This document shows positions 1 to 64,000 of a DNA stretch of 64,000 nt, piece by piece. Made by a program: the position numbers and the translations under genes. The stretch is from Podospora anserina (lineage: Eukaryota), in contig CM030334.1 of the NCBI GenBank assembly GCA_017654855.1, positions 2,852,001-2,916,000 of the forward strand, read 5' to 3'. The notes under the pieces were generated by a model that was not told where the DNA came from, searched no databases, and worked only from the letters and a program-made list of their open reading frames with translations. Numbering within the stretch: position 1 is the first letter of the stretch; every line of letters starts with the position of its first letter.

Positions 1-3000
1 GTCGGTCCTGCTGCTTCTCCTGGGCGGTGTCAGTACGCTGCGGCGACGGGGAGCGGGTGGCTCGGGGCTGTGAGATAAAGGGCGCGGGGGACTGGCTCGA
101 CTTCTCAAACGATCCCCGAAATGGACTCCGCAGTACACTGTCTCTCCCTGGGGGCGAGGGCGGATCGGATGTTACAAGCTGCAAAACTCGGCCGGCACGT
201 ACTATGGGTGAAAGGCTAGGCCGGGGCTGCGATCCTGGGGGCGCTAGGTTTAGTGACTGTACATTCAAGTCTGTTCTCGGTAGAGGTGCCACGTCCGACA
301 GCTGATCGGCTGGGGTTTCGTTCGACTTTGTTCTGGTGTGCTGCGGCAGGCGGGCAACAGGGACCGGCGGGCTAGGGTCACTGGCAGGTGGGGAAGAGGG
401 CATCTCGACCTGAACATTCGGCTGTGCGGGTTGGTTGGGTGAAACGGTCCCTGCATCTTCGTCTACGCCATCGCCTTCAGCCTCGGAGGGTATTGGGGAT
501 GATGTCTCATCAGGTGTCAACAGCCTATTCGATTCAAGGTGGGGGATAGAGTGATTCACTGGTGAAGGCCGCTCAATAGACGGCTGGATTGGGTGGCTCG
601 CGGCCTGCGCTTCCTCTTCCCCTCCATCATTGTCCGGTTCCTCCTCTCTTTCTCCATCGCGCACTTCGTCGTCATGTTGCTCTTCAAGCTGCGGTTCCAC
701 GTGTTGGCCTGGAGTTGCAGCGGCATACACTTCATCGGGCAAGGTAGAGAAGGAATCCCCTTCTCCACTCAGGTTTGATGTGTCGGCAGGCGATGGTTCC
801 TGCGTTGTGTTGGCCGAATCTGTCCGTTGACGAGCAGCCTTGCGGATCAACTTCCCGAGTAGTGACTTTGGCTTCTTTATTGGCTTCGACTTTTCTGGAA
901 CTCGGTTCCACCAAGCATCGGAGTCGTCTGCGGGTTCATCCTCAGCTTCGACTTCAGCTCGGATTTCGACCTCACTGGGACGGGGTGGCAATCGTTTGTA
1001 AGGTCGTTTGTAAGGCTTGGGTTGCGGAACAGGCCCATCACTGAACTCAAAGTCTGGGTCGGGCCTCGACCTAGAGTACTGTTCTTTCTGTGACGGTTCT
1101 TCAGACGCTTGTCTCGGTTCCTCAGACTCATGCCTGGGTTCCTCGCTTTCTTGTCGTGGCTCCTCAGACTCTCGCCTTGGCTCCTCGCTGCGTCGCCTGG
1201 GCTCTTCAGAACCTTGCCTTGGCTCCGCGCTCTGTTCCCTAGACTCGTCACTAAAAAAATCAGGATCAAACGATCTGCTCTTCACTTCAAAGGAAGAAGT
1301 GTCAGCTTTCTGCACTGGTCCAATGCTAGAACCAAAACCAACCACCTCCCTCCGCAAAACAGCTGCCCTCTCAGCAGCCTTTGCTTCTTGTTGTCCAACA
1401 GGGGGGCTGGAAGCAGACTCGCTTCTCCTCTCAGCAGCCGTGTTCTCACCCGGCAAAATGCTGAAATCAAAATCAAAGTTCTTCCGTGGTGGAGTGGGGG
1501 ATTTTTGAGTGCTTTGTCCGAAATCGAGTCCCTCCAGCTGCTCAGCATGAGAAGATGCAGCAGGTTTCTCAGGCCCGACACTGAAGTTGAAACTGGTCTC
1601 CCTTCGTCGGCGCACAGAAGGCATTTGAGTGCTCTGCCCAGGGTGAAAACTAGAACCAAAGTCAAATGGCTTCCTTGGCTTAGCAACTTCCAGTTGAGAT
1701 GTCCGCCCTGGCCCGACACTAAACCCGAAATCATGCTCTTCCCCTGTCTCTTGTACTGCCTCTTGTGAGCCCTCCCCAGCCACAGTCCTTCGACCCTGCC
1801 TAAGATAGTCGATACCATTCTTAATAATGACTTTTGTGGCTTCACCGAGCTCTTCCTCTTGCTGTTGTTCCTGCCCGGCCATCATACTGGAATTCATCAG
1901 AGACCTGAGCTCGGCAAGCGGGACCTCTGTAAAGTCCTCCGCGCCCGCCATGGTATCCTGAGCATCCCCCAAATCACGAACCGGACTTGTCATGTAATCG
2001 CCCTCATCGTAATCGTCCTCGGGCCCATCGTGCATGTTACCCCACTCGCCTTGTTCATCGAAATCACCTTCGGAGTGCTCGGGTTGTGGTTGTTGTTCCG
2101 GCTCTGGGGACGGTTCTGCTTCAGGCTCGGGTTCTGGTGCTGGTGATGGTTCCTTCGGGGGAGATCGATTGCTTAAACTCGTCCGGAGTCTCTGCGCGGC
2201 AGGCGACGAAAGGGTCCCAAGCCAGATATCATCCTCCATGTCGCCTGCACCATCATCGTCGTGATCCTCCCCAGCCGTAAATTGATCCTGGCCGAAAAAG
2301 TCATGTTGTACTGGTGGTAATCTCGAAGCGTTGTCCTGTTGTAGTATTTCCGCAATGCTGCCCATATTCACCTCGGCAGGAACCTGACTCTTCCGCGGCC
2401 GTCCTCTTTTTCTCGGCTGGGTATCCTCTTTTGCGGGTGTCATCGACTTTCGTTTCGCCGGCCTCTTCAACAGGCTGACGGGTCGCGGCGTCGCCTCGAT
2501 ATGTTCCAGCGCATCTTCGTCTAGTGGCTGCTGCTTCTGAGGGGACTTTTGTGGCGATCGAGACGTGCCTCTCGCAACAACAGCCTTCGCTCCCGGTGTA
2601 CCAGGTCGTTTTCGTCGCGTCGTAGGTACCGGCGTCCCAGATTTCCGTGGCCGACCTCTCCTCCGCGGCGTCACTCCCTCATCATCACTCAGACCGCGCA
2701 CCGGCACCACGGTAGTGGTAACATCCCCTCCTCCCCTCATAACTCCCCGTTTCGGCGTCGGCGATTGGAAAAGCCGGCGCTTTATGCCCTTTGTATTCCT
2801 CACCTCGTCCTCAGCCTGGACAGTCACCAGCAGCCTCTGTGGCGAAACGGGGCTGCCAATGTCGAGCTCAAAGGTTCGTTTCCTAGGCGATCTCGCAATG
2901 GATAAAAGTCGCGCGGCGGGTTGGGCTCGTGGTTTGACGCGCGACGGCGGCAGCATCGGTGGGCTGAGAATCGGATCTATTAGCGGGTCGGGTGAAGATC

Positions 3001-3034
3001 CCAGGTTCAGCGTTATGGTGTGTTCTTCATCCAT
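1..3034 (-). CDS. Large low-complexity AT-hook protein (3'-truncated by window edge)
   Basis: My translation of the minus strand is open from ATG 3034 (MDEEHTITLNLGSSPDPL...) to base 1, so it has no stop and is absent from the ORF track. Two AT-hook motifs: RRRGRPRKS (~2650) and RKRGRPRKS (~2400). Acidic/Pro-rich. Confidence 0.8.
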   Translation of the reverse strand, partial: MDEEHTITLNLGSSPDPLIDPILSPPMLPPSRVKPRAQPAARLLSIARSPRKRTFELDIGSPVSPQRLLVTVQAEDEVRNTKGIKRRLFQSPTPKRGVMRGGGDVTTTVVPVRGLSDDEGVTPRRRGRPRKSGTPVPTTRRKRPGTPGAKAVVARGTSRSPQKSPQKQQPLDEDALEHIEATPRPVSLLKRPAKRKSMTPAKEDTQPRKRGRPRKSQVPAEVNMGSIAEILQQDNASRLPPVQHDFFGQDQFTAGEDHDDDGAGDMEDDIWLGTLSSPAAQRLRTSLSNRSPPKEPSPAPEPEPEAEPSPEPEQQPQPEHSEGDFDEQGEWGNMHDGPEDDYDEGDYMTSPVRDLGDAQDTMAGAEDFTEVPLAELRSLMNSSMMAGQEQQQEEELGEATKVIIKNGIDYLRQGRRTVAGEGSQEAVQETGEEHDFGFSVGPGRTSQLEVAKPRKPFDFGSSFHPGQSTQMPSVRRRRETSFNFSVGPEKPAASSHAEQLEGLDFGQSTQKSPTPPRKNFDFDFSILPGENTAAERRSESASSPPVGQQEAKAAERAAVLRREVVGFGSSIGPVQKADTSSFEVKSRSFDPDFFSDESREQSAEPRQGSEEPRRRSEEPRRESEEPRQESEEPRHESEEPRQASEEPSQKEQYSRSRPDPDFEFSDGPVPQPKPYKRPYKRLPPRPSEVEIRAEVEAEDEPADDSDAWWNRVPEKSKPIKKPKSLLGKLIRKAARQRTDSANTTQEPSPADTSNLSGEGDSFSTLPDEVYAAATPGQHVEPQLEEQHDDEVRDGEREEEPDNDGGEEEAQAASHPIQPSIERPSPVNHSIPHLESNRLLTPDETSSPIPSEAEGDGVDEDAGTVSPNQPAQPNVQVEMPSSPPASDPSPPVPVARLPQHTRTKSNETPADQLSDVAPLPRTDLNVQSLNLAPPGSQPRPSLSPIVRAGRVLQLVTSDPPSPPGRDSVLRSPFRGSFEKSSQSPAPFISQPRATRSPSPQRTDTAQEKQQDR
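1095..1232 (-). repeat. 21-bp coding tandem repeat (SEEPRxE heptad, ~6-7 copies) in the AT-hook protein
   Basis: Translates as SAEPRQG-SEEPRRR-SEEPRRE-SEEPRQE-SEEPRHE-SEEPRQA-SEEPSQ. Confidence 0.8.
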
Positions 3035-3903
3035 GTCCGCGGTCGTCGCAAATTTGCCGCGGGCGAGGGCGTCCAGAAATAATAATCATGGGGGCAGGGG
3101 CAGACGCATGGACATGCAAGCCCACGACCTGCGTGTGTGTGTGTGTTGTCTCTCCCCTCCAAAAAAGATATGCCAAAATTTAGACGCCACCCCGCCTAAT
3201 GAGGGCCACCGTTTAACGCGTCGATATAATGGATATGGGATGGAAATGATGGTTTGAATGCGACAAGCTGCGCTTCCTATCTGTGTGTCCTGTGCACGCA
3301 CAGTTACATCCGACCAGGTACCAATCGTGTCTGTTTACTTGTTGCCTGATTAGGCTAAGCCTTTTGATGGGTTGCTCCAATCAAAACATGTGGCTGTCTT
3401 CGACAAGAATACCCCAGGTCTTGGCCAAATTTCGGGATAACTTTATGCCCTCTTAATGCCAACGGTGCAGACGTCATTCTCAGCACTTCCTATCCGTATC
3501 CCCCTCCTTTTCTGAAAAGAAGATGCAGATGCGGCCACTTCTCTTCTTGCAGCAACGCTAGAAGATGGGAGCCCAAAGCTGAACAAATCATTTATTACTA
3601 ATCTTTGTCGCATCTTGAAGGTCTCGAGAACTAAAGCGCGCCCTTCGAGTTGTTCTTCAACATGACGTGATGGGGCTAATGGCGCAACCGGCCGTGTAAG
3701 TGGTGAATCGTGTGTTTGACAGCATTTGAATGTAGCATTGCTTGATAATATCGAGAGGGTAAACCTTTATTTCTAGACAGAATCATAGAATATATATACC
3801 TTGACATCCTCATCCATTGGATCCCTTCTGATCATCATCTCAACATCCATCTCTGCCACCCACCGCACATATCCCTAGACAGCCCACCTCACACCTCACC
3901 ACC

Positions 3904-4776
3904 ATGGCCATCGACCATCTTCCCCCCTCAGGCGACGTAACCGCCCCCCTCAACTTCTACTCCCCCCCCTCCGACAATTCCCCCCCCTTCAACCTTGCCG
4001 ACCTCCCCCCCGACTCCCCAACTCCCCCCCGAAACTACGGTTCAACCCCCGTCCCAACCCTCATCCACGACGCCCGCCCCAACCTCGCCTCCTTCACGTT
4101 AGACCGTGACTCCTTCCAAATCCTCACCTCCCAACCCCCTCCCACTTCCGAACCCTCCCTCTTCACCTCCGACACCTCCATCAAAACCCACTACTACCCC
4201 GAAATAACCTCCCTCCTCCTCTCCACCATCCCAAACGCAACCCACATCCTGATATTCGACCACACCATCCGCCTCCCCTCCCCATCCGCCCCCCGAACCC
4301 CCGTTCAGCGCGTCCACATCGATCAAACCGCCCTATCCGCCGCCCAGCGCGTAAGGAAACACCTACCCCCCCACGAGGCCGACAAAATCCTCTCAAGCGG
4401 CACCCGATACCGCATCATCAACGTCTGGCGACCCCTCAACGACGCACCTCTTGAATCCTTCCCCCTCGCTTTTGCCTCCAGCGCAAGTTTACGAGATGAG
4501 GAAGTGGTGCCGGTAGAGCACAGGTACACCCAGACGGGCTACATAGGGCAGACGGCCGCCATTGCCCATCATCCTGATCAAACGTGGTATTACCTTTCCG
4601 GGATGCAGAACACCGAACGGATTCTCCTGCAGTGTTTTGACTCGGAGGCGCTAAAGGAAAACAGCGAGGTCAAGGGGGGGAGGGTGGCGCACTCGGCGTT
4701 TGAGGATCCACGCACCAGACCGGAGGCCGAGGGGAGGAGGAGTATCGAGGTGAGGGCTTTGGTTTTTGGTCCTTGA
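3904..4776 (+). CDS. AsaB/CmcJ/NvfI-family putative oxygenase (hydroxylase/desaturase-like)
   Basis: Intronless 290-aa ORF with family motifs FDHTIR, VHIDQT, IINVWRPL, PLAF, WYYLSGM, AHSAF, RRSIEVRALVF. Confidence 0.8.
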   Translation: MAIDHLPPSGDVTAPLNFYSPPSDNSPPFNLADLPPDSPTPPRNYGSTPVPTLIHDARPNLASFTLDRDSFQILTSQPPPTSEPSLFTSDTSIKTHYYPEITSLLLSTIPNATHILIFDHTIRLPSPSAPRTPVQRVHIDQTALSAAQRVRKHLPPHEADKILSSGTRYRIINVWRPLNDAPLESFPLAFASSASLRDEEVVPVEHRYTQTGYIGQTAAIAHHPDQTWYYLSGMQNTERILLQCFDSEALKENSEVKGGRVAHSAFEDPRTRPEAEGRRSIEVRALVFGP

Positions 4777-5168
4777 ATCTGTTGGAATTTGGAAGGAATC
4801 AGCAGGCGGAGAGAGGAATCTGGAAACAGAGAGTGGGCGAGTAGCATGTCACGGTTTGGAGCAAGCAAGTTAAAATGAATTGATTTATTCCATGTGAACT
4901 GATAATAATCCGGTGAACTAATCAGTCCGCCGCCTCCGCTGGGGTATTGCAGTAGATGCCCATGATGCCGCCCGCAATGTTATGAAATAAAAGAAGAAAT
5001 CGAGCCCGATATATAACCGCCCAACCCAACCCATAACTCCCTCCCGAAAACTCCCTTTCATATGCCCATAAGTAGTATGTCATGTACAACTTTCATCCAC
5101 CAAATATGATAGGTGGCGCAAAATGGCCGCATCCCAGATTAGGAGACTCGATGTTCCTCATTCCTCCT

Positions 5169-6885
5169 CTAACCGCCCCGTCCACCACGTCCTCCCTTCC
5201 GACTGCTGCTGCGGCTCATAGGAACACCATTGGCACTGGATTGTCGGCTCATTGGCACTCCTCCAAAACCCTTGGCTGGCGACTGGCCTGGTGTACCTCC
5301 ATGACCTGGACGCGGGGTGCTGCTCCTTTCGTTGCTCATAACAGGCTCGACTGTATCTGGCAGCACCGGAAGCCCGAGGCGCTTGCGCACCTCGTTCTCC
5401 GAAGGCCTTTCGCCCTGAAGGTAAGCAACAAAGCGGTGGTCTCTAGCTGGGAAAGAGGCAGCTTCGAGAAGCTTGCGGCTTCCATTCTCCACAGCAAAGC
5501 TCGATCCAGGGCCATTGGCCTGCTCATACTGCTTGAGGGCTTGCATGACCATCATATCACCATTGACGTCGTCGTTAGCGAGGCTGTTGGTGGTGTTGTA
5601 CTCAAGTCTGTTGTGCCCCTTGATGTATGTGGATGGGAATGTGGCTGGGAGTTTGGGGTCTGCAGCAAGCATCCTGTCGAAGTTGCCAGGAAAGTCAAAA
5701 TTGGCGAGCAACTCCATTCCCATGAGCTTGTCATCCACGAAGTTGGGATTGTTTGAGCCACGAAGTCCGCTGCGAGTCGCGTGCGAAATATTGCGCTCCA
5801 TTGGGGGCGCAGAGGGAACCGAGTCGCCGTCATCGTCGTGCTCGCCGTTGCCGGAGTCGCTACCGTCTGGCGACTGGATAGGACGGCCGTTCTCATCAAA
5901 CTTTGGCTTATGCGTCAACAGATATTTGTGGGCGGCAAAGGCAGCCGTGTTGTAGGTCATTGAGAGCTCCTTGTCGGTGAATAGCTTGTCGATGCTGTAG
6001 ATTGGTCCGGTGGTCTTGCGCACTGCTAGGCGGTCGGTTTGCCAGAGAGGCGTGGTATTAGCATTATCTAGAGCTCGTCGCTGGGGGGCTGGGGAGCCAT
6101 CGTCGTCGTTGTTATTGCGCTTTCGCTTCTTATTGTCCAAGGACATGTCGTCAATCTCTCCTCGTCGCAACCTCGTCGCTCGCTTGGCGTGGGTACCGCC
6201 AGGGCTGGCAGGGTTTGTGATGCTGAACTGGTTCGGGTGAAGCAGAAGAGCAGACGAGTCGGAGATTTCCAGTGCCTCCTTCTCCTTATTCAATCGGAAT
6301 TTTTTGGTGGTAATGGCGTTGATTAGGCGGTCGCGAAGGGTTTGGGAGAGCGCGCGGTATTCTCGGTTCGCTGTCTCGACCTTAAAGGCGTGGGTGTTCA
6401 TGTACTCAGACACCTTCTTGTCATAGTCAAACTGTGAAAACAAGGTCAGTTTTTGACAAAAAGCGACAAAAAGTCGCAAGGAAAGTATTCCTTACCTTGT
6501 GCTTCGCTAAAGCGTAGTCACGCTCCTCCATCAAGTCCTGGACCTTGTTCATCCAGTCTGTGAATCTCGGACCGGCCGCTCCAAGGTACGATTGTGGTGT
6601 TGTGCTCGCATCGGCGTTCAGCTGGTGGAGGATTTGTTGGTACTCCTCCTCGAGATTGTCAAATGGTCGCTCAGCGTATGGGTCAATCCTCATGACCAGA
6701 TTTGTGTCCATTTGGATCTTGTGAAGTTGCTCGCGGAAGGTTTGGTCCCTGTCTCTAGCCAGCCTATCGTCAAGCTGGGCCAGTCGATCGGAGATCAACT
6801 GGCGGCGCTTGTCTCTCTTAGACTGTGTTGCTTGCGCTGATGTTCCAACCGGCGCAACGGCCGAGGAAGGGTCTGTCGTAGCCAT
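5169..6885 (-). CDS. SDS3: Sds3-like subunit of the Sin3/Rpd3L histone deacetylase complex
   Basis: Two exons, intron 6432-6495 (GTAAG...CAG). N-terminal SKRDKRRQLISDRL coiled coil, LRDRLINAITTKKFRLNKEKE and ALLLHPNQFSITNPASPGG. Confidence 0.8.
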
Positions 6886-7828
6886 TGCGAATGCGACTCG
6901 AGGTGTGAAAGCTCTTGGTGGTCGAGAAACGAAGAGAAGCAGTCGTCACTCTCGAGACCAGTGTCGGGTCGATCGCCGAACCTGACAGGTTTGCGTCTGG
7001 CGAAGAAAAGGTGCAGAATTGGTCGAGATTTGTATATATTAGGGAAACTCTGGTATCAGAAATGAACTGGAGAAGGCCGTGATCATTGTATGCAAAGTCG
7101 ACCTTGTTGAACTTGGTGTTGTGTGTCGGGTGACCGGTTCGAGAAGACAATAAGTCGAAAAGAAAGCGCCTTGCGCTGGACTGGCGGCAACCGACGGAAC
7201 GGACTGGCCGGCCTGCTATTGTCACTGTTCTCCCAACCCCAGCTGTCAACTGTGGCTTGCGCACGGTTTTCTTGTATTCAAACCGCCAATGCTGTGGCTT
7301 GAAACCAGGAACACCAGAGCTCTGACCAATCAGATGATGTCTGGCGGGCATAGCTTTAGAGCCTTGCTCCACTGTGGCACAACTGGCGCCGACTTCGAGC
7401 AAGGCTGCTCCGTGTGGAAGACAGTAAAGCTCACACTGTCCGCCCACCGGAAGCTGCATTCAACAGGCAAGTGTTGTGTCACTCAGCCCACCAGCCTGAA
7501 TTCAGAGAGATCTCACATCAACTCGATATTTTGAGAGGGACTCGGTCAATAGCTCAATACTCGACCGATATTCAAGCCCGGGACAGCTTTCTTATACCAA
7601 CTTCATAACACATCTCTGCAAAGGCAAAAGCAGAACCCAAATTTACCCCTCCTCCAGGACCTGCAACGCCACTTCGTCGACCTCGATTTGACGGACCAAA
7701 GCTGGTTAGGGAGACAATACCACCAACAAAACAACATCTTGTTAACCGGTCTTTGGGTTTTGACCCTGAATTGACTACCACCAACCCGCCACTAGGCTTA
7801 ACCTTACCCTCACATATCAACATTCAAG

Positions 7829-8533
7829 ATGGAGCACCTCTCAATACATGACCACCAACACGGCCCTCCCCCCCCTGGAATGATGCCGCAACCTCCTCAA
7901 CATCCAGGCGGCCCTGTACCCCAGGGCATGATGCCCCCGGGACTCGGCCGCCCTCCCCAGCCCCAGCAGTTGCCAGCCCAGATGTTTACCACTGCTGCCC
8001 AGCTGTTGGATCTCACAGATAGTGTGTTCTCCTGTCCTCTTTCTCACTCACACATGAGTACTAAACACCTCACAGAAAAACTCATGATCTCCCTCCGCGA
8101 CGGCCGTAAATTGATAGGCATCCTCCGCAGCTGGGATCAATTCGGTATGTACATCTCTTGAACTATGACGACCCCAAATCCAAGGAATAAGATATACTCA
8201 ACAAGCCAAACAGCCAACCTCGTCCTCCAATCCACAAAAGAGCGCATCTTCGTCCCCCCCGTCCTCTCGGAAAAAGAGCCAACCGGCATCTTCGCCGACA
8301 TCGACCGGGGTACGTTCCTAGTCAGAGGCGAGAACGTCTTGTTGCTTGGAGAAATCGACCTCGACAAGGACGACGATGCGCCCCCGGGGTATCAGCTGGC
8401 CGACATAAAGATGGTGGAGAAGCTCGCGAGGGAGAGGAAGAAGGAGGAGAAGGTCAAGGAAAAGAAGAAGACCAAGATGCTGGGGAAGGAGGGCTTTGAG
8501 GGGGAGAATTTGGGGGAGATGCCGCTCATCTAA
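7829..8533 (+). CDS. LSM1: Sm-like protein Lsm1 (mRNA decapping activator)
   Basis: Three exons give [47 protein letters not shown]...FLVRGENVLLLGEID (Sm1/Sm2 motifs). Confidence 0.92.
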
Positions 8534-8845
8534 GAGGTGGGGACGAGAGGAGAAGGGTAAGGGACTGAAAAAGCAGAATATTGTGAAATGCTTACTTTCG
8601 GGTTCTTGGGGAAGAGAGAGACCTGTTACATGCTCATGGCTTATGCGTAGATATGACATGATTGAGAAGGAGGGTTATGAAGAGGAAGAGCATCTCATAG
8701 CGATGGGTTTGTTATTGAAGCAAGAATGGCATGGAAATGAGGACCATATACCATGTCATGGATTTGGTAAAAGTTTATGACATGAATAGCCATCTACCGC
8801 GCTCACACTCGGCATCGCAACACCCCTCAACTAGGTACACCCATC

Positions 8846-11029
8846 TCACAAAGCAACCACGAACCCCTCAGCTCTCGCCCCCTCCCTAACCCATTGCTCA
8901 GGCAACTTCACCCCCTCATCATCCACCCAACCCCCAGCCATCATCCCCACCGCCATCAGCAGTCCAGCACTGTTGGGAAAATACGGGGTGGGCACCCTCT
9001 CCCCTCCCACCGCGTAGCCAGCATCATCAAATTTGAAGATGGGATGAAGTAGATACTCCACCGCCTGCTCTACATCCCCCAGTCTCAGGGAATTCATAGC
9101 CAACATTGCGAAATCCCACCCGTAGCTCTCATTCAGTCTCCACGTCTCCTTGATCTTGCGAGCCGTGTTGTTGACTACCGTGAGGTCCACCTGCGGTGAC
9201 GGGGGAAGGAGACCAAATATCCCAGCCTGAGCAGGGTGGTCAAACGTTGTCTCTGCGGCAATCCACATGTTTGGGATCCCTTCATAAGTAGCGTAAGTGT
9301 TGTTGACGACTGGCAGGGGAGCTAAATTATCCCTGACAATACCCCAAATCTCTGGCGACGTCTGGTTCAGTCTCGCTTTCCACTTCGTCGCAACATCAAG
9401 ACCAAACCTCCAGTAGGCGAGCTCAAAAGTAGGGTTGAGGGTGATATTAGGGTTGGTATTCTCCGACACGGGATACAACGGAGGGCCGAGGTCGTAGACT
9501 TTGGTGGAGGAGTTGAACCAGGCAAAGTCCGCCATGAAATTCGCCGTTTCTGTCAGGATGGCGTCCCATTTCTGGAGGGTGGTGAGGTTGTTGGGGTGGG
9601 AAAGGTAGTCTGTCTCCGCAAAAAACATTGGGTGAGGCTGCTGCCAGATGAGGAGGGAGTTTATTTCCCCCGGGGATGACCGGCTGGTGAGGGGGTCGGT
9701 CATTTTACCCCAGCGGGCTCCGTTGTAGCCTTGCTTTTCTGCGCGGGAGAGGCTGGAGGGGAGGAGTTGGTTGTAGAGGTGGGGGAGGGAGCGGTGGAAG
9801 AGGTCAAGGTGGTTCCAGCGGGCGAAGGGGAGGGTGTGCCAGAGGTTCATCTCGAGGTGGAATTTGCCGTGCCAGCCGTTGTTGACTAGGCCGGATTCTT
9901 GCGGGGGGAAATCGGAGGCTGAGTTGACTGCTGTGAGGTATTGGGAGTGGATGATGCGGCGTTGGAGTTCGAGGGCGCGGGGGTCGGAGTGGACGGGGGT
10001 GAGGTCGATGAAGGCGCCTTTGGTCCAGTAGTTTTTCCACCAGTTGCGAGAGGCGGTAGTGATTTGCCGGTAGCTGGCTTTCTTGCTGGAAAAGTTGGGT
10101 GTCGGTGAGAAGGAGATGACGAGTTGGATCTTGGAGGATGATTTAGGGGCGAGGACGTAGCGATGAGTTCCGTCCAGGGGTCCGGTGATGGTTGCTTCAC
10201 TGCCTTCCCACTGAATCAGCGTATAGTATGTGGTGCCGTCCAACGTGTGCTTGATCTGGGCACTTTGAGGCGAAAGCTGCTTCCAAGTCGTTTTGTGTTT
10301 GGAGGCTAGATTGAAGTGTCCAACAAAAGGAGCATTGAACTTTTCCTTGTCTGGGTAGGGAAAGTCCAGAAATAGACCAAGATCTCCCCTTTTCAAGAGT
10401 GATGACTGAACCTGAACAGCAACAGTGTCAGAGTCCGAATCGGCCCATGTCTGAACTACAATCTTTGACCCATTGAATCTGGAAGATGAGGTCAGTCTTC
10501 CCGACCACATGTCTAGCTCCTGGGTCTTTTCCTCCAGATCACTTTCGACAACATCATGACCACCAAAGTGTAGTCCGACATTGGCGAGGTTGAGTCTATG
10601 AGGGTTCTCTCTCAGCCAGTTCGAGATGTCGTTTTGGGCTGGGTTTGGCTGTTCATAGCGGACCAGTCTTCCATGCGTCCACCATTCCAAGCCGGTGTAG
10701 TCTTGAGATAATCAGTTGGTTGTCTCATGGATCATATACCTATCTGGTGTCTCATACTCACCTTCTACAGCAGTCTGCCCTGGGGTGGTGGGAAGGCTGA
10801 AGTTGTGCCATCCCCAAGTGTTCATGATAGCAAAGGGCTTGAAGGTTTGGAGCCCGGTAATGTCGGCCCCGAAGGCAAAGTTTCCATTTCCGACTTGCAA
10901 CGGAGTTGTATCAGAACTTGCATTTCGGCGTACACTGAAGGACTGCACTACTTTGCGTCTTTGCTCAACAGAAATCCCCTTTGCCTCAGCCAGGCAAAAG
11001 AAGGCAACGATAAGATGGAGAGCTCGCAT
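8846..11029 (-). CDS. Secreted six-hairpin (alpha/alpha)6 glycosidase-like protein; exact GH family uncertain
   Basis: Signal peptide MRALHLIVAFFCLAEA. One intron (~10705-10761) joins the 105-aa and 614-aa ORFs. Motifs PLQVGNGNFAFGADITGLQT, WHGKFHLEM, GARWGKM, NPTFELAYW, GWDFAMLAM, PYFPNSAGLL. Many N-X-S/T sites. Confidence 0.7.
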
Positions 11030-12052
11030 GTTTGTGTGTCATGAGCTCGCAAAAGCGATGTGACTTTCGAGATGTAGCAGACTGTCCACATGCTGCACAG
11101 CATTCTTATACATACAAGTAAGGTAGTATAAACACATGGCAGCCATGTGTTCCCCTCATGTAGCAATATCTCAAAGTGACCCGTTGATCTGGGCAATGGA
11201 CCCTTGATATTCAGCCATCGACCACTAAACCATTAGCCTGGTAGAGACTGCAGAGGTCTGAAGAGGGGTGGTGACATCCATAACAAGGCAAGATATTCTT
11301 TCCCGTTGCAAATAGCAACCAAGGAGAAGAAGGTGGGTTGGAGAACGGCAGCGGGATGGACGGTCACTGCATTGAGGCTGATATGAAATTCCGTCAATAA
11401 GCAAGCTTCCTGATGTTCATTCGAGGGGTGGTGTCGTCAAGTGGTCGCATGCTAAGTGAGGTCTCAAGTACTATCCAAAAGACGTGAGAATATCTCCCAA
11501 CTTATAAGAATGGTTCGAGCAGGCATCTCGAGTTCAAAGTTGGGTGACATGATGTGAGCTGAGGGTTGAAAGTGGAACGGGATCGCAGTCCAGCTGAAAC
11601 AAGTGGGCAAGAGTTGGGGAAATTAGGCCCAACTACCCCGCTAAAGTGGGCTAAATGCCGCCCTAGAACGGCCCTGCCACCACGCCGCAGACAGGCCGCC
11701 CAGTTGCTGTTGCTGTGCAGCATTATTTGGCATGTGTTTCCATGCTGGTAAACATCCCACCCACTCAGCCGTCTTTTAACTTTTGTTGACTTTAGACTTT
11801 CTACGCCCTCTTCCATATCTTGGACTTGTCGCGCCATTCAACCATATCGAGAATCCACAACGAGAGGCCGTCCGACATTCTGTATCTGCCAGTCTTCATC
11901 AGAGGTCTGTTTCGAGCTCTGCTCCGCATTGACAGCAGTGGAGTTTCCCCATTAGCTGCGTCATCATAGCGAATTGCCCCGCTAACCTTTGGCACACTGC
12001 GACCTGCAGTTCACCAGTATCCCACAGACAGTTTGCGCTTTGGGTTCTCATC

Positions 12053-13023
12053 ATGAGTAACTTCTTGACGACAGTGTGAGTTGACCTCCGGCCGTTACCC
12101 CTAGAGCCCCGACCAAAATCCACGATGCGCCCCTCTTTGCCCATTTTGAAAGAACCCCGAAGACGCTTCACCGACTCGACGTGGGGCGCCTAGCTCAATC
12201 CCAGCGAGACGCACGCGACCATTGCAACTACGAGTTGAAGATATCTTGGCTAACTTGGGCACACTGAAGTAACCAACGGACGAGGAATCAGTTCAGGCCT
12301 CGCGCTGGCGGCAAAGGCGGTGCCACCAGCTACCAACTTCGTCAATATGCCGAGGCGACCCTTGGCGGGGGGAGTCTTCGCAAGGTGGTGAAGCTTCCTG
12401 AGGGCGAGGATGAGAATGAGTGGTTGGCCGTCAACAGTATGCCCTCTCATTCCTAAAATTACCACCGAAAATAATAGGCCAACTGACTCGTGATGGATAG
12501 TGGTCGATTTCTACAATCAGATCAACCTGCTATATGGTGCCATCACCGAGTTCTGCTCTCCTCAGTCATGTCCCGAGATGAAGGCCACGGATGAGTTTGA
12601 GTACTTGTGGCAAGACTCGGAGAACTACAAGCGACCAACGAAGATGCCAGCGCCGGCCTACATTGAGCAGCTCATGACTTGGGTTCAGAGCAATATTGAC
12701 AATGAGTCTGTGCTTCCCAGCCGTATCGGTACGTTGCCCGTCTCTACAGACTAAAGATGACCCCCTTAACACAAGAAATAGGCGTTCCATTCCCCAAGTC
12801 TTTCCCAGCTCTTGTGCGCCAAATCTTCAAGCGCATGTACCGTGTCTACGCGCACATCTACTGCCACCATTACCCAGTCATCCGAGAGCTCGGCCTGGAA
12901 CCCCACCTGAACACCAGCTTCAAGCAGTACGTCCTCTTCATTGATGAGCACAACTTGGCCAGCGGGAAGGACTTTTGGGGTCCTTTGGGGGATCTGGTGG
13001 ACAGCATGTTGCGTAGTGACTAG
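12053..13023 (+). CDS. MOB1: MOB kinase activator Mob1 (septation initiation/mitotic exit network)
   Basis: Four exons: [18 protein letters not shown]...[43 protein letters not shown]...CPEMKA...YLWQD.../PFPKSF...[16 protein letters not shown]...HLNTSFKQY. Confidence 0.95.
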
Positions 13024-13491
13024 TCGTGGAAGATTGGGATGCTGGGTTTAAGGATAATGCATTGCTGGCTTGTTGCATGTGGCGTTTGGGTACAGATGGA
13101 TGGATGGATGGATGGGAGCTTGGAGCTTGGAGCTTTGGGTTTCAGGGTATGGATGTCTGTCTCTCTGTAATAGGATTCCTGTAATATGGCATTCGGGTAA
13201 TGCATGTATGCGAATCAATGATAAGTAATTGACTTGAATGATAAAATGTATAAAGACCAAGAAATCCAATCGGGCGCAGGGAGGTTACATAGGTGACGGT
13301 GGGTGGTTGGCCCGGTTCCACCCGGCAGCTTTGCTCTTGGCCCCATCACACCCGCCCGCCAGTAGCCCGAAGCTGGCTTTCTGCCTGAGGCACCCCTCTT
13401 TTGCCGAGCAGCCAAACCCCGTTTCTAAAAACTGAAGCTCAGGTTCACGACACTCGAGGTCCGCATCACCGCATCCAATCCCACAGTCACC

Positions 13492-14515
13492 ATGTTCTCG
13501 CGACAGGCAGTGCTCCGCGCCGCGCGGTCCGCCGCCCCCCAGCGCGCCATCCAGGCCCAAGCCCGCACCTACGCTGCCGCTGCCTCCAACGAGAAGGTCA
13601 AGGCTCCCGTCTCGCTCTTCGGCCTCGACGGCACCTATGCTACTGCTCTGGTACGCCCCTCCCTGACAAGTCTTTTCGGTGTCGGACATTTTCTGGGGTG
13701 TTTTTTTCGGAAGGGGGGGGAAGCAATTGAGTTGGACACTGGGGGGGAACACATCAATTGGAAATGGGACAACACCGGAGAACTACGAAAATGGAAAAGG
13801 GAAAATAATTGAGGAACAATCACTAACAAGCTGCGTCATTTTGGTTTTGGCGCCATAACAGTACACTGCCGCCGTCAAGACCTCCTCCCTCGAGCCCACC
13901 GCCAAAGGCGTGACTTCCCTCGCCAACCTCCTCGCGAAGGACCCCAAGCTCGTCGGCATCCTCGAGGCCCCTACCCTCTCCGCCGCCGACAAGTCGGCCA
14001 TTGTTTCCGAGCTCACGAAGAGCGCTGGCGTCTCTGGCGAGACTGTCAAGAACCTTTTGGCTGCTCTTGCTGAGAACAACCGCTTGGGCTTGCTGCCTGG
14101 TGTGTGCGCCAAGTTTGGCGAGCTGATGAGCGCTGCTCGTGGTGAGGTTGAGATGGTTGTTACCTCTGCTCAGGTGAGCCCCCCTCCCCACTGTTCACAA
14201 GGTAGGAAGGGGATGGTGAGGACTGACATGTGACATGACATAGCCCCTCGACAACAAGACCCTCAACCGCCTTGAGTCTGCCGTCTCCAAGTCCTCGTAT
14301 GTTGGTGAGGGCAAGAAGCTCAAGGTCAAGAACCAGGTATGTCCCCACCGCTTTACCCCTTGCTGTATATCACTCCACCATATACTAACACTCTACCTCA
14401 GGTCAACCCCGACATCATCGGCGGTCTCATCGTCGAGGTCGGCGAGAGAACAATCGACTTGTCCGTCTCCGCCAAGCTGGCCAAGATGAACAAGCTCCTT
14501 ACTGACACCTTGTAA
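13492..14515 (+). CDS. ATP5: Mitochondrial ATP synthase OSCP (subunit 5)
   Basis: Arg/Ala-rich presequence. APVSLFGLDGTYATAL/YTAA..., LAENNRLGLL, VTSAQ/PLD..., VNPDIIGGLIVEVGERTIDLSVSAKLAKMNKLL. Three introns. Confidence 0.95.
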
Positions 14516-14521
14516 ATTATT

Positions 14522-14551
14522 TACTACTACTACTACTACTACTACTACTAC
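14522..14551 (+). repeat. (TAC)10 microsatellite in the ATP5 3' UTR
   Basis: tactactac... directly after the ATP5 stop. Confidence 0.85.
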
Positions 14552-15359
14552 CTCTTTTTTAACAAGACCGTCATGAGCCGTTCAGCCCTTTGCTTTTTTT
14601 TGCTCCTTTGTATAGTGTGCAGAAAAGGGGATTGTGATGGGGATAGGGTACGAGAGTGGAAGGGGACCGGTCAAGTTTCGACACATCAAAGGCTCGCGGT
14701 CATTTGTCTGGATCTTTCGAGAGAAAGGAAGGACGTCCCCCTGTGTATATGAGCCGAAAATAGACGCATTGCTACAAGCTGGATATCTACCTGCTTGCCG
14801 TCTTGGTGATCCTCTTTGTGATCGACACTACAAGCCCTCCTTCTCGCCCGTCTGTAGCTTCGTCCATGCAGTCACGACCAGTTCAGCGACTATGCTCCCG
14901 CCCACCACCGCCGCCTTCAGGAAGTTGTAAGAATACAAAACCAAGAGTTCCCTCGGTATCTATCTCATTTCCTCCGAACCAGGTGGTCCCTGTGAATGTC
15001 CACCAAGATTGGGAGAACCACCGCTGCCTTTTCAACCATGGATTTCCATAACCACCCCCCTTTCCCCTTCCCCTTCTCTTCGAACCCCAGATTGACTGAC
15101 CATTTTTGTCATACATGACATGACACCTTACGTTTGGTAACTTTTTGCTCGTCCAAACATACAGCTTTACCCAATCTGAAGGCTAGGCTATACAAAGAAT
15201 GGAATGTGTGTTGCTTAATCACGACACAACTAACTCGCAAGCAAACACCAGGTCGAGACAAAAAGGCAAAACAGCTAGCTGGATTGAGCCAAAATTGAAG
15301 CAATCAGCAATTTGTCCCTCAGAAAGAGGATAGGTAACAAAAATCAAATCATAAGGTTA

Positions 15360-15430
15360 TGCATCAGCCGTGAATCGAACACGGGGCCCATCGATGGCAA
15401 CGATGGATTTTACCACTAAACCACTGATGC
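15360..15430 (-). tRNA. tRNA-Gly (anticodon GCC), intronless
   Basis: Reverse complement is GCATCAGTGGTTTAGTGGTAAAATCCATCGTTGCCATCGATGGGCCCCGTGTTCGATTCACGGCTGATGCA. Acceptor stem GCATCAG/CTGATGC, D-loop AGTGGTA, anticodon stem CATCG/CGATG around TTGCCAT, T-loop GTTCGAT. Confidence 0.96.
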
Positions 15431-15732
15431 TAGTATGAGTGATGAGAATTGGTGGCGGAATACGGGGTTATGTCAGGATACTACCCTCTCCTCCTTCATC
15501 TCCTTCACCCTGCATCACCTTCTCTCTCTCTTCCTACCCATCATAACCTATTTCACTTCTTCACTGGCGCAGATATCAAAATTTTCGACTTGAATAGTTT
15601 CCAAAAACAAAAAGCCAGCCCTCACATTCATCAACCTCTCTATCTATCAACTATTTTCTCTCCTTAAAAGCAAAATATCCTCCCCATCCCATTGCATAAC
15701 CTTATCCCATCCTGATTCCCCCCGCCAAACTT

Positions 15733-18700
15733 TTACTCATTGGCATGAGCCTCGAATTCATCACCCTGCGAGTACCCATCCGCCCCCCTCTCCAGCCTCA
15801 CCTTTTCCAGCTGCTGGTGAATATACGCATGCAAGTGCTTCTCATCCTCCTCTCTGCCCTTCAGTTTCTGGCTCAGAGTCAAACCGTTGGTTCCATTTTG
15901 ACCCATGCCTGGAGCGGCCATGGATCCCTTCCTGGCCGGGAATCCTCCGTCCGCCTCGTCGTCGTAGCCGTTGAGGTCATTCAGGTCGAAATCGCTGCGG
16001 GCGGCGATGGAACGGCTGGTCGAGGAACGACGGAGGCGAGGGGAGAGCATCGGTGTGCGGGGCGTTTGGGCACCGCCGAGGTGGCGATGGAGGATGTCGT
16101 CGAAGTAGTGCGCCATGCCGGCGGACGGGGTGCGAGGAGTTTGCGGGAGGCGGCAGTTGACACTACAAAAACGATTAGTACTCATGTCAAACCCAGGAAA
16201 CGAGAGGAGAGAAACATACCCAGTATCGTGAATCATCCTGGCAATCAAACCCGTCCAGCCACACTGATGCGTAGCTCCCAGACCCCGCCCAGAGTCTCCG
16301 TCAAAAAACTCATAGAACCAAAGGTAATCCCTCCAGTTGGGGTCGAAGTCCAGAGTATCATTGTTGCCGTTGATACTCCGACGCCCATCGTCATGGCGGG
16401 CAAACATGTGTTGCAGACGGTGCTGGATCTCCTCAGACACATGTCCCAAGTGCATGAAATCGCCCGAACCAGTTGGGCACTCCACCTGCAAGTCTTGTCC
16501 GAAGAAGAGATAGAACCTCTGCAGCGACTCCACGAGCAGGAAATTGACGCAGAGCCAGATAGGCCCTCTCCAGTTGCTGTTGCCACCGAAAAGGCCACTG
16601 TCCGAGTCACCGGGAACATAGCCGACCTTGAAGGTCTGACCGTTGACGTCCATGGAGTAAGGGTGCTCCTTATGATACTTGGAGAGCGACCGGATGCCGT
16701 AGGGACTGAAGAACTCGTCCTCGTCCAGCATGCGCTCGCAGATCTTGAGCAATCTTTCCTTGTTGACAAGGGACAGCAAAATCCTGTCACCTTTACCACG
16801 CTTGCGGATACTGTGCATGGTCCTTTCAGCCACGTCGCACCTGTTGTTCATGAACCACTCCACGCGCTTCTTGAAGGAGGGAAGTCTGTTGAGGAGCTCA
16901 GGCTCCAAGGTCAAGGTCGCATAAAGCGGAATCAAGCCAACAAGCGACCTCACGGGCAGCTGCTGAATCCAGGGGCCACCCCACGAGATGGCATCATAGT
17001 AGAAGCCGTCCTGCTCGTTCCACAGGGACTGCTCCTCCTTTTGGCCCATTCTCCAGGTCATGGCATCACTGATGAGGATGAAGTGCTCAAAGAACTTGCT
17101 GGCAATATCTTCGTAGATACGGCGGTGCTTGGCGAGCTCGAGGGCAATGTTGAGCATGTTCAGGCAGTAAAAGCCCATCCAACCAGTGCTGTCAGCCTGC
17201 TCAAGAGTACCGCCCGTAGGAAGGGGCTCAGAACGGTTGAACAAACCAATGTTGTCCAGCCCCAAGAAACCACCTTCGAAGACGTTCTTGCCCTCAACAT
17301 CCTTGCGGTTGACCCACCAGGTGAAGTTCAGCAACAGCTTCTGGAAGACTCTCTCGAGGAAGTCGAGATCCTGCCTCCCATACAGCTTGCGCTCGATCTT
17401 GAAGGTACGGAACGTAGCCCAAGCGTGAACAGGAGGGTTGACATCGCCAAAGTTCCACTCGTACCTGCAAATTATCAGTCGGGAACCACTTCACATACAC
17501 GCAAAATTCAAGACTTACGCAGGCAGCTGGCCGTTGGGATGGCAGTACCACTCGCGGGTAAACAGATCGAGCTGTTTCTTGGCGAACTCGGGGTCGATCA
17601 TGGCCAAGGTGATGCAGTGGAAACTTGTATCCCATGCAGCAAAGAAAGGATATTCCCAAGAATCGGGCATGGATAGAATATCGTCACAGTGAAGGTGCTT
17701 CCACGCAGAATTGCGTATGCCCTTGCGAGACTCGGGTGGGGGAGGCTGGCTGGGGTCACCGTTGGCCCATTCCTCCCAGATGAAGAGGTAATGCTGCTTG
17801 CACCACATCATGCCGGCAAAAGCCTGGCGCTGAATATTGCGAAGATCATCGGCCATGGGCAGAGGGCTAATGTGGTAGTAAAAGTCATCGGCCTCTTCTC
17901 TCCTCTTCTCGATCAGGTCATCAAACTCCTCTTCATCGAGGTAGGTCTCAGGCTTCCTGGAGAACCGGAAACGGACAACTTTAAGATGGTCAGTCAATCT
18001 TCTTGAGGAAAAGATAGGAAGAGGTAAACATACCGGCGCACTCTCCAGGGCCCACACCGCCGCCTTCGTTGAAAGAGTACCATGCGGCAGCCTTGGTTCC
18101 CGTCTGGGCCGGGTTGATAGCACCCTTCTCGCCATCGACGATGTACCTATGGAAAGCGTCCTTGACATATGGCTGCTCATTTTTGCCCTTGTAAAGCAGC
18201 TCATAGTTGGTATCGTTCTCAGTGAACATGAACTCGGGGTGCACATCATCCCCGCTGGGTCCTACGCCGGGCGAGGGTGAGAGAAGGACATAGCGGTCTC
18301 CGAGTTTGTGATGCTTGGACTTGAGAAGATTCTCATCAGCAACCCCGATAGCTGGCTTGTTCTCAGGCGATTCGCGACCCCAAGCCCACGTGTTACGGAA
18401 CCACACATGAGGGACAATGTGCAGCGGAGCAGGATCTGGGCCTCTGTTCCACGCAGTCACACGGAAGAGGAGCTCATCCGGATCGTCATCCTCCTTGGCG
18501 GTCTCGATGAAGATATCCCAGTACCGGTCCTCGTCAAAGATGCCCGTGTCGAGGATCTGGTACTCCTTGTCCTCCTTGCCTCGCTTGGCATTCTCCTTGA
18601 GCAAGTCCTCGTATGGGAAGGCCTTCTGAGGGTACTTGTAGAGATATTTCATGTACGAGTGCTGCAGTCATGCGTAAGTCAAGCGTTAAACTTCGGCTGT

Positions 18701-19319
18701 TCCATCGTCTGCATGAAGGGTCTTACCGTCTGCAGGAACATGTGGTTAGCGCAAGCCGATTTAGGGTTTCTGGGGTGCAGGTGTGTCAATGGCACTTACA
18801 GGAGTGTTATCCAGATGGAAATGGGCTTCCTTGATACTTTCGCCATGGTTGCCCTGAGGGTTAGACAAGCCAAAGAGACGCTCCTTCAAAAAGGGGTCCT
18901 GCCCGTTCCAGAAAGCAAAGGCGATGTTCTGGTAGCCGTGGGTGTCGCAGACACCGGCAATGCCATCCTCACCCCATCGGTAGGCGCGGGATCTCGAATG
19001 CTCGTGGGGGAAATCTGCCGATCGGTTATTATGTGAGTATCCCGCACTACGAGAAGGAGGGGTAGCACCGTAACATGACACACGAGGGATCACTCACGGC
19101 TCCAAGCATCACCATCGGCACTGTAGTCCTCGCGCACTGCAGTTCAGTGTTAGATGAGGCATTCATGACCAATATCAATCAGTGCAGCAACTTGCCAGTA
19201 GCCCACTGTCTTTCGGCGACATAGGAACCCCACTTCTTCCAGTACTTTTGGCGCTTGCGATCCTCGTTGAGCCTCGATTCCTCGGCCGTCTGGAGCTCGT
19301 GGCCGTCGAAGACAACCAT
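15733..19319 (-). CDS. GH63/MGH1-like (YMR196W-like) six-hairpin glycoside hydrolase
   Basis: Multi-exon: [142 protein letters not shown]. Includes a GC-AG intron and a 3-nt exon. Confidence 0.85.
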
Positions 19320-20709
19320 TGTGTGTGATGCTGGGAGGCGAAGTGGCGGTAAAGAGTGAAGATGACCTCTGTGTCACCAGAAATGATAGCGGGATGACTG
19401 GACACACCACCAAAGCTGAGCGGTGGAGATACTAGTGAACGTGAGTATGGAGTACCTCGACGGTGCTCACTATCGAGTAGGTAGGGAGAGAAACGAATCA
19501 GGTGCAGGTCGACGACACACAGCAGATTCAGGACACACACACAGAATGGACGGATAGATGGACAGACAGATGGATGGACGAAGACGGCAATGATGGTCCT
19601 GAAAGGGGGGGGTAAGGTAAAATTCAACCAGGTGTGTGGCAGTGTGGCAGTGGTGGGGGTGGAAGCATGTGTTGGTAGGAGCCCAAGTGCCAAGGCCATC
19701 TGTGCCTGTGACGTCAAAGATAATTGCGGCACCCGCCCACTGTGCCTCCCACTGCCAGGGGGTTGGTTGACAATGGTCGAGACCGCCAGAGCCTCTGCCG
19801 CATGGCGCTGCTTGGCGAGATCTCGAGATCCACCCGTTCTCAACGGGCTGGGCATCAACAGAATGGCATCTTATCGGCGCTGGATTCCGTGAAGCCGCGG
19901 GATGGATAACAGCTTGCCATCCCCTCCCGCCTCCGCTTCCTCACGAGATTGTTGATGGCAAGGCGAGATAGGCTGAACAACAAACAAACAAACTGATATC
20001 AGATCGAAACCGAGGCCATCCCAGACGCCTTGCTTCTCTCCTCCACTGTTGGATATTTTAAGCGCGGAATCCTTGTCCCATCGCCCAACCAACCGATCCC
20101 GGCTCCGGCACCACGCCGTACACCAACCCCCCCCGAGCTGCGGTCCGAACCAGCATGTAGCTTGCTGCTTGACAGCTTGGTAGCTTGGAGCTCGTTTCCA
20201 GCTTGTGTCAGTATCACACAATCTCCATTGCCGTTGCGGGAAGATTCGTGCCCGATTGGGTCCAAGGTTACCTTTGGTTCCCGAGCGGTCAATTTTGATG
20301 TCAACAGAATGAGTTGGCCATGTAGGAAGATGGAGATGATACTACCTTGGTGTAGTAGGTAGGCCCAACTTTTTTTTCATGGCAATGTGAGAGAAGAGAT
20401 TTCCTAGTGGCAAGGCGCAAACATCGGTTTCAAATCCAATCGGGGAAAGACCGTTGGATTTCTCGCTTCCAGGTAAGGCAGGAACTATCTGGGTGGCCAC
20501 TGACAACAGAAGAGATGGCAACTTCCTCATCTTCCCACAATCATCACGTAATGGAAAAAGCGTTCGGTATAGGTTCATTATACTTACTGCTGATTACCAG
20601 CCCTAAACACACAAGAGAAAAAAAAAACTCTTTTCCCAACTCCAATCATCAAACATGGACTCGTCACATCAGCTTCACCAGGACATGTAGCACTCCATTA
20701 TCTCCTTGC

Positions 20710-23700
20710 CTAGACCTCAGTCTCGACATCAGGTTTCCTTCCACTCAAGCTTCCCATCTTTGTCACCCTCCTGGCAGCAAAAAGTGCCTCGTTCTTGGCG
20801 AACTGGACGTTACGCATGGGCTTCCCTATCCGACATGTCAGTAGCTGAAAACATAAGGTACCTATCTATCCAATGGTGCAAATGACTTACATTGCATCAG
20901 ACCCCGATGCTGACGGTGCAGATCCCGCTTGCGCTCCTTGTAGTCCTTGTACTGCTTAATGGGATTCTTGCTGCTCGAGGATCTGGCCGTATTCTTGCTG
21001 TCCATCGACGCTCGACTGTCACCCGTCTCACGGCTATCAGTCCTCAACGTGTAATTCTCCGAGCTCTCGCCGCTGCTTCGCTCAACGTCATCCTCGTGCG
21101 TGGCATCGTTGATACCCAAGTCAACATCCTCATCGTCTGTCGAATGACTGCTCTCGTAGTCAGTTGTACTCAGGTCCTCAGATTTCTGCCTGCTCCGCCG
21201 AGCAGCCATCAGCGCCGCCGGATCATCCCCAAAGGTACCGCTCCAGTCAGTCCCGTCCTTGGCCAACCACTTCCTCTTCTCTTCCTGAGATGCATTGCGC
21301 AAGACATCTCGCTCCCGTAACAAGCTTTCGTCGTGGAGCCTCTGCACCAGCGGAGGCACCTCGGCAGCGACATGCTCGCCCCTCACTCCCTCGGCGTAGC
21401 AAGCCTCCCAGGTTTCAATAGTTTCCCGAGAGCTGTTATCGCTCACGAAGCGAAGGTGGTCCTGGTCCGTCCCCGGCTTGAACCGGCCCCTGAATCTCAG
21501 TCTGCCAATCTCCTCCACTTTGAGGCACGGTAGAGAGGAGCAGTTCTCCTCGGTAATGTAGTTTTGCGAGAGCCTCAGGCCGTTGTTGCACCTCCAGATG
21601 GGGATGTTGAAGTCCTTCTCCTCCGAGTCTGGCACGTCACAAAGCCAAAAGGCAGCAAACGTATCCGTCTTTCTCCGCTTGCCGCTTGGGTGAAATTCAA
21701 AAAACACCGGGCTGCGGTATCTGAACCGAACCGGCAATCTAACCTTCTGGGCTTTGCCTTCACCGGAAATATCCCATTCGATGCCGTTTCCTTCCTGGGT
21801 GCCATGGCAGAACGAGCCCTTGATGGAAGCAGAGCTGCCGCCAGTTCTCAGCTTCAGCTTGGTGTTCTCTCCAGGGTTGTAGTTCACAGTGGAGATCCTG
21901 TCAGACAAGAACTCAAAGGTGCCTACATCCCCGAAACTAAGCTCGTTGCGTGGAAGTCTGAGCTCAACACTCCTGAACAGCAGGCTGATTCTGATTCTGC
22001 CGAACCCAATGCCACCATCGAGAGGGTACCACCGTGTGCTCTGGCTGCTGGTCTGCAGCACATCTGAAAGCTTGAGAGGAACGACACCGATGATTGGGTC
22101 GTGTTGCCGGTTTCTGGAGTCGCGGACAGTGACAGTGACGATGGCAGACCTCCAATCTCTCACAAAGCGCTCGGTACCAGCTTCGAAGATAGGCTTGGAT
22201 GACACCACCTTGGTGCGGGTCTTGTACACCAGCTCGTCGTTGAGCAAGATGGTGCAGTATGAGCTCGGCAGCTTCTTTCCTTCCTCTTCCTTGATCTCTC
22301 CGGCATCCCGGGCGGGTTCATACTCCCTGCCCTTTCTCTTGCCGTTCGAGCCCTTGACATCTTCGAGCTCCAGACTCACAATTTGGTGAACAACGATAGA
22401 CAAGATACCAGAAGGCCAGAGCGGGTCAGGAGGGGTGTGGACAACCGCATCTTCCTCCGCAGTTTCCAGAGCGCCCTTGTCGTCCTGCAGATCCTTGTGG
22501 TCCTGCAGAGCCTTGGGCAATCTGGGGTCCTTGCCGTCCGTTCGGAGCGCAGACCTGAACTTGGTCTTGTCAAAGTAACCGACTTCCCAGTATAGCTCAC
22601 CAGGCATACTGCTCTCCGCCTTGACACCCCTAAGCTTGGAGACTTGCGAGAACATCCTGCCCGGGTGTTGAATGAGCTCCTGGATCGAGAGTTCCACCTT
22701 GCCGACGACATCATCAGCCGAACCCCTGTCTGAATCCCAGAGCTCCAGGCTAAGTTGCTCGTCCGCCTTGATGATGTCGGGGGTGACCAAGAGAGCGCAG
22801 GACTCGTTGAAGATGGGGTTCAGATCATCCTGGATGACCCTAGTGCAATACTGGGGCTTCCCAAACTTGGAGAAGGAAACACAGATGTACGGATCCGACC
22901 CCCCACCCTCGGAGCCCCGCCTGTCCTGCTTTGACAACCCGATGGCCTTGTGAATCTTGATGTACAAGACTCCCAGGGCATTTGTCTCCTTTTTGATGGC
23001 ATCACCCTGAAGCATCTTGCCAATGTCCAGTGTCATTGACTTGGGAGCGACGTACATATTGGCCGCAGTGGCGATGGCCCAGTTGACAAAGTTGGAGATG
23101 AGGGGCAGGTTGAGGATGTTGGCCCCCTTTTCGATCAGGGGAACACAGCTCGCCTCGACCTTGGGCAAGCCCATCAAAGTAAAGCTTAGGGTCTTGATGA
23201 AGGGCGGGTTAGGAGCCAGCGCAATTCTCAAACGAACGGTGGCGACCAGTCTGTTCAGTTCGACCCAGATGGGGAAGGGAACACCAAAGAGGCCCTTGAT
23301 ACCGAGGTAAAAGATCAGCTGCATGCCCATGTTCTTGGCCGCTTTGCTCGACACATCACCGCTAGATGGCAAAGAGTGGTATGCAACAGTCGCTTCGAGG
23401 TTGTAAAAGTCACCTCCTTGCTCATCGGCCGCCATCTCTTGAGGATCCTTGGTCTTTTCATCTTGCTTCCGGATATCCTCCTTGAGGTCCTCTACGTGCG
23501 AGTCGGGAAGTGCTCGCAGACTAAGGATGCGTAACGGGTTGCTGCCCTGGGAGATGTCATTGACCTTGACGTTTTCAATAACACCGGGAACGGAGGCCTG
23601 CATGACATCTTCCAGAGTATCAGCCACCGCGGCGAACATCTCGGGATTCACCAGGCCCCAGATCAGCCCCATGGCGGTATTCAACCACTCAACACTCTCC

Positions 23701-24516
23701 GGAATGAGGTTCACAACGGCGGTCTCTCCCCTCTTCTTCTCCGCCGCCCACTCGTTGGCACGCCCTTGCTTGATGAGGTCCTTGGCCCAAAGGAAAATGC
23801 CCGAGCTGATGACGGCCGCCAACGGGATCAGACCCCAAAGCGAGCCACCAAACATTCTGCCAATGAGCACGATGCCGAAGAAGACGGCGGCACAGAGGAC
23901 ATTGGCGCGGGCTTCGATGCTCTCAAACATGCCCTCGAAGCTGATGCTCGGGGTCGGGTGGAAGAGCACGTTGGTCGCCTCACCGTGGATGGGCACGTCC
24001 GAGGTGGCGCCCTTGTGGACGGGGTCCGGGGGGGCGGTTTCATCTTGGGCTTTTCGGTATTCCTCGCCGGACTGGTCCGGTGATGTGGCCAAGGTTGTGG
24101 GTTTGTTCAGATTCGCGTTGGGGACGGTTAACTAGCGGATTTTGTGTGTCAGCACGGCCTCCATCTGTGTACCACCATGATGAAAAAGGGGAACTAACCT
24201 TGGGCTCGGCAGCGTTCTTGACATGGTCGGAGGTGATGTCTACTACTTCGACTTCGTTTCCCGTTACGGGGTCGGTCACGGTACGCCTGTTTTTGCCGGC
24301 GCTGTGGGTGGGTACGTGATCTTGAACGTCGCCGCCGTTGGCTTGGGGCTGAACGGGTCCGTGGTGGAGGCGGTGCTCGCGCTCTTCAACCTTTTTGTCT
24401 CGGTTCTTCTTGTCTCTGTCGAGGCTTTCGGCGAACTGCTTGATGTTTGGGATACGGTTGGAGCCGGAGTAGTGCTGGCCCGTTACCGGGTATTGGTGGG
24501 CTTGGTAGTTGCTCAT
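20710..24516 (-). CDS. Mug190/tricalbin-like SMP + C2-domain membrane-contact-site protein
   Basis: Three exons. TM hairpin (VLCAAVFFGIVLIG...LIPLAAVISSGIFLW), PESVEWLN (SMP start), C2 motifs GGSDPYICVSF and LELWDSDRGSADDVVG, C-terminal GLMQWKPMRN...KPDVETEV. Confidence 0.82.
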
Positions 24517-25557
24517 TGTTGCTGGTTATTCATGAATGAATCGTCTTATCATTGAACTTGACGACGACCAGTGATCCTAGAGAGGGTGCAGGTTGTACCC
24601 TTGGAGAAAGGCAACGGCAGCAGCTGTAGATGGGAGTAACCTACTGCATGAAACGTTGAAGGGTGGGTGGGAGGGGAAGTGGAAAGGTAGGTAAGGAGGA
24701 CAGCTAGGTAGGTAGGTAGTAAATTGCTATGTAATGTATATGGGCGTTCAGCCTCAACGAGAGAGAGAGAGAGAGGGACTATTATATCATAGGCAGCTCC
24801 CCCTCCCGGCCGCATCAGTTCAAGTTTCTCAGGCGAGTACGAGAGTTTTAGATGACAACAAAGCTTCGGGAAGGGGGGAAGCTCCTCCTCCTTTATTACG
24901 TAGCACGAGAAATATGTGACAGCCCTACACCACCGGAAAGAGCTTTGAAACAAGACAATCAGTGAACAGGCAAGGATGAGAGGTAGGTATCCTGGTTGGT
25001 GGATCATGGAGGGAAAGGAGATGAATGGATGGGTTTTAGGGGGGGATGGAGATGTATGACGTCTGTGGTTGTGGTTGGTTTGGGTTGGGTGATGTCATGG
25101 GGCCCCACTTTTAACGTGTGTGTATGTAAGTGGGAGCAAAGGCTCATGGTACAGAACACGCAGCTTGGGAAGTTGTGGGGAATGGAAAAAGATGGGACGG
25201 GGATCTGTGTTACCGATCTTTTGGGAGGGGGGAAGGGTGGTGGGATCTGATCGGAGGGGGTGTCAACCGAGATCACGATATACTGAGGGGGTGTTTGAGG
25301 ATCATTTCGACGTGTGTTTTCAGGATAACTCAAATCGAGAGAGAACAGTGTGGTATTGATGCAAATTTGTAGTTCATTTTAGATTTCCTCTCCTCTCGGG
25401 AGATTTTGTAACACATGATTATTTGGTATCCAATCACCATCATATCCATCATGTTCACGTCCATCATATACATATTCCCAGCCCTTCCCAATCCAATCCA
25501 TCTCTTCCCAATCCTGATGCCAGAAAACCCCCCCCCCAAAAAAAATCAACCTCTCAC

Positions 25558-27462
25558 CTAGGCAATCAACCCCCCCTCAGCCACCCTCCACGGCGCACCC
25601 ACCGGCCTAGCAGTCATAGTCGGGGTCCCCTCCTCCATCTCCACATCCTCCTCCCCCACCATGACCCTCCCTTTCCCTTGGTAGGTATAATGATTGTTTT
25701 CCTCCTGCTCCTCCACAGAAGTAAAAGAACTGCTATCGCTCATCTCCACATCCTGTCCATTCCCGCCCCCAGCCGAGCTGAACGATCCTCTCAAACTCGA
25801 AGAATACCCGATTGTATGCTCAAACACGCTCTCTTGGGTGGACGAGGCGATGGATTCCACGCTGGGAGTGGGGGGCTCGATCGCCATTGCGGAGGATAGT
25901 TGATGATGGGCAGTTGTTTGGATGGAGAGGTAGGGTTGTTGTTGTTGCTGGTGAGGCATGGAAATATCCGCGTCGGAGGAATACCCCGAGTACCCGGATG
26001 AGTTGGACCAAGAACCCGGGCTTGAATGTGGGATGGGCAGCAATGAAGAAGGGATGGGGGTTGGCTCCCTCTCCTCTCGGGTCTGCTGTTGCTCTTGTTG
26101 TTGTTGTTGTTGTTGTTGTTCTTGTTGTTTTGTGATAGCAGGAGGAGCAACCGCCACCCCCTTTCCGTTCGTGCCGACTGTTGATTTTGATTGTCTCCCC
26201 CTTGGTCTTGGAGCCGGGACCGCAATCACAGGGACGGTAGTCGAGGCAGCCAGAGGGTGCTTTTTCCCTGTTGTTGGGATCGCCAGCGTTGGTACCGCTG
26301 TTGCTGGGGTGGTTGATGAAGAAGAAGGGAGACTCTCCTCCCCGTCTTCGTCCTGTCCAATCGTCCAGACCCACCTCCTCTTCTTCTCCCTCCTTTTCCC
26401 GCCCTTTTTCCTGATGCCGCCTGTGGAAGTAGGCGACAAAGCTGACGAGGAGGAAGTAGTGGGTGTGCTGGCCCTCATGTCGGCCATGCGACGTCGCATT
26501 TCCTCAAACGGACCCGGTGTTTGCCCCCCGTCGCGGGTCAGGTTGGAGTAAGCCATGGTTTGGTCCAAGACTGTGGAGTTACTGTCAAGGTCGCCTTCGT
26601 CAGAGGTGACGGAGGGGCTGACGGGGGTGGTGTCGTCGTCGGCTACTAGGAGATCAATATGTGATCGGGTGTATTTGTGGGTTGTTATCGTTTGTTCCAG
26701 GGGTGAGTTATACGCCACGCGCCTGGCGGCTCTTTCTTGGAGGCGGAGGGAGGTCCGCCTGGGGGAAATGTTCTGCCCTGTGGAGGGGGACAGGTTGGTG
26801 GTCAATGGTGGCAAGGGGGAGTTGCGGAGGATGGACCGTAGAGACCGGGGGTGGGTGTAGGGGAGCTTGGGGGTCATGTTGGCTGGCAAGGTGTTGGTTC
26901 TTCTTTTGAGGGATTGTGATGGCAATGATGGAGCTGGAGCGGTGCTCGCTTGTTGAGACTGATTTTGATGCCGTGATGGGAGACCGGGCTTATTAGTGCT
27001 GTCAAAGGTAAAGACACGAGCGTTTGCGTCCTGGGCTTGGGCGGATAATGGGGGGGTGGCGGTCATGGCGCTGGGGAATTGGACCTCGCGGTTGATGGCG
27101 ATGGCGGGGGATAGTGGTTGCGCAGTGAGAGGTGTGTCGAGATATGGACCTAAATAGGGGGTGTGCCTGGCTTTGGCGGTTGCTGCCGTTGCTGTTGCTG
27201 GCGCGGCATCTTGAGTTTGGGTTTGGAGCCGCAGTATTGGCCTACCGCTCAGCAGAGCCGTTGGCGGGTTTTCTTGAATCGGCGTTGAGCGGTCGACAGC
27301 GGTAGCGTAGACGTTTGACAGTGTGTTGAAGGCCGTGGGCGATTTCATGTCTACCGCTGCCGCCACCCTCCTCGATGTCCGTACACTGGGGCCATTGGCG
27401 ATGGCTGTGATTTGAAGAGAGAGGCGTGGTCTCTTTGGTGGGCTCTGTGGTGATGTCGCCAT
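25558..27462 (-). CDS. Fungal Ser/Pro/Thr-rich hypothetical protein with polyQ
   Basis: 634-aa intronless ORF with conserved-looking islands KRPRLSLQI, SPTAFNTLSNVYATA, PYTHPRSLRSILRNSPL, DGGQTPGPFEEMRRRM and KRRWVWTIG. No catalytic motif recognised. Confidence 0.7.
   Translation of the reverse strand: MATSPQSPPKRPRLSLQITAIANGPSVRTSRRVAAAVDMKSPTAFNTLSNVYATAVDRSTPIQENPPTALLSGRPILRLQTQTQDAAPATATAATAKARHTPYLGPYLDTPLTAQPLSPAIAINREVQFPSAMTATPPLSAQAQDANARVFTFDSTNKPGLPSRHQNQSQQASTAPAPSLPSQSLKRRTNTLPANMTPKLPYTHPRSLRSILRNSPLPPLTTNLSPSTGQNISPRRTSLRLQERAARRVAYNSPLEQTITTHKYTRSHIDLLVADDDTTPVSPSVTSDEGDLDSNSTVLDQTMAYSNLTRDGGQTPGPFEEMRRRMADMRASTPTTSSSSALSPTSTGGIRKKGGKRREKKRRWVWTIGQDEDGEESLPSSSSTTPATAVPTLAIPTTGKKHPLAASTTVPVIAVPAPRPRGRQSKSTVGTNGKGVAVAPPAITKQQEQQQQQQQQEQQQTREEREPTPIPSSLLPIPHSSPGSWSNSSGYSGYSSDADISMPHQQQQQPYLSIQTTAHHQLSSAMAIEPPTPSVESIASSTQESVFEHTIGYSSSLRGSFSSAGGGNGQDVEMSDSSSFTSVEEQEENNHYTYQGKGRVMVGEEDVEMEEGTPTMTARPVGAPWRVAEGGLIA
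26085..26128 (-). repeat. (CAA)n coding microsatellite, polyglutamine
   Basis: ttgttgttg... on the plus strand; encodes QQEQQQQQQQQEQQQ. Confidence 0.85.
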
Positions 27463-28872
27463 CTTTCCTTCCTCTAGACAATCCCGAATTCCAAGCCAGC
27501 TGGGAAAGGGACGGCAGATCTGATATCAAAGCGCACACGGTAGTTGTGTGGGTGAGCCAGAGATCCGGGATCTCAGTCGCGGACGGGAGATGGGCGGCTA
27601 TATAGTATAGAGTACACTAAACAGTCATCGAGTGCGAGAGAGAGAGAGAGAGAGGGGGGAAGCGCCAGACCGGGGGTGTTCGGGACTAATGCGCATGCGG
27701 CATTAGGGCACAAGTATAGACGCGATCAGCTCCTCTTCTCTGGCCGTGTGTGTCCCTCAACCTGGGCTGCTAGTGGTTGGCACACCAGATGCATATTGCA
27801 GGCGCAAGCGCCCAACGACCCAATCAGAGCGGCCGACACCTCATGCAGAGCGCATGCAGGCCAAGTCACATCGCGTCTATTCAAGAACCAGATTCTCACT
27901 CTCTGTCTCTCTTTCTCTTTTTCTCCTCTCTTTTTAGAAGCGTCCCCCTGGGGATACGGTGAGTCCTGATTCTTGTTGTTAGTTAGCTATTCCTTCAGGA
28001 TCCCACCGCTTCGTACACTACTCTTCTAGAATGTTTTCCCCGTCATCACAGCCCCAAAGATGTTTGCCTATTGAAATTAGTACCAATCCTTTCCGAGGCG
28101 AGGCTTGGGCTGTCCTCCGTCCGTCTATCCCCCAAATAATCACCAGGGTCTCCCGCATTATGACCGGGCGGGCCATCGGATCTCGTGCTGGGCTGGGCTG
28201 GGCTGGCTGCCTTTCTCCAGACCGACTGCGTAAAGTGGTGTGTACCGGAGGAAAGTACGTAAGCATGGAGGTACCGTACAACGAAATCTGTCAGCCAGCT
28301 GTGTCACACAGATCTAGACGAGAAAGAACCAAGTTTGACGCCGTCCACGTGCTATGCCCAAAATAAACCCTTTCCCCCCTCCAACGCACTCGATTGATCT
28401 TCCGAGCCGGGCCCTTGCCAACTGAGGCGAACGGGACGCCCGGTTGGATTCGGTTTCTGCAAAAAAAAGAATGTTTCTTAAAGTCGGTCGGATAGCAAAC
28501 ATTCCGTTCCCTTTTGTCCAGGATTCTTCTTTTTCCTTCAGTTCCTTTAAAAGAAGCTTTAAGCTCTTGCGCTTTTTGTGGAGCCGATTCCCCACCTTCC
28601 GTCTGAGCGGTGTCCGCTTATTCTCCAGATTCCAGGTGTGCACGGACGTGTTGGGGTGGACAGCAGGGCAAGCCCAGTACTGAAGAGGGAAAGCGCGGGG
28701 GATTAAAATAGAACGACCCCAGAAGCTGAGCTACACTACGCTAGCCATCCTGTCCCAGCATGTCGGTTCAGGGAATATTGAAACTACCAAGACGATAAAC
28801 CCCTCGATTGATGATCCTCGAGGATGCCGAAAATGTAAACAAAACGAAACAGTAAGAAACAACACACACATC

Positions 28873-30898
28873 ATGGACATGGACATGGACAACCCGGACT
28901 TCAAGAGGAAGGCGCCACGCCGAAAAGGAGACGACCGGGTCATCCTGCATTTTGTAAGTGGCCATTTTATTCTCCGTCCCCTACAGTGCTGTCTTTTCTC
29001 GTCCTTCCCGTTTTGGTGGATGTCTAAACCTTACCTCTATATCAAAATGGTTACTTTTTTCGGAACCTCAGCTAACACCTTCACCCGCACCCTATCCAGG
29101 ATCTAGATTGCTTCTACGCACAGGCATGTAAATTTCTGGAATCCTCTTATTATTCAATATCCTACCGCGTCGTCATACATAATAATAGACATTTACCTTA
29201 CTCATATTTCATTCCGATCCGTCCCCTTTGCTTATTCTTGAGCCAGCCCATTAACACAGTGTGCAAAAAACACAGTGCATCGAAAACGCCAACCCCCACC
29301 TCAAGTCTGTACCCCTCGGCATCAAGCAAAAGTCCATCCTTGCCACGTGCAACTACGTCGCGAGAAAGCACGGGGTGAAGAAGCTGATGGGGATCCAGGA
29401 GGCCAAGAGGCTGTGTCCCGACCTTGTCCTGGCAGACGGGGAGGACCTGTCACCCTTCAGGGATGTCTCCAAGCAGATTTACTCCCTGCTAAAGTCCTAT
29501 TCTTGGAACGGGAGGGTGGAGAGGTTGGGGTTGGATGAGGTTTTCTTGGATGTGACTGATGTCGTGGCTTATAACCTGGGGTTGGTGAATCATCACTGCT
29601 TGGAGGAGTCGTGGTTTTGTCTGTCGAGGGAGGATCCGGAAAGGGGGTTTGCGTTTGATGCCCGGGAGGTGGAGGGGTGTGTCTGGCCTCCAGATTTTGT
29701 TTCTGACCGCGAAAATGAGGGCACGGATAGCTTGAGGCTGAGGCTCCTCTTCGGCAGCCACCTCGCCTTTTACCTCCGCCAGCAGATGGAAGGTCTGGGG
29801 TATACTTCTGCTTGTGGCATCTCCACCAACAAGCTCCTCGCCAAGCTGGCTGGCGATAGAAACAAGCCACGCAACCAGACCACCCTCCTCTCCTCCCACA
29901 GTCCCCTCCCATTCCTCGACCCATTACCTCTTCGGAAAATCCCCGGCATTGGCGGCAAAACCATCACCGCCATGAAAAGCTTACTCAAAACCGACGACGA
30001 CGACGACGGCCTGACCGTTCACAACGCCCGAACCAACCCGGCCGTCTCCCCTTTCGCTCTTGAACGGCTGTTGGCCGGTAGCGGTAGTGGTGGGGAGAAG
30101 GGTATAGGCCAGAAAGTCTGGCTTTTGCTCCACGGAATTGACGGTTCAGAGGTCAAGCCGACGATGGATGTGCCGAGGCAGATAGGCATTGAGGATACCT
30201 ATCGCGGTTTGACGCAGCTGTCGCAGGTCAGGGCGGGTTTGGTTCAGATTACTACCTCTCTGCTGCGGCGGATGCATGTTGATTTGTTGGATGATTTTGA
30301 TGCGGTCACCCCACCTATATCACCAGCACCAACTAGTGTGGGAAAGGGTAGGTGGCTGGCACAGCCAAAGACGCTGAGGTTGACAACCCGGCCGTATTAT
30401 CCGCCGTCGGAGTGGGATAAGTTTGAGTATAACCACGGTCGGGTATCCAAATCGGTTGCGTTGCCTAGGTTCGTTTTTGATCTCAACATTGAGCCAGAAA
30501 GTATTGCGGAGAGGTTGGTTGAGGGGACGTTGATGCCGTTGTTTCACAGTTTGAATCCGGACAAGAGTAAACTCTGCATCGGGCTGCTCAACGTATGTGT
30601 CACCAACATGGATAGGGCGAAGGAAAGCAGCCGGGGAGGGGATATCATGGCTGCATTTCAGAGGCAGAGGGAGGTGGAGGAGATTAGGGGCGTTGCTTTT
30701 GCTGATGAACCCCCAGATGGGGAGGAAAAGGCCGAAGATACCAGTGACGACACCGAGGTGGAATGGGTCGAGGAGGAAGATGAGCAGGATGGCGTGAGGT
30801 GTCGGCTTTGTGGCTGTGTCATTCCGGTTTTTGCGGTGGAGGCTCATGGGCGGTGGCATGAGCTGGATGAGGGTTGGGTTGAGTCGCAGGGTGGGTAA
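28873..30898 (+). CDS. Y-family translesion DNA polymerase, Pol iota-like
   Basis: Exons 28873-28953, 29100-29123 and 29276-30898 give ILHFDLDCFYAQCIE...PLGIKQKSILATCNYVARKHGVKKLM...CPDLVLADGEDLSPFR...VERLGLDEVFLDVT...GISTNKLLAKL...KIPGIG. C-terminal C2H2/UBZ-like CRLC-x11-H-x3-H. Confidence 0.88.
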
Positions 30899-31347
30899 AG
30901 GTAACAACAGAGTAGATCTACATTGTAGGGGTATATACTATGGCTCTGCCAATTTTTAGGCAAGCGGTGAGGTCGGTGAGGCGAGGATGAGAATAGAATT
31001 GTGGGGTAAGGGCATTGCGCCGCTGGGTAAGGGGTGGTGTATCTTGGGATATATTCGCTCCGCTCTTACGACTGTGGAATGGGTCAAGAACTAGGGTTCA
31101 GTTCAACCATGGCATACCTCTACCCTTGAACAACCATGGCACCATGATGGTGTTGGTGTGGATGCCCAGCCCACAGCTCCCTTTACTCGTCAAGAGTAAT
31201 ATATTGCTATGACCAGTCTTGAACATAGGTATCCTGTCGTACACACTTAGGTATCGTCTATCTTATGCCACGCCACGCCTCGCCCTCACCAGACAGTAAT
31301 CATACACATTACTTTTTTGTGCCCCCCCCTCCCCTAGTTTACACACC

Positions 31348-33150
31348 TCAATGATTCAACACCCCAGCCAACAACCCCCCCAGCACCCCCCTCACCCTCC
31401 CCCGATCCTCCAGCACACAAGTAAAAACAACCCCCGTGCTCCCCGCAAACACCACCCGCTCCATCCACTCCTTTGTCTTTTCGTACTTCCTCGGCAGCAA
31501 CGTAGCCATCGCCCTCGGAGCAACAAACAACCCCCCATCCTTCCTCCTCCCCACCTTCTCAATCAAAATGCTCCACCCGCAAAGCACACACCCCGTGCCC
31601 ACACAAACCCCCCCATCAATCATATTCCTTTCCTTAATCCCCTTCCCAATAATATGCGGCCCAATCCTCGTCCGGGCTAAGCACACTCCATAATAAAAAA
31701 GTGTGATAAACGTCCCCAAAAAGGTCGACGTCCTAGCAGCTGACAGAACCGCCCGTCTAAACGCCTTTTTGCTTGGGTTCCTCAAGGCGAGAAGCAGGGA
31801 CAGCGGCAAGTAAGTCGTCATAGCCCACTTGAACGACCTGACAAAGCGGGAGAGGGCATGGTATTCACAGCTCGGTCCACAGCCCATGTGAACAATCTCA
31901 CATGGAAAAGGGATCGACCTGGCCGGATCACCCCACACTTCTGGCAGGCTGTAGTCTTTACACATCGACCCGAGCAACTCCGCTTGCCCCGTCTCCTCGC
32001 CGTAGCGGAGGGTGCCGTCGTGGCAACGCTTCAGGGCTTGGATCAGGCGGCTGTCTACCGCGGCGGCGGAGTCGATCCATTTGTTGTAGGCGCGGGGGAG
32101 GGAGGAGGGGTAGTAGAACCAAGACCACATTACCATTCCGGAAGAAAGGGCAAAGATGGCTGGGTCGGTGACGTTGGAGATGAGAGATTCGAGGCGGGTC
32201 CATTTATTGGATGCCTGGCGGCGCTGGCGGTGGAGGTTCCATGCTGTGCCGATTACCACGTCGATGGCGCGGGTGAGGGCGAAGAGGGTGAGGTCGAGGG
32301 TGCGGCCGGCGAGGGGGGTTTGGGTTGTGGTGCCGTCCAGGTTGGTGGTGGTGGTGGTGAAGGAGGAGGTGGGTTTGGATTGGAGGATGGCGAGGGAGAG
32401 GTAGGCTGAGGTGAAGGAGGCGATGAACCTTGCTAGCCTGTGTGTGATGTGTGTAAGTGGGAGTACTAGCTATGACGAGCAACGGATAGTGATAAAAGTG
32501 AACTTGCCTTCTTTTGGCAATGTCAGGTAGGTTTTTGGCGAGACGGTCAAATGCCGCTTTCAATGGCACCTAATGTGTTGACACCGGATCATTAGCTACG
32601 CTGGTGGTTGTATGAGAGGCTAGTTAGGTCGAGGCAAGGTAACATCTCCGAAATGTCTATGCATGTCTTGGAGAAAAAGGTGTGGTCACAATTCGAGGTG
32701 AGTGCAGGTTGCATATATGTTACACACCTCAAGCAACGTGCTTCCGCCTGCCAGCAGCGCACAGAATGTGGGGAACCTGTGCCAATCAAAACCCCCCTTG
32801 AGTGTGCGTATGAGCGACGCAAGGAATGTGTCGGTTGACTGCTGTTTTGTTGATGTTGATGATGCCTCTTGTTTTGGTGTGTCGTAGTGTTTCTTGAACA
32901 GGCGCGTCAGGTGCTGAATTAGCAGCGAGGCCAGTCTCGGTGCTACCGTACTTGCATAGCCCAAGAGGTAAGCTCGCACCAGTGGCCGGAGAATAGGGGG
33001 AATGCCGGCATCCCATCCTCTCCTATGCTTCCCTGGGGGTATGGATTGGATCAGTTGCGCCGCTGAGGATGGTGATGCCGCAGAAATAAGTGACGGAGAC
33101 GGAGCTGCAGCGGGCGAAGCCGGCAGAGAGGATTTTGCTGGTGGTGCCAT
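31348..33150 (-). CDS. TMEM135-like integral membrane protein
   Basis: Three exons (one GC-AG intron). Motifs LRPLVRAYLLGY, FPTFCALLAGGSTLL, AGRTLDLTLFA, SSGMVMWSWFYYPSSLPRAYNKWI, IPFPCEIVH, CGWSILIE...LFVAPRA. Confidence 0.72.
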
Positions 33151-34750
33151 CCAGACGGCCGGTGTTTGGTGACTTTGGAAGATGAGATATCCGACACGGT
33201 ACAGTGACACGCTGACACCGAATATGGCCGGACTCGGTCTTACAACCACAGCGGCGGCAGTTTCAACCAAATGAAGGGCTCAAAGAACACAAGAAACTCG
33301 AGCTGAATAACCCCCCCTCCAAAAAAGTGATATTCAATGGCAAGATGTGGTAATACAGAAAGCTAATTTTTAATATTTTTTGCACATGAAGAACGTGTTT
33401 GAGCGTTGATGTAACGCTGGCAACCCGCCCTGAGGTCGAGCGTGTTCCCGTGAGCCTCGGTCGGTTGGCCGAACCCTACGAATACCGGTCACCACACGAC
33501 CCCGCGGACGGACATGGCGGAACAGAGCGGGACGCAAAACGCTGACAACGGACGAGACTGCTCGGAAGGGTCTGTCAAAAATATGATTTGGTTCGGGATT
33601 CGAGCATCGCCCTGATCCCTGTCGGCAGATCTCGCTGTGAAGGCATGACGCTGACCTGCAGCGTGATCTCGGCCCTGTGACCGTTTTGGGGGGGTGGCCT
33701 TGATGACAGGATTGAGCGCCCAGACGAGCTAGAGCAATGCTTCTCGAACGTTGCGTCTGAATCTCTGGAAAATAAGGACGGCAGAGATATCAACAAAGTA
33801 CTGTACACTCTGAAGGATGTGTACGAGGTAATCTCTATCCCAGTTCTTGAAGATGGTTTGCAGAATAAGGTACAAGGGTTGAATGTGCGGTCAGCGAACC
33901 GGTTGGAAGGGCTGCCAAGATGCGGAGGAGAACACTTCTGGAAACCATCGAGATCTACACTACTCTGTACCGATGTCTGAACTCGATGATAATCAGGCAC
34001 GAATCCCGGAGCTACCAGCAGGGCGAGATGAGGACGGGCAATGCATTTGCTCAGCTCGGACACCATGCTACCCACCCAAGAGGTGAATTTGGCCGTTGGG
34101 AATGCGACTCCAGTCCGGGTGACCTCTGGTAACTGGTGACTGGTCTGATGGAGCATCTTGTTGTTCAGAAAATCTGAGAAAAACGTTGCTGCCATCCAGC
34201 CAAGCCAAGACTCTGGTGGTGAGCGTTAAGAAAAAAGACATGTGATTCTCTGTTTAAAGCATATGCTGTTTAATTGCGAATGCAAGTCATGCACAATTCA
34301 CATAGCAGATGAGACCTTGCCGGAAAAGGGAGCCCCGCAGCGGCCTCACTCCGGAAGGGGCTTAGCGCCATGAATCAAGCAAGCGATGCAGCACCCCGCC
34401 TGTCTTGGGATTCCCGAGGCTCCTTTTTCAAGATTGAACTCCTGCACTATCTCCTCATCCCACGACACCCATCACACACACATTCTTGGTTGGTGGCAGC
34501 ATCACTTTGCCAACTACTTCCAGGTACTTGGTAAAAGGCTGAACTACTAGGTAACCCCAAATCAAATCCATCACACATAAGCACCTCGTCAGGTTTCCTT
34601 TTCCCGTCTTCCGTTTCCTGTGTTGAAAGTCTTCTTGTCAGCCTTGTAGTTGATTGCCTGGAAGTTCTGAATTTATCATCGTTCGTTTTCTTTCCTTTCA
34701 ACAAAAGTTATTGCTTGGTTGCCCGTCTTTTACCACTTACTTCTCCCCTT

Positions 34751-34822
34751 GACCTCGACCTCGACCTCGACCTCGGCCTCGACCTCGACTTCAACCTCGA
34801 CCTCGACTTCAACCTCGACCTC
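34751..34822 (+). repeat. (GACCTC)n-type hexanucleotide repeat upstream of the bHLH gene
   Basis: gacctcgacctcgacctcgacctcggcctcgacctcgacttcaacctc..., ~12 imperfect units. Confidence 0.8.
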
Positions 34823-35375
34823 TCCCCTGATCACCCCCCTGTCCAGTCATCCCCGTCAGGACCCCAGCCCGTCGACGGGAACAGAGGCCCCCCCCGGTTC
34901 TTTCCCCCGCACAACGCTAGCGCCAGAGAGGTCTTCTGTGAAACTGGAGAAATACTTCCCTGCAGCTCTCCGTCTCCCTGTTTGCACGTCCTGAAGAACC
35001 CAGCTGGCCCTCTTATTTTTTTGCATGTGCCTCTTTCTTTTGGCTCCCCACTCGAACCACCACCATCACCACGAGCATTCTACTATCACGGCCGTCATCG
35101 GTGTCATCCGCCCACATTTCTAGCTCAACATTGCTACAGTGGTATTGCTATACTGCCTACGACGTGACGATTGCCCCTTTGCCACGGCTATACGCGAGCG
35201 ACGTGTCTCGTTTACGTTCCAAGCTCCCAACAGCTAGCTATCCATCATCATCACCTCCACAGCTCAACGCCACTTCACAACGGTTGATGGCAGCTTGCAC
35301 CGAGACAGCAGTGCACAATACACAAGCTTCGAGGTCTTGACGCACACAGTCCGTTTTGCCTGACAGCTGGCGGAT

Positions 35376-36802
35376 ATGCTCCTGGCCCGGCGCCCGCACA
35401 CGATGGGACCGACGCACCCCCCCGGCGGTCTTCTATTCGGCTGTAGGTGTTCAAGGAGCAAAAAAGAGTTGGATCATAGAATACTAATAGCCTGTTTCCA
35501 GACGACATTAACAATCCGAACGGAGATCCCACACTAGACAATCCAGACCTGTTCGCCAATCCCGGTGGCCTCGAAATCTCGGGCCAGAGTCTTCTCGGTG
35601 AAGATGGCACCGATTATCTGCAATCATTCTTTGGAGTATTCCAGAGCGACAATCCTGGAACATCATGGGGTGAGGGTTTAGGTCTGCACTCGGAGCAATG
35701 GTCAGACGAACTGCTTGTCGGTCATGAGTTGAACTTTGGAGTGAACACCGACAACATGCTTTATCAGGAGCCCATGCAACAGTACAACTCGGGCCTTCCA
35801 ATCCGTCCTCATTATGCATCTCACGGCAGCAACAACTTTGCTCCCACCCCGATGGACCAGCCATCGGCCGATGTCTTGAGTGCCGCAACAGCTCTGCTCC
35901 CGGCATCTGAGCAGCAGTCCCCCCGTACCAACTTGCAGTTCATGCCCTCTCACGGGATACCAATGCCCTTGCACCAAGATGCCAACAGCTTCAACATTTT
36001 CGCTTCAAATGCTGGGCCATCCCATTCTCAACAAGCGAGACCATCACGAACGGTGGAGGTCCTGTTTGGATCCGATCCAGGTTTCAGCAACGCCCAACAT
36101 TTCGTTCCGAGGCACGAGAGAGAATCAACAGAACACATCGCCGCGAAGCAGCTGGCAACTTTGAGCTGCCTGCAACGAAACCACAGCAATGCTCCCACAC
36201 GAGCACCCAGTCCTGAGCCGTGGGCAGCATCTCACCCTCCACAAACCACAACGAACGGGGTAATATCACCCCTAAAACTGAAGACGTCCGACCTTTCACC
36301 AAATCCACCACAAAGCGACGGCTCATCGAGCGCCCTGAAAAAGCGCAGAAGAAGCGACAAGTCGACGGATTCGGACGACGAAGACGAGGAGCAAGAACGC
36401 TCCGTTATCCAAGAGACTCCGGTATCTTTTCCGTCACCACTTAGGTCCGCCTTGTCGCCGCCAACCGCCAAGAGGCGAAAGCCATCTATCGCCGCCTCTG
36501 CCGTAGAAGACGGCGCCACTCCTCCAGCCAACGGGAAACGGAAAAAGTCAACAGCAGCCAAGCCGCCTCGAGAGAACCTGTCAGAGGCACAGAAGCGGGA
36601 GAATCACATCAAGAGCGAACAGAAGCGCCGCAACATTATCAAGGATGGCTTTGCAAAGCTCAACCAAATCGTGCCGACAGTCATCAACCAGAATCTTAGC
36701 AAGGCTGGCGTCCTCATCGCGACACACGTGTGGATTGACCAGTTGGTGAAGGAGAACAAGGAGCTGGAAAAGTTGCTGGCTAGCGCTGGAGAAAAGTCCT
36801 AG
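35376..36802 (+). CDS. bHLH transcription factor (Ino2/Ino4-like)
   Basis: Start at ATG 35376 or 35403; intron ~35443-35501 joins in frame to the 35729 ORF. C-terminal bHLH RENLSEAQKRENHIKSEQKRRNIIKDGFAKLNQIVP...LSKAGVL...LVKENKELE. Confidence 0.82.
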
Positions 36803-38430
36803 GACGACTTTTGGATATACGAAACTTATCATGGAAACTGGGCAACATTCAGCTTGTATTGAAAAGATGAGATTACACAAGTTCCAGAGGTCTGGCGTCA
36901 ATGCATCGTGCTTTTCGCATACCGCGGTCGACTTGCTGTTCCCTCCCGGCTGTCCACACCAACCACGAATCAACACTATCCTCCCGACACCAACCTGAGT
37001 CAGGTTGGCAAAGAAGGAATCAGTCAACATTTACTGCTATTTATATTGCAAACTTTTATTCTGGACATATCGAAAGATTCGGGTCACATATAAACTCAGC
37101 TTTTTCATGCGGGGCGCGAGGCGGGAGCTGATTTAAGGGGGGAAACCATATTTAGAGGAAGGGAGGGATAGAGATGATGAAGAATTACGATGTCGATGAA
37201 CAATTTAGGAGAGGGAAAGAGGAAGAGAGAAAGGAGAGGAAATGCCAGCCCTAAAAGAGAAGGGAGTTACAGCACTTTTGATACCCTTTTTCTTGTATCT
37301 TTGAGCATATTGAGATTGTGGAAAGGGGGTTTGATACCGATGGAAGGATGAGATTTTAAGGTGGTGATGGGGGGGAGAAAAATATCAAGTTAAATATAAT
37401 ACTGCTGCCCTACGATGGGGTGGTTGGAAATGACTATGTTTTGACTTTGATATGCTGGTGATGATGTCAAATATTTGCTGGGTGACCACACTACTGACCT
37501 CCTCAGAGGATTTGGGTCTGGGTAATTCCCAACCTGCTAGATACCCCCTGACCCAAGAACATCTATTTCACATTTGTCGATCTACAACGGATCGACCGGC
37601 ACAACGGTTTATTACCGGAACAGACGCAGGAGGACTGCAGTGTATGATCCTTCGAGTATAGCTTAACCTCGGCTTCTGTTTACCTAACGTCTGGAGTTCC
37701 AGATCACCACCGCTCTGCAAGTCGCCGAATGGGGACATGTACAAGCGTCTCATTGTTTCACGGAACGTAGTGAAGGGCCGGGCCGCTGTTTATTTTATTG
37801 CGGGGTGCAGAAGGAGTCAGAGTCAGATTGTTGACATATCTCTTGGGAAGACTAGGTAGGTAGTCATCCCGAGGGAGTGGGAGTCACGAAAATAGACCGG
37901 GGGGGGAAATCGCCGAGGGGATATGTCGTCGAGAACTCCTGGCTTGGTAATACTTGCGAATAGTGATATCTCTGTAAACAAATTCAATTACGGGAAAACA
38001 TACAGTGTGATGTTCCTTCCCCAATTACCCACTCTGTGACATATGGATGCCGGCTTGCTTCTTGAATGTAGGTAGGATGGAGAATGGGTTCCGCCACCTC
38101 GTATAGCTCAATTATCCAAACCGACCCTCTAAAATCCTGATACTGCAAAGTGAGTTAGCGTGAGATGTGTAGAAACGCATCCTGAACCACGCCCGATATG
38201 CCATGTGAGTTAGTAAACAGATGAAACAGACATGACAAACAGTCAGAGACAATATATTTTCGTTGTAATCGGTCCTGTATCAGCCCTTTCATCCCGCCAG
38301 ACTAATCCCATCATCAACATGACAACCCCCAATCACACAAATACCCAAACCCAATTCCCATACTCCCAACGCCGAACCATTTCCCAACAATCCAACAATC
38401 CACCCCTCCACTTCACCCAACCCAGCCCAT

Positions 38431-40761
38431 CTACAACTTCGCCCTCCCACCCTCCTCCCCCCTCCCCAACCCCTCACTCAACCCAACCCTCCCCCACCAA
38501 AACTCACAAGCCTCCCTCTCCAGCCTTGTCAAGCTCTCCACCTTGACCGGATACCCTTGCTTCCTCTCCTGTGGCGGCACACTCCTATCCCGCTCATTAT
38601 TCCCCTCCCCAAAAACCATCACCCTCCCCTTCCCCAAATCCTTCCACCACCCCTCCCGCTTCATCGGACTCTCAAACCTCGGCCATTGCACCCTCCTCCC
38701 CCTCGCAGCGTTAACATCCCCCCCCTTACTAGCCACAAATCCCGACCAAAAAGAAATCATCTCATCCGCCGTCCTGACCAACCCCGGCCTCTCATTCCCG
38801 TAACCCAAAAACTCCATATCATGCGCCACAACAGGCGCTTCATCCCCGTGATTAGCGGCTCCAAAGACACCAGTAGCAGCATACCGATATACATAAACGT
38901 TGGAAATCCCAGAAAGGGACATGAAATGCGCTGATTGCAGAACGGGGCATATATAAGCGTAGTGGGAGTACGCCGTGTCCAATCTATTCCACTGAGCCCC
39001 CTTTCCATTAGGAACAGAGACATACGGGCTGAGGGTCGGGTTCGTCACCGGGTCGGGGTACAATTCTTCCAATTTATCCAAATCAGCATCCTTCAACGTC
39101 GGGATCAAAGTCTTGAAAAAGGAGCGGAATTCAGAATTGGTGGAGGCGTCAGGGGGGATGAAGATTGTGCCTTCGTTTGTGTTGTACCCGGTGATGATCG
39201 GGATTTTGAGGTGGTGGCTGTTCTGCCAGGAGGAGATGGGGAGGTCGGGGATGATGTCTGGGAGGGTGTGGTTCGCGTGGGAGGAGTTGGAGTAGGGGTT
39301 TGGGCCGTCGATGACGGGCTGGAAGGGCCAGGTGACGCTGTCGACGTACTTGTCCCAGACGGCTTTGGAGCCGGCGACGATGGTTTTGAGGGGGAGGGTG
39401 CGGAGGTGGGGGAAAATTTCGGATTCGGGGATGTGGGCTGCGTTGATGGCGGTGAGGAACTCGCGGAATTGGATGAGGTGGCGGGGGTGGGTGGGATAGA
39501 AGACTGCGCGGGCGGTGGTGGCGCCGGATTCGAGGATGGCTTTGTGGAAGGGGGGTGGTCTGGGGGAGTTGGCGTAGTGCATGATGTGGTGGCCGATCTG
39601 ATAATGTTAGTATCATATGCTCAGACGAGATGGTAAGTGAGGACATACCGAATGGGCACCGGCACTGAGTCCCATGATGGTGACATTGTCCTTGTCACCA
39701 CCAAAGGCACCGATGTTGTCTTGCACCCACTCCAAAAGCGCCTGCTGGTCTCTCAGCCCGAGATTCAAAATCCCTTCCCTAGCAGTAATATCGCTCGGTA
39801 GAAAGCCCAGCGCGCCCACCCTGTAGTTGAAGTTCACAGCAACGATATCGTGCTCCGCCCAGGCGACGAAACTGGCCATGTTCCTCTCAATGCCTTTTCC
39901 AGCATTGAACCCTCCTCCGTGAATGTACACCACTACTGGCAGCTTTAGCTCGTTTCCGTCTTGACCTTTCCCATCTTTCCCCTTGATCAGTCCAGCAGGC
40001 CTGTAGACATTCAGGTTTAGGCAATTCTCGCCCTGGCCTATATATACCACCCCATCGTTGATCGGACAGAACTCTCCGTATCTCGTAGCTTGAAATGTTT
40101 CCTTCGATGGCTCTAGTGGCTGTGGTGGCCTGAATCTGTTTTGCCCTCCGGTCGTCTGAGCATAGGGGATGCCCCTGAATGCCTCCACCGATTTCTTGAA
40201 TCTTGGCGCTTTGAGGTTTGTCGCCCCGATGTAAATGCCCTGCTTCAACTCGACTGCCGGAGCCGTCGCTTTCACACCGCTGCCCTTCCCTGTTGCTTTC
40301 CCTGGTGATGCTGTTGGTTTCGTCATTCTGACCAGTGTTGTCGTCGTCACCGGCGGTAAAATGAAAGCAGGCAAGTCCCCCAAAGAAATCTTCGTCCCTT
40401 GCTGCCCGGGTCTCGATGTCCCCAGCCCAGCGCCTGAATATGAATTCTTCAGTGAATATCCGTAACCGTGGCCATAGACTTTTAGATAGATCCACACCAA
40501 CACTAACACAGCGAGCCCTGATATCCAAAGCGATAACCTGTTCCTGAAAAAGCCTCCTCTCGAATGGCCGTAAGAATATGATCTATGATTCGGTCGGACC
40601 AGGGGCCTCTGCTTTATACCCATTCCTAATCCTCCTCCTCCTCCATGCGACGAGGTTCGGGTTCGGTGTTGTTGTTGGAGAAGAAGCTCCACCGTTGCAC
40701 TTCTTCCAGACCGGGACCCGCTGCTAAAATGCGGAGAAGCTTCGCGGTCCTTGGCGTACAT
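38431..40761 (-). CDS. Type-B carboxylesterase/lipase with N-terminal TM segment and C-terminal AKL
   Basis: FRGIPYA, ENCLNLNVYRP, VYIHGGGF, NYRVGALGF, NLGLRDQ, FGGDKDNVTIMGLSAGAHS (catalytic Ser), GYNTNEG, NHGDE. One intron ~39598-39648. Confidence 0.9.
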
Positions 40762-41810
40762 CTTGGTCGCCTGGGTGGCTGCGGAGCGGGAGAGTGGTAG
40801 AAAAAGGGTCTCTCGGCTATAATCTACCGGTGTATATCGTCATATCCATAGTATTTCCTTCTCTTTCGGGCTTCTGTGATCGTCGTTTCTTCTCCCGGTT
40901 TCTCGCAGGACGCAGCAGTGTTTGAGTACAAAGGCTTGAGAGTAGGTTTGTGTAGCGGTGGTTAACGGTTTCCGGGTTCGGTCGCTCGGGGCAATTGGTC
41001 CAGCGGCTGTTGAGGTCGCACAGCGGTTTTTGGTGTCTGAGATTCGAGTTGGCGCAAACTCTAAAATTTTGGAAGAACATTTGGGAAGCTGACCGTTTAC
41101 ATTGAGAACGAACGACTTAAAATGAACGACTGGAGAGAGGACGAGGGCAAAGCCACGCTCGTCTGAACATCGTGACGGCGGCACGGACACAACCATCCTT
41201 ATAGGTTTCACCTCACTTTCGGATCAACGACGGCGAGGCTGCATATCAAACCCTTGACAATCGCCCGATTGAGCTGCATTTATCGACATGTAACACGAGA
41301 TATTCCCACCTCACATCCCCTATCATCAGGCACGGAGACTCTTTGGGTCTAGACTCAGGCACATGTTGTGGTTACTGCACCCGTCCGGTCTCCGGCTCGG
41401 ACGATGGGGGTTGTTGGTTGTTGGTCTTTCGGTCTATGATTTATGGGCTTTGTAGACATTCCACATGGTATGTATAATCAACTCAAACCTGATGACGAAG
41501 TCTCTAAACAGAATCAATCAAGCCCAGCCATAGTCAACAAGGCAGACTTGAGGGCTTCCGAGTTGTTCGCATCAGGTGATTTGCACTATATCAAATCTGT
41601 AGACCTCTCACCTATAGGCGGACGATGGAGCGGCTGAGCATGAGCCACACCAATTCCAAGCGGCAAGGCACCCACGATCTGACTGACTGCCAGCTGGATA
41701 AGGCTCTGCGGAAGAAAGTGCATTTCCTTCTTCTATCAACTTTCTGAAAGCACATCAGAACATCTAATTAATACAGCATACATCTTCGACAGGGACGCGC
41801 TTGAACAATT

Positions 41811-44800
41811 ATGATGCCCTCGGTCTTGCCATCACACCGGAAGCGGATGGCAACCGATGAATTACAGGAAGAACGCTCCATTCTACCGCCGCCGTCCGCT
41901 AGGGTTCCCCGGGGCCTGGTTGACAGTGACCGAAACCAGATCCTAGAACCTGCCGTTGCCAACGAGTGCGTACTTTTGCTGGTTTGATGTCTCAATAGAC
42001 TGTTTGCTGACAGTTGCCAGTGCCGTGGCAGAAACACCTCAGCGGACTTCCCTTGGACTATCGCAGGACCGTCAGTTAGTAATCCGGTCTTCGACAACCA
42101 ACAATGTAGTCAGCACGTATGTCCCACCCCGACGTCCAGCCAAACGGAGCGACTTCAGCATTGCCATCATCTGCGCGCTCCCATCAGAGGCCACTGCCGT
42201 GGACGCTGTCTTCGACGTCTACTGGGATGACAAGGGTCCACCTTACGACAAAGTTGCTGGTGATCCCAATGCGTATACCACCGGTGCCATTGGTCGTCAC
42301 AATGTTGTTCTCGCACAGATGTCAGAGATAGGGAAAGTAAGCTCTGCGGTGGTGGCATCCAACTGCAGGCACAGTTTCCCCAACATCAAGCTCGCACTTG
42401 TTGTGGGGGTCTGCGGCGGCGTCCCTTTTAGCTCTACAGACGATGTCAGCACAGAGATTATACTTGGCGATGTTATCATCAGTACTGGGATCATTCAGTA
42501 CGATTTGGGACGACAGTATGATGATCACTTCGAAATCAAGGCCGGGCTTTTGGATACTCTCCCCAGGCCCAGTCGAGAAGTACGCTCTTTTCTCTCGAAA
42601 CTGACGCTCCCGCGGCAGAGGAAGATGCTTGAAGAGGAAATGGCCAAGATCATGTCGGTCCTGTCTGCCCTGCCGGCCCAGTTGGGCCTGTCTACCCAAT
42701 ATCCAGGCGCAGCAAAGGACAAGCTTTATAAGGCAACCTACAGCCATATCCGCGAAAAGGAGTTGTGCGAGACCTGTGGGTGCGACGGCGAATTAGTGAC
42801 ACGCGAGAGGCTCGGTCATGAAACTCCGCATCCTATGGTTCACCTGGGTACCATGGCTTCAGGCGACAGCGTCGTGAAATCAGCAGCATATCGCGACAAG
42901 ATTGTGGCGGACTCGAAATTGAAATTGGAGGAGAACATCATAGGGTTCGAGATGGAAGGAGCAGGAGTTTGGGACACATTCCCTTGTGTTGTGATCAAGG
43001 CTGTCTGTGACTATGCGGACAGTCACAAGGCGAAAGGATGGCAGCCATACGCAGCTGCTACCGCCGCCGCGTGTATGAAAGCATTCTTGAAGAAATGGAC
43101 TCCTTCTCCTTCTCTTCAGGACGATACCTGTACGTAATAGTCTCATTAGCTTGCAATCTCTACATACTATCTCGGAAGTTGTCTCATGCGCATTTAGTTT
43201 CTGTTCCATACCCACGGAACAATAACTTCGTCGGTCGGTCAGATATTTTAGCGAAGCTACATCAACTGTCGTGCAACTCCACCTCACAGACTCGAGTTGC
43301 TCTCTGCGGTCTTGGGGGCATCGGGTAAGTTCAATTCGTTCATGCTGTTAATATCACCTAACACCTGACAGGAAAACACAAATTGCCATCGAGTTCACAT
43401 ATCGGATCCAGCGTACTTACCCCAACATATCAGTCTTTTGGGTTCACGCAAGCAACCACGAGCGGTTCCGTGAAGCATACACTGCTATCGCACAAAAATA
43501 CCGGATCCCCGGGCATGAAGATCCCAAAGCAGAGGTGCTGCCATTGGTAAAGAGCTGGTTAGAAAGCCAGGAGCGTGGTCAGTGGATCATGGCAATCGAT
43601 AATGCTGATGATCTGGAGCTTTTCAACAGCAATGGTAGATTGGGACGCTACCTTCCAGAGTGTGCGCACGGGACTATCCTCATCACCACAAAAAGCCTGC
43701 AGGTCGCCTTGAGACTAACCAAAGGAATGGCCTCGTCCGTTATTAGTATCGAAAAAATGGATGAAGTCGATACAGCCCAGTTGCTCTCAACACGGCTTGC
43801 AGGAATCGACACGATGCCCGGGGATTATGCAGGACTTTCTGCTCGGCTTGAGCATCTACCATTGGCACTGGTTCAGGCGGCTTCGTTCATCCAAGAGAAC
43901 AGTATCACGATCTCTCGATACATCCAACTCCTGGACGAGAGCGACGACGAGACTCTTATCAATCTACTTAGCAAAGACTGTGAAACGGATGGGAGAGACT
44001 CGGACACTCCTCGCGCAGTAGCAGAGGTTTGGATTATCTCTTTCAAGCAAATTCACAATCGGAACACCCTCGCAGGCGAGCTTCTTGCAATCATGAGTTT
44101 CCTCGATCGCCAGACCATTCCCTACGAATTTCTTTTCACGTACGCCAAAGACCACGGTGCAGGAGAGCTTCAGCTCATCGAGGCACTAGGGGTATTAAAA
44201 GCGTTTTCATTTGTCACTGAAGACAAAGACCAGAAATTTGATATCCATCGACTCGTGCATTTGGTCACTCGAAAATGGCTGGTTCAGAACGGCATAAAGC
44301 AAAAATTCGCCGAGCGGGCACTCTTGGTCGTGACTGTGTGTTTCCCGTGGGGGGAGTACAAGAATTGGACTATATGCAACGCATACCTCCCGCACACCAC
44401 TGCTGTGTTAAAACTAGGAGAAGACATTTCCTCAAGACAAGGAAAGCTGGCGAGAGCAAGCCTTCTTCATAATGCGGGCGCGCTTTTCTCTGGACGGGGA
44501 GATTTCCAGAGAGCGGCATTGTACCTGAAAGAAGTATGGGAGATCAGTCAAGCCCACTTGGGCGAAGAGCACCCAGGCACATTAACCAGTATGAACAACC
44601 TAGCATCAACATACCAGTCACAAGGCCGGTGGAAGGAGGCCGAATTACTACACCTGCAAGTACTGGAAACTGGAAAGAGGGTTCTAGGAGAAGAACATCC
44701 CCATACATTGGCTAGTATGCACAGCCTAGCATCAACATACCGGTCACAAAGCCGGTGGAAGGAGGCCGAATTACTACACCTGCAAGTACTGGAAACTGGA

Positions 44801-46882
44801 AAGAGGGTTCTAGGAGAAGAACATCCCCATATATTGGCTAGTATGCACAGCCTAGCATCAACATACCAGTCACAAGGCCGGTGGAAGGAGGCCGAATTAC
44901 TACAACTGCAAGTACTGGAAATTCGAAAGAGGGTTCTAGGAGAAGAGCACCCAGGCACAATAACCAGTATGAACAACCTAGCATCAACATACCAGTCACA
45001 AGGCCGGTGGAAGGAGGCCGAATTACTATACCTGCAAGTAGTGGAAATTCGAAAGAGGGTTCTAGGAGAAGAACATCCCGATACATTAAATAGTATGCAC
45101 AACCTAGCATCAACATACCAGTCACAAGGCCGGTGGAAGGAGGCCGAATTACTATACCTGCAAGTAGTGGAAATTCGAAAGAGGGTTCTAGGAGAAGAAC
45201 ATCCCGATACATTAAATAGTATGCACAACCTAACATCAACATACCAGTCACAAGGCCGGTGGAAGGAGGCCGAATTACTACAACTGCAAGTACTGGAAAT
45301 TCGAAAGAGGGTTCTAGGAAAAGAATATCCCGATACATTAAATAGTATGCACAACCTAGTATTAACATACCAGTCACAAGGCCGGTGGAAGGAGGCCGAA
45401 TTACTACACCTGCAAGTACTGGAAACTGGAAAGAGGGTTCTAGGAGAAGAACATCCCCATACATTGGCTAGTATGCACAGCCTAGCATCAACATACCAGT
45501 CACAAGGCCGGTGGAAGGAGGCCGAATTACTACACCTGCAAGTACTGGAAACTGGAAAGAGGGTTCTAGGAGAAGAACATCCCCATACATTGGCTAGTAT
45601 GCACAGCCTAGCATCAACATACCAGTCACAAGGCCGGTGGAAGGAGGCCGAATTACTACAACTGCAAGTACTGGAAATTCGAAAGAGGGTTCTAGGAAAA
45701 GAACATCCCGATACATTAAATAGTATGCACAACCTAGCATCAACATACCGGTCACAAAGCCGGTGGAAGGAGGCCGAATTACTACACCTGCAAGTACTGG
45801 AAATTCGAAAGAGGGTTCTAGGAGAAGAACATCCCCATACATTGGCTAGTATGCACAGCCTAGCATCAACATACCAGTCACAAGGCCGGTGGAAGGAGGC
45901 CGAATTACTACAACTGCAAGTAGTGGAAATTCGAAAGAGGGTTCTAGGAGAAGAGCACCCAGGCACAATAACCAGTATGAACAACCTAGCATCAACATAC
46001 CAGTCACAAGGCCGGTGGAAGGAGGCCGAATTACTATACCTGCAAGTAGTGGAAATTCGAAAGAGGGTTCTAGGAGAAGAACATCCCGATACATTAAATA
46101 GTATGCACAACCTAGCATCAACATACCGGTCACAAAGCCGGTGGAAGGAGGCCGAATTACTACACCTGCAAGTACTGGAAACTGGAAAGAGGGTTCTAGG
46201 AGAAGAACATCCCCATACATTGGCTAGTATGCACAGCCTAGCATCAACATACCGGTCACAAAGCCGGTGGAAGGAGGCCGAATTACTACACCTGCAAGTA
46301 GTGGAAATTCGAAAGAGGGTTCTAGGAGAAGAACATCCCGATACATTAAATAGTATGCACAACCTAGCATCAACATACCGGTCACAAAGCCGGTGGAAGG
46401 AGGCCGAATTACTACACCTGCAAGTACTGGAAACTGGAAAGAGGGTTCTAGGAGAAGAACATCCCCATATATTGGCTAGTATGCACAGCCTAGCATCAAC
46501 ATACCGGTCACAAAGCCGGTGGAAGGAGGCCGAATTACTACACCTGCAAGTACTGGAAACTGGAAAGAGGGTTCTAGGAGAAGAACATCCCCATACATTG
46601 GCTAGTATGCACAGCCTAGCATCAACATACCGGTCACAAAGCCGGTGGAAGGAGGCCGAATTACTACACCTGCAAGTAGTGGAAATTCGAAAGAGGGTTC
46701 TAGGAGAAGAGCACCCAGGCACAATAACCAGTATGAACAACCTAGCATCAACATACCAGTCACAAGGCCGGTGGAAGGAGGCCGAATTACTACAGTTGCA
46801 AGTAGTGGAAATTCGAAAGAGGGTTCTAGGAGAAGAACATCCCGATACATTAAATAGTATGCACAACCTGGCCTTAACTTGA
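41811..46882 (+). CDS. Fungal NLR-like STAND protein: PNP_UDP_1 (nucleoside phosphorylase) - NB-ARC - TPR repeats; stops at TGA 46880-46882 unless bypassed
   Basis: Start ATG 41811 or 41847; introns ~41966-42020, ~43130-43197 and ~43325-43371. PNP motifs IAIICALPSEA, GDPNAYTTGAIGRHNVV, LVVGVCGG, GFEMEGAG, IKAVCDYADSHK. P-loop GLGGIG/KT split by an intron; Walker B IDNADD; ILITT; LPLALVQA; IHRLVH (MHD-like); then kinesin-light-chain-type TPRs. Confidence 0.92.
44558..46882 (+). repeat. Tandem array of 18 complete + 1 partial 126-bp (42-aa) highly conserved TPR units
   Basis: LGEEHPxTLxSMxxLASTYxSQxRWKEAELLxLQVxExxKRV at exact 126-bp spacing (unit starts 44558+126n); most nucleotides identical between units. 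Confidence 0.97.
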
Positions 46883-47599
46883 AGGGGTCTGGGGCGGCCT
46901 AATGATGCGTTAGAGCTGCTTGAAGAATGCCTTTGTCTGAGAGAGAAAGTGCTTGGGTTAGATCATCATGGGACCATTAACACACAAGCGGAAATAGCTT
47001 GGTCATATATGGAGCAAGGTCGATTACCTGAGGCTGAAAGAATACAAGCGGGAATGCTAGGAAAGCGGAAAAGGATATTGGGAGAAGAGCATCTTCACAC
47101 GCTGATCAGCATGATTAACCTCGCACATACTTGGAAGGTCATGGGTCGCCTTGAGGCAGCTGTAGAGTTGATGCAGGAGTGTGTTCGCCTCCGTCAGAAG
47201 GTCTTGGGCTCGGATCATCCCGATACCGTCGAAAGTTTGTCGGCACTGGAAGAATGGCAGGATTTGAGAGGCGAAGGCGGTGGCAACGGGAACACACACG
47301 GCAATTCTGAGGCAAACACTGCAATGAAGAGCGGTGAGAACGCCGGTGGGAGCAGCAGTCACCACGAAGACGTCGATAACGGCACGGATGACGATGCTGG
47401 TTACGAGGGCAACGAGAACGGGAACAACAAGGCTGGCCAGAGCTCAGAATCTCAGCAATGTCAGGCCACCAGGGGCGGGGATGAGAAAGGCAACATCGGG
47501 GACGGAATCCAAGATGGCGAGGGGCGGCGCAGCAGCGAAGATGGGAAGACAGTTGAGGCTGACGAAAGTGGATATGGGCCTAGGCCAGAACGTTTCTAG
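46883..47599 (+). other. In-frame continuation of the NLR beyond the TGA: divergent C-terminal TPRs plus a Gly/Asn/Asp/Glu-rich tail
   Basis: Same frame as the 43535 ORF (46949-43535 = 3414 = 3x1138). Reads ...NLALT*RGLGRPNDALELLEECLCLREKVLGLDHHGT...NLAHTWKVMGRLEAAVELMQECVRLRQKVLGSDHPDT. Confidence 0.85.
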
Positions 47600-48359
47600 G
47601 AATATTATCAGGATAAACAGGGAGGGCTGGAGCAGAGCTTTGTCTAATAGCTAACGCCACTTGAGGAACTACCTAGGAAAGGAGGGGACGACAGGTATCG
47701 TGGAATACTCAGTTTCCTTCTTTTATTCTGATGTTTTTCAGCTTTTGACAGTATGTTTCAGGGCCACATACCTATATCGCGGATTTCATTCTGTAGCTTA
47801 ATTGTGTGTATCACGCCTAGGTAGCCATAGCTAATTACAAAATATTGTGTGGCCCGGAACCATACCTTCGTCATCACCAACAATCGATATTCCGTACCAC
47901 TTCCAGCCAGCTTTGCTCGGCTTCTTGCTGTTGCTACTTCAACAGGGACTGTAATTGAGCTGATGTACTTACTGCTGGTACTCTTTTGACCAGAGCAATA
48001 TACATTTCTTGGACACGATAGAAACGTCGAAGACCGTAAAGACAGGGGGGCATTGCAAAGGCAGCCTTTAGATTTTACCAAGTCGACATGATGTCAACCA
48101 GTACAGGTGATGATGGTAATCTGTTCCATTCTCCCTAACATAACATACAGTATTCCTCTTCAAACCCAACTTCACTCTTCCCAAGCCAAAAACCAACCCC
48201 CTAACAATACCCCATCTCTTCTAACCCCCCACCAAAAACCCCAATCATAATCCTAACAATACCCTATCTGTCTTTCCTTACAGCAATCAATCCAGAATCA
48301 AAAGAAAACGACTCCCAAATAATAAAAACTCCAAGCTAACAAAACCCTTCCCCCACCAT

Positions 48360-50680
48360 CTAATACCCCTGCCCACCACTCCCACCCCCCGACCCAGAAA
48401 TCATCAAACCAGCCCTCTTCTGCCTAACAGCCATCTTCTCCTTCCACTCCCGTCCCAGAGCCCTACTCCGTTCCGCAGCCTGCTCCCTCGCCATCTTGGC
48501 CGCCTGCTCCCTCTCCTTCCTCTCCCTCTCCCTCTCCAAAGTAAAAGAATTATCCCTCTTGAAAATCTCCTTCCCCCTCATCTTCTGCTGCTGCACCTCC
48601 TCCTGGCTCACAGTAGTAGTAGTAGTGCTGCTCCTCTTCCCACTACTGCTAGCAGCAGAAGTGGCCGACATCCCCCTGCTAGAAGAACCCGCTCCCCCAG
48701 CAGAAGGAGCAGCAAGAGATGTCCGACCTCTAGTCGTCGTTGCCGTCGTGGTCGTCAGAGACACAGCCGCCGCTGACCGTGTCGAAGCAGCCACCGTGCT
48801 AGAAGCATACCCACCCCCAGTAACAGCAATGGAATGCCTCATTCTCGCCGCAGAAGCTGACGTAGGCGCAGTAGCAGTCGAGGTATGCGTCGGCGTCGTC
48901 GCCTGTCCCCCAGCCTCCATCCTAGCCTGCCTCGCCCGGCTAGTAGCCGTCTCCCGAACTGAATTTCCCCCACTGCTGCCAATAACACTCGCACGAATTG
49001 GTCTAGCCTTGAATTCCCTCCTCTTTTTCTCCTCCTCTTCTTGCGCCTTCAGCCGCGCCTCGCGTTCCTCCCTCTTCCGCCGTGAAATCGCCTCCCCAGG
49101 CAACTCAAACGTCGGACGTGTCAACGGCTTGCTAGACTTGGCATGCGGCTTGCTAGGCGAGAATTGCGCGGCAATAGCGGCAGCTTCTTCGGCAGAAACC
49201 TGCTGAGAGAGCCTCGCGGCGCGCTGTTCCTTCAGGCGACGGGCGACAGCCTCACCAGGGAGTTCAAAAGCCGGGACGGTGGGTGCTCTGCTACATTTCA
49301 CCGTGGCCTTGGGAGGCAGCAGACTAGAAGGACGGGCAATAGAGCGGCGGACTGTAGAGGTGTTGGCGGCGGTCTTGGAAGTAGAAGCAGGCTTGTCATC
49401 CTCCCTAGCCGATGACGCCGACGTCGACTTCCGGACCGACGAGCTGCGTTCAGCTGTGCTGCGTGTACGGGTAGTAGTGTGAGTAGTGGTAGTAGTAGAA
49501 GTCGACGCTTTAATAGTCGAGGCCCGTCTTGTCGACGTTGAGGGCTGCTGCTGAACAGGAGCCTCAGGAATAGACTCAAGAACCGGCTCGGTGGCCAACT
49601 CAGGGGAAACCACCCTTTCCAACTGAGCCACCTTATTAAGGGCCTCAAGTTCCTCCTCAAGCTTATCAAGTTCCTCAACCGAGTCCTCAATCCTCGAAAG
49701 CGGCCTAGCAGGCTGCGGCGACGGCAAAGGAGACAAGTGTTCCATGCCCATCAACGACTCATCAACCTTGATACTCAACACCGACTTTGGCCTCTCCTCC
49801 TGCCCCTCCGGCTGCAGATTCTCCTCCCCGCCCCTCAAAACAGTCGAGTTCTCCTCCTGCGAAACATTCCCAACAACACTGCTATCCGCCTCCTCCACAA
49901 CAACAGACTGCTCCACAGCAGACATCTCCTCTTCACTCTCCACCCGAGTAGCTAAAAGGGTATACCTGTTAGTGAGCGAGCCACCATGGTCGACAGAAGC
50001 GCCATCAGACTGCGTCCTGTTATGGATAAGGTTGCACCCAAACAAGACATTCTTCCCACCGCCGCCGCTGCCCAGATCGGGTTCTTGGTCTTCTCCGTCA
50101 TGGGAATCACCGAGAGACCGGTTTCCCACCCGGCGGCGCGACTTGCTGCGAAACGGGAGCGGAATCGTAAGAAGCCATTCGAACTGACCTTCCTGGTGCT
50201 TTCTTATCTGCTCCAAGTTGCTGGGGAGCCGGTGCTCGGCTTGGGCTAGGGGGTTGTTGTGCTTGAAGTCTACATCAACCAAGAATTAGCATTGACTCTG
50301 TAAAATGTCTCAAGACAGTGAAGCTCACCGTCAGAGGCAACAGTTGTCTCGCTTCCGTTGGTGGTGGCAGAAACCACACGGTGCTTGTCAAAAAAAGGAT
50401 GATCGTATTCAATGTTGTTGTCAACAGACAACCGAACCCTCCGGTCCTTGGCCTTGTGTCCCTGCTGACAATTGCCTTCCTTCGAAGAGTATTCAAGATG
50501 GAGGCTGCCCAGATCTCGGGCCAGAGAATCAATGTTGAGCGAGTTAAGATTGTGAATATCGCTCAGGACGGCGAACTTGTTGCCGGGTGGTAAGTTGGCC
50601 TTTTGCGAGAGATGGCTGTGGTCAGTGTGGATGTCAAAGTCGAGACTCGGCCGATGTCTCGAGGTGGTGGTGGCCATCAT
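48360..50680 (-). CDS. Coiled-coil protein with TPX2-like FKARP motif; putative microtubule-associated protein
   Basis: Two exons (intron ~50270-50328). Motifs SRIEDSVEELDKLEE, two FELPGEA repeats, EEEEKKRREFKARPIR and C-terminal AREQAAERSR coiled coil. Function is inferred. Confidence 0.65.
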
Positions 50681-51606
50681 TGTTCTTTAAATCGCAGCAA
50701 TAAACCGACGAAATATGCCAAGGCTAGCCACAGGGTCTCAGACCTCAAAGCACACGATGCCCCCAAGAGTGTGAAAGGCCAGGGGGGTCGGAATGCAATT
50801 TCGCGGTTAATCAGCGGACGATTGGTCAGTGCCGAGGGGTCGAGACTTTGGGGAAAATCAGATGGAAAGATATCGTTCAGTTATCAGTTGATCAAGAATG
50901 CTTGGTAGCAATTGGAGCGTAGTGCTCAAAAGACAGCAAAAGCAATATGGACGAGAGAACGTATGTGTAGATTGTGTGTATGGTGTTGATGGGAAAAGAG
51001 GACATCTCCAGAGGACTGGCAGTCTCTTGTTTACTTTCCAGCAAACGCGTCGGGGAGGGGCGTCCCTCTTTGCCTTCTCCCATCCTTCCCCTCTGTGCCT
51101 TCTTGTCTCGTGTAGACAAGGCATGATGGGCATACTGCATCTCCCACTCTGCAGCTTCCCCGACCTTCCAAAGGAGCAGCAGCACAGCTCCCGCAACCCC
51201 ATCATCAAACACCCCACCAGAACCGTTCTCGGTCCCAAGTGACGATACCCCACCTGCAATTCCGCCGGAGTCCCTGTCCCAGTTGCACATCATTCGGATT
51301 TGCACCCAAAGAGGCTAGACTTAATGTTCCCGTCGTTCTGATGGCTGACTAAGGAACGCGAGAATGACGCGCCTTGCTTGGCAGAATGTACCCCGCCTTG
51401 TCTCTGGTCTTATCGGCTTGAGGCACAGCAACCTGGATCGATATGATATCGATATTGTAGTTTATGCATCCAACAGAGACCAATCGACCTCTAATCCATA
51501 CATATGACAGTCCATCCTTAACCATGCTTTCAGGTGTGATGTGACCGGCTGTGGATTGCAAGGAGGAGAGGCCAACCCAGTGTGATTCTCTCATGTCGCA
51601 ACGGTT

Positions 51607-52142
51607 TCAGCCTGATTCCTGCTCTTCAGCTGCGCCCTCCGCATGTGCTTGTAGAGCAGGAGCATGTTCGGTCGGGATCCGGACGAGTGTCTGTGGCAAG
51701 GGCGTTGTGTCTTCGGCTTCGGGGTTGGGCTTGGGAAGTTTCGCTGCTGCCAGTTAGTGCTGCCCCATTCCGACAGGAAGGGAACTCGGAGAGATATGCA
51801 TACCCGATGCCATGTTGATCGCCCTCAGCACATTATGCCAATTAGCGAAGACCAGAGCAATGGCTGCCAGAAAGTCAGTAACTTGGGCAGGATCAAGCCA
51901 GCCACAGCCCAACAAGACAACACACCTTCCGTTCCGTCTGAGAGAGTTCCTAACTTCTGTTCAAGAGCCTCCATCTGTGACGCAACTGCAGCACTCAAAT
52001 CCCGGAGCTCTTTAAGGTTCTCGAGTTCGGCCTTCTTCTCGTTCACTCGTGCCACCAGAGCTGGAGACTGGCCCCCCGCGCCAGGCCCGAGAGAGGGCTG
52101 TCGCATGTGGGATGGGAAACTTCGGGTTGGGTAGCCGGACAT
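51607..52142 (-). CDS. DAD2: DASH/Dam1 kinetochore complex subunit Dad2
   Basis: Three exons: LVARVNEKKAELENLKELRDLSAAVASQMEALEQKLGTLSDGTE/AIALVFANWHNVLRAINMAS/AKLP...PLPQTLVRIP. Confidence 0.9.
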
Positions 52143-52630
52143 CTTAGCGATCCGAGGTGTTGGCAACGAGGCAATCAAGTCGAAGAGACAGCTGTCGAGG
52201 TCAGGTATAGATACTGAAATGATTATTCGTGCAGTTCACACATGTCAGTAGCGGACTCGTTTTTCTGACGTGTGTTGGCATCTGGAAGTGGGGCAGAGCT
52301 CGGCTTTGGAGCCAGCCAAAAACGGTTGCCAGTCAACACAAGTCTCGAGTGGTCCGTGCATAGTGCAATGCTATGCTTCTTTAGGAAGTGAAGTAAACAC
52401 TGTGCAGAAATGACAAGCAAATTATCCATGTAACTTCGTCAGTGTCACCGCCCTTCCCGACTTCTCGCACCTTCAAATCCACCCGCCGACCACCCGCCGA
52501 CCACCGGAATCGCGTCGCCTGCGACCCTACAATCATCGAATACCGCCCCGCCGATCCTTTTTCAGTGAGAGCCTGTCTCACCAGCACACTGGAAACAACC
52601 TCGAGCTGTTTTGCTCGAACAACATGCACA

Positions 52631-54736
52631 ATGGCCCGACTCAATGAGCCACCTGTGTCTGCTACTGACGGCAATCTGGAGATCTGTATGCTCTTCCACC
52701 CGTTGTCTGCCATGATTCTGTGTCGCTGACATTTATATTGTGTAGTACGTCGAAAGTTTTTACGGCAAAATCGAGACATCGCCAGAATCAACTCGGATCA
52801 GTCACAGAAAATCCGTCGCCTCGAAAACGACTGCGCGTGTCTCCTGTCCGAGAATTTGGAGCTCAGAGGCCAGATACTCCGTCTGGAAAAACAACTAGAG
52901 GACAACAGCGCGCGAAGGATAGCCGACCATGCGCTCGAGATCAAGGCAAAGCTAGAGGCCCAACTCGCCGAATTTGGCGCGTTGCTAGGGAACCTGGGAG
53001 TGGAACCACCGGCGAAACGACATTCTGGTGCAGATAGGAGATTCTCAAAATCGTCGCGGCCGAGCATCTCCAGGACGCCCCCAGCGATAAGAAGACGACG
53101 AGACACCAATGTGGACGCAGAGACCTTGGCTGCCCAGGAGGGGAGGATGCCGCCGATATACGAGAACAAGAGCTATCAAAGAGCGACCATGAACAGCGAG
53201 GAGATTATGGCCTTGTGTGCTGCCGCTGCCGACACGAGTGCGGATTCATTGGATCTAGGACCACCGCCTGTTTCGCGGTTTATCGATGAGGAGCCAGTGA
53301 AGAAATCTTCGCCAATCCGAAAATTCGACGACGGACAGCTGAATTTGTCATCGCCACCCAAACTCGATTTGACCAAGAAACTGGAGGCCAGCCCAGAACC
53401 GAGCAAGATGGCAGAGACCTCGCCCATGAAGGATGTTCAGCCTGAAAAGAGATCACAGTCTTTTGAGCAGCAGCCACCAACACCACCTACGCAAACAATA
53501 AGAGCGGGAGCGAAGAGGAAATATGGCGACGAAAATAATATCCAGACTACGTTGGACCAAACAGCCAAGGCATTCAAAGACGTGGTAGCTGCTGAAAAGG
53601 CTCTCCCAGCCGGCGATATCTTTCAGAAGCGTAGGAGCATCAAGGAATTGCCAGCGAGCAAGAGGGACAGGGCAAGGGCACCATTATCTGCAAAAAGCAC
53701 GAACGAGGATTTCATGTCACCCAAGAAGATGGCGATCAAGCCAAAGCCGGTTGAGGAACCAAAGAAGGAAAAGGCGCCAGAACCGAAAGAAAATAAGGAA
53801 CAACCTAAAGCACGGAAATCAACAGTTCCCGCGATCCAAGTCCCGCCAGTCGCCCTCCCGCCTCCAACAGTCCTATCCGTCATCGCCGAACCAGAGGCAC
53901 CGCTCCCTATGTCAATTCTCGCCTCCCCAACAACACCCGGCCGACCCTCCTCCGTCGAGCCACTTCCCCATGATACCCCACCACCAGCACATATCTCCTC
54001 CGAGGGTGAGACCTCCCGCCCAAGCCGCCGCGCCCGCCCAGCAATAAGCTACGCTGAACCTAACCTCCGGGATAAAATGCGTCGCCCTACCAAGGAATTA
54101 TTCGATGCCGTCTCTGGCGAGGGGAAATTCCACCGCCCTAGCACTTCGGCAAATCCCAACCCAACATCAGCTCCTACCTCCTCTGCTAAGCCAAGGTCTG
54201 AATCAACCGTTACATCCAGCGGGGGGCTCTCAGCCAGCGTCCACAAACCACCTCCCACTGGTAGTCCCCTTGCAGCGAAAGAATCAATGCAAATAGACAA
54301 CATAACCTACGACAGAAGGAAACGCCCCTCTCTTGCGATTCGCGAGCCTGAGCCGCCGGCAGAACAACAACCAGAAATCGACCCGTATGACTTTGCCAGC
54401 ACATCCACCTCAACACTAAGTCTAGCGTCACCACCACCACAACCGAAGCGGGCGGCAAGGAAATCAAGTATGGCTGCTCAGGCGGCGTTACATAAGATGC
54501 AGCTAGAAGAGGAGAGGGAGGCGGATGTGGAGAGCGGGACGAATAGGCCGAGGGCGAGGAAGGCGAGGGCGTCGATGTTGGCGCCGAAGAAGAGTGCGTT
54601 TTTGGGGGAGTATGTCGAGGAGAGCTCAGTTGGTACGGTGGGGGATGAGAGTACGGGATCTGTGGAGAGTGGGAGTGGTGGGAAGGGGAAGGGAAAACAA
54701 GGGGTTGTGGATAGGAGGAGGAGTATGATGCTTTGA
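52631..54736 (+). CDS. SGO1: Shugoshin
   Basis: MARLNEPP.../LRRKFLRQNRDIARINSDQSQKIRRLENDCACLLSENLELR N-terminal coiled coil. SGO motif RPSRRARPAISYAEPNLRDKMRRP. One intron ~52686-52746. Confidence 0.93.
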
Positions 54737-55245
54737 TTTTTGGGTGCATTTGTTTGACTGGAGTTTGGGGGGCAAAGCGTTAGGGGTTTCTGGGATAGGA
54801 AATGGCATTTTGGGAATTGGGAGTTTGACGACAAATTGTGTTAGGTTTCGTTCTTGTCGTTCTTTAACAACAAATGGGGAGGGGGAAATGGCTGCTGGAT
54901 GATACCAATTTTGTTTTGTTTGTGAATCGTTATTGGGTTGTTAAATATCAATCATTTTGAAAGACTACCGTAACTGATGTTACCTTTTGGTATGTTTGAA
55001 ATGAGCATGATTCGAAGTATTAGGTAATATTTTGATATTGTTTGGAGCCCCTTTTCAAAGAGCTCTCTCTCTCTTGAGCTGAGTTGGATGACTGCAATGC
55101 CCAAACAGCTCAGGCACAACACATCTTTCACGCTTTGCTTGCTGTACAGCAGCAACGCTCCATAACCACTCAAACGCTCCTCTTTTCTAGATCCGGTACC
55201 GTATTCCCTACTCCCTCGACTCTGTCTCTCTCATCTTCCCGGGTA

Positions 55246-56005
55246 TCATGGACCAGTTGGCTCAACCGGCTTGGTATACGTCACCTTTTCCACCGCCACA
55301 TTCTCAACCCCATTCGCGTCTTTCCTCAGCTGGTAGACATATAGTGTCAACGAGATTCCTTGTACCTGTTTTCCACTGTCAGCATCTCCCCTCCTTACCA
55401 TCCCACCCCTCAAAACTTACATCCATCAAACAGAAGCTCGGCACCATCTCCTCCTCCCCCTCCCCCTCCCCATCCGCCCAATCTGTCGAGAACGCCCCCG
55501 TCGCCGTCCCAGGGTTGATAAAGAACTTGTCCATGTACTCAAAGCACTCGAATTTATGAGTGCCGCCCCAGCAGAGGACGTCGACGTCAAGTTTGTTGGC
55601 CTCTGCGAGTAGGAGGTCGGGCTCGGAGCTGACGAGGGTGAAGCCTTCGAGGAAGCCGATGCGGACGCCGCCGTGGGTGACGACTTGAGTCAAAGGGAGG
55701 GAGGTGGCTTCGACATCCATGCGGCCTTTGACGATTTTGAGGTCGGGGGAGATGGAGCGGAGGTATTCGTAGGTTGATTTGTCGGTTAGGTTACCTAGGC
55801 AGAGGGTTTGGGAGATTTTTCCGGGGGCGAGGAGTTTTTTGAACTGGAGGGGGAGAGGTTAGAAAGGGGTGGTTATTGAATAGGGGGTTGGGGGGGGGTT
55901 GGATTGGGGGATGGGGGGAGGGAGGTAGGAGGGTACCTTTGCTGGAATGTCGAGGGCGCGGTCGGGTATGTGAAGGTCGCCGATTACTAGGATTAGGAAG
56001 GCCAT
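55246..56005 (-). CDS. VPS29: Retromer subunit Vps29
   Basis: MAFLILVIGDLHIPDRALDIPAK/FKKLLAPGKISQTLCLGNL...DVDVLCWGGTHKFECFEYMDKFFINPGTATGA...PSFCLMD/VQGISLTLYVYQL. Confidence 0.95.
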
Positions 56006-56931
56006 TGTTGCGGTGGTGGATGGGTGTGAAGCGCTTCGGTGGTGGGTTGCGCTGGAGGGTTGAGCTGTTATTCTATGCGCCGCGGGCTACTGTATCGGGG
56101 GAGGTCCAGTTGGATCTTAGTTGGAAATTGAGACGCGGTGTTTAAGGTCGTCTGGACTATATCAACCGGTTTGGTATCGACCCTCGTAGCTTGATGTCTG
56201 GTTAAGTGGCAGCGTTATGTATTGGTGTTGACTGGAAGCTATCTGATGATAGCTGTCGTGGCCGGGTCTTGGCTGACTGACCACGGTGAACATCGGTCAA
56301 GGAACGATAAGATTAGAAGACCCCTGGGCGTTGGAGGCTGATGTTGGGGCTGGGACTGCGGGGTAGCAATGACGAACGACACTCCAGCCTCCCCCACTTC
56401 TCCACAGTCCCTCTAGCGGCGAGCGGGTCCGAAGACGGCTTCTTCGCCGGACGGACCCGGCCCTGGAACAAATCCATTCTTCCATTGCACAATGTTCGGT
56501 GCATTTGGCATCAAGACGAGCATTATCAAAAGGGGCAAAGCGTCTAGAATTGGACACTTTGGCATCCGTGACTAATAGCAAACTGTAGACTTTTTCCAAC
56601 CGGGCCTAGACAACCTGGAAGCCGTTTAGGTGTTGAAACGGATCTTGTCTGGGCGGTCAGTATTTTTTGTTCATTTTTATACGAACCCAAACACCGACTT
56701 TTCTCCTTGTTGCTCTCTTCATTCCCGTCTTTTCTCCGGTGGCCCTGCTTGTCAGACTTATTTTGAATATCCCATACACATTCGTCCGTTTCTTCCGTCA
56801 TACAGAGTCCAATCACACCAAGAAACCCTTCCGTTCCAGGTACCTGGACAGAAGAGACAAAGCAAGGCGTTGGATACCGTCGGTTCAGGCAAGATAAGGT
56901 ACAGAACGGTGTGGGGAGCTTGCAGACGCAC

Positions 56932-58531
56932 ATGGTGCTTATACCCGAGGTCTCCAAACTGTCGCGCTCGGCGTTCAGACGGTTAGGAATGACCCCGCCA
57001 AAAACACCGGACGCTCCCCCCGCCCGTTTATCGTTGATCTCACGACATCTTGCCCCCGTATATCCGATCAACACCCCCTACGCTGTCGAACGTCTTCCCA
57101 GCACCGTCGACACCTCACTTCTGCCCAGGATTCAAGTGCGCGAGATCACGACAACCACCCCCAAGATGTCTCAACCCACCCACCCAACGCTCCTGATTCC
57201 AGGACCCATTGAGTTCGACGATGCTGTCCTCCAGTCCATGAGTCACTTCAGGTATGTAGGGGTGGTTATGAAGTGTCTTGCCGTTCTGTTTAGGCTTTGA
57301 AGGATCCAGAAGCTGACACCCACATCTTCCCACTCATCAGCGAAAGCCATGTGAGCGCCGGTTTTGTTGCTACCTTCGGCGAGACCCTGTCTATGTTGCG
57401 CAAGCTGTTCCAGACCACCGATCCTGCGTCTCAACCATTCGTTCTCTCTGGATCCGGTACTCTCGGCTGGGATTTGGTTGCTGCCAACTTGATTGAGGCT
57501 GGCGAGGACGTGTTGGTGCTTGGAACCGGCTATTTTAGTGATGGCTTCGCCGACTGCCTCAGAGTGTATGGTGCCAATGTCACCGAGCTCAAGGCCCCCG
57601 TTGGCACCAAGCCCACCCTCCCCGAGATTGAGAAGGCTCTGTCGGAGAAGAAATACAAGGCGATCACCGTCACCCACGTTGACACATCGACTGGTGTCTT
57701 GAGCGAACTCAAGAATCTCTCTGCTCTTGTCCACAAGGTCTCGCCAGATACCCTCATTATTGTCGACGGTGTCTGCAGTGTTGCGTGTGAGGAGATTGAT
57801 TTCGATGCCTGGGGTCTTGATGGTGTTGTCACTGCCAGTCAGAAGGCCATTGGCTGCCCTGCCGGTCTGTCGATTTCCATGTTCAGCGGTCGTGCCATGA
57901 AGGCTTTTGAGAACAGGAAGAGCCCTCCCTCGGCCTACTTCGCTTCTATGAAGAACTGGACCCCTAGTAAGTTTACCTCGCGTTGATATATACGCATTAC
58001 AGCCCGACTAACGCGATTAGTCATGCAAAACTACGAGGCCAAGAAGCCCTCTTACTTTGCTACCCCCTCGCCACAGCTTGTCCACGCTCTTCACACTGCT
58101 CTGAGCCAGATCCTTGCGAAGCCTGTGGCTGAAAGATTTGCCGGCCACAAGGCCGCCTCAGACAAGATCAAGGCTGCCATCGGTGCCCTTGGTCTTCAGC
58201 AGGTTGCGGCCAACCCTGATGAGCAGGCTCACGGCATGACTGCCATCTATCTCCCTGAGGGCGTCAAGGGCGCCGAGCTCCTGCCTATCCTCGCGAAGAA
58301 GGGTGTTGTGTTTGCCGGTGGTATCCACAAGGAAATCGTCACCAAGTATATCCGTTTCGGTCACATGGGTGTCAGTGTGGTGAGTAATCCCAGTGTATTT
58401 GTGTTTGATTATCAAGCAACAATGACGACTAACAAGGCAATCCACAGCTCGACCCCACCAGAGGCGATATTGAGCGTGCTGTCAAGGCTTTGGAGGAGGG
58501 TCTTGCTGAGCTTGGATATACCAAGTCTTGA
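56932..58531 (+). CDS. AGX1: Alanine-glyoxylate aminotransferase (class V PLP); core starts at ATG 57166, with in-frame upstream ATGs at 56932 and 56989
   Basis: LLIPGPIEF, SGSGTLGWD, THVDTSTGV, IVDGVCSV, TASQKAIGCPAGL (PLP Lys), YFATPSPQL, YIRFGHMG. Three introns. Confidence 0.92.
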
Positions 58532-59343
58532 GCGTGGAATGATGTAGGGAATGAGGTGAAGTTGGATCTAAAAGCAATGGCATTATGGCCATAGAGGGGT
58601 GCATAAAAGAAGCCATCTTGAAATAGACAATCTGTGTTTGAATGCCCAACACCATCTCAAACCATTTCAAACGAAGCAGATGCCCCCTTGGGGCTCTTGT
58701 TCCCAAAGCAGTGATGGATATGCCCATAAAGGTAAGAAACAGGTTTGCAATTCAGGTACTGGAAGTAGGTTCATTGGCTGCAGTTGACGTGCAGGCTGTT
58801 GCAGAGCTGGTGGGTGTTCCCGAGCCACTGGAACCGAAGAGGTGTTTGATGAGGGTTGCTGGCAGAATGATTGGCTGAAGCTCAATGATTGATTTCAAAG
58901 CTGCCGGATAATTTAATGACCAGCTCCGGCTTCAGCGCTTCTGGGCATCTCTGGAAGAGCCGACTCTCCACCGCCAGCGAAGCAGGCTGCTGCATGCAAG
59001 GCGGGGTTGCTCGCCTAGCAACAATCGAGAGGCTGGTGGGGTTCGGCCTTCTGAGCTTTCGACCCGACGTTCAATTCTCTTATCCATACTTCCGTCATCC
59101 CACTCAACCCAGCACTTGCAACGCTCTTGCTTTACCAAAATCCTGACCGCCCTCTCCCCCCGCCTTCCATTCAAGACCTTTCTACAGAACCTTACCATCG
59201 ACAAAGTGGACAGCGACCGTTGTGCCTGAGACCTCGTCCTCTCTCCTCGCAATCCTTCCTCTGCGCACCCTCTCGGCCTCGGTTCCCCATACATACCTCA
59301 ACCACAACCACAATCACACAGCGATAGGTGTGCGACTACGACC

Positions 59344-62300
59344 ATGCCGGTCTCTATCGAAGAGTTGGACGCCACTGTCCGTGCCTTCTATGAGGGCCGC
59401 GGCGAACAGGTATGTTTTGATTCTACGCTTCTGTCGTCCAGGCAGTCACTCTCACACCGTCAATGTTGATGCTAACCGCCTGTTCTGTCTACAGCAAAAA
59501 GCTGCCCAAGCCGCTCTTAACCAGGCAAGTCTGCCACTCGCCTCATTCCCCACGATACCGATCCAGCAACACCCATAGCTCCATCCAAGCCGTTATCGAC
59601 TAACTCTGCGATTGTAGTTCAAGGAAGACCCTGATGCCTGGTTGATGGTCGACGATATACTCTCGAAGGCGAGCTACGAACAGACGAAATGTTGGTTTCC
59701 GATTCTTATCCGGGCGCAGAGGGACTGGGTCTGAGGTGATACTAACTGCGACATCTAGTCTTGGGTCTCCAAGTTCTCGATCATGTCATCATGACGAGGT
59801 GGAAGGTTCTGCCACGAGAGCAGTGCCAAGGTAGGTTACAGTGGTGTGTTGTTGGCCATGCTCGGGAGCTGTGGACTGACAACTGTCTAGGCATCCGTAA
59901 CTTCGTCGTTCTAACCATCATGCAATGCTCTGGCTCTGAGGAGTCGCTCAAGGCGAACAAGACACTACTCAACAAGCTGAACCTTGTTCTCGTGTCTGTC
60001 TTGAAGCAGGAGTGGCCTCACAACTGGCCTACATTTATCAACGAGATCATCTCTGCCTGCCACTCGAGTCTGTCAGTCTGCGAGAACAACATGACGATTC
60101 TGAGACTCCTCTCCGAAGAGGTGTTCGACTACTCAGCCGAGCAAATGACTTCCACCAAAACCCGCAACCTCAAGACAACGATGTGCAACGAGTTTTCCCA
60201 GATCTTTACGCTGTGCCAGGAAATCCTCAACAGCGCGACCCAACCAAGCCTCATCAAGGCCACCCTCCAGACACTGTTGCGCTTCTGCAATTGGATTCCC
60301 TTGGGGTACATTTTCGAGACGCCACTCATCGACACCCTCAGGACCAGATTCCTCGAGGTGCCCGAATTCCGGAATCTCACTCTCCAATGTTTGACGGAAA
60401 TTGGTGGTTTGCAGACGGGAGGTCCTGGCCAGGTCAACTCTTATGACGAACAGCTCGTCAAAATGTTCACCGAAACGTTGACGCAAATTTCCAACATTAT
60501 TCCTCTAGAGATGGATCTCAAGACAACGTATCCTCAAAGCAACTCTCGTGACCAGGAGACTATCCAGAACCTGGCGCTTTTCCTGTGCAACTTCTACTCC
60601 GCGCATCTACCCTTGATCGAGAACCTTCCCAACCGCGATTTCCTCACCCACGGTCATTTCTACCTCATCCGCATTTCACAGATCGACGACCGCGAGATGT
60701 TCAAGATTTGCCTCGACTACTGGCTTAAACTGGTGCAGGAGCTCTACGAGGAGATGCAGTCGCTACCTTTATCCGACATGACGGCTATGAGCGCCTTGGG
60801 TGGTGGCGGCGGCGCCCCCAATCCAGCACTGCTCAACAACTACCCGCTCCGCAAGCACAAGTACAACGAAGTGCTGTCGAACCTGAGAGTGGTCATGATT
60901 GAGAAGATGGTCAGGCCTGAGGAAGTCTTGATTGTGGAGAACGATGAGGGAGAAATCGTTCGTGAATTTGTCAAGGAAACCGACACTGTTCAGCTCTACA
61001 AGACGATTCGCGAGTGTCTCGTTTACCTCACCCATCTCGATGTCGTCGACACCGAGAACATCATGACTGAGAAGCTGTCGCGACAGGTCGACAGATCCGA
61101 GTGGTCGTGGCACAACTGCAACGTCCTCTGCTGGGCCATTGGTTCCATCTCTTTGGCCATGAACGAAGAGACGGAGAAGCGTTTCTTGGTGACCGTGATC
61201 AAGGAGCTCCTCGGTCTCACCGAGATCCAACGTGGCAAAGACAACAAGGCCGTTGTCGCCAGTAATATCATGTATATTGTTGGACAGTACCCCCGCTTCT
61301 TGAAGGCTCACTGGAAGTTCCTCAAGACGGTCGTCAATAAGCTGTTCGAGTTCATGCACGAGTCTCACGAAGGTATGCCACCCTATTCAAGCCAAATCTT
61401 TTGTTGCATTTCGCTAACTCTCAGACAGGTGTTCAGGACATGGCTTGCGACACTTTTATTAAGATTGCGAAGCAGTGCAGACGTCACTTCGTCGCTCTCC
61501 AGCCAAGCGAGAATGAACCCTTTATTGAAGAAATCATTCGAAATCTTGGGAGGATCACTTCCGACTTGACTCCTCAGCAGGTGCACACCTTCTACGAGGC
61601 CTGCGGTTACATGGTGGCTGCCCAGGGCAACAGGAATGTTCAGGAGCGCCTATTGACTGAGCTCATGAGCATCCCAAACACCGCCTGGGATCAGATCATT
61701 CAGGCGGCTACCCAGGACTCCACCATCCTCCAGAATGCCGATACCATCAAGATCATTGGCAACATCATGAAGACCAACGTCTCGGCCTGCTCCTCCATCG
61801 GCACATATTTCTTCCCTCAGATCGGTCGCCTCTACAACAACATGTTGGAGATGTACGCTACCACCAGTCAGCTGATTTCGCAGGCTGTCGCCCGCGAGGG
61901 TGAAGTCGCGACCAAGATGCCCATCGTTCGTGGCCTGCGGACCATCAAGAAGGAAATTCTCAAACTTGTGGAGACCTTCATTGACAAGGCTGAGGATCTC
62001 CAGACAGTGCGGGCCCAGATGGTTCCCCAACTTTTGGACTCTGTCCTCGTTGACTACAACCGCAATGTTCCTGGCGCCCGTGATGCTGAGGTCCTCAGGT
62101 GCATGACCGCCATGATCACAAAGCTCTCTGGGTTGATGGAGGATCAGGTTCCAGTCATCATGGAGAATGTGTTTGAGTGCACTTTGGAGATGATCAACAA
62201 GGACTTCTCTGAGTTCCCGGAGCACCGTGTCGAGTTCTTTAACCTGCTCCGCGCCATCAACCTCCACTGCTTCCCCGCCCTCTTGAAGCTCGACAACCGT

Positions 62301-62997
62301 CAGTTCAAGTTTGTCATCGACTCGTGCCTGTGGGCCAGCAAGCACGATAACCGCGATGTGGAAACTGCTGGTCTTAACATGTGCCTGGAGTTGATCAACA
62401 ACATTGCGGAGAAGACAGATGTTGCCACATCGAATGCGTTCTTCCAGCAGTTCTTCATCCCCATTCTTCAGGATGTCTTCTTCGTTCTGACGGACCAGGA
62501 CCACAAGGCCGGCTTCAAGACTCAGTCCATGCTCTTGATGCGCATGTTCTACTTTATCAGCCCTGCCGACGGCACCCAGCCCAAGATCCAGGGTCCTATT
62601 TATACCCCAGATCAGGCCCAGGGTTCCCCCAGCAACAAGGAGTTCCTCGGCTTGTTTGTGAGCAACCTCCTTCAGAACGCTTTCTCCAACCTGACTGCGT
62701 AAGTAACCTTAGTGGATTCTCATTGTCTTACGTGTATATGTACTAACAAGTTACAATAGCCCTCAAATCACCGCGTTTGTGGAAGGTCTCTTCACACTGA
62801 ACACGCAATACGACAAGTTCAGACTTGCGCTGCGTGATTTCTTGATCTCGCTGCGTGAGTTCGCCGGCGACAATGCTGAGCTTTACTTGGTGGAGAAGGA
62901 GCAGATGGAGCGTGACGCCCGGCAAGCTGACCTGGAGCGTCGTTCCAAGGTCGGCGGTCTGCTCAAGCCGTCTGAGCTTGAAGATGAGGACCTCTGA
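59344..62997 (+). CDS. CRM1: Exportin-1 (nuclear export receptor)
   Basis: MPVSIEELDATVRAFYEGRGEQ/QKAAQAALNQ/FKEDPDAW..., LKQEWPHNWPTFI, MVRPEEVLIVENDEGEIVRE, RGKDNKAVVASNIMYIVGQYPRFLKAHWKFL, EFPEHRVEFF, ending GGLLKPSELEDEDL. About six introns. Confidence 0.97.
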
Positions 62998-64000
62998 CTG
63001 GACCAAGAATTCCGTACCGAATTTGCGCCCTCACACGAAACCAATACCGCAACAGCAGAGCCGCGGTCGGGCGGGGAATATGACGGCTGGGTTGTCTACG
63101 GGGTTTAGCAGGATATGCAGATGGTAAGCTGAATAGCATGTCATTCCAGGTTCTTGTTTCTTGGGATTACGATCTCAAGATTTTATTTTATTTTCTTGCG
63201 CCAGCTATGTGACGCACTTGTAATGATACCATTAGAGAAGGGAACAAAGTTTGTTGGCTTTTTCTGTCAAAGGGACTTGTGGCTCCTCATATCAAAGATT
63301 GGGCTGACGAATCTGCCTATTGTTGGGTGGATTTTTTGCTTTTTGTGTTTTCTCATTGTGCGATCGTTCTCTCTTAGCGATGGGTTTGTGGAGGGGAAAG
63401 GAAAACATGAATGACATTGCTAGTGTTGTCAGTCAAATGTGATGATGACTGGCTGGCTCTTTGATGAGAGGGGAGAGAAATGGATATCAAGATGCTAGCT
63501 AAATATCAATAGGTACATTAGCAACACGGTTCTCGGCTGGGTAATAGCTTTTCTGAGACAGAAATGAGAAACGTTTTAAAGTGAGGAGATGGTGATGAGA
63601 TGACAAGCGAAAGAAGTGATTGTGTTTCGTGATGAAGGACTCCTAAGAGCCTTGGCTGCTGATACCTTCCACATGCCAGGGCCGCCCCGTATTTTGAGAC
63701 CAACGAAATGATACTTCTGATAGACCTCACACCAAAGGGCTGGCGCTCGGTAGGTCGTTCCTGCCTCTCTGGATATAGGATAGGTACTTACCCAAAGAAG
63801 CTCACATTCTCTCCTTGGCCCATTGTAACTTCCTCCTGTTCCTAATCTCGATTTTGGGCAGTTACGCCCCCTGACGCCAGTTTCATTATCAAGCTCAAGC
63901 CCTCAAGCTCTCTCAGGTTTGAGGGTCTTCTGCACCCCCATCTGCTGAGAAGCTTTTTTTTCCCCGGGCACTTTTTTTACAGGTCATCCGCGTACCTAGG

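Follow-up and report, generated by a model that had tools for sequence, protein, structure and literature searches.

The TPR arrays of Podospora anserina analysed in 2014 showed repeat-number polymorphism, with variable sites and selection on the concave face (PMC4986451). The original prediction for the locus described here pointed to the arrays of het-d and het-e as precedent; the process is indeed similar, but the same-species TPR arrays of 2014 are the closer case. For another such gene, Pa_3_8170, the main text of PMC13449251 (2026) gives two allelic classes whose PNP-UDP domains diverge, balancing selection and a position beneath a positive Tajima's D peak. That text sets about 75 NLRs in P. 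anserina against nine het loci, makes the case that the majority of Podospora NLRs do not act as het genes, and reports several of them to be pseudogenes in some strains. The PNP domain of a fungal NLR cleaved ATP (bioRxiv 2023.01.24.525353).

We analysed a window of 64,000 nucleotides from P. anserina. Judged by its sequence, the array gene in it (Table 1) is a fungal NLR of the P. anserina complex with PNP_UDP–NB-ARC–TPR architecture, and is probably Pa_3_8170 or an orthologue, a name taken from locus tags. Its top protein matches are the _308170 proteins of the complex (91-92% identity), no P. anserina reference protein was among the matches of the homologue search or of the shorter-protein search, and the latter had no P. 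comata version either. The splice model, which is orthologue-guided with no RNA check behind it, has introns at 41966-42020, 43130-43197 and 43325-43371 and gives a frame of 1633 codons up to a TGA, or 1872 if read on to TAG at 47597-47599. The effector domain at the N-terminus is PNP_UDP_1 (E=7.6e-11). A GxxxxGK[ST] P-loop and a Walker B aspartate, as set out for NLRs in the main text of PMC13449251, are present as GLGGIGKT after splicing and IDNADD; the orthologues score weakly for Pfam NB-ARC (E from 2e-4 to 5e-4, under the curated cut-off). Pfam finds 19 TPR_10 stretches at the C-terminal side, and the structural model and fold search agree on superstructure-forming repeats.

Table 1. Features of the NLR gene, in window coordinates.
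Feature	Positions	Strand	Basis
NLR gene, PNP_UDP - NB-ARC - TPR	41811..47599	+	orthologue-guided splice model, Pfam, homologues
PNP_UDP_1 nucleosidase-fold effector	42160..43089	+	Pfam E=7.6e-11; MTA/SAH nucleosidase matches; PADLOC effector matches; column counts
Walker A GLGGIGKT, interrupted by 47-nt intron 43325-43371	43308..43379	+	sequence, splice model
Walker B region IDNADD	43595..43612	+	sequence, splice model, homologue columns
TTKS replacing TTRN, RNBS-B-like motif	43685..43696	+	homologue column counts
18 full 42-residue TPR units, high internal conservation	44564..46831	+	tandem-repeat finding, unit alignment, AlphaFold2 model, fold search
Unit 19, helix A only ahead of the stop; D cassette	46832..46879	+	unit alignment
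Possible in-frame intron of 57 nt (GTATGC ... CTAAT ... TTAG) whose removal would bypass the stop; unsupported	46857..46913	+	sequence only
In-frame TGA; Trp in P0001, P0121, P0122 and P0003	46880..46882	+	unit alignment, homologues
Open frame past the stop, 238 codons: rest of unit 19, two diverged TPR units, final helix, acidic tail	46883..47599	+	ORF, unit alignment, Pfam

Identity between the window allele and four orthologues from sister species is 92-93%, against 95-99% among those orthologues. This divergence would suit a true allorecognition (het) gene in which repeat order sets vegetative incompatibility, as would the design shared with het-d and het-e and the two allelic classes and balancing-selection signal given for Pa_3_8170 in the main text of PMC13449251. 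Against this stand the small number of het loci relative to NLRs and, in the same text, allelic classes that differ in the PNP domain and not in the repeats, and a Pa_3_8170 that is not termed a het gene; we regard the proposal as quite unlikely. In six RNA-like runs that carry the same species label, just 0.18 of the words from 41800-44560 were present, a figure that does not establish a second allelic class.

The array is tandem with a period of 126 bp (44579-46869; 18.2 copies, 92% matches, 0% indels). Each unit has a helix A at residues 4-19 and a helix B at residues 23-40, and an AlphaFold2 model of units 1-6 reached a pLDDT of 85.6. In the alignment of the 18 units, variation touches 27 of 126 columns and leaves 23 of 42 codons unchanged; there are 15 distinct units, and identity averages 92.3% for nucleotides and 84.4% for amino acids. 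The gene had been proposed to be an NLR with repeats of high internal conservation (HIC), and this is confirmed by pairwise amino acid identities (mean 0.84, minimum 0.71), which we used in place of T-REKS, for which the threshold is a Psim of 0.7 or more. The helix-A cassettes are distributed as first described (G in units 1, 4, 12 and 18; H in 2, 3, 8, 9, 11, 14, 16 and 17; D in 5, 6, 7, 10, 13, 15 and 19), and the QSQG/RSQS, H/Q/Y, L/V and TG/IR switches are all seen in the aligned units.

Exchange among units, for which a check had been proposed, left a clear signal. Failures of the compatibility test (76 of 231 informative site pairs, 18 units) fall in blocks, a PHI-like permutation test gave p=1.5e-4, and the Hudson-Kaplan minimum is 2. 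The modules thus recombine as predicted but do not assort freely: they are partly linked, and only 13 of 72 combinations were found. A unit with TG precedes one with the H cassette in all seven cases (p=0.0007), so the strongest linkage spans the unit boundary. Adjacent units resembled each other no more than shuffled units did (p=0.35), and a drift of RSQS toward the 3' end of the array was below significance (p=0.07). In the coding parts outside the array, RIP indices equal the window background; TpA/ApT is raised in the array (1.21) because a single unit is repeated.

Repeat number is polymorphic. The window has 18 units, P0121 and P0122 from two sister species have nine each, and sequencing run X8 appears to have about three, as reconstructed from four contigs. 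A single monomorphic array, which would have spoken against the original prediction, is therefore not what the samples and species contain. The mosaic order could in principle be an artefact, produced when the assembly collapsed or scrambled the repeat, and such arrays cannot be reconstructed from Illumina data (PMC12222747). We nevertheless hold this to be extremely unlikely. The window array runs without indels across 2.3 kb, and orthologues from separate assemblies have mosaics of this kind too. Short-read contigs of run X2 have 5.9x, 4.4x and 2.5x the flank depth where the window has 7, 5 and 2 copies, an agreement that concerns unit composition rather than order and comes from a run that is possibly the source of the window.

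Most variable sites had been said to change the amino acid. As a count this is right (16 of 19 variable codons), but as an excess it matches chance: with at least 20 nonsynonymous and 9 synonymous changes, and 29.5 of 126 sites synonymous, pN/pS is 0.92, and a binomial test found no synonymous deficit in the array (p=0.88). Such a bias, at no excess over neutral, does not support selection. Codons 5, 8, 11, 12, 15, 18, 34 and 37 vary in all three arrays compared (window, P0121 and P0122), eight against 1.85 expected (p=1e-5, overstated because the test assumes equally free codons and the arrays share ancestry). The window and orthologue arrays have no identical unit in common. Since separately homogenised arrays vary at the same eight codons, the support for selection is positional.

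These positions were mapped with the Pfam register (TPR position equals codon minus 6) and PMC1261162 rather than on AlphaFold2 coordinates. Codons 8, 11, 12, 15 and 18 correspond to TPR positions 2, 5, 6, 9 and 12, which are ligand contacts (PMC1261162). Six of eight face codons are variable, compared with 7 of 34 others (p=0.006); for the strict six face positions the values are 4 of 6 and 9 of 36 (p=0.06). The switches in helix B lie at TPR positions 15, 24, 28, 30 and 31, off the listed binding positions. A location of the variable residues on the concave ligand-binding face is supported for the helix-A switches but not for those of helix B.

The effector retains the acidic residues in ALPSE, FEMEG and VCDYAD, which we take to be catalytic, as in MTA/SAH nucleosidases. 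PNP fold and acidic residues together agree, by sequence, with a Cap17-like enzyme. Its MPGIGK-type loop reads MSEIGK (G154E), with glutamate where 21 of 28 homologues have glycine. In the NB-ARC domain, TTKS occupies columns in which, of 127 homologues, 124 have R and 125 have N; the motif is probably equivalent to RNBS-B, whose arginine is described in outline as having a role in plant NLRs. Near-invariant sites are also changed by E597D and F667C. The 21 private substitutions past residue 420 did not avoid conserved sites (0.69 vs 0.72, p=0.28), and four of them hit sites that are 98-99% conserved.

Taken as a whole, we consider it likely that the locus is a selected, recombining sensor array of a Podospora PNP_UDP-NB-ARC-TPR NLR. 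Misaligned recombination among near-identical 126-bp units, presumably by unequal crossover or gene conversion, would homogenise the scaffold, alter repeat number and re-assort a few sub-repeat alleles, of which the recombination signal and the number variation are observed. Long-term selection on the gene lineage would retain the observed helix-A variation lining the concave groove, and each array would then offer a different binding surface. By analogy with homologues, a putative ligand, either non-self or modified self, would on binding flip the NB-ARC switch and free the N-terminal nucleosidase, whose most likely action would be to destroy ATP and kill the cell. The predicted actively diversifying sensor is in keeping with recombination, array differences and helix-A face positions; that this allele is still an active sensor is in doubt because of the TGA in unit 19 and the near-invariant NB-ARC substitutions, both of which the original prediction overlooked.

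The change from Trp to TGA directly after helix A of unit 19 would cost this allele its diverged C-terminal repeats. Contigs of runs X8 and X9 span the TGA without difference, and the stop is thus common to two other samples. The frame beyond it matches P0122 at 116 of 125 residues, and a search with this frame as query gave one match. Differences past the stop listed in X8 and X9 are a nonsense change (a second stop, in the X8 tail) and Cys to Tyr.

A regulated switch at the TGA, through the 57-nt intron, A-to-I editing or readthrough, would yield short and long receptors. The frame is open for 238 codons beyond a stop that other samples share, and splice-like signals surround it in frame, with no comparable candidate in three non-array coding stretches. 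An X19 contig, taken to be RNA by guess, covers 46943-47859 and ends there while DNA continues, which, coming from one study, we do not call a transcript end. However, the splice-like words derive from coding sequence (the 5' hexamer GTATGC is present in 15 of 19 units), splicing would remove 19 residues in mid-repeat, and X8 carries its second stop downstream. No splice joint for this intron was present in the run contigs, among which the sole RNA-like run misses the site; X19 and X2 both leave the stop uncovered, gaps that carry no weight either way. Editing in fungi prefers a U at -1 and repairs UAG stops; the stop in this allele is UGA, and the edited A would follow G. We give little credence to such a switch.

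The allele with the TGA and near-invariant NB-ARC substitutions may be altered or disarmed. A loss-of-function copy, whose array shuffles mechanically as a tandem repeat with its current make-up unselected, is a possibility of some weight although not our favoured one. It would account for a stop at a conserved Trp, for TTKS, E597D, F667C and G154E, for the pN/pS of the array, and for post-stop differences that are damaging or nonsynonymous in two of two cases, and NLR pseudogenes of the kind reported in the main text of PMC13449251 give it precedent. On the other hand, the first 861 codons carry 44 private substitutions yet no stop or frameshift, the array is free of indels and stops, and the Tajima's D peak given in that text covers Pa_3_8170. 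With the truncation the last element is a helix A, and P0121 likewise terminates right after one. We lean slightly toward an allele that still yields a folded but altered receptor. It is unlikely that the TGA/TTKS allele represents a long-standing functional class that has been maintained, in which a receptor, re-wired or acting as a decoy, has dropped its C-terminal cap (or regains it by regulated bypass) and its array is still selected.

For Podospora NLRs such shuffling is textbook material, and this locus has probably been surveyed before. It is valuable as a clean example, with few sub-repeat alleles, a candidate ATP-degrading effector, a tractable fungus and a large gap in array length between samples that carry the same stop. 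If selection no longer acts on arrays in the truncated allele, the mosaic alone would not be evidence of an active sensor. If, instead, the class is maintained, the allele would be a natural test of the way in which array length, cap and nucleosidase class jointly set specificity.

Compared with known systems, shuffling and changing repeat number are real here but already described for such Podospora genes. Pa_3_8170 and the orthologues QC764_308170, QC763_308170, QC762_308170 and QC761_308170 share architecture, repeat type and tail, with 91-93% identity outside the repeats. The window allele differs in its 18 units, its own cassettes (H/D/G, H/Q/Y, TG/IR), the unit-19 TGA and TTKS, features that the main text of PMC13449251 does not mention. 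HIC TPR NLRs of the Pa_2_10340 type (Dyrka et al., 2014, PMC4986451) likewise combine NB-ARC with near-identical kinesin-light-chain-like TPR units, but Pa_2_10340 has a sesB-like effector, and positive selection there came from pooled alleles. The 42-residue TPR-like Podospora repeats (PDB 4Y6W, 4Y6C) and kinesin light chain match in sequence (E=1e-33) and fold (TM 0.74-0.88) but are structural relatives only, with no homogenisation among the repeats of kinesin light chain. Cap17-like ATP nucleosidases, among them NLRN of Hyaloscypha variabilis (bioRxiv 2023.01.24.525353), share the N-terminal PNP domain in a fungal NLR with TPRs, a likeness seen here by sequence, with the acidic motif residues kept and Glu for the usual Gly in the MPGIGK loop. 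The HNWD genes het-d and het-e (PMC12222747) share concerted evolution and shuffling of the sensor array and few hypervariable codons; WD40 propellers, NACHT and HET domains, the known ligand HET-C and a known phenotype set them apart.

Tandem Repeats Finder confirmed the position of the TPR array, returning a period of 126 bp, 18.2 copies and zero indels, and the register used here gives 18 complete units and a partial unit 19. Reading unit by unit, we recovered the predicted helix-A cassette, GT(I/L)TSMNN, H(T/I)LASMHS or DTLNSMHN, in every case. The array alignment has 27 variable columns out of 126, and 15 of the 18 units are distinct. The three cassettes are internally compatible with a tree and conflict with the downstream switches (G/S, H/Q/Y, L/V and TG/IR). 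Recombination among units is supported by site-pair compatibility, with 76 of 231 informative pairs incompatible and arranged in blocks, and by a PHI-like test (p=1.5e-4); recurrent mutation could account for isolated conflicts, but hardly for the block pattern. The units are indeed mosaics, but the free re-assortment of modules that had been proposed is only partial (13 of 72 combinations present). Codon 30 is strongly linked to the cassette of the following unit, with just nine such haplotypes among 18 units. Most variable sites had been said to change the amino acid; with at least 20 nonsynonymous and at least nine synonymous substitutions, 23% of sites being synonymous, pN/pS is 0.92 and the bias is no more than chance.

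The singletons Tyr3, Val14, Leu15 and Thr14 in units 6 and 7 are all C-to-T or G-to-A changes, as is Lys1 in units 7 and 10; possibly these are fresh RIP-like or deamination hits awaiting homogenisation. The antisense frame covering the array is most likely a by-product of the stop-free repeat unit.

Features of the NLR locus, in window positions
Feature	Position	Strand	Remark
ATG of the open frame	41811	+	orthologue-guided model
PNP loop before GK	42316-42336		QMSEI in the window
TTRN to TTKS	43685-43696		
Start of repeat register	44564		
Antisense open frame	44548-46962	minus	804 codons
Singleton, unit 6	45233		
Singletons, unit 7	45320-45364		
Stretch compared between samples	46706-48200		
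Intron candidate	46857-46913		57 nt
In-frame TGA, unit 19	46880-46882		
Second stop in X8	47453		C to T, acidic tail
Low-complexity open frame adjoining NLR 3' side	48360-50285	minus	641 codons, no Pfam match

In an AlphaFold2 model of six units, the helix pairs comprise residues 4-19 and 23-40 of the unit, and a fold search matched the model to kinesin light chain and to the Podospora repeat structure 4Y6W. In the Pfam register (TPR position = codon minus 6), codons 8, 11, 12, 15 and 18 correspond to TPR positions 2, 5, 6, 9 and 12, which are listed ligand contacts (PMC1261162); codons 5 and 6 were taken, as our approximation, as positions 33 and 34. When an allele had to occur two or more times to count, variation affected 6 of 8 face codons versus 7 of 34 others (p=0.006), or 4 of 6 versus 9 of 36 with the six strict face positions (p=0.06). 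The predicted placement on the binding face holds for the helix-A codons at listed contacts, but not for the G/S, H/Q/Y, L/V and TG/IR switches, which occupy positions 15, 24, 28, 30 and 31, outside the listed face. The three arrays that contain at least nine units (the window and homologous proteins P0121 and P0122; P0001, P0002, P0003 and P0004 were omitted) have eight variable codons in common, against 1.85 expected under a null that ignores structural constraint and common ancestry.

Four of the 24 sequencing runs listed were compared between samples. Run X8 gave four contigs, in which the pieces of the array reach 1.2x and 1.6x the depth of the flank, and the simplest contig path reconstructs about three full units, in which identical units could be collapsed. 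It carries Gln-Leu-Thr at codons 30, 34 and 36, a combination not found in the window, where Thr36 accompanies His30 in 7 of 7 units; X9 and X19 also contain repeat codons foreign to the window. Since X8 departs in reconstructed unit number and in codons, and X9 and X19 in codons, the array is not monomorphic, the state that the original prediction had set against active diversification. The window's unit composition fits X2, though X2 is possibly its source.

An in-frame TGA within unit 19 had gone unmentioned. Four relatives have models that extend over this repeat, and all four have Trp at the position of the TGA; the P0002 and P0004 models skip the repeat. The TGA is no assembly error, because X8 and X9 contigs, from two other samples and two other studies, bridge the site with zero differences (X2 and X19 lack coverage there). 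Behind it 238 codons stay open, and bypass by editing or by splicing out of a 57-nt candidate intron is unlikely, the context being wrong for editing and the intron candidate lacking support in the data examined. Together with the second stop in X8, the early end of P0121 and the different end of P0122 indicate that the C-terminus is labile. The frame behind the stop has a Logan copy, protein P0136, whose differences resemble wholesale C-to-T change of one strand; this could be read as bisulfite data or a RIP-mutated copy.

The array is preceded by a PNP_UDP_1 domain and by a region of NB-ARC type; the open frame of the orthologue-guided model (three introns, predicted without an RNA check) has Walker A and Walker B motifs. 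Surrounding genes are housekeeping, e.g., carboxylesterase, shugoshin and exportin. Four species of the Podospora anserina complex supply the top protein matches, all with _308170 locus tags (91-93%). From these tags we infer Pa_3_8170, for which two classes of allele, divergent in the PNP-UDP domain, are reported beneath a Tajima's D peak (PMC13449251). The window allele is 92-93% identical to each of the four orthologues, which share 95-99% among themselves; this larger distance is consistent with an old allelic lineage. The PNP loop has HMPGI in each of the four orthologues, and RTSGK in P0124, a Logan protein; this stretch is variable and could be a marker of the allelic classes.

Where the four orthologues agree, the window allele has 44 substitutions in 861 codons. 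The 21 past residue 420, among them the change of the near-invariant TTRN to TTKS, show no avoidance of conserved sites; 13 of these 21 private changes lie between residues 571 and 683. The Arg lost in TTKS is present in 124 of 127 homologues and may be the counterpart of the RNBS-B arginine that senses the gamma-phosphate in plant NLRs (PMC7205312). A point against plain decay is that the 861 codons and the array contain zero stops and zero frameshifts.

Mosaic units, a recombination signal, number variation, recurrent variation of helix-A face codons and the stop are observed. Unequal crossover or conversion would generate such an array, selection would act on the binding groove, and a ligand would trigger release of the predicted ATP nucleosidase, as suggested by the ATP cleavage reported for the PNP domain of a fungal NLR (bioRxiv 2023.01.24.525353). 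Allorecognition is a minority function among Podospora NLRs (PMC13449251).

The locus has probably been surveyed already; the TGA and TTKS are absent from main-text passages of the 2026 study, whose supplement may hold them (PMC13449251). The shuffled array is of an already known kind: repeat-number polymorphism and concave-face selection in Podospora TPR NLRs were reported by Dyrka et al. 2014 (PMC4986451), and the 2026 study, pooling 1,024 TPR repeats of high internal conservation from 13 strains, found a perfect correlation of such conservation with length polymorphism (PMC13449251).

Follow-up and report, generated by a model that had tools for sequence, protein, structure and literature searches.

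In P. anserina, 7 of 13 NB-ARC NLRs are described as combining high internal conservation (HIC) of their repeats with repeat-number polymorphism, and passages of the same report record stop codons, frameshifts, and strain-dependent pseudogenisation among the NLRs of the P. anserina species complex (PMC13449251). One gene, Pa_3_8170, occurs there as two divergent allelic classes (PMC13449251) and has been reported to be under balancing selection; the main-text passage of PMC13449251 that names it does not give its conservation status. The gene described here lies on the + strand of a 64-kb window (the whole stretch of DNA analyzed, 64,000 nucleotides) and, as judged by its orthologs, belongs to the Podospora anserina species complex, where it is the counterpart of QC764_308170 / QC761_308170; locus-tag numbering suggests that it is probably Pa_3_8170 itself. 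Its reading frame is interrupted by a TGA, for which a preliminary description had offered three explanations: a recent nonsense allele, a 57-nt splicing switch, or recoding by RNA editing. We favor the first, and consider it likely (probability ~0.8) that the stop reflects a young, derived nonsense allele, as opposed to a splicing switch, in a highly variable fungal NLR-type gene.

Three introns are predicted upstream of the affected exon. Presumptive exon 1 (41811..41965, with its ATG at 41811) would encode the N-terminal leader MMPSVLPSHRKRMATDELQEE; residues 1-54 of the ortholog P0121 align to 41811-41972 (tblastn), and a GTGCGT donor lies at 41966. Putative intron 1 (41966..42020, 55 nt, GTGCGT...CTGAC...CAG), proposed from sequence comparison, has a single placement that yields the ortholog's ...VANDAVAETPQ.... 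Exon 2 (42021..43129) encodes a PNP_UDP_1 (nucleoside phosphorylase-like) domain (Pfam PF01048; E = 7.6e-11, 42.3 bits, cut-off 25.1), i.e., an N-terminal domain of effector type, and is 92.7-93.5% identical to four Podospora orthologs. It is followed by putative intron 2 (43130..43197, 68 nt, GTACGT...TAG), across which the joined reading QDDTFSVPYPRNNNF matches the orthologs, and by exon 3 (43198..43324), which ends within the Walker A motif (GLGGIG/KT). Putative intron 3 (43325..43371, 47 nt, GTAAGT...CTAAC...CAG) would thus split the P-loop, and the join across it reads GLGGIGKTQIAIEF, matching P0121. With these three introns removed, the gene model contains zero internal stops.

The first part of exon 4 (43372..44578) appears to encode a NOD module (an NB-ARC-like STAND NTPase with DUF7779) and a linker. 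This segment matched DUF7779 (E = 3e-05) and, weakly, AAA_22, but not NB-ARC, and in P0121 NB-ARC also fell below threshold (E = 5.1e-4, 19.8 bits, cut-off 23.5). Walker A (GLGGIGKT, spanning putative intron 3) is visible in the translation, as is a stretch, IMAIDNADD, that we read by eye as Walker B, and precomputed domain lists assign PF00931 to relatives at 53-55% identity. The C-terminal repeats comprise a TPR_10 match (E = 3.6e-68 over 46604-47599, reading through the stop) together with the array. Taken together, this architecture (PNP_UDP / NB-ARC-like / TPR_10) points to a fungal NLR-type gene.

The array (44579..46869; Tandem Repeats Finder) consists of 18.2 copies of a 126-bp (42-aa) TPR_10 unit, with 92% matches, 0 indels, and a score of 3763. 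Such near-identical units place the gene in the HIC class of NLRs, a call that rests here on repeat-unit matches, while the published criterion is a T-REKS Psim of at least 0.7. Twenty-seven of the 126 columns of the unit are variable (12, 8, and 7 at codon positions 1, 2, and 3, respectively), and C>T/G>A changes make up 19 of 116 differences within the array, which is no excess.

The TGA occupies 46880-46882 and is in frame with the stop-to-stop ORF 43352-46882. It falls 11 nt beyond the array, within helix A of the first diverged "cap" TPR. The preliminary description had noted that a later TPR unit has Trp at this position (NLAHTW) and that about 240 codons of intact frame follow; both observations hold in the sequence, the frame being open from 46883 to 47599 (238 codons) with the TGA as its sole in-frame stop. 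This post-stop frame encodes ~2.6 cap TPR units and a Gly/Asn/Asp/Glu-rich tail, and is closed by the ancestral stop at 47600-47602. The predicted product is 1633 codons long with the TGA and 1873 without it. We regard the combination of a TGA and an open downstream frame as confirmed.

Relatives show what the stop replaced. All three orthologs from the complex that have the TPR unit (P0121, P0233, and P0234) carry Trp at the stop position, reading SMHNLA[V/L][T/A]W-RGLGRPNDALELLEECL; the P0121 unit was read directly from the sequence, since MAFFT misplaces it owing to an internal deletion in that protein. In Cercophora samala (P0123), the first cap unit after the repeat run, taken as the matching unit, reads SMHNLASSW-MGLDRLDDALELFQECL. 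These four proteins translate the 57 nt at issue as protein (SMHNLA..W RGLGRPNDALE). Since relatives have Trp and translate the 57 nt, the stop is a derived TGG>TGA change. Beyond the stop, identity is 92.5% for the cap (against P0234) and 95.2% for the tail (against P0121), compared with 90.3-93.5% for PNP_UDP and NOD against the four orthologs of the complex; by this comparison, the post-stop frame is as ortholog-like as the remainder of the gene. When homologs were sought with the cap region, the 2600 hits among 3897 candidates were all generic TPR proteins at no more than 55% identity, with no ortholog. Other assemblies were also screened for short gene fragments matching the cap and tail; of the 115 hits at E <= 1e-30, none was near-identical, and identity peaked at 51%.

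Public sequencing runs allowed the message itself to be followed across the site. Six candidate RNA runs were typed from their own contigs by the splicing of neighboring introns. The GT..AG introns of neighboring genes were skipped in X15 (9 of 10), X16 (10 of 10), and X18 (7 of 10), while the DNA-like X12 skipped 0 of 10; since X15, X16, and X18 (three studies) skip introns that X12 keeps, we took them to be RNA. Four contigs, from four studies, span the TGA, i.e., the three RNA contigs and that of X12, which runs on to 55884. Each RNA run contributed one contig from 46807, extending without gaps to 47895 (X15), 47877 (X16), or 47855 (X18). The gene is transcribed into a message that still contains the 57 nt and the UGA and reaches the old 3' end, and there is no dominant spliced form. 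Those contig ends lie within 47603..47895, which would be 3' untranslated in the ancestral, full-length message, and the bin 47937-48335 has zero cover in the three RNA runs; together, the ends and the gap give a weak hint of where the transcript terminates. Across the site, X12, X15, and X16 contain zero differing letters and X18 contains one, which is unplaced; none is listed away from the contig ends, and 46882 lies 76 letters from the start of the X18 contig.

These results are consistent with a simple course of events. A single G>A transition would have converted the ancestral TGG (Trp) of the first diverged cap TPR to TGA, with the gene still transcribed and the 57 nt and the UGA retained in the message to the old 3' end. 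Since both are kept in the message, translation would be expected to end at 46880-46882, giving a protein of 1633 residues with PNP_UDP, NOD, and 18 TPR units. The last 240 codons, i.e., about 2.6 cap TPRs and the acidic, Gly/Asn-rich tail, would be lost. The absence of a second lesion and of excess divergence downstream suggests that the lesion is young.

RIP was considered as the source of the G>A change. In P. anserina, RIP acts in a CpA/CpT context (passage in PMC13449251), and the changed base is in a GpG context (CpC on the opposite strand); given this context and the lack of a C>T/G>A excess in the array, RIP is not favored.

Among the competing explanations, the one that survives best is exitron-like splicing, in which the candidate in-frame intron (46857..46913, 57 nt) would be spliced out of some transcripts, perhaps in a condition-dependent manner, yielding a receptor of full length save for the 19 residues that form helix A of one TPR. 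Exitrons are protein-coding internal introns whose length is a multiple of three. The preliminary description had been accurate about the motifs, and we found each of them in the sequence: a GTATGC donor (46857-46862), a CCTAAT branch site (46898-46903), and a TAG acceptor (46911-46913), whose use would join ...LN-K-LLEECL in frame with the loss of 19 codons. Compared with 10 RNA-verified introns of the window, the candidate is unexceptional, i.e., the donor is found in 2 of 10 and the acceptor in 4 of 10, the CTAAT sits 11 nt before the 3' end (9-24 nt in the verified introns), and the length falls within the 54-93 nt of 9 of the 10. By donor, branch site, acceptor, and length, it has the canonical form of a spliceosomal intron or exitron. 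Moreover, a pattern search of the + strand (GTRNGY, 45-100 nt, CTRAY 9-24 nt from the end, YAG) gave 25 candidates in the window, nine of them with a length divisible by three; these nine span just 582 of 64,000 bases (0.9%), which makes it noteworthy that the sole in-frame stop falls in one of them (~1% by chance).

However, the intron-like motifs can be explained by the protein that they encode. GTATGC recurs at 15 of the 18 repeat registers (44715...46857, in steps of 126) as Ser-Met-His codons and is thus a codon string, and the branch-site and acceptor codons (P-N and L-E) are present in the three Trp-bearing orthologs, where they are translated in the gene models. The motifs are thus, on this comparison, by-products of Ser-Met-His, Pro-Asn, and Leu-Glu codons common to relatives. 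Since those orthologs have the P-N and L-E codons and no stop, the motif probably predates the TGA, as extrapolated to the DNA level from the ortholog proteins. The excised product would also be without helix A of a 42-residue unit. In the RNA, the 46856/46914 joint, which the preliminary description had proposed as a check, occurred in 0 of 3 RNA runs (contigs from three studies, tissue and stage unspecified), in which 7, 9, and 10 of 10 neighboring introns were spliced. Logan contigs do not retain minor variants, so spliced or edited transcripts in the minority would go unseen in them. Even so, the orthologs translate the 19 codons, and we consider the switch very improbable.

A slightly poorer prospect is restorative A-to-I editing of UGA to UGG at 46882 in perithecia, which would produce the full-length receptor in sexual development only. 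Correction of premature stops is described for Sordariomycetes in passages of PMC10776026 and PMC11156358, and ADAT genes are reported to be up-regulated in P. anserina sexual development (in a passage of bioRxiv 10.1101/2024.12.09.627484). The frame past the stop is intact, a hairpin is predicted whose 8-nt loop (46876-46883) contains the adenosine, and the A at +1 and G at +3 are both reported as favored. However, the base at -1 is G, while U precedes the adenosine at more than 70% of fungal sites and without exception in the tRNA substrate of ADAT; furthermore, in those passages of PMC11156358 and bioRxiv 10.1101/059725 that bear on the point, the corrections are UAG>UGG and UGA figures solely as a product of UAA editing. 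A G-preceded UGA is therefore a poor fit, and the remark in the preliminary description that UGA suits editing less well than UAG with U at -1 agrees with the preference published in PMC11156358. In addition, the hairpin is weak (z = -1.68, three G-U pairs), with 11 of 200 shuffles folding equally well. No A>G change at 46882 is listed in the RNA contigs, two of three carrying A and the third (X18) having its one unplaced difference, which is not listed as internal. Editing is accordingly unsupported by these contigs, and we hold it to be very improbable.

Viewed jointly, stage- or condition-specific bypass of the UGA, whether by ADAT-type editing of the G-preceded loop adenosine or by splicing of the 57-nt exitron in a minority of transcripts, has a slim chance of being correct. 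If it were, an NLR under balanced polymorphism would be made in full length solely in perithecia or in response to stress, with a cap-less form at other times, and, in the case of editing, the UAG-only restorative repertoire would be widened.

Readthrough of the UGA, which would give a small amount of full-length protein, is less probable again. It could draw on the 238 open codons past the stop, but the youth of the lesion already accounts for these, and the context is UGA-AGG. Leaky contexts are UGA-C, notably UGA-CUA. Finally, an assembly or sequencing error masking a genomic TGG, which the preliminary description had named as grounds for abandoning its proposal, can be dismissed as next to impossible, as 46882 is covered by contigs from four public runs, each of a different study, and those of X12, X15, and X16 contradict it with zero differing letters.

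The nonsense allele thus remains the preferred reading, and it has a practical consequence for annotation: the gene model should end at 46882, or the gene should be labeled a young pseudogene, with no 57-nt rescue intron. Since the motif is good, automatic annotators might insert such an intron. If the gene is indeed Pa_3_8170, a stop tied to one allelic class would tell a null from a functionally shortened receptor.

Compared with known systems, the candidate intron has in common with exitrons a length divisible by three, a position inside a coding exon, and GT..AG ends with a branch motif, but, unlike exitrons, it is without a spliced form in all three RNA runs. Restorative A-to-I editing, known from Fusarium graminearum and Neurospora crassa (some 70 genes besides PUK1 and AMD1), resembles the present case in an in-frame stop at a Trp position, an intact frame beyond it, and a Sordariomycete host. 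In contrast, known restorative editing is UAG>UGG with U at -1, whereas here the codon is UGA, the preceding base is G, and the contigs contain no edited form. Among solved structures, animal kinesin light chains score best (E = 5.4e-41) and have the repeat type alone in common with the gene; PDB entry 4y6c ("anserina putative kinesin light chain") gives E = 5.1e-30, and 4Y6C/4Y6W is a 42-residue repeat protein with the same repeat length.

The 308170 orthologs of P. pseudoanserina (QC764_308170), P. bellae-mahoneyi (QC761_308170), P. pseudopauciseta (QC763_308170), and P. pseudocomata (QC762_308170) have the same architecture, i.e., PNP_UDP, NOD, a 42-residue TPR array, a cap, and an acidic tail, and outside the array they are 90-95% identical to the gene in the window. 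They differ from it in having Trp in place of the TGA where the unit is present, and repeat number and cap content vary between the species. P0122 is without the unit that bears the stop, P0121 keeps that unit but is without the cap stretch between ...CLREK and ECVRLRQ..., and P0233 terminates ahead of the tail. The truncating allele would add one case to a gene family with documented stops, frameshifts, and strain-dependent pseudogenisation. The HIC NB-ARC/TPR NLRs of Podospora (such as PaPlp1/het-z and PaPnt1) likewise contain 42-residue TPR_10 units, with 92% DNA identity in the gene described here, and, as in those NLRs, its array variation is concentrated in a few columns.

A TGA codon at 46880-46882 closes the main stop-to-stop frame (43352-46882) of a long + strand gene, 11 nt beyond the end of its TPR_10 array and within helix A of the first cap unit. 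Our reading of the sequence bears out the preliminary description, in that the same frame continues intact for 238 open codons past the TGA (46883-47599), with the next stop at 47600-47602. A gene model was built by aligning the ortholog protein P0121 to the window and reading GT..AG sites, giving three inferred upstream introns and + strand exons at 41811-41965, 42021-43129, 43198-43324, and 43372-46879, the last ending at the TGA. The model comprises 1633 codons with no internal stops, or 1873 codons with the TGA read through. An intron-pattern scan also returned a 66-nt, 3n-length candidate (41966-42031) with the same donor as inferred intron 1; alignment to the ortholog favors the 55-nt intron ending at 42020 over this candidate, whose acceptor would remove four residues, DAVA. 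The upstream ORF contains a PNP_UDP_1 phosphorylase-type domain (E 7.6e-11), followed by a P-loop NTPase module with DUF7779. Since the inferred 47-nt intron 3 (43325-43371) splits the Walker A motif of this NOD module, between GLGGIG and KT, the P-loop was overlooked by ORF-level scans. A Pfam NB-ARC match was found only in P0121 and below threshold (19.8 bits versus a cut-off of 23.5); NB-ARC is annotated in relatives of 53-55% identity. The array is followed by cap TPRs of diverged sequence (~2.6 units) and by a tail rich in Gly, Asn, Asp, and Glu.

With the NOD region as query, four close relatives were found, each carrying a QC76x_308170 tag and belonging to the Podospora anserina species complex: P. 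pseudoanserina (92% identity), P. bellae-mahoneyi (91%), and P. pseudopauciseta and P. pseudocomata, members of the same 90% clusters. Cercophora samala (73%) and Apiosordaria backusii (64%) were more distant. These matches place the source of the window within the complex. From the locus-tag numbering, the gene is probably Pa_3_8170. In orthologs P0121, P0233, and P0234 the stop-bearing unit reads SMHNLA[V/L][T/A]W-RGLGRPNDALELLEECLCLREK, while P0122 does not contain this unit. In C. samala, the cap unit that directly follows the repeat run, which we take as the matching unit, has the sequence SMHNLASSW-MGLDRLDDALELFQECL. With Trp at the stop position in these three orthologs and in C. samala, Trp is the ancestral residue and the mutation is TGG>TGA. 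Furthermore, the 19 codons that a proposed 57-nt intron (46857-46913) would remove are translated in the gene models of P0121, P0233, P0234, and C. samala. Past the stop, identity is 92.5% for the cap (to P0234) and 95.2% for the tail (to P0121). Since these values are no lower than those of the PNP_UDP and NOD parts (90.3-93.5%), either the lesion is young or the post-stop region is still constrained.

Most of the stretch is contained in 20 of the 24 listed public runs; none is recorded as RNA, and RNA nature was judged from the contigs. Over 46740-58700, we compared the DNA-like run X12 with the presumed RNA runs X15, X16, and X18, which come from three studies. Of the ten GT..AG or CT..AC introns located in 49951-58447, X15 skips 9, X16 skips 10, and X18 skips 7, whereas X12, one contig of which covers 46807-55884, skips none, confirming that X15, X16, and X18 are RNA runs. 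Each of these has a single gapless contig running from 46807 to 47895, 47877, or 47855. The start at 46807, common to all runs, reflects collapse of the array in assemblies built from short words and is not a transcript start. X15, X16, and X12 showed 0 differing letters and X18 showed 1, not listed among differences away from contig ends; it is taken to lie elsewhere than the TGA, which is 76 letters from the contig start. Because the DNA-like X12 also matches throughout, an assembly error at the TGA is ruled out. The splice joint 46856/46914 was absent from the spanning contigs of all three RNA runs; since contigs drop minor variants, a minority or perithecium-specific form may still occur. 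The gene is therefore transcribed, and its dominant message retains the 57 nt and the UGA. The ancestral Trp, the unspliced message, and a post-stop frame no more diverged than the upstream parts together favor a nonsense allele that is real and recent, in a known NLR-type gene that evolves rapidly, a reading to which we assign a probability of roughly 0.8.

Other routes to a full-length protein, namely low-level exitron use, editing, and readthrough, are jointly unlikely. The preliminary description had correctly located the elements GTATGC (46857-46862), CCTAAT (46898-46903), and TAG (46911-46913), whose 57-nt interval would on removal join ...LN-K-LLEECL in frame. Ten neighboring-gene introns confirmed by RNA contigs served as the local reference. 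Their length is 54-93 nt in 9/10, the donor is GTATGC in 2/10, the acceptor is TAG in 4/10, and all ten have a CTRAY at a distance of 9-24 nt from the 3' end; the candidate, with CTAAT at 11 nt, falls within all of these ranges. Among them are a 237-nt intron on the - strand (49952-50188) and another - strand intron (55844-55936) whose donor, GTACCC, departs from the consensus. Since 3n-length candidates of equal quality cover only 582 of the 64,000 + strand bases, overlap with the only in-frame stop is an event of about 1% and not trivial. However, GTATGC is also the Ser-Met-His codon string found at 15 of 18 array registers, and the residues behind the branch and acceptor motifs (Pro-Asn, Leu-Glu) are shared by orthologs in which Trp is present and no rescue is called for. 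Judged on dominant transcripts, from which the joint is missing, the proposed role of this intron as a switch did not hold, and no 57-nt intron should be added to gene models to restore the frame. Editing of the TGA adenosine is a poor fit, if possible in principle. This base sits in an 8-nt loop (46876-46883) of a predicted hairpin, although the fold is weak (z -1.68; 11/200 shuffles fold equally), and the base at -1 is G. In the accessible portions of a 2024 review (PMC11156358), a 2024 research paper (PMC10776026), and a 2016 preprint (10.1101/059725), >70% of fungal A-to-I sites have U at -1 and loops are preferred, while premature-stop correction is UAG>UGG and UGA is named only as a product of UAA editing. 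The accessible part of a preprint describes up-regulation of ADAT genes in P. anserina sexual development and reports no editing sites. As to the mutation itself, the altered G has a GpG context, equivalent to CpC on the complementary strand, and not the CpA or CpT context given for RIP in P. anserina in the accessible text of PMC13449251; a RIP origin is not favored and the change is treated as an ordinary transition.

The TPR_10 array of the gene (44579-46869) holds 18.2 copies of a 126-bp unit at 92% identity with no indels. Of the 126 columns, 27 vary, most of them being first or second codon positions (12/8/7 columns for positions 1/2/3), and no C>T/G>A excess is present (19 of 116 differences from consensus), features that make it look like a live "high internal conservation" (HIC) sensor array. 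The 18 units recombine a small number of residue states (HT/GT/DT, LN/LA/IT, and ETG/EIR, for instance), which suggests shuffling of unit types rather than random drift. C-termini also vary among the orthologs: P0122 passes from the array directly to the last cap unit without those preceding it, P0121 is without the cap stretch between ...CLREK and ECVRLRQ..., and P0233 terminates at ...NWKDMGSS with no tail. The extreme C-terminus differs in P0234. Genuine rearrangement or faulty gene modelling could each account for these differences in cap content; given such variability, the truncated protein may still act as a receptor. At the other end, the PNP_UDP core (42021-43129) is 91.7-93.3% identical to those of four Podospora species, which are 97.0-98.7% identical among themselves. 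Two assembly fragments match the window core at 100% and 99.7%, and two other fragments, P0236 and P0238, represent further haplotypes (~90-95%). The window domain is thus a divergent haplotype, consistent with the published allelic classes at Pa_3_8170, a name that appears in a preprint of 2025 and in the journal paper that followed in 2026 (PMC13449251). According to the accessible text of the journal paper, NLRs of the species complex often carry stop codons, frameshifts, or inserted TEs, in some cases depending on the strain, and HIC TPR arrays with length polymorphism occur in 7 of 13 NB-ARC NLRs.

Follow-up and report, generated by a model that had tools for sequence, protein, structure and literature searches.

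The window, a stretch of 64,000 nucleotides of Podospora anserina DNA (contig CM030334.1), contains an NLR gene on the forward strand, the features of which are collected in Table 1. Read with its splice sites, the gene has a CDS of 5619 nt with one internal stop. The PNP_UDP_1 domain at the N-terminus was identified by Pfam with an E-value of 7.6e-11 and a score of 42.3 bits (cut-off 25.1), and it provides the effector domain that characterizes an HIC NLR. The P-loop, GLGGIGKT, straddles the junction of exons 3 and 4. On the orthologue P0001 the NB-ARC model scores 19.8 bits, under the cut-off of 23.5; PF00931 is annotated, in a precomputed list, in relatives of ~53% identity. The TPR_10 match over five units of the array has an E-value of 2.6e-84. 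The best protein matches place the gene within the Podospora anserina species complex, the top ones being Podospora proteins of 92% and 91% identity. Because these matches carry tags ending in 308170, we read the gene as the orthologue of Pa_3_8170; judged from its sequence, the locus is very probably the same as the Pa_3_8170 of PMC13449251. According to passages of that paper, Pa_3_8170 is a PNP-UDP NLR whose alleles fall into two classes that are under balancing selection; to these we liken the two share classes (0.74–0.83 and 0.52–0.58) formed by the sequencing runs compared here.

Table 1. Features of the NLR gene and of its repeat array (positions are those of the window)
Feature	Position	Strand	Basis or remark
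NLR gene: N-terminal PNP_UDP_1, NB-ARC-type NOD, TPR_10 sensor	41811..47599	+	tblastn of orthologue P0001; Pfam
Exons of the NLR gene	41811-41965, 42021-43129, 43198-43324, 43372-47599	+	from splice sites in the sequence
Array of highly conserved TPR units (18; 126 bp or 42 aa per unit)	44579..46846	+	TRF; unit table
ACA>ATA (Thr>Ile), CpA>TpA, unit 3	44832	+	same letter at 46470, unit 16
Five clustered rare G:C>A:T changes, units 6-7	45233..45363	+	45233, 45320, 45326, 45360, 45363
GCA>ACA (G>A), unit 6	45233	+	unit table
GAA>AAA (G>A; Glu>Lys), unit 6	45320	+	shared with unit 9
CAT>TAT (C>T), unit 6	45326	+	unit table
GCA>GTA (C>T), unit 7	45360	+	unit table
TCA>TTA (C>T), unit 7	45363	+	unit table
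GAA>AAA (Glu>Lys), second copy, unit 9	45698	+	unit table
CAG TTG where the consensus has CAC CTG, unit 18	46795..46796	+	singletons in the array
In-frame TGA, partial 19th unit (codon 1634 of 1872)	46880..46882	+	Trp in orthologues
238 codons open in frame past the TGA: three degenerate TPR_10 and a Gly/Asn/Glu-rich tail	46883..47599	+	

The sensor repeats of an HIC NLR are present as 18 units, which we numbered from 44579; TRF reports a period of 126, 18.2 copies and 92% matches, and there is not a single indel across the 2268 bp. Among the 126 columns of the unit, 27 are variable, 19 of them by transition and 8 by transversion. Over the array as a whole this is an ordinary ratio. In the unit table, the spacing of the variable codons (3, 6/7, 10, 13 and 25, 28/29, 32) matches the periodicity of a helix. 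Most of the amino-acid diversity resides in linked cassettes, which include the transversions (8 columns) and A:T>G:C changes. With the residue of the orthologue assumed to be ancestral, two changes run in the anti-RIP direction, I>T in column 92 and N>S in column 20. The shuffling of the cassettes and the presence of duplicated two-unit blocks show that recombination is frequent in the array.

As a substrate of RIP, the array is suitable. Copies of 300 nt, shifted against each other inside the array, are 85–96% alike, and the 2268 bp (2.27 kb) of linked copies lie above the rule of 400 bp and 80% identity given in a passage of PMC1805685. No second repeat family besides the NLR array was found in the 64-kb window. 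RIP is a premeiotic process that depends on a RID-type cytosine methyltransferase homologue. According to passages of PMC6709928, RIP of P. anserina is active, of low frequency and without methylation, and homozygous PaRid knock-out crosses are barren; its preference for CpA and CpT is stated in a passage of PMC13449251 that cites Hamann 2000.

The single internal stop of the gene is located 34 bp past the array, and its letters are the same in 4 of 4 sequencing runs, as seen in the loose ends of the read comparison of units 6-7 described below. The orthologues P0001 and P0003 both carry W here; the TGA implies a TGG>TGA change, which is G>A in a GpG context and not RIP-like. One short intron that could remove the TGA was considered and rejected: the sole candidate is 28 nt in length, and its 5' motif is present in every unit. 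Past the TGA, TPR_10 matches in three stretches (E = 5.3e-30), and the tail stops where the orthologues stop, as judged by eye against P0001 and P0002. The preliminary description had reported that no codon of the repeats has become a stop; this is correct for the 18 units, but the description missed the TGA that lies at the edge of the array, in the partial 19th unit. It had also taken the absence of stops as a sign of purging. That argument is lost, because only 4 of the 34 RIP-like sites create stops, which makes the absence of stops uninformative on purging; chance suffices, with a probability of 0.32 (0.32–0.42) for no stop in nine hits.

Eight variant letters of the array are rare, i.e. 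present in at most 2 of the 18 units. Seven of them are G:C>A:T, located at CpA (four) or CpT (three), and the eighth is C>G. The preliminary description had characterized the rare unit variants as transitions in RIP-like contexts, with which this spectrum agrees, and each change that it listed was found at its place in the unit table. Even under a mutation model with 2–3-fold AT bias, the probability that at least seven of eight letters are strictly RIP-like is 1.6e-4 to 7.6e-4. The polarity of the array changes depends on the assumption that rare letters are derived, as they presumably are.

Several of these letters have counterparts elsewhere. The orthologue P0001 has Ile at the repeat position matching 44832 ('NILASMHSLAS'), and the ACA>ATA letter there may be an old variant held in common or may have arisen repeatedly. 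The C-terminal half of unit 9, which holds the second Lys codon, is that of unit 6 save for column 118. The more frequent CAC>TAC change occurs in units 4, 5 and 12. Orthologues of other species also have Ile, Leu and Lys at the corresponding positions of the repeat. In run X21, 63 of 85 reads have G at column 75 and 40 of 85 have T at column 76, the letters of unit 18. The TCA>TTA change and the CAG/TTG letters are found in other strains as well and therefore belong to the standing variation, being no fresh hits; at the level of the species they are not rare.

Compared to the consensus, the units carry nine G:C>A:T changes, all of them at CpA (five) or CpT (four). Thus counted by site, 9 of 34 CpA/CpT sites were changed versus 0 of 24 CpC/CpG sites (p = 0.005), and the excess of CpA/CpT transitions among the units, which the preliminary description had proposed to look for, is present. 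The difference persists among nonsynonymous sites alone (8/18 versus 0/14, p = 0.004) and within the variable codons alone (8/16 versus 0/7, p = 0.026); it becomes weaker in the variable codons once the variants of other strains are added (9/16 versus 1/7, p = 0.077). All these values come from a small sample of 8–9 events and from a pattern that was picked after being seen, and the context test is confounded by selection, many CpC/CpG sites lying in conserved core codons.

The same gene supplied a control. Its non-repeat part, 866 residues, has 69 lineage-specific amino-acid differences, of which 66 single-step differences were kept and 3 multi-step ones dropped. Among the 66 changes, 32 are G:C>A:T (6 at CpA, 7 at CpT, 12 at CpG and 7 at CpC). 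RIP-like changes account for 13 of 66 in the control versus 7 of 8 in the array (p = 2.9e-4). The non-repeat domains have no context preference, since 13 of 32 compares with 48.5% expected (p = 0.38), and 19 of their 32 G:C>A:T changes are at CpG or CpC, versus 0 of 9 in the array (p = 0.0017). Among six window-lineage changes in 500 bp upstream there is no RIP-like excess, the only G:C>A:T change being at CpG. We also considered leakage of RIP into the flanks, and saw no sign of it among the inferred window-lineage changes. Across the 64-kb window there is no positive control for RIP, such as an AT-rich relic or other repeats; a Pfam search of 9 of the 18 ORFs of at least 220 aa within 30000-60000 found no transposon ORFs.

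The contrast with the non-repeat part bears on ordinary mutation followed by selection and shuffling, in which the surviving surface codons just happen to offer CpA/CpT sites. We regard this explanation as unlikely, yet it has much to build on. G:C>A:T is the commonest class of mutation anyway, and at 2–3-fold AT bias the probability of at least seven G:C>A:T letters in eight is only 0.006–0.025. The variable codons track the periodicity of the helices, and in another Podospora TPR NLR the polymorphic sites are on the concave face, as a passage of PMC4986451 reports; several variant residues recur in orthologues and other strains. Just seven non-RIP G:C sites lie in variable codons, three of them synonymous and one stop-making. 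What speaks against ordinary mutation is that the non-repeat domains, which are exposed to the same mutation process, do have CpG/CpC changes, whereas the array has none.

The five rare changes in units 6-7 offer a second line of evidence. Five of eight events fall within 131 bp, which has a permutation p of 0.0025 (0.0009 if seven events are counted); the clustering in these units that had been claimed earlier is confirmed, with four private changes in the 131 bp at p ~0.001–0.0025. From 45229 to 45371, only four places distinguish units 6-7 from the copy nearest to them, units 9-10, and all four differences are G:C>A:T. With ordinary mutation, the patch would be a chance cluster or a diverged conversion tract from another allele or a paralogue, and exchange of repeats among HIC TPR genes is reported in a passage of PMC13449251. 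However, the clustering value speaks against chance, and a donor giving four of four G:C>A:T differences over 143 bp is unexpected, unless the donor had itself been mutated by RIP.

Whether the patch exists in other genomes was followed in a read comparison of 166 bp of units 6-7 in four sequencing runs. The window's letters at 45233, 45320 and 45326 were seen in none of the four runs. In the raw reads of X21, the consensus letter is carried by 59 of 60 reads at 45233, by 76 of 76 at 45320 and by 26 of 26 at 45326; in X1, which is among the two best runs (share 0.83), the three positions are covered by 3, 5 and 4 contigs, respectively, all with the consensus letter. These three letters are private to the assembly, without independent read support. 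Because Logan contigs lose rare variants, according to the tool's own statement, and because X21 has a visibly different array haplotype, the absence of the unit 6 letters from the runs weighs little. For unit 7, one X1 contig spans 45328-45379 and no other letter is listed at 45360 or 45363; differences near the ends of contigs go unlisted, and the contig probably supports the two letters of the window.

An error of assembly or polishing would account for the unit 6 letters and perhaps for those of unit 7, as short reads cannot polish the repeat. It agrees with the absence of the unit 6 letters from all four runs, including X1, and errors tend to cluster locally. Statements on polishing or errors in such arrays came up in PMC12222747 only as matches in its reference list. 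Apart from the weakness of the negative read evidence, several observations make such an error improbable: the A of 45320 is present twice, in units 6 and 9, the X1 contig appears to support 45360 and 45363, the 2268 bp are free of indels, and confinement to CpA/CpT is not expected of errors.

The cluster contains both G>A and C>T, switching from G>A (45233 and 45320) to C>T (45326, 45360 and 45363), as strand-coordinated damage might do. Mutagenesis associated with recombination, through damage to cytosines of ssDNA at a break or through error-prone repair synthesis, would be independent of RIP; the shuffled cassettes and duplicated two-unit blocks provide the recombination, and mutation linked to repair is raised as a possible source in a passage of PMC13449251. 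By our own reasoning, though, resection in the 5'-to-3' direction from both sides of a break should leave C>T to its left and G>A to its right, and the patch has the reverse order; the strand pattern, made up of 2 + 3 sites, is no proof for or against. There is also no known reason for such damage to avoid CpC/CpG. We consider this source very improbable.

RIP indices were calculated as well. TpA/ApT and (CpA+TpG)/(ApC+GpT) are 1.20 and 1.05 for the array, 0.58 and 1.36 for the NB-ARC part, and 0.61 and 1.26 as means of the window. Relative to the NB-ARC region, a comparison that the preliminary description had suggested, the array is shifted, and its TpA/ApT is matched by 0 of 229 equal-size segments outside the array. 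This shift, however, amounts to one 126-bp unit counted 18 times: values of the two indices as extreme as those of the array are reached by 8.5% and 14%, respectively, of 974 segments of 126 nt, and we rejected the indices as decisive evidence. The consensus is TpA-rich as had been described, with 10 TpA versus 8 ApT per unit, and CTA, TTA and GTA make up 6 of its 9 Leu/Val codons versus 31 of 177 elsewhere in the gene. Its third codon positions are A-rich in a strand-asymmetric way (A 19 and T 6 of 42), of three synonymous differences that separate the consensus from the edge unit, two are transversions, and low GC3 is also found in TPR unit 20, which is single-copy, and in unit 19, which mostly is. 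Because it is strand-asymmetric, partly transversional and shared with units 19 and 20, the TpA-rich consensus need not be a product of RIP, and we do not accept it as one. RIP indices on tandem arrays, missing stops and TpA-rich codons all weigh little here.

In our estimate light RIP, with a probability of about 0.5, is the best explanation of the rare G:C>A:T letters. The variation of the array would then consist of two layers. The thick one would be a few old cassettes of linked variants, located at the surface of both TPR helices and shuffled between units by unequal crossing-over or gene conversion. The thin and recent one would comprise G:C>A:T changes only at CpA/CpT, including the four-hit patch of 131 bp in units 6-7. 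The 2.27-kb array of ~92%-identical linked copies would be taken for duplicated DNA ahead of meiosis, and a few of its cytosines would be deaminated, by RIP and not by some other deamination process; duplication or conversion may later have spread some hits, such as Ile in units 3 and 16 and Lys in units 6 and 9. Selection would decide which of the hits persist. The earlier proposal of mild RIP as a mutator of the sensor thus keeps its spectrum, its context and its clustering, but most of the amino-acid variation is in the old cassettes, and RIP would be a minor supplier of variants and not the main source of repeat diversity. More tentatively, and with some doubt, the four private changes in units 6-7 may be the trace of a single recent light RIP episode in an otherwise intact sensor array.

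Rapid evolution of new recognition specificities is assumed for fungal NLRs whose sensor repeats are nearly identical, and RIP as a built-in mutator of the sensor has been an open proposal since 2007. The hypothesis is in print (Paoletti et al. 2007, PMC1805685), and the present locus is a place to test it and not a new idea; the array offers a small, clean and countable example inside a TPR sensor, with a context restriction that is absent from the non-repeat part of the same gene. Passages of PMC13449251 report that HIC NLRs of the species complex are enriched in C>T and G>A polymorphisms at CpA/CpT; most sensor domains were removed from that analysis, whereas our count was made inside the sensor array. 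The paper also covers 1,024 TPR units over all NB-ARC genes, with long-read alleles from 13 strains, and in a passage reports that one member of the complex has lost active RIP.

Compared to RIP of Neurospora crassa, as described in passages of PMC1805685 and PMC6709928, the thin layer of changes shares the restriction to G:C>A:T, the preference for CpA and the clustering of hits, and the array has linked repeats of >400 bp that are >80% alike. Different from Neurospora, the effect here is far lighter, with ~9 mutated columns among the 58 G:C positions of a unit and mostly in single units; CpT was changed as often as CpA, and the gene stays open, without AT-rich decay (GC 0.47).

The closest likeness is to the WD40 arrays of the NWD/HNWD genes (het-d, het-e). 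In passages of PMC1805685, these are likewise NLRs with highly conserved tandem sensor repeats that are shuffled, their diversity is at surface positions, and C>T is more frequent at CpA. The same proposal is made there: the array triggers its own RIP, which feeds diversification, while homogenization and selection blur the footprint. The NWD/HNWD repeats are WD40 on NACHT/HET, whereas those described here are 42-aa TPR_10 units on NB-ARC/PNP_UDP, and the present view covers one 18-unit array and, in part, four other strains, with no RIP-killed pseudogene paralogue in it. If the patch in units 6-7 does come from a single episode, arrays would trigger RIP on themselves continually and not only upon duplication of the whole gene, and such continual, self-triggered RIP corresponds to the second of two extreme cases between which the work of 2007 did not decide.

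The only tandem array found by TRF (44579-46869) contains 18.2 copies with a period of 126 bp, 92% matches and no indels, and it sits inside a long open frame on the plus strand of the NLR gene. The CDS of the gene is 5619 nt in length. Pfam placed PNP_UDP_1 at the N-terminus (E = 7.6e-11), TPR_10 all along the array (E = 2.6e-84 over five units) and three further degenerate TPR_10 repeats 3' of it. NB-ARC was scored on P0001, one of the orthologues from other Podospora species, at 19.8 bits, below the 23.5 cut-off; the P-loop GLGGIGKT crosses the junction of exons 3 and 4. The top database matches come from Podospora pseudoanserina and P. bellae-mahoneyi; these proteins, whose locus tags end in 308170, are 92% and 91% identical in the NOD region, respectively. 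According to PMC13449251, Pa_3_8170 is an NLR of the PNP-UDP type whose alleles fall into two classes under balancing selection; a search for the gene name found nothing beyond this study and its preprint. The flanking genes, as judged from nine of the 18 listed ORFs, are housekeeping in nature (Y-family polymerase, bHLH protein, carboxylesterase, shugoshin and exportin-1), and neither a second repeat family nor an AT-rich relic was found across the 64-kb window. As annotated, the sister-species proteins P0001 and P0002 have just 2-3 repeat units, compared to 18 in the window, meaning either that copy number truly differs or that those assemblies have collapsed the arrays; P0001 is also missing the segment that joins the repeats matching window units 19 and 21. 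On the minus strand, one 804-codon open frame (44548-46962) runs antisense through the array; it results from the repetition of a stop-free unit in that frame and does not indicate a gene.

Gene model, stop codon and rare variant letters (present in at most two units) of the array; columns are counted within the 126-bp unit
Feature	Position	Strand	Change	Units or remarks
NLR gene, 4 exons	41811-41965, 42021-43129, 43198-43324, 43372-47599	+		tblastn with the closest orthologue and splice sites read
In-frame TGA, codon 1634 of 1872	46880-46882	+		34 bp after the end of unit 18, in the incomplete unit 19
Rare letter	column 2		C>T	units 3 and 16
Rare letter	column 25		G>A	unit 6
Rare letters	columns 26 and 29		C>T	unit 7
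Rare letter	column 112		G>A	units 6 and 9
Rare letter	column 118		C>T	unit 6
Rare letter	column 76		C>T	unit 18
Rare letter	column 75		C>G	unit 18; sole rare letter that is not G:C>A:T

A preliminary description had listed rare transitions in contexts typical of repeat-induced point mutation (RIP), clustered in units 6-7, and our unit table confirms each listed change at the coordinate given. Across the 18 units, 27 of the 126 columns are variable (19 transitions and 8 transversions). Most of this diversity is not RIP-like, that is, not G:C>A:T at CpA or CpT; it lies in linked cassettes (columns 6/7/20, 38/46, 92/94 and 117-126), transversions among them. With orthologue residues as outgroup, Ile>Thr at column 92 and Asn>Ser at column 20 run opposite to the RIP direction. 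RIP may account for amino-acid variation in the rare layer, not for the bulk of the diversity.

Seven of the eight rare letters are G:C>A:T. At a transition bias (kappa) of 2-4, the probability of at least seven of eight being strictly RIP-like is 5.7e-6 to 4.1e-5; an extra 2-3-fold AT bias raises it to 1.6e-4 to 7.6e-4. With columns 46 and 73 included, nine changes from the consensus are G:C>A:T, five at CpA, four at CpT and none elsewhere. The consensus unit has 58 G:C positions (CpA 16, CpT 18, CpC 16, CpG 8), so 9/34 CpA/CpT sites are changed versus 0/24 CpC/CpG sites (p = 0.005). The contrast is 8/18 versus 0/14 for nonsynonymous sites only (p = 0.004), and 8/16 versus 0/7 inside variable codons (p = 0.026), the latter becoming p = 0.077 when the columns of other strains are added. 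The rare events are clustered, five of eight falling within 131 bp (p = 0.0025, permutation; p = 0.0009 with the adjacent unit-18 pair as a single event). Compared to their nearest copy, units 9-10, units 6-7 differ over 45229-45371 only at 45233, 45326, 45360 and 45363, all four G:C>A:T. Recombination-linked damage, to which such a cluster might also be ascribed, is very improbable.

As a control, 866 non-repeat residues were aligned with four orthologues, and single-nucleotide paths were inferred from the window codons. The 69 lineage-specific differences gave 66 single-step changes (three multi-step ones were left out), of which 32 are G:C>A:T (CpA 6, CpT 7, CpG 12, CpC 7). The RIP-like share is 13/66 in the control (3/29 for the window lineage alone) and 7/8 in the array (p = 2.9e-4), a comparison that sets fixed differences against within-array variants and covers nonsynonymous changes only. 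Different from the array, the control shows no CpA/CpT preference (13/32, not above the 48.5% opportunity expectation, p = 0.38), and the context restriction is therefore particular to the array; on the refuting condition named in the preliminary description, this outcome favours that description. Ordinary mutation plus selection or conversion is a somewhat unlikely explanation; Ile, Leu and Lys do occur at equivalent repeat positions in the orthologues of other species. In the non-repeat CDS (41811-44578), CpG accounts for 12/32 of the G:C>A:T amino-acid changes versus 23% expected from opportunity (p = 0.09), a mild excess; DNA methylation is reported to be scarce or absent in this fungus.

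We also compared 45215-45380 with three contig runs (X1, X6, X7) and one raw-read run (X21) of other strains. TCA>TTA is also present in X7 (one contig) and X21 (4/63 reads), and the unit-18 letters occur in X21 reads (CAG 63/85, TTG 40/85). The window letters at 45233, 45320 and 45326 are absent from all four runs, X21 reads carrying the consensus letter in 59/60, 76/76 and 26/26 cases, respectively; contigs lose rare variants and X21 is a different haplotype. We therefore grade these three letters as private to the window assembly and provisional, an assembly error being a possible, if improbable, origin. Other strains have extra variable columns: 37 (C>A, C>G), 78 (G>A), 82 (G>A) and 95 (G>A, CpG). 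In X6, repeat position 42 can be encoded as Asn. The X21 array differs in composition: the TLNSMHN-type unit start is nearly limited to the edge unit (25 of ~28 reads), and codon 13 can also be Lys or Glu.

The RIP indices add little. TpA/ApT and (CpA+TpG)/(ApC+GpT) are 1.20 and 1.05 in the array, and 0.58 and 1.36 in the NB-ARC part. No other window of that size (n = 229, all outside the array) reaches its TpA/ApT; however, one unit is counted 18 times, so the values carry little weight, and 8.5% (TpA/ApT) and 14% (second index) of 126-nt windows (n = 974) are as extreme. The window maximum of TpA/ApT (2.54, 49201-49800) is GC-rich (0.59), lies within a Ser/Thr/Ala-rich ORF without Pfam match and seems to owe its index value to small counts and not to RIP. 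The TpA-rich consensus had also been noted. Its codon bias is real (GC3 0.40 versus 0.56; NTA codons 6/9 versus 31/177, p = 0.002), but RIP explains it poorly: third positions favour A over T (19 versus 6 of 42), of the three synonymous changes that separate the consensus from the edge unit, two are transversions, and low GC3 extends beyond the 18 units to the neighbouring TPR units 19 (0.43) and 20 (0.36). Stop-free units, taken earlier as a sign of nonsense purging, are uninformative, as only 4/34 RIP-like sites can create a stop and nine changes would spare them all with P = 0.32.

The single in-frame stop, which the preliminary description did not mention, lies past the array. Since P0001 and P0003 (a further orthologue) carry Trp there, the TGA goes back to TGG>TGA, a G>A change in GpG context that is not RIP-like by strict definition. 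All four runs show its letters in loose contig or read ends (a single contig in each of X1, X6 and X7; 25 reads in X21), therefore the TGA is widespread in the organism and not a single-strain lesion. The 238 codons after it (46883-47599) keep an open frame that finishes at the same point as in the orthologues; they encode a conserved tail as well as three TPR_10 repeats, whose usual His-Pro motif reads HH and HL.

The array fits a RIP substrate, its linked copies adding up to 2.27 kb and matching one another at 85-96% in 300-nt stretches. RIP in P. anserina is active, low-frequency and leaves its targets unmethylated, according to the relevant part of PMC6709928, and prefers CpA and CpT, as stated in PMC13449251 where Hamann 2000 is cited. 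In the most likely account, to which we give a probability of about 0.5, the array would now and then acquire CpA/CpT transitions through light RIP; unequal crossing-over or conversion would afterwards duplicate or remove these, and which of them stay would depend on selection at surface codons. Spectrum, context, clustering, contrast with the control and substrate fit were observed, and the original observation is confirmed. We infer RIP as the agent, the polarity of the changes and the role of selection; the RIP interpretation is partly supported.

Paoletti et al. 2007 (PMC1805685) proposed that Podospora NLR WD40 arrays trigger RIP and thereby help to diversify themselves; silent sites in their data had more C>T at CpA, and they remarked that the matter could be settled by experiments only. 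Dyrka et al. 2014 (PMC4986451) restated the proposal while adding TPR and ANK to the highly conserved repeat types, and a 2026 study (PMC13449251) reports, in the portion concerned, that HIC NLRs of the species complex are enriched in RIP-like polymorphisms outside the sensor domains. The present case is an instance of this published proposal, not a new kind of thing.
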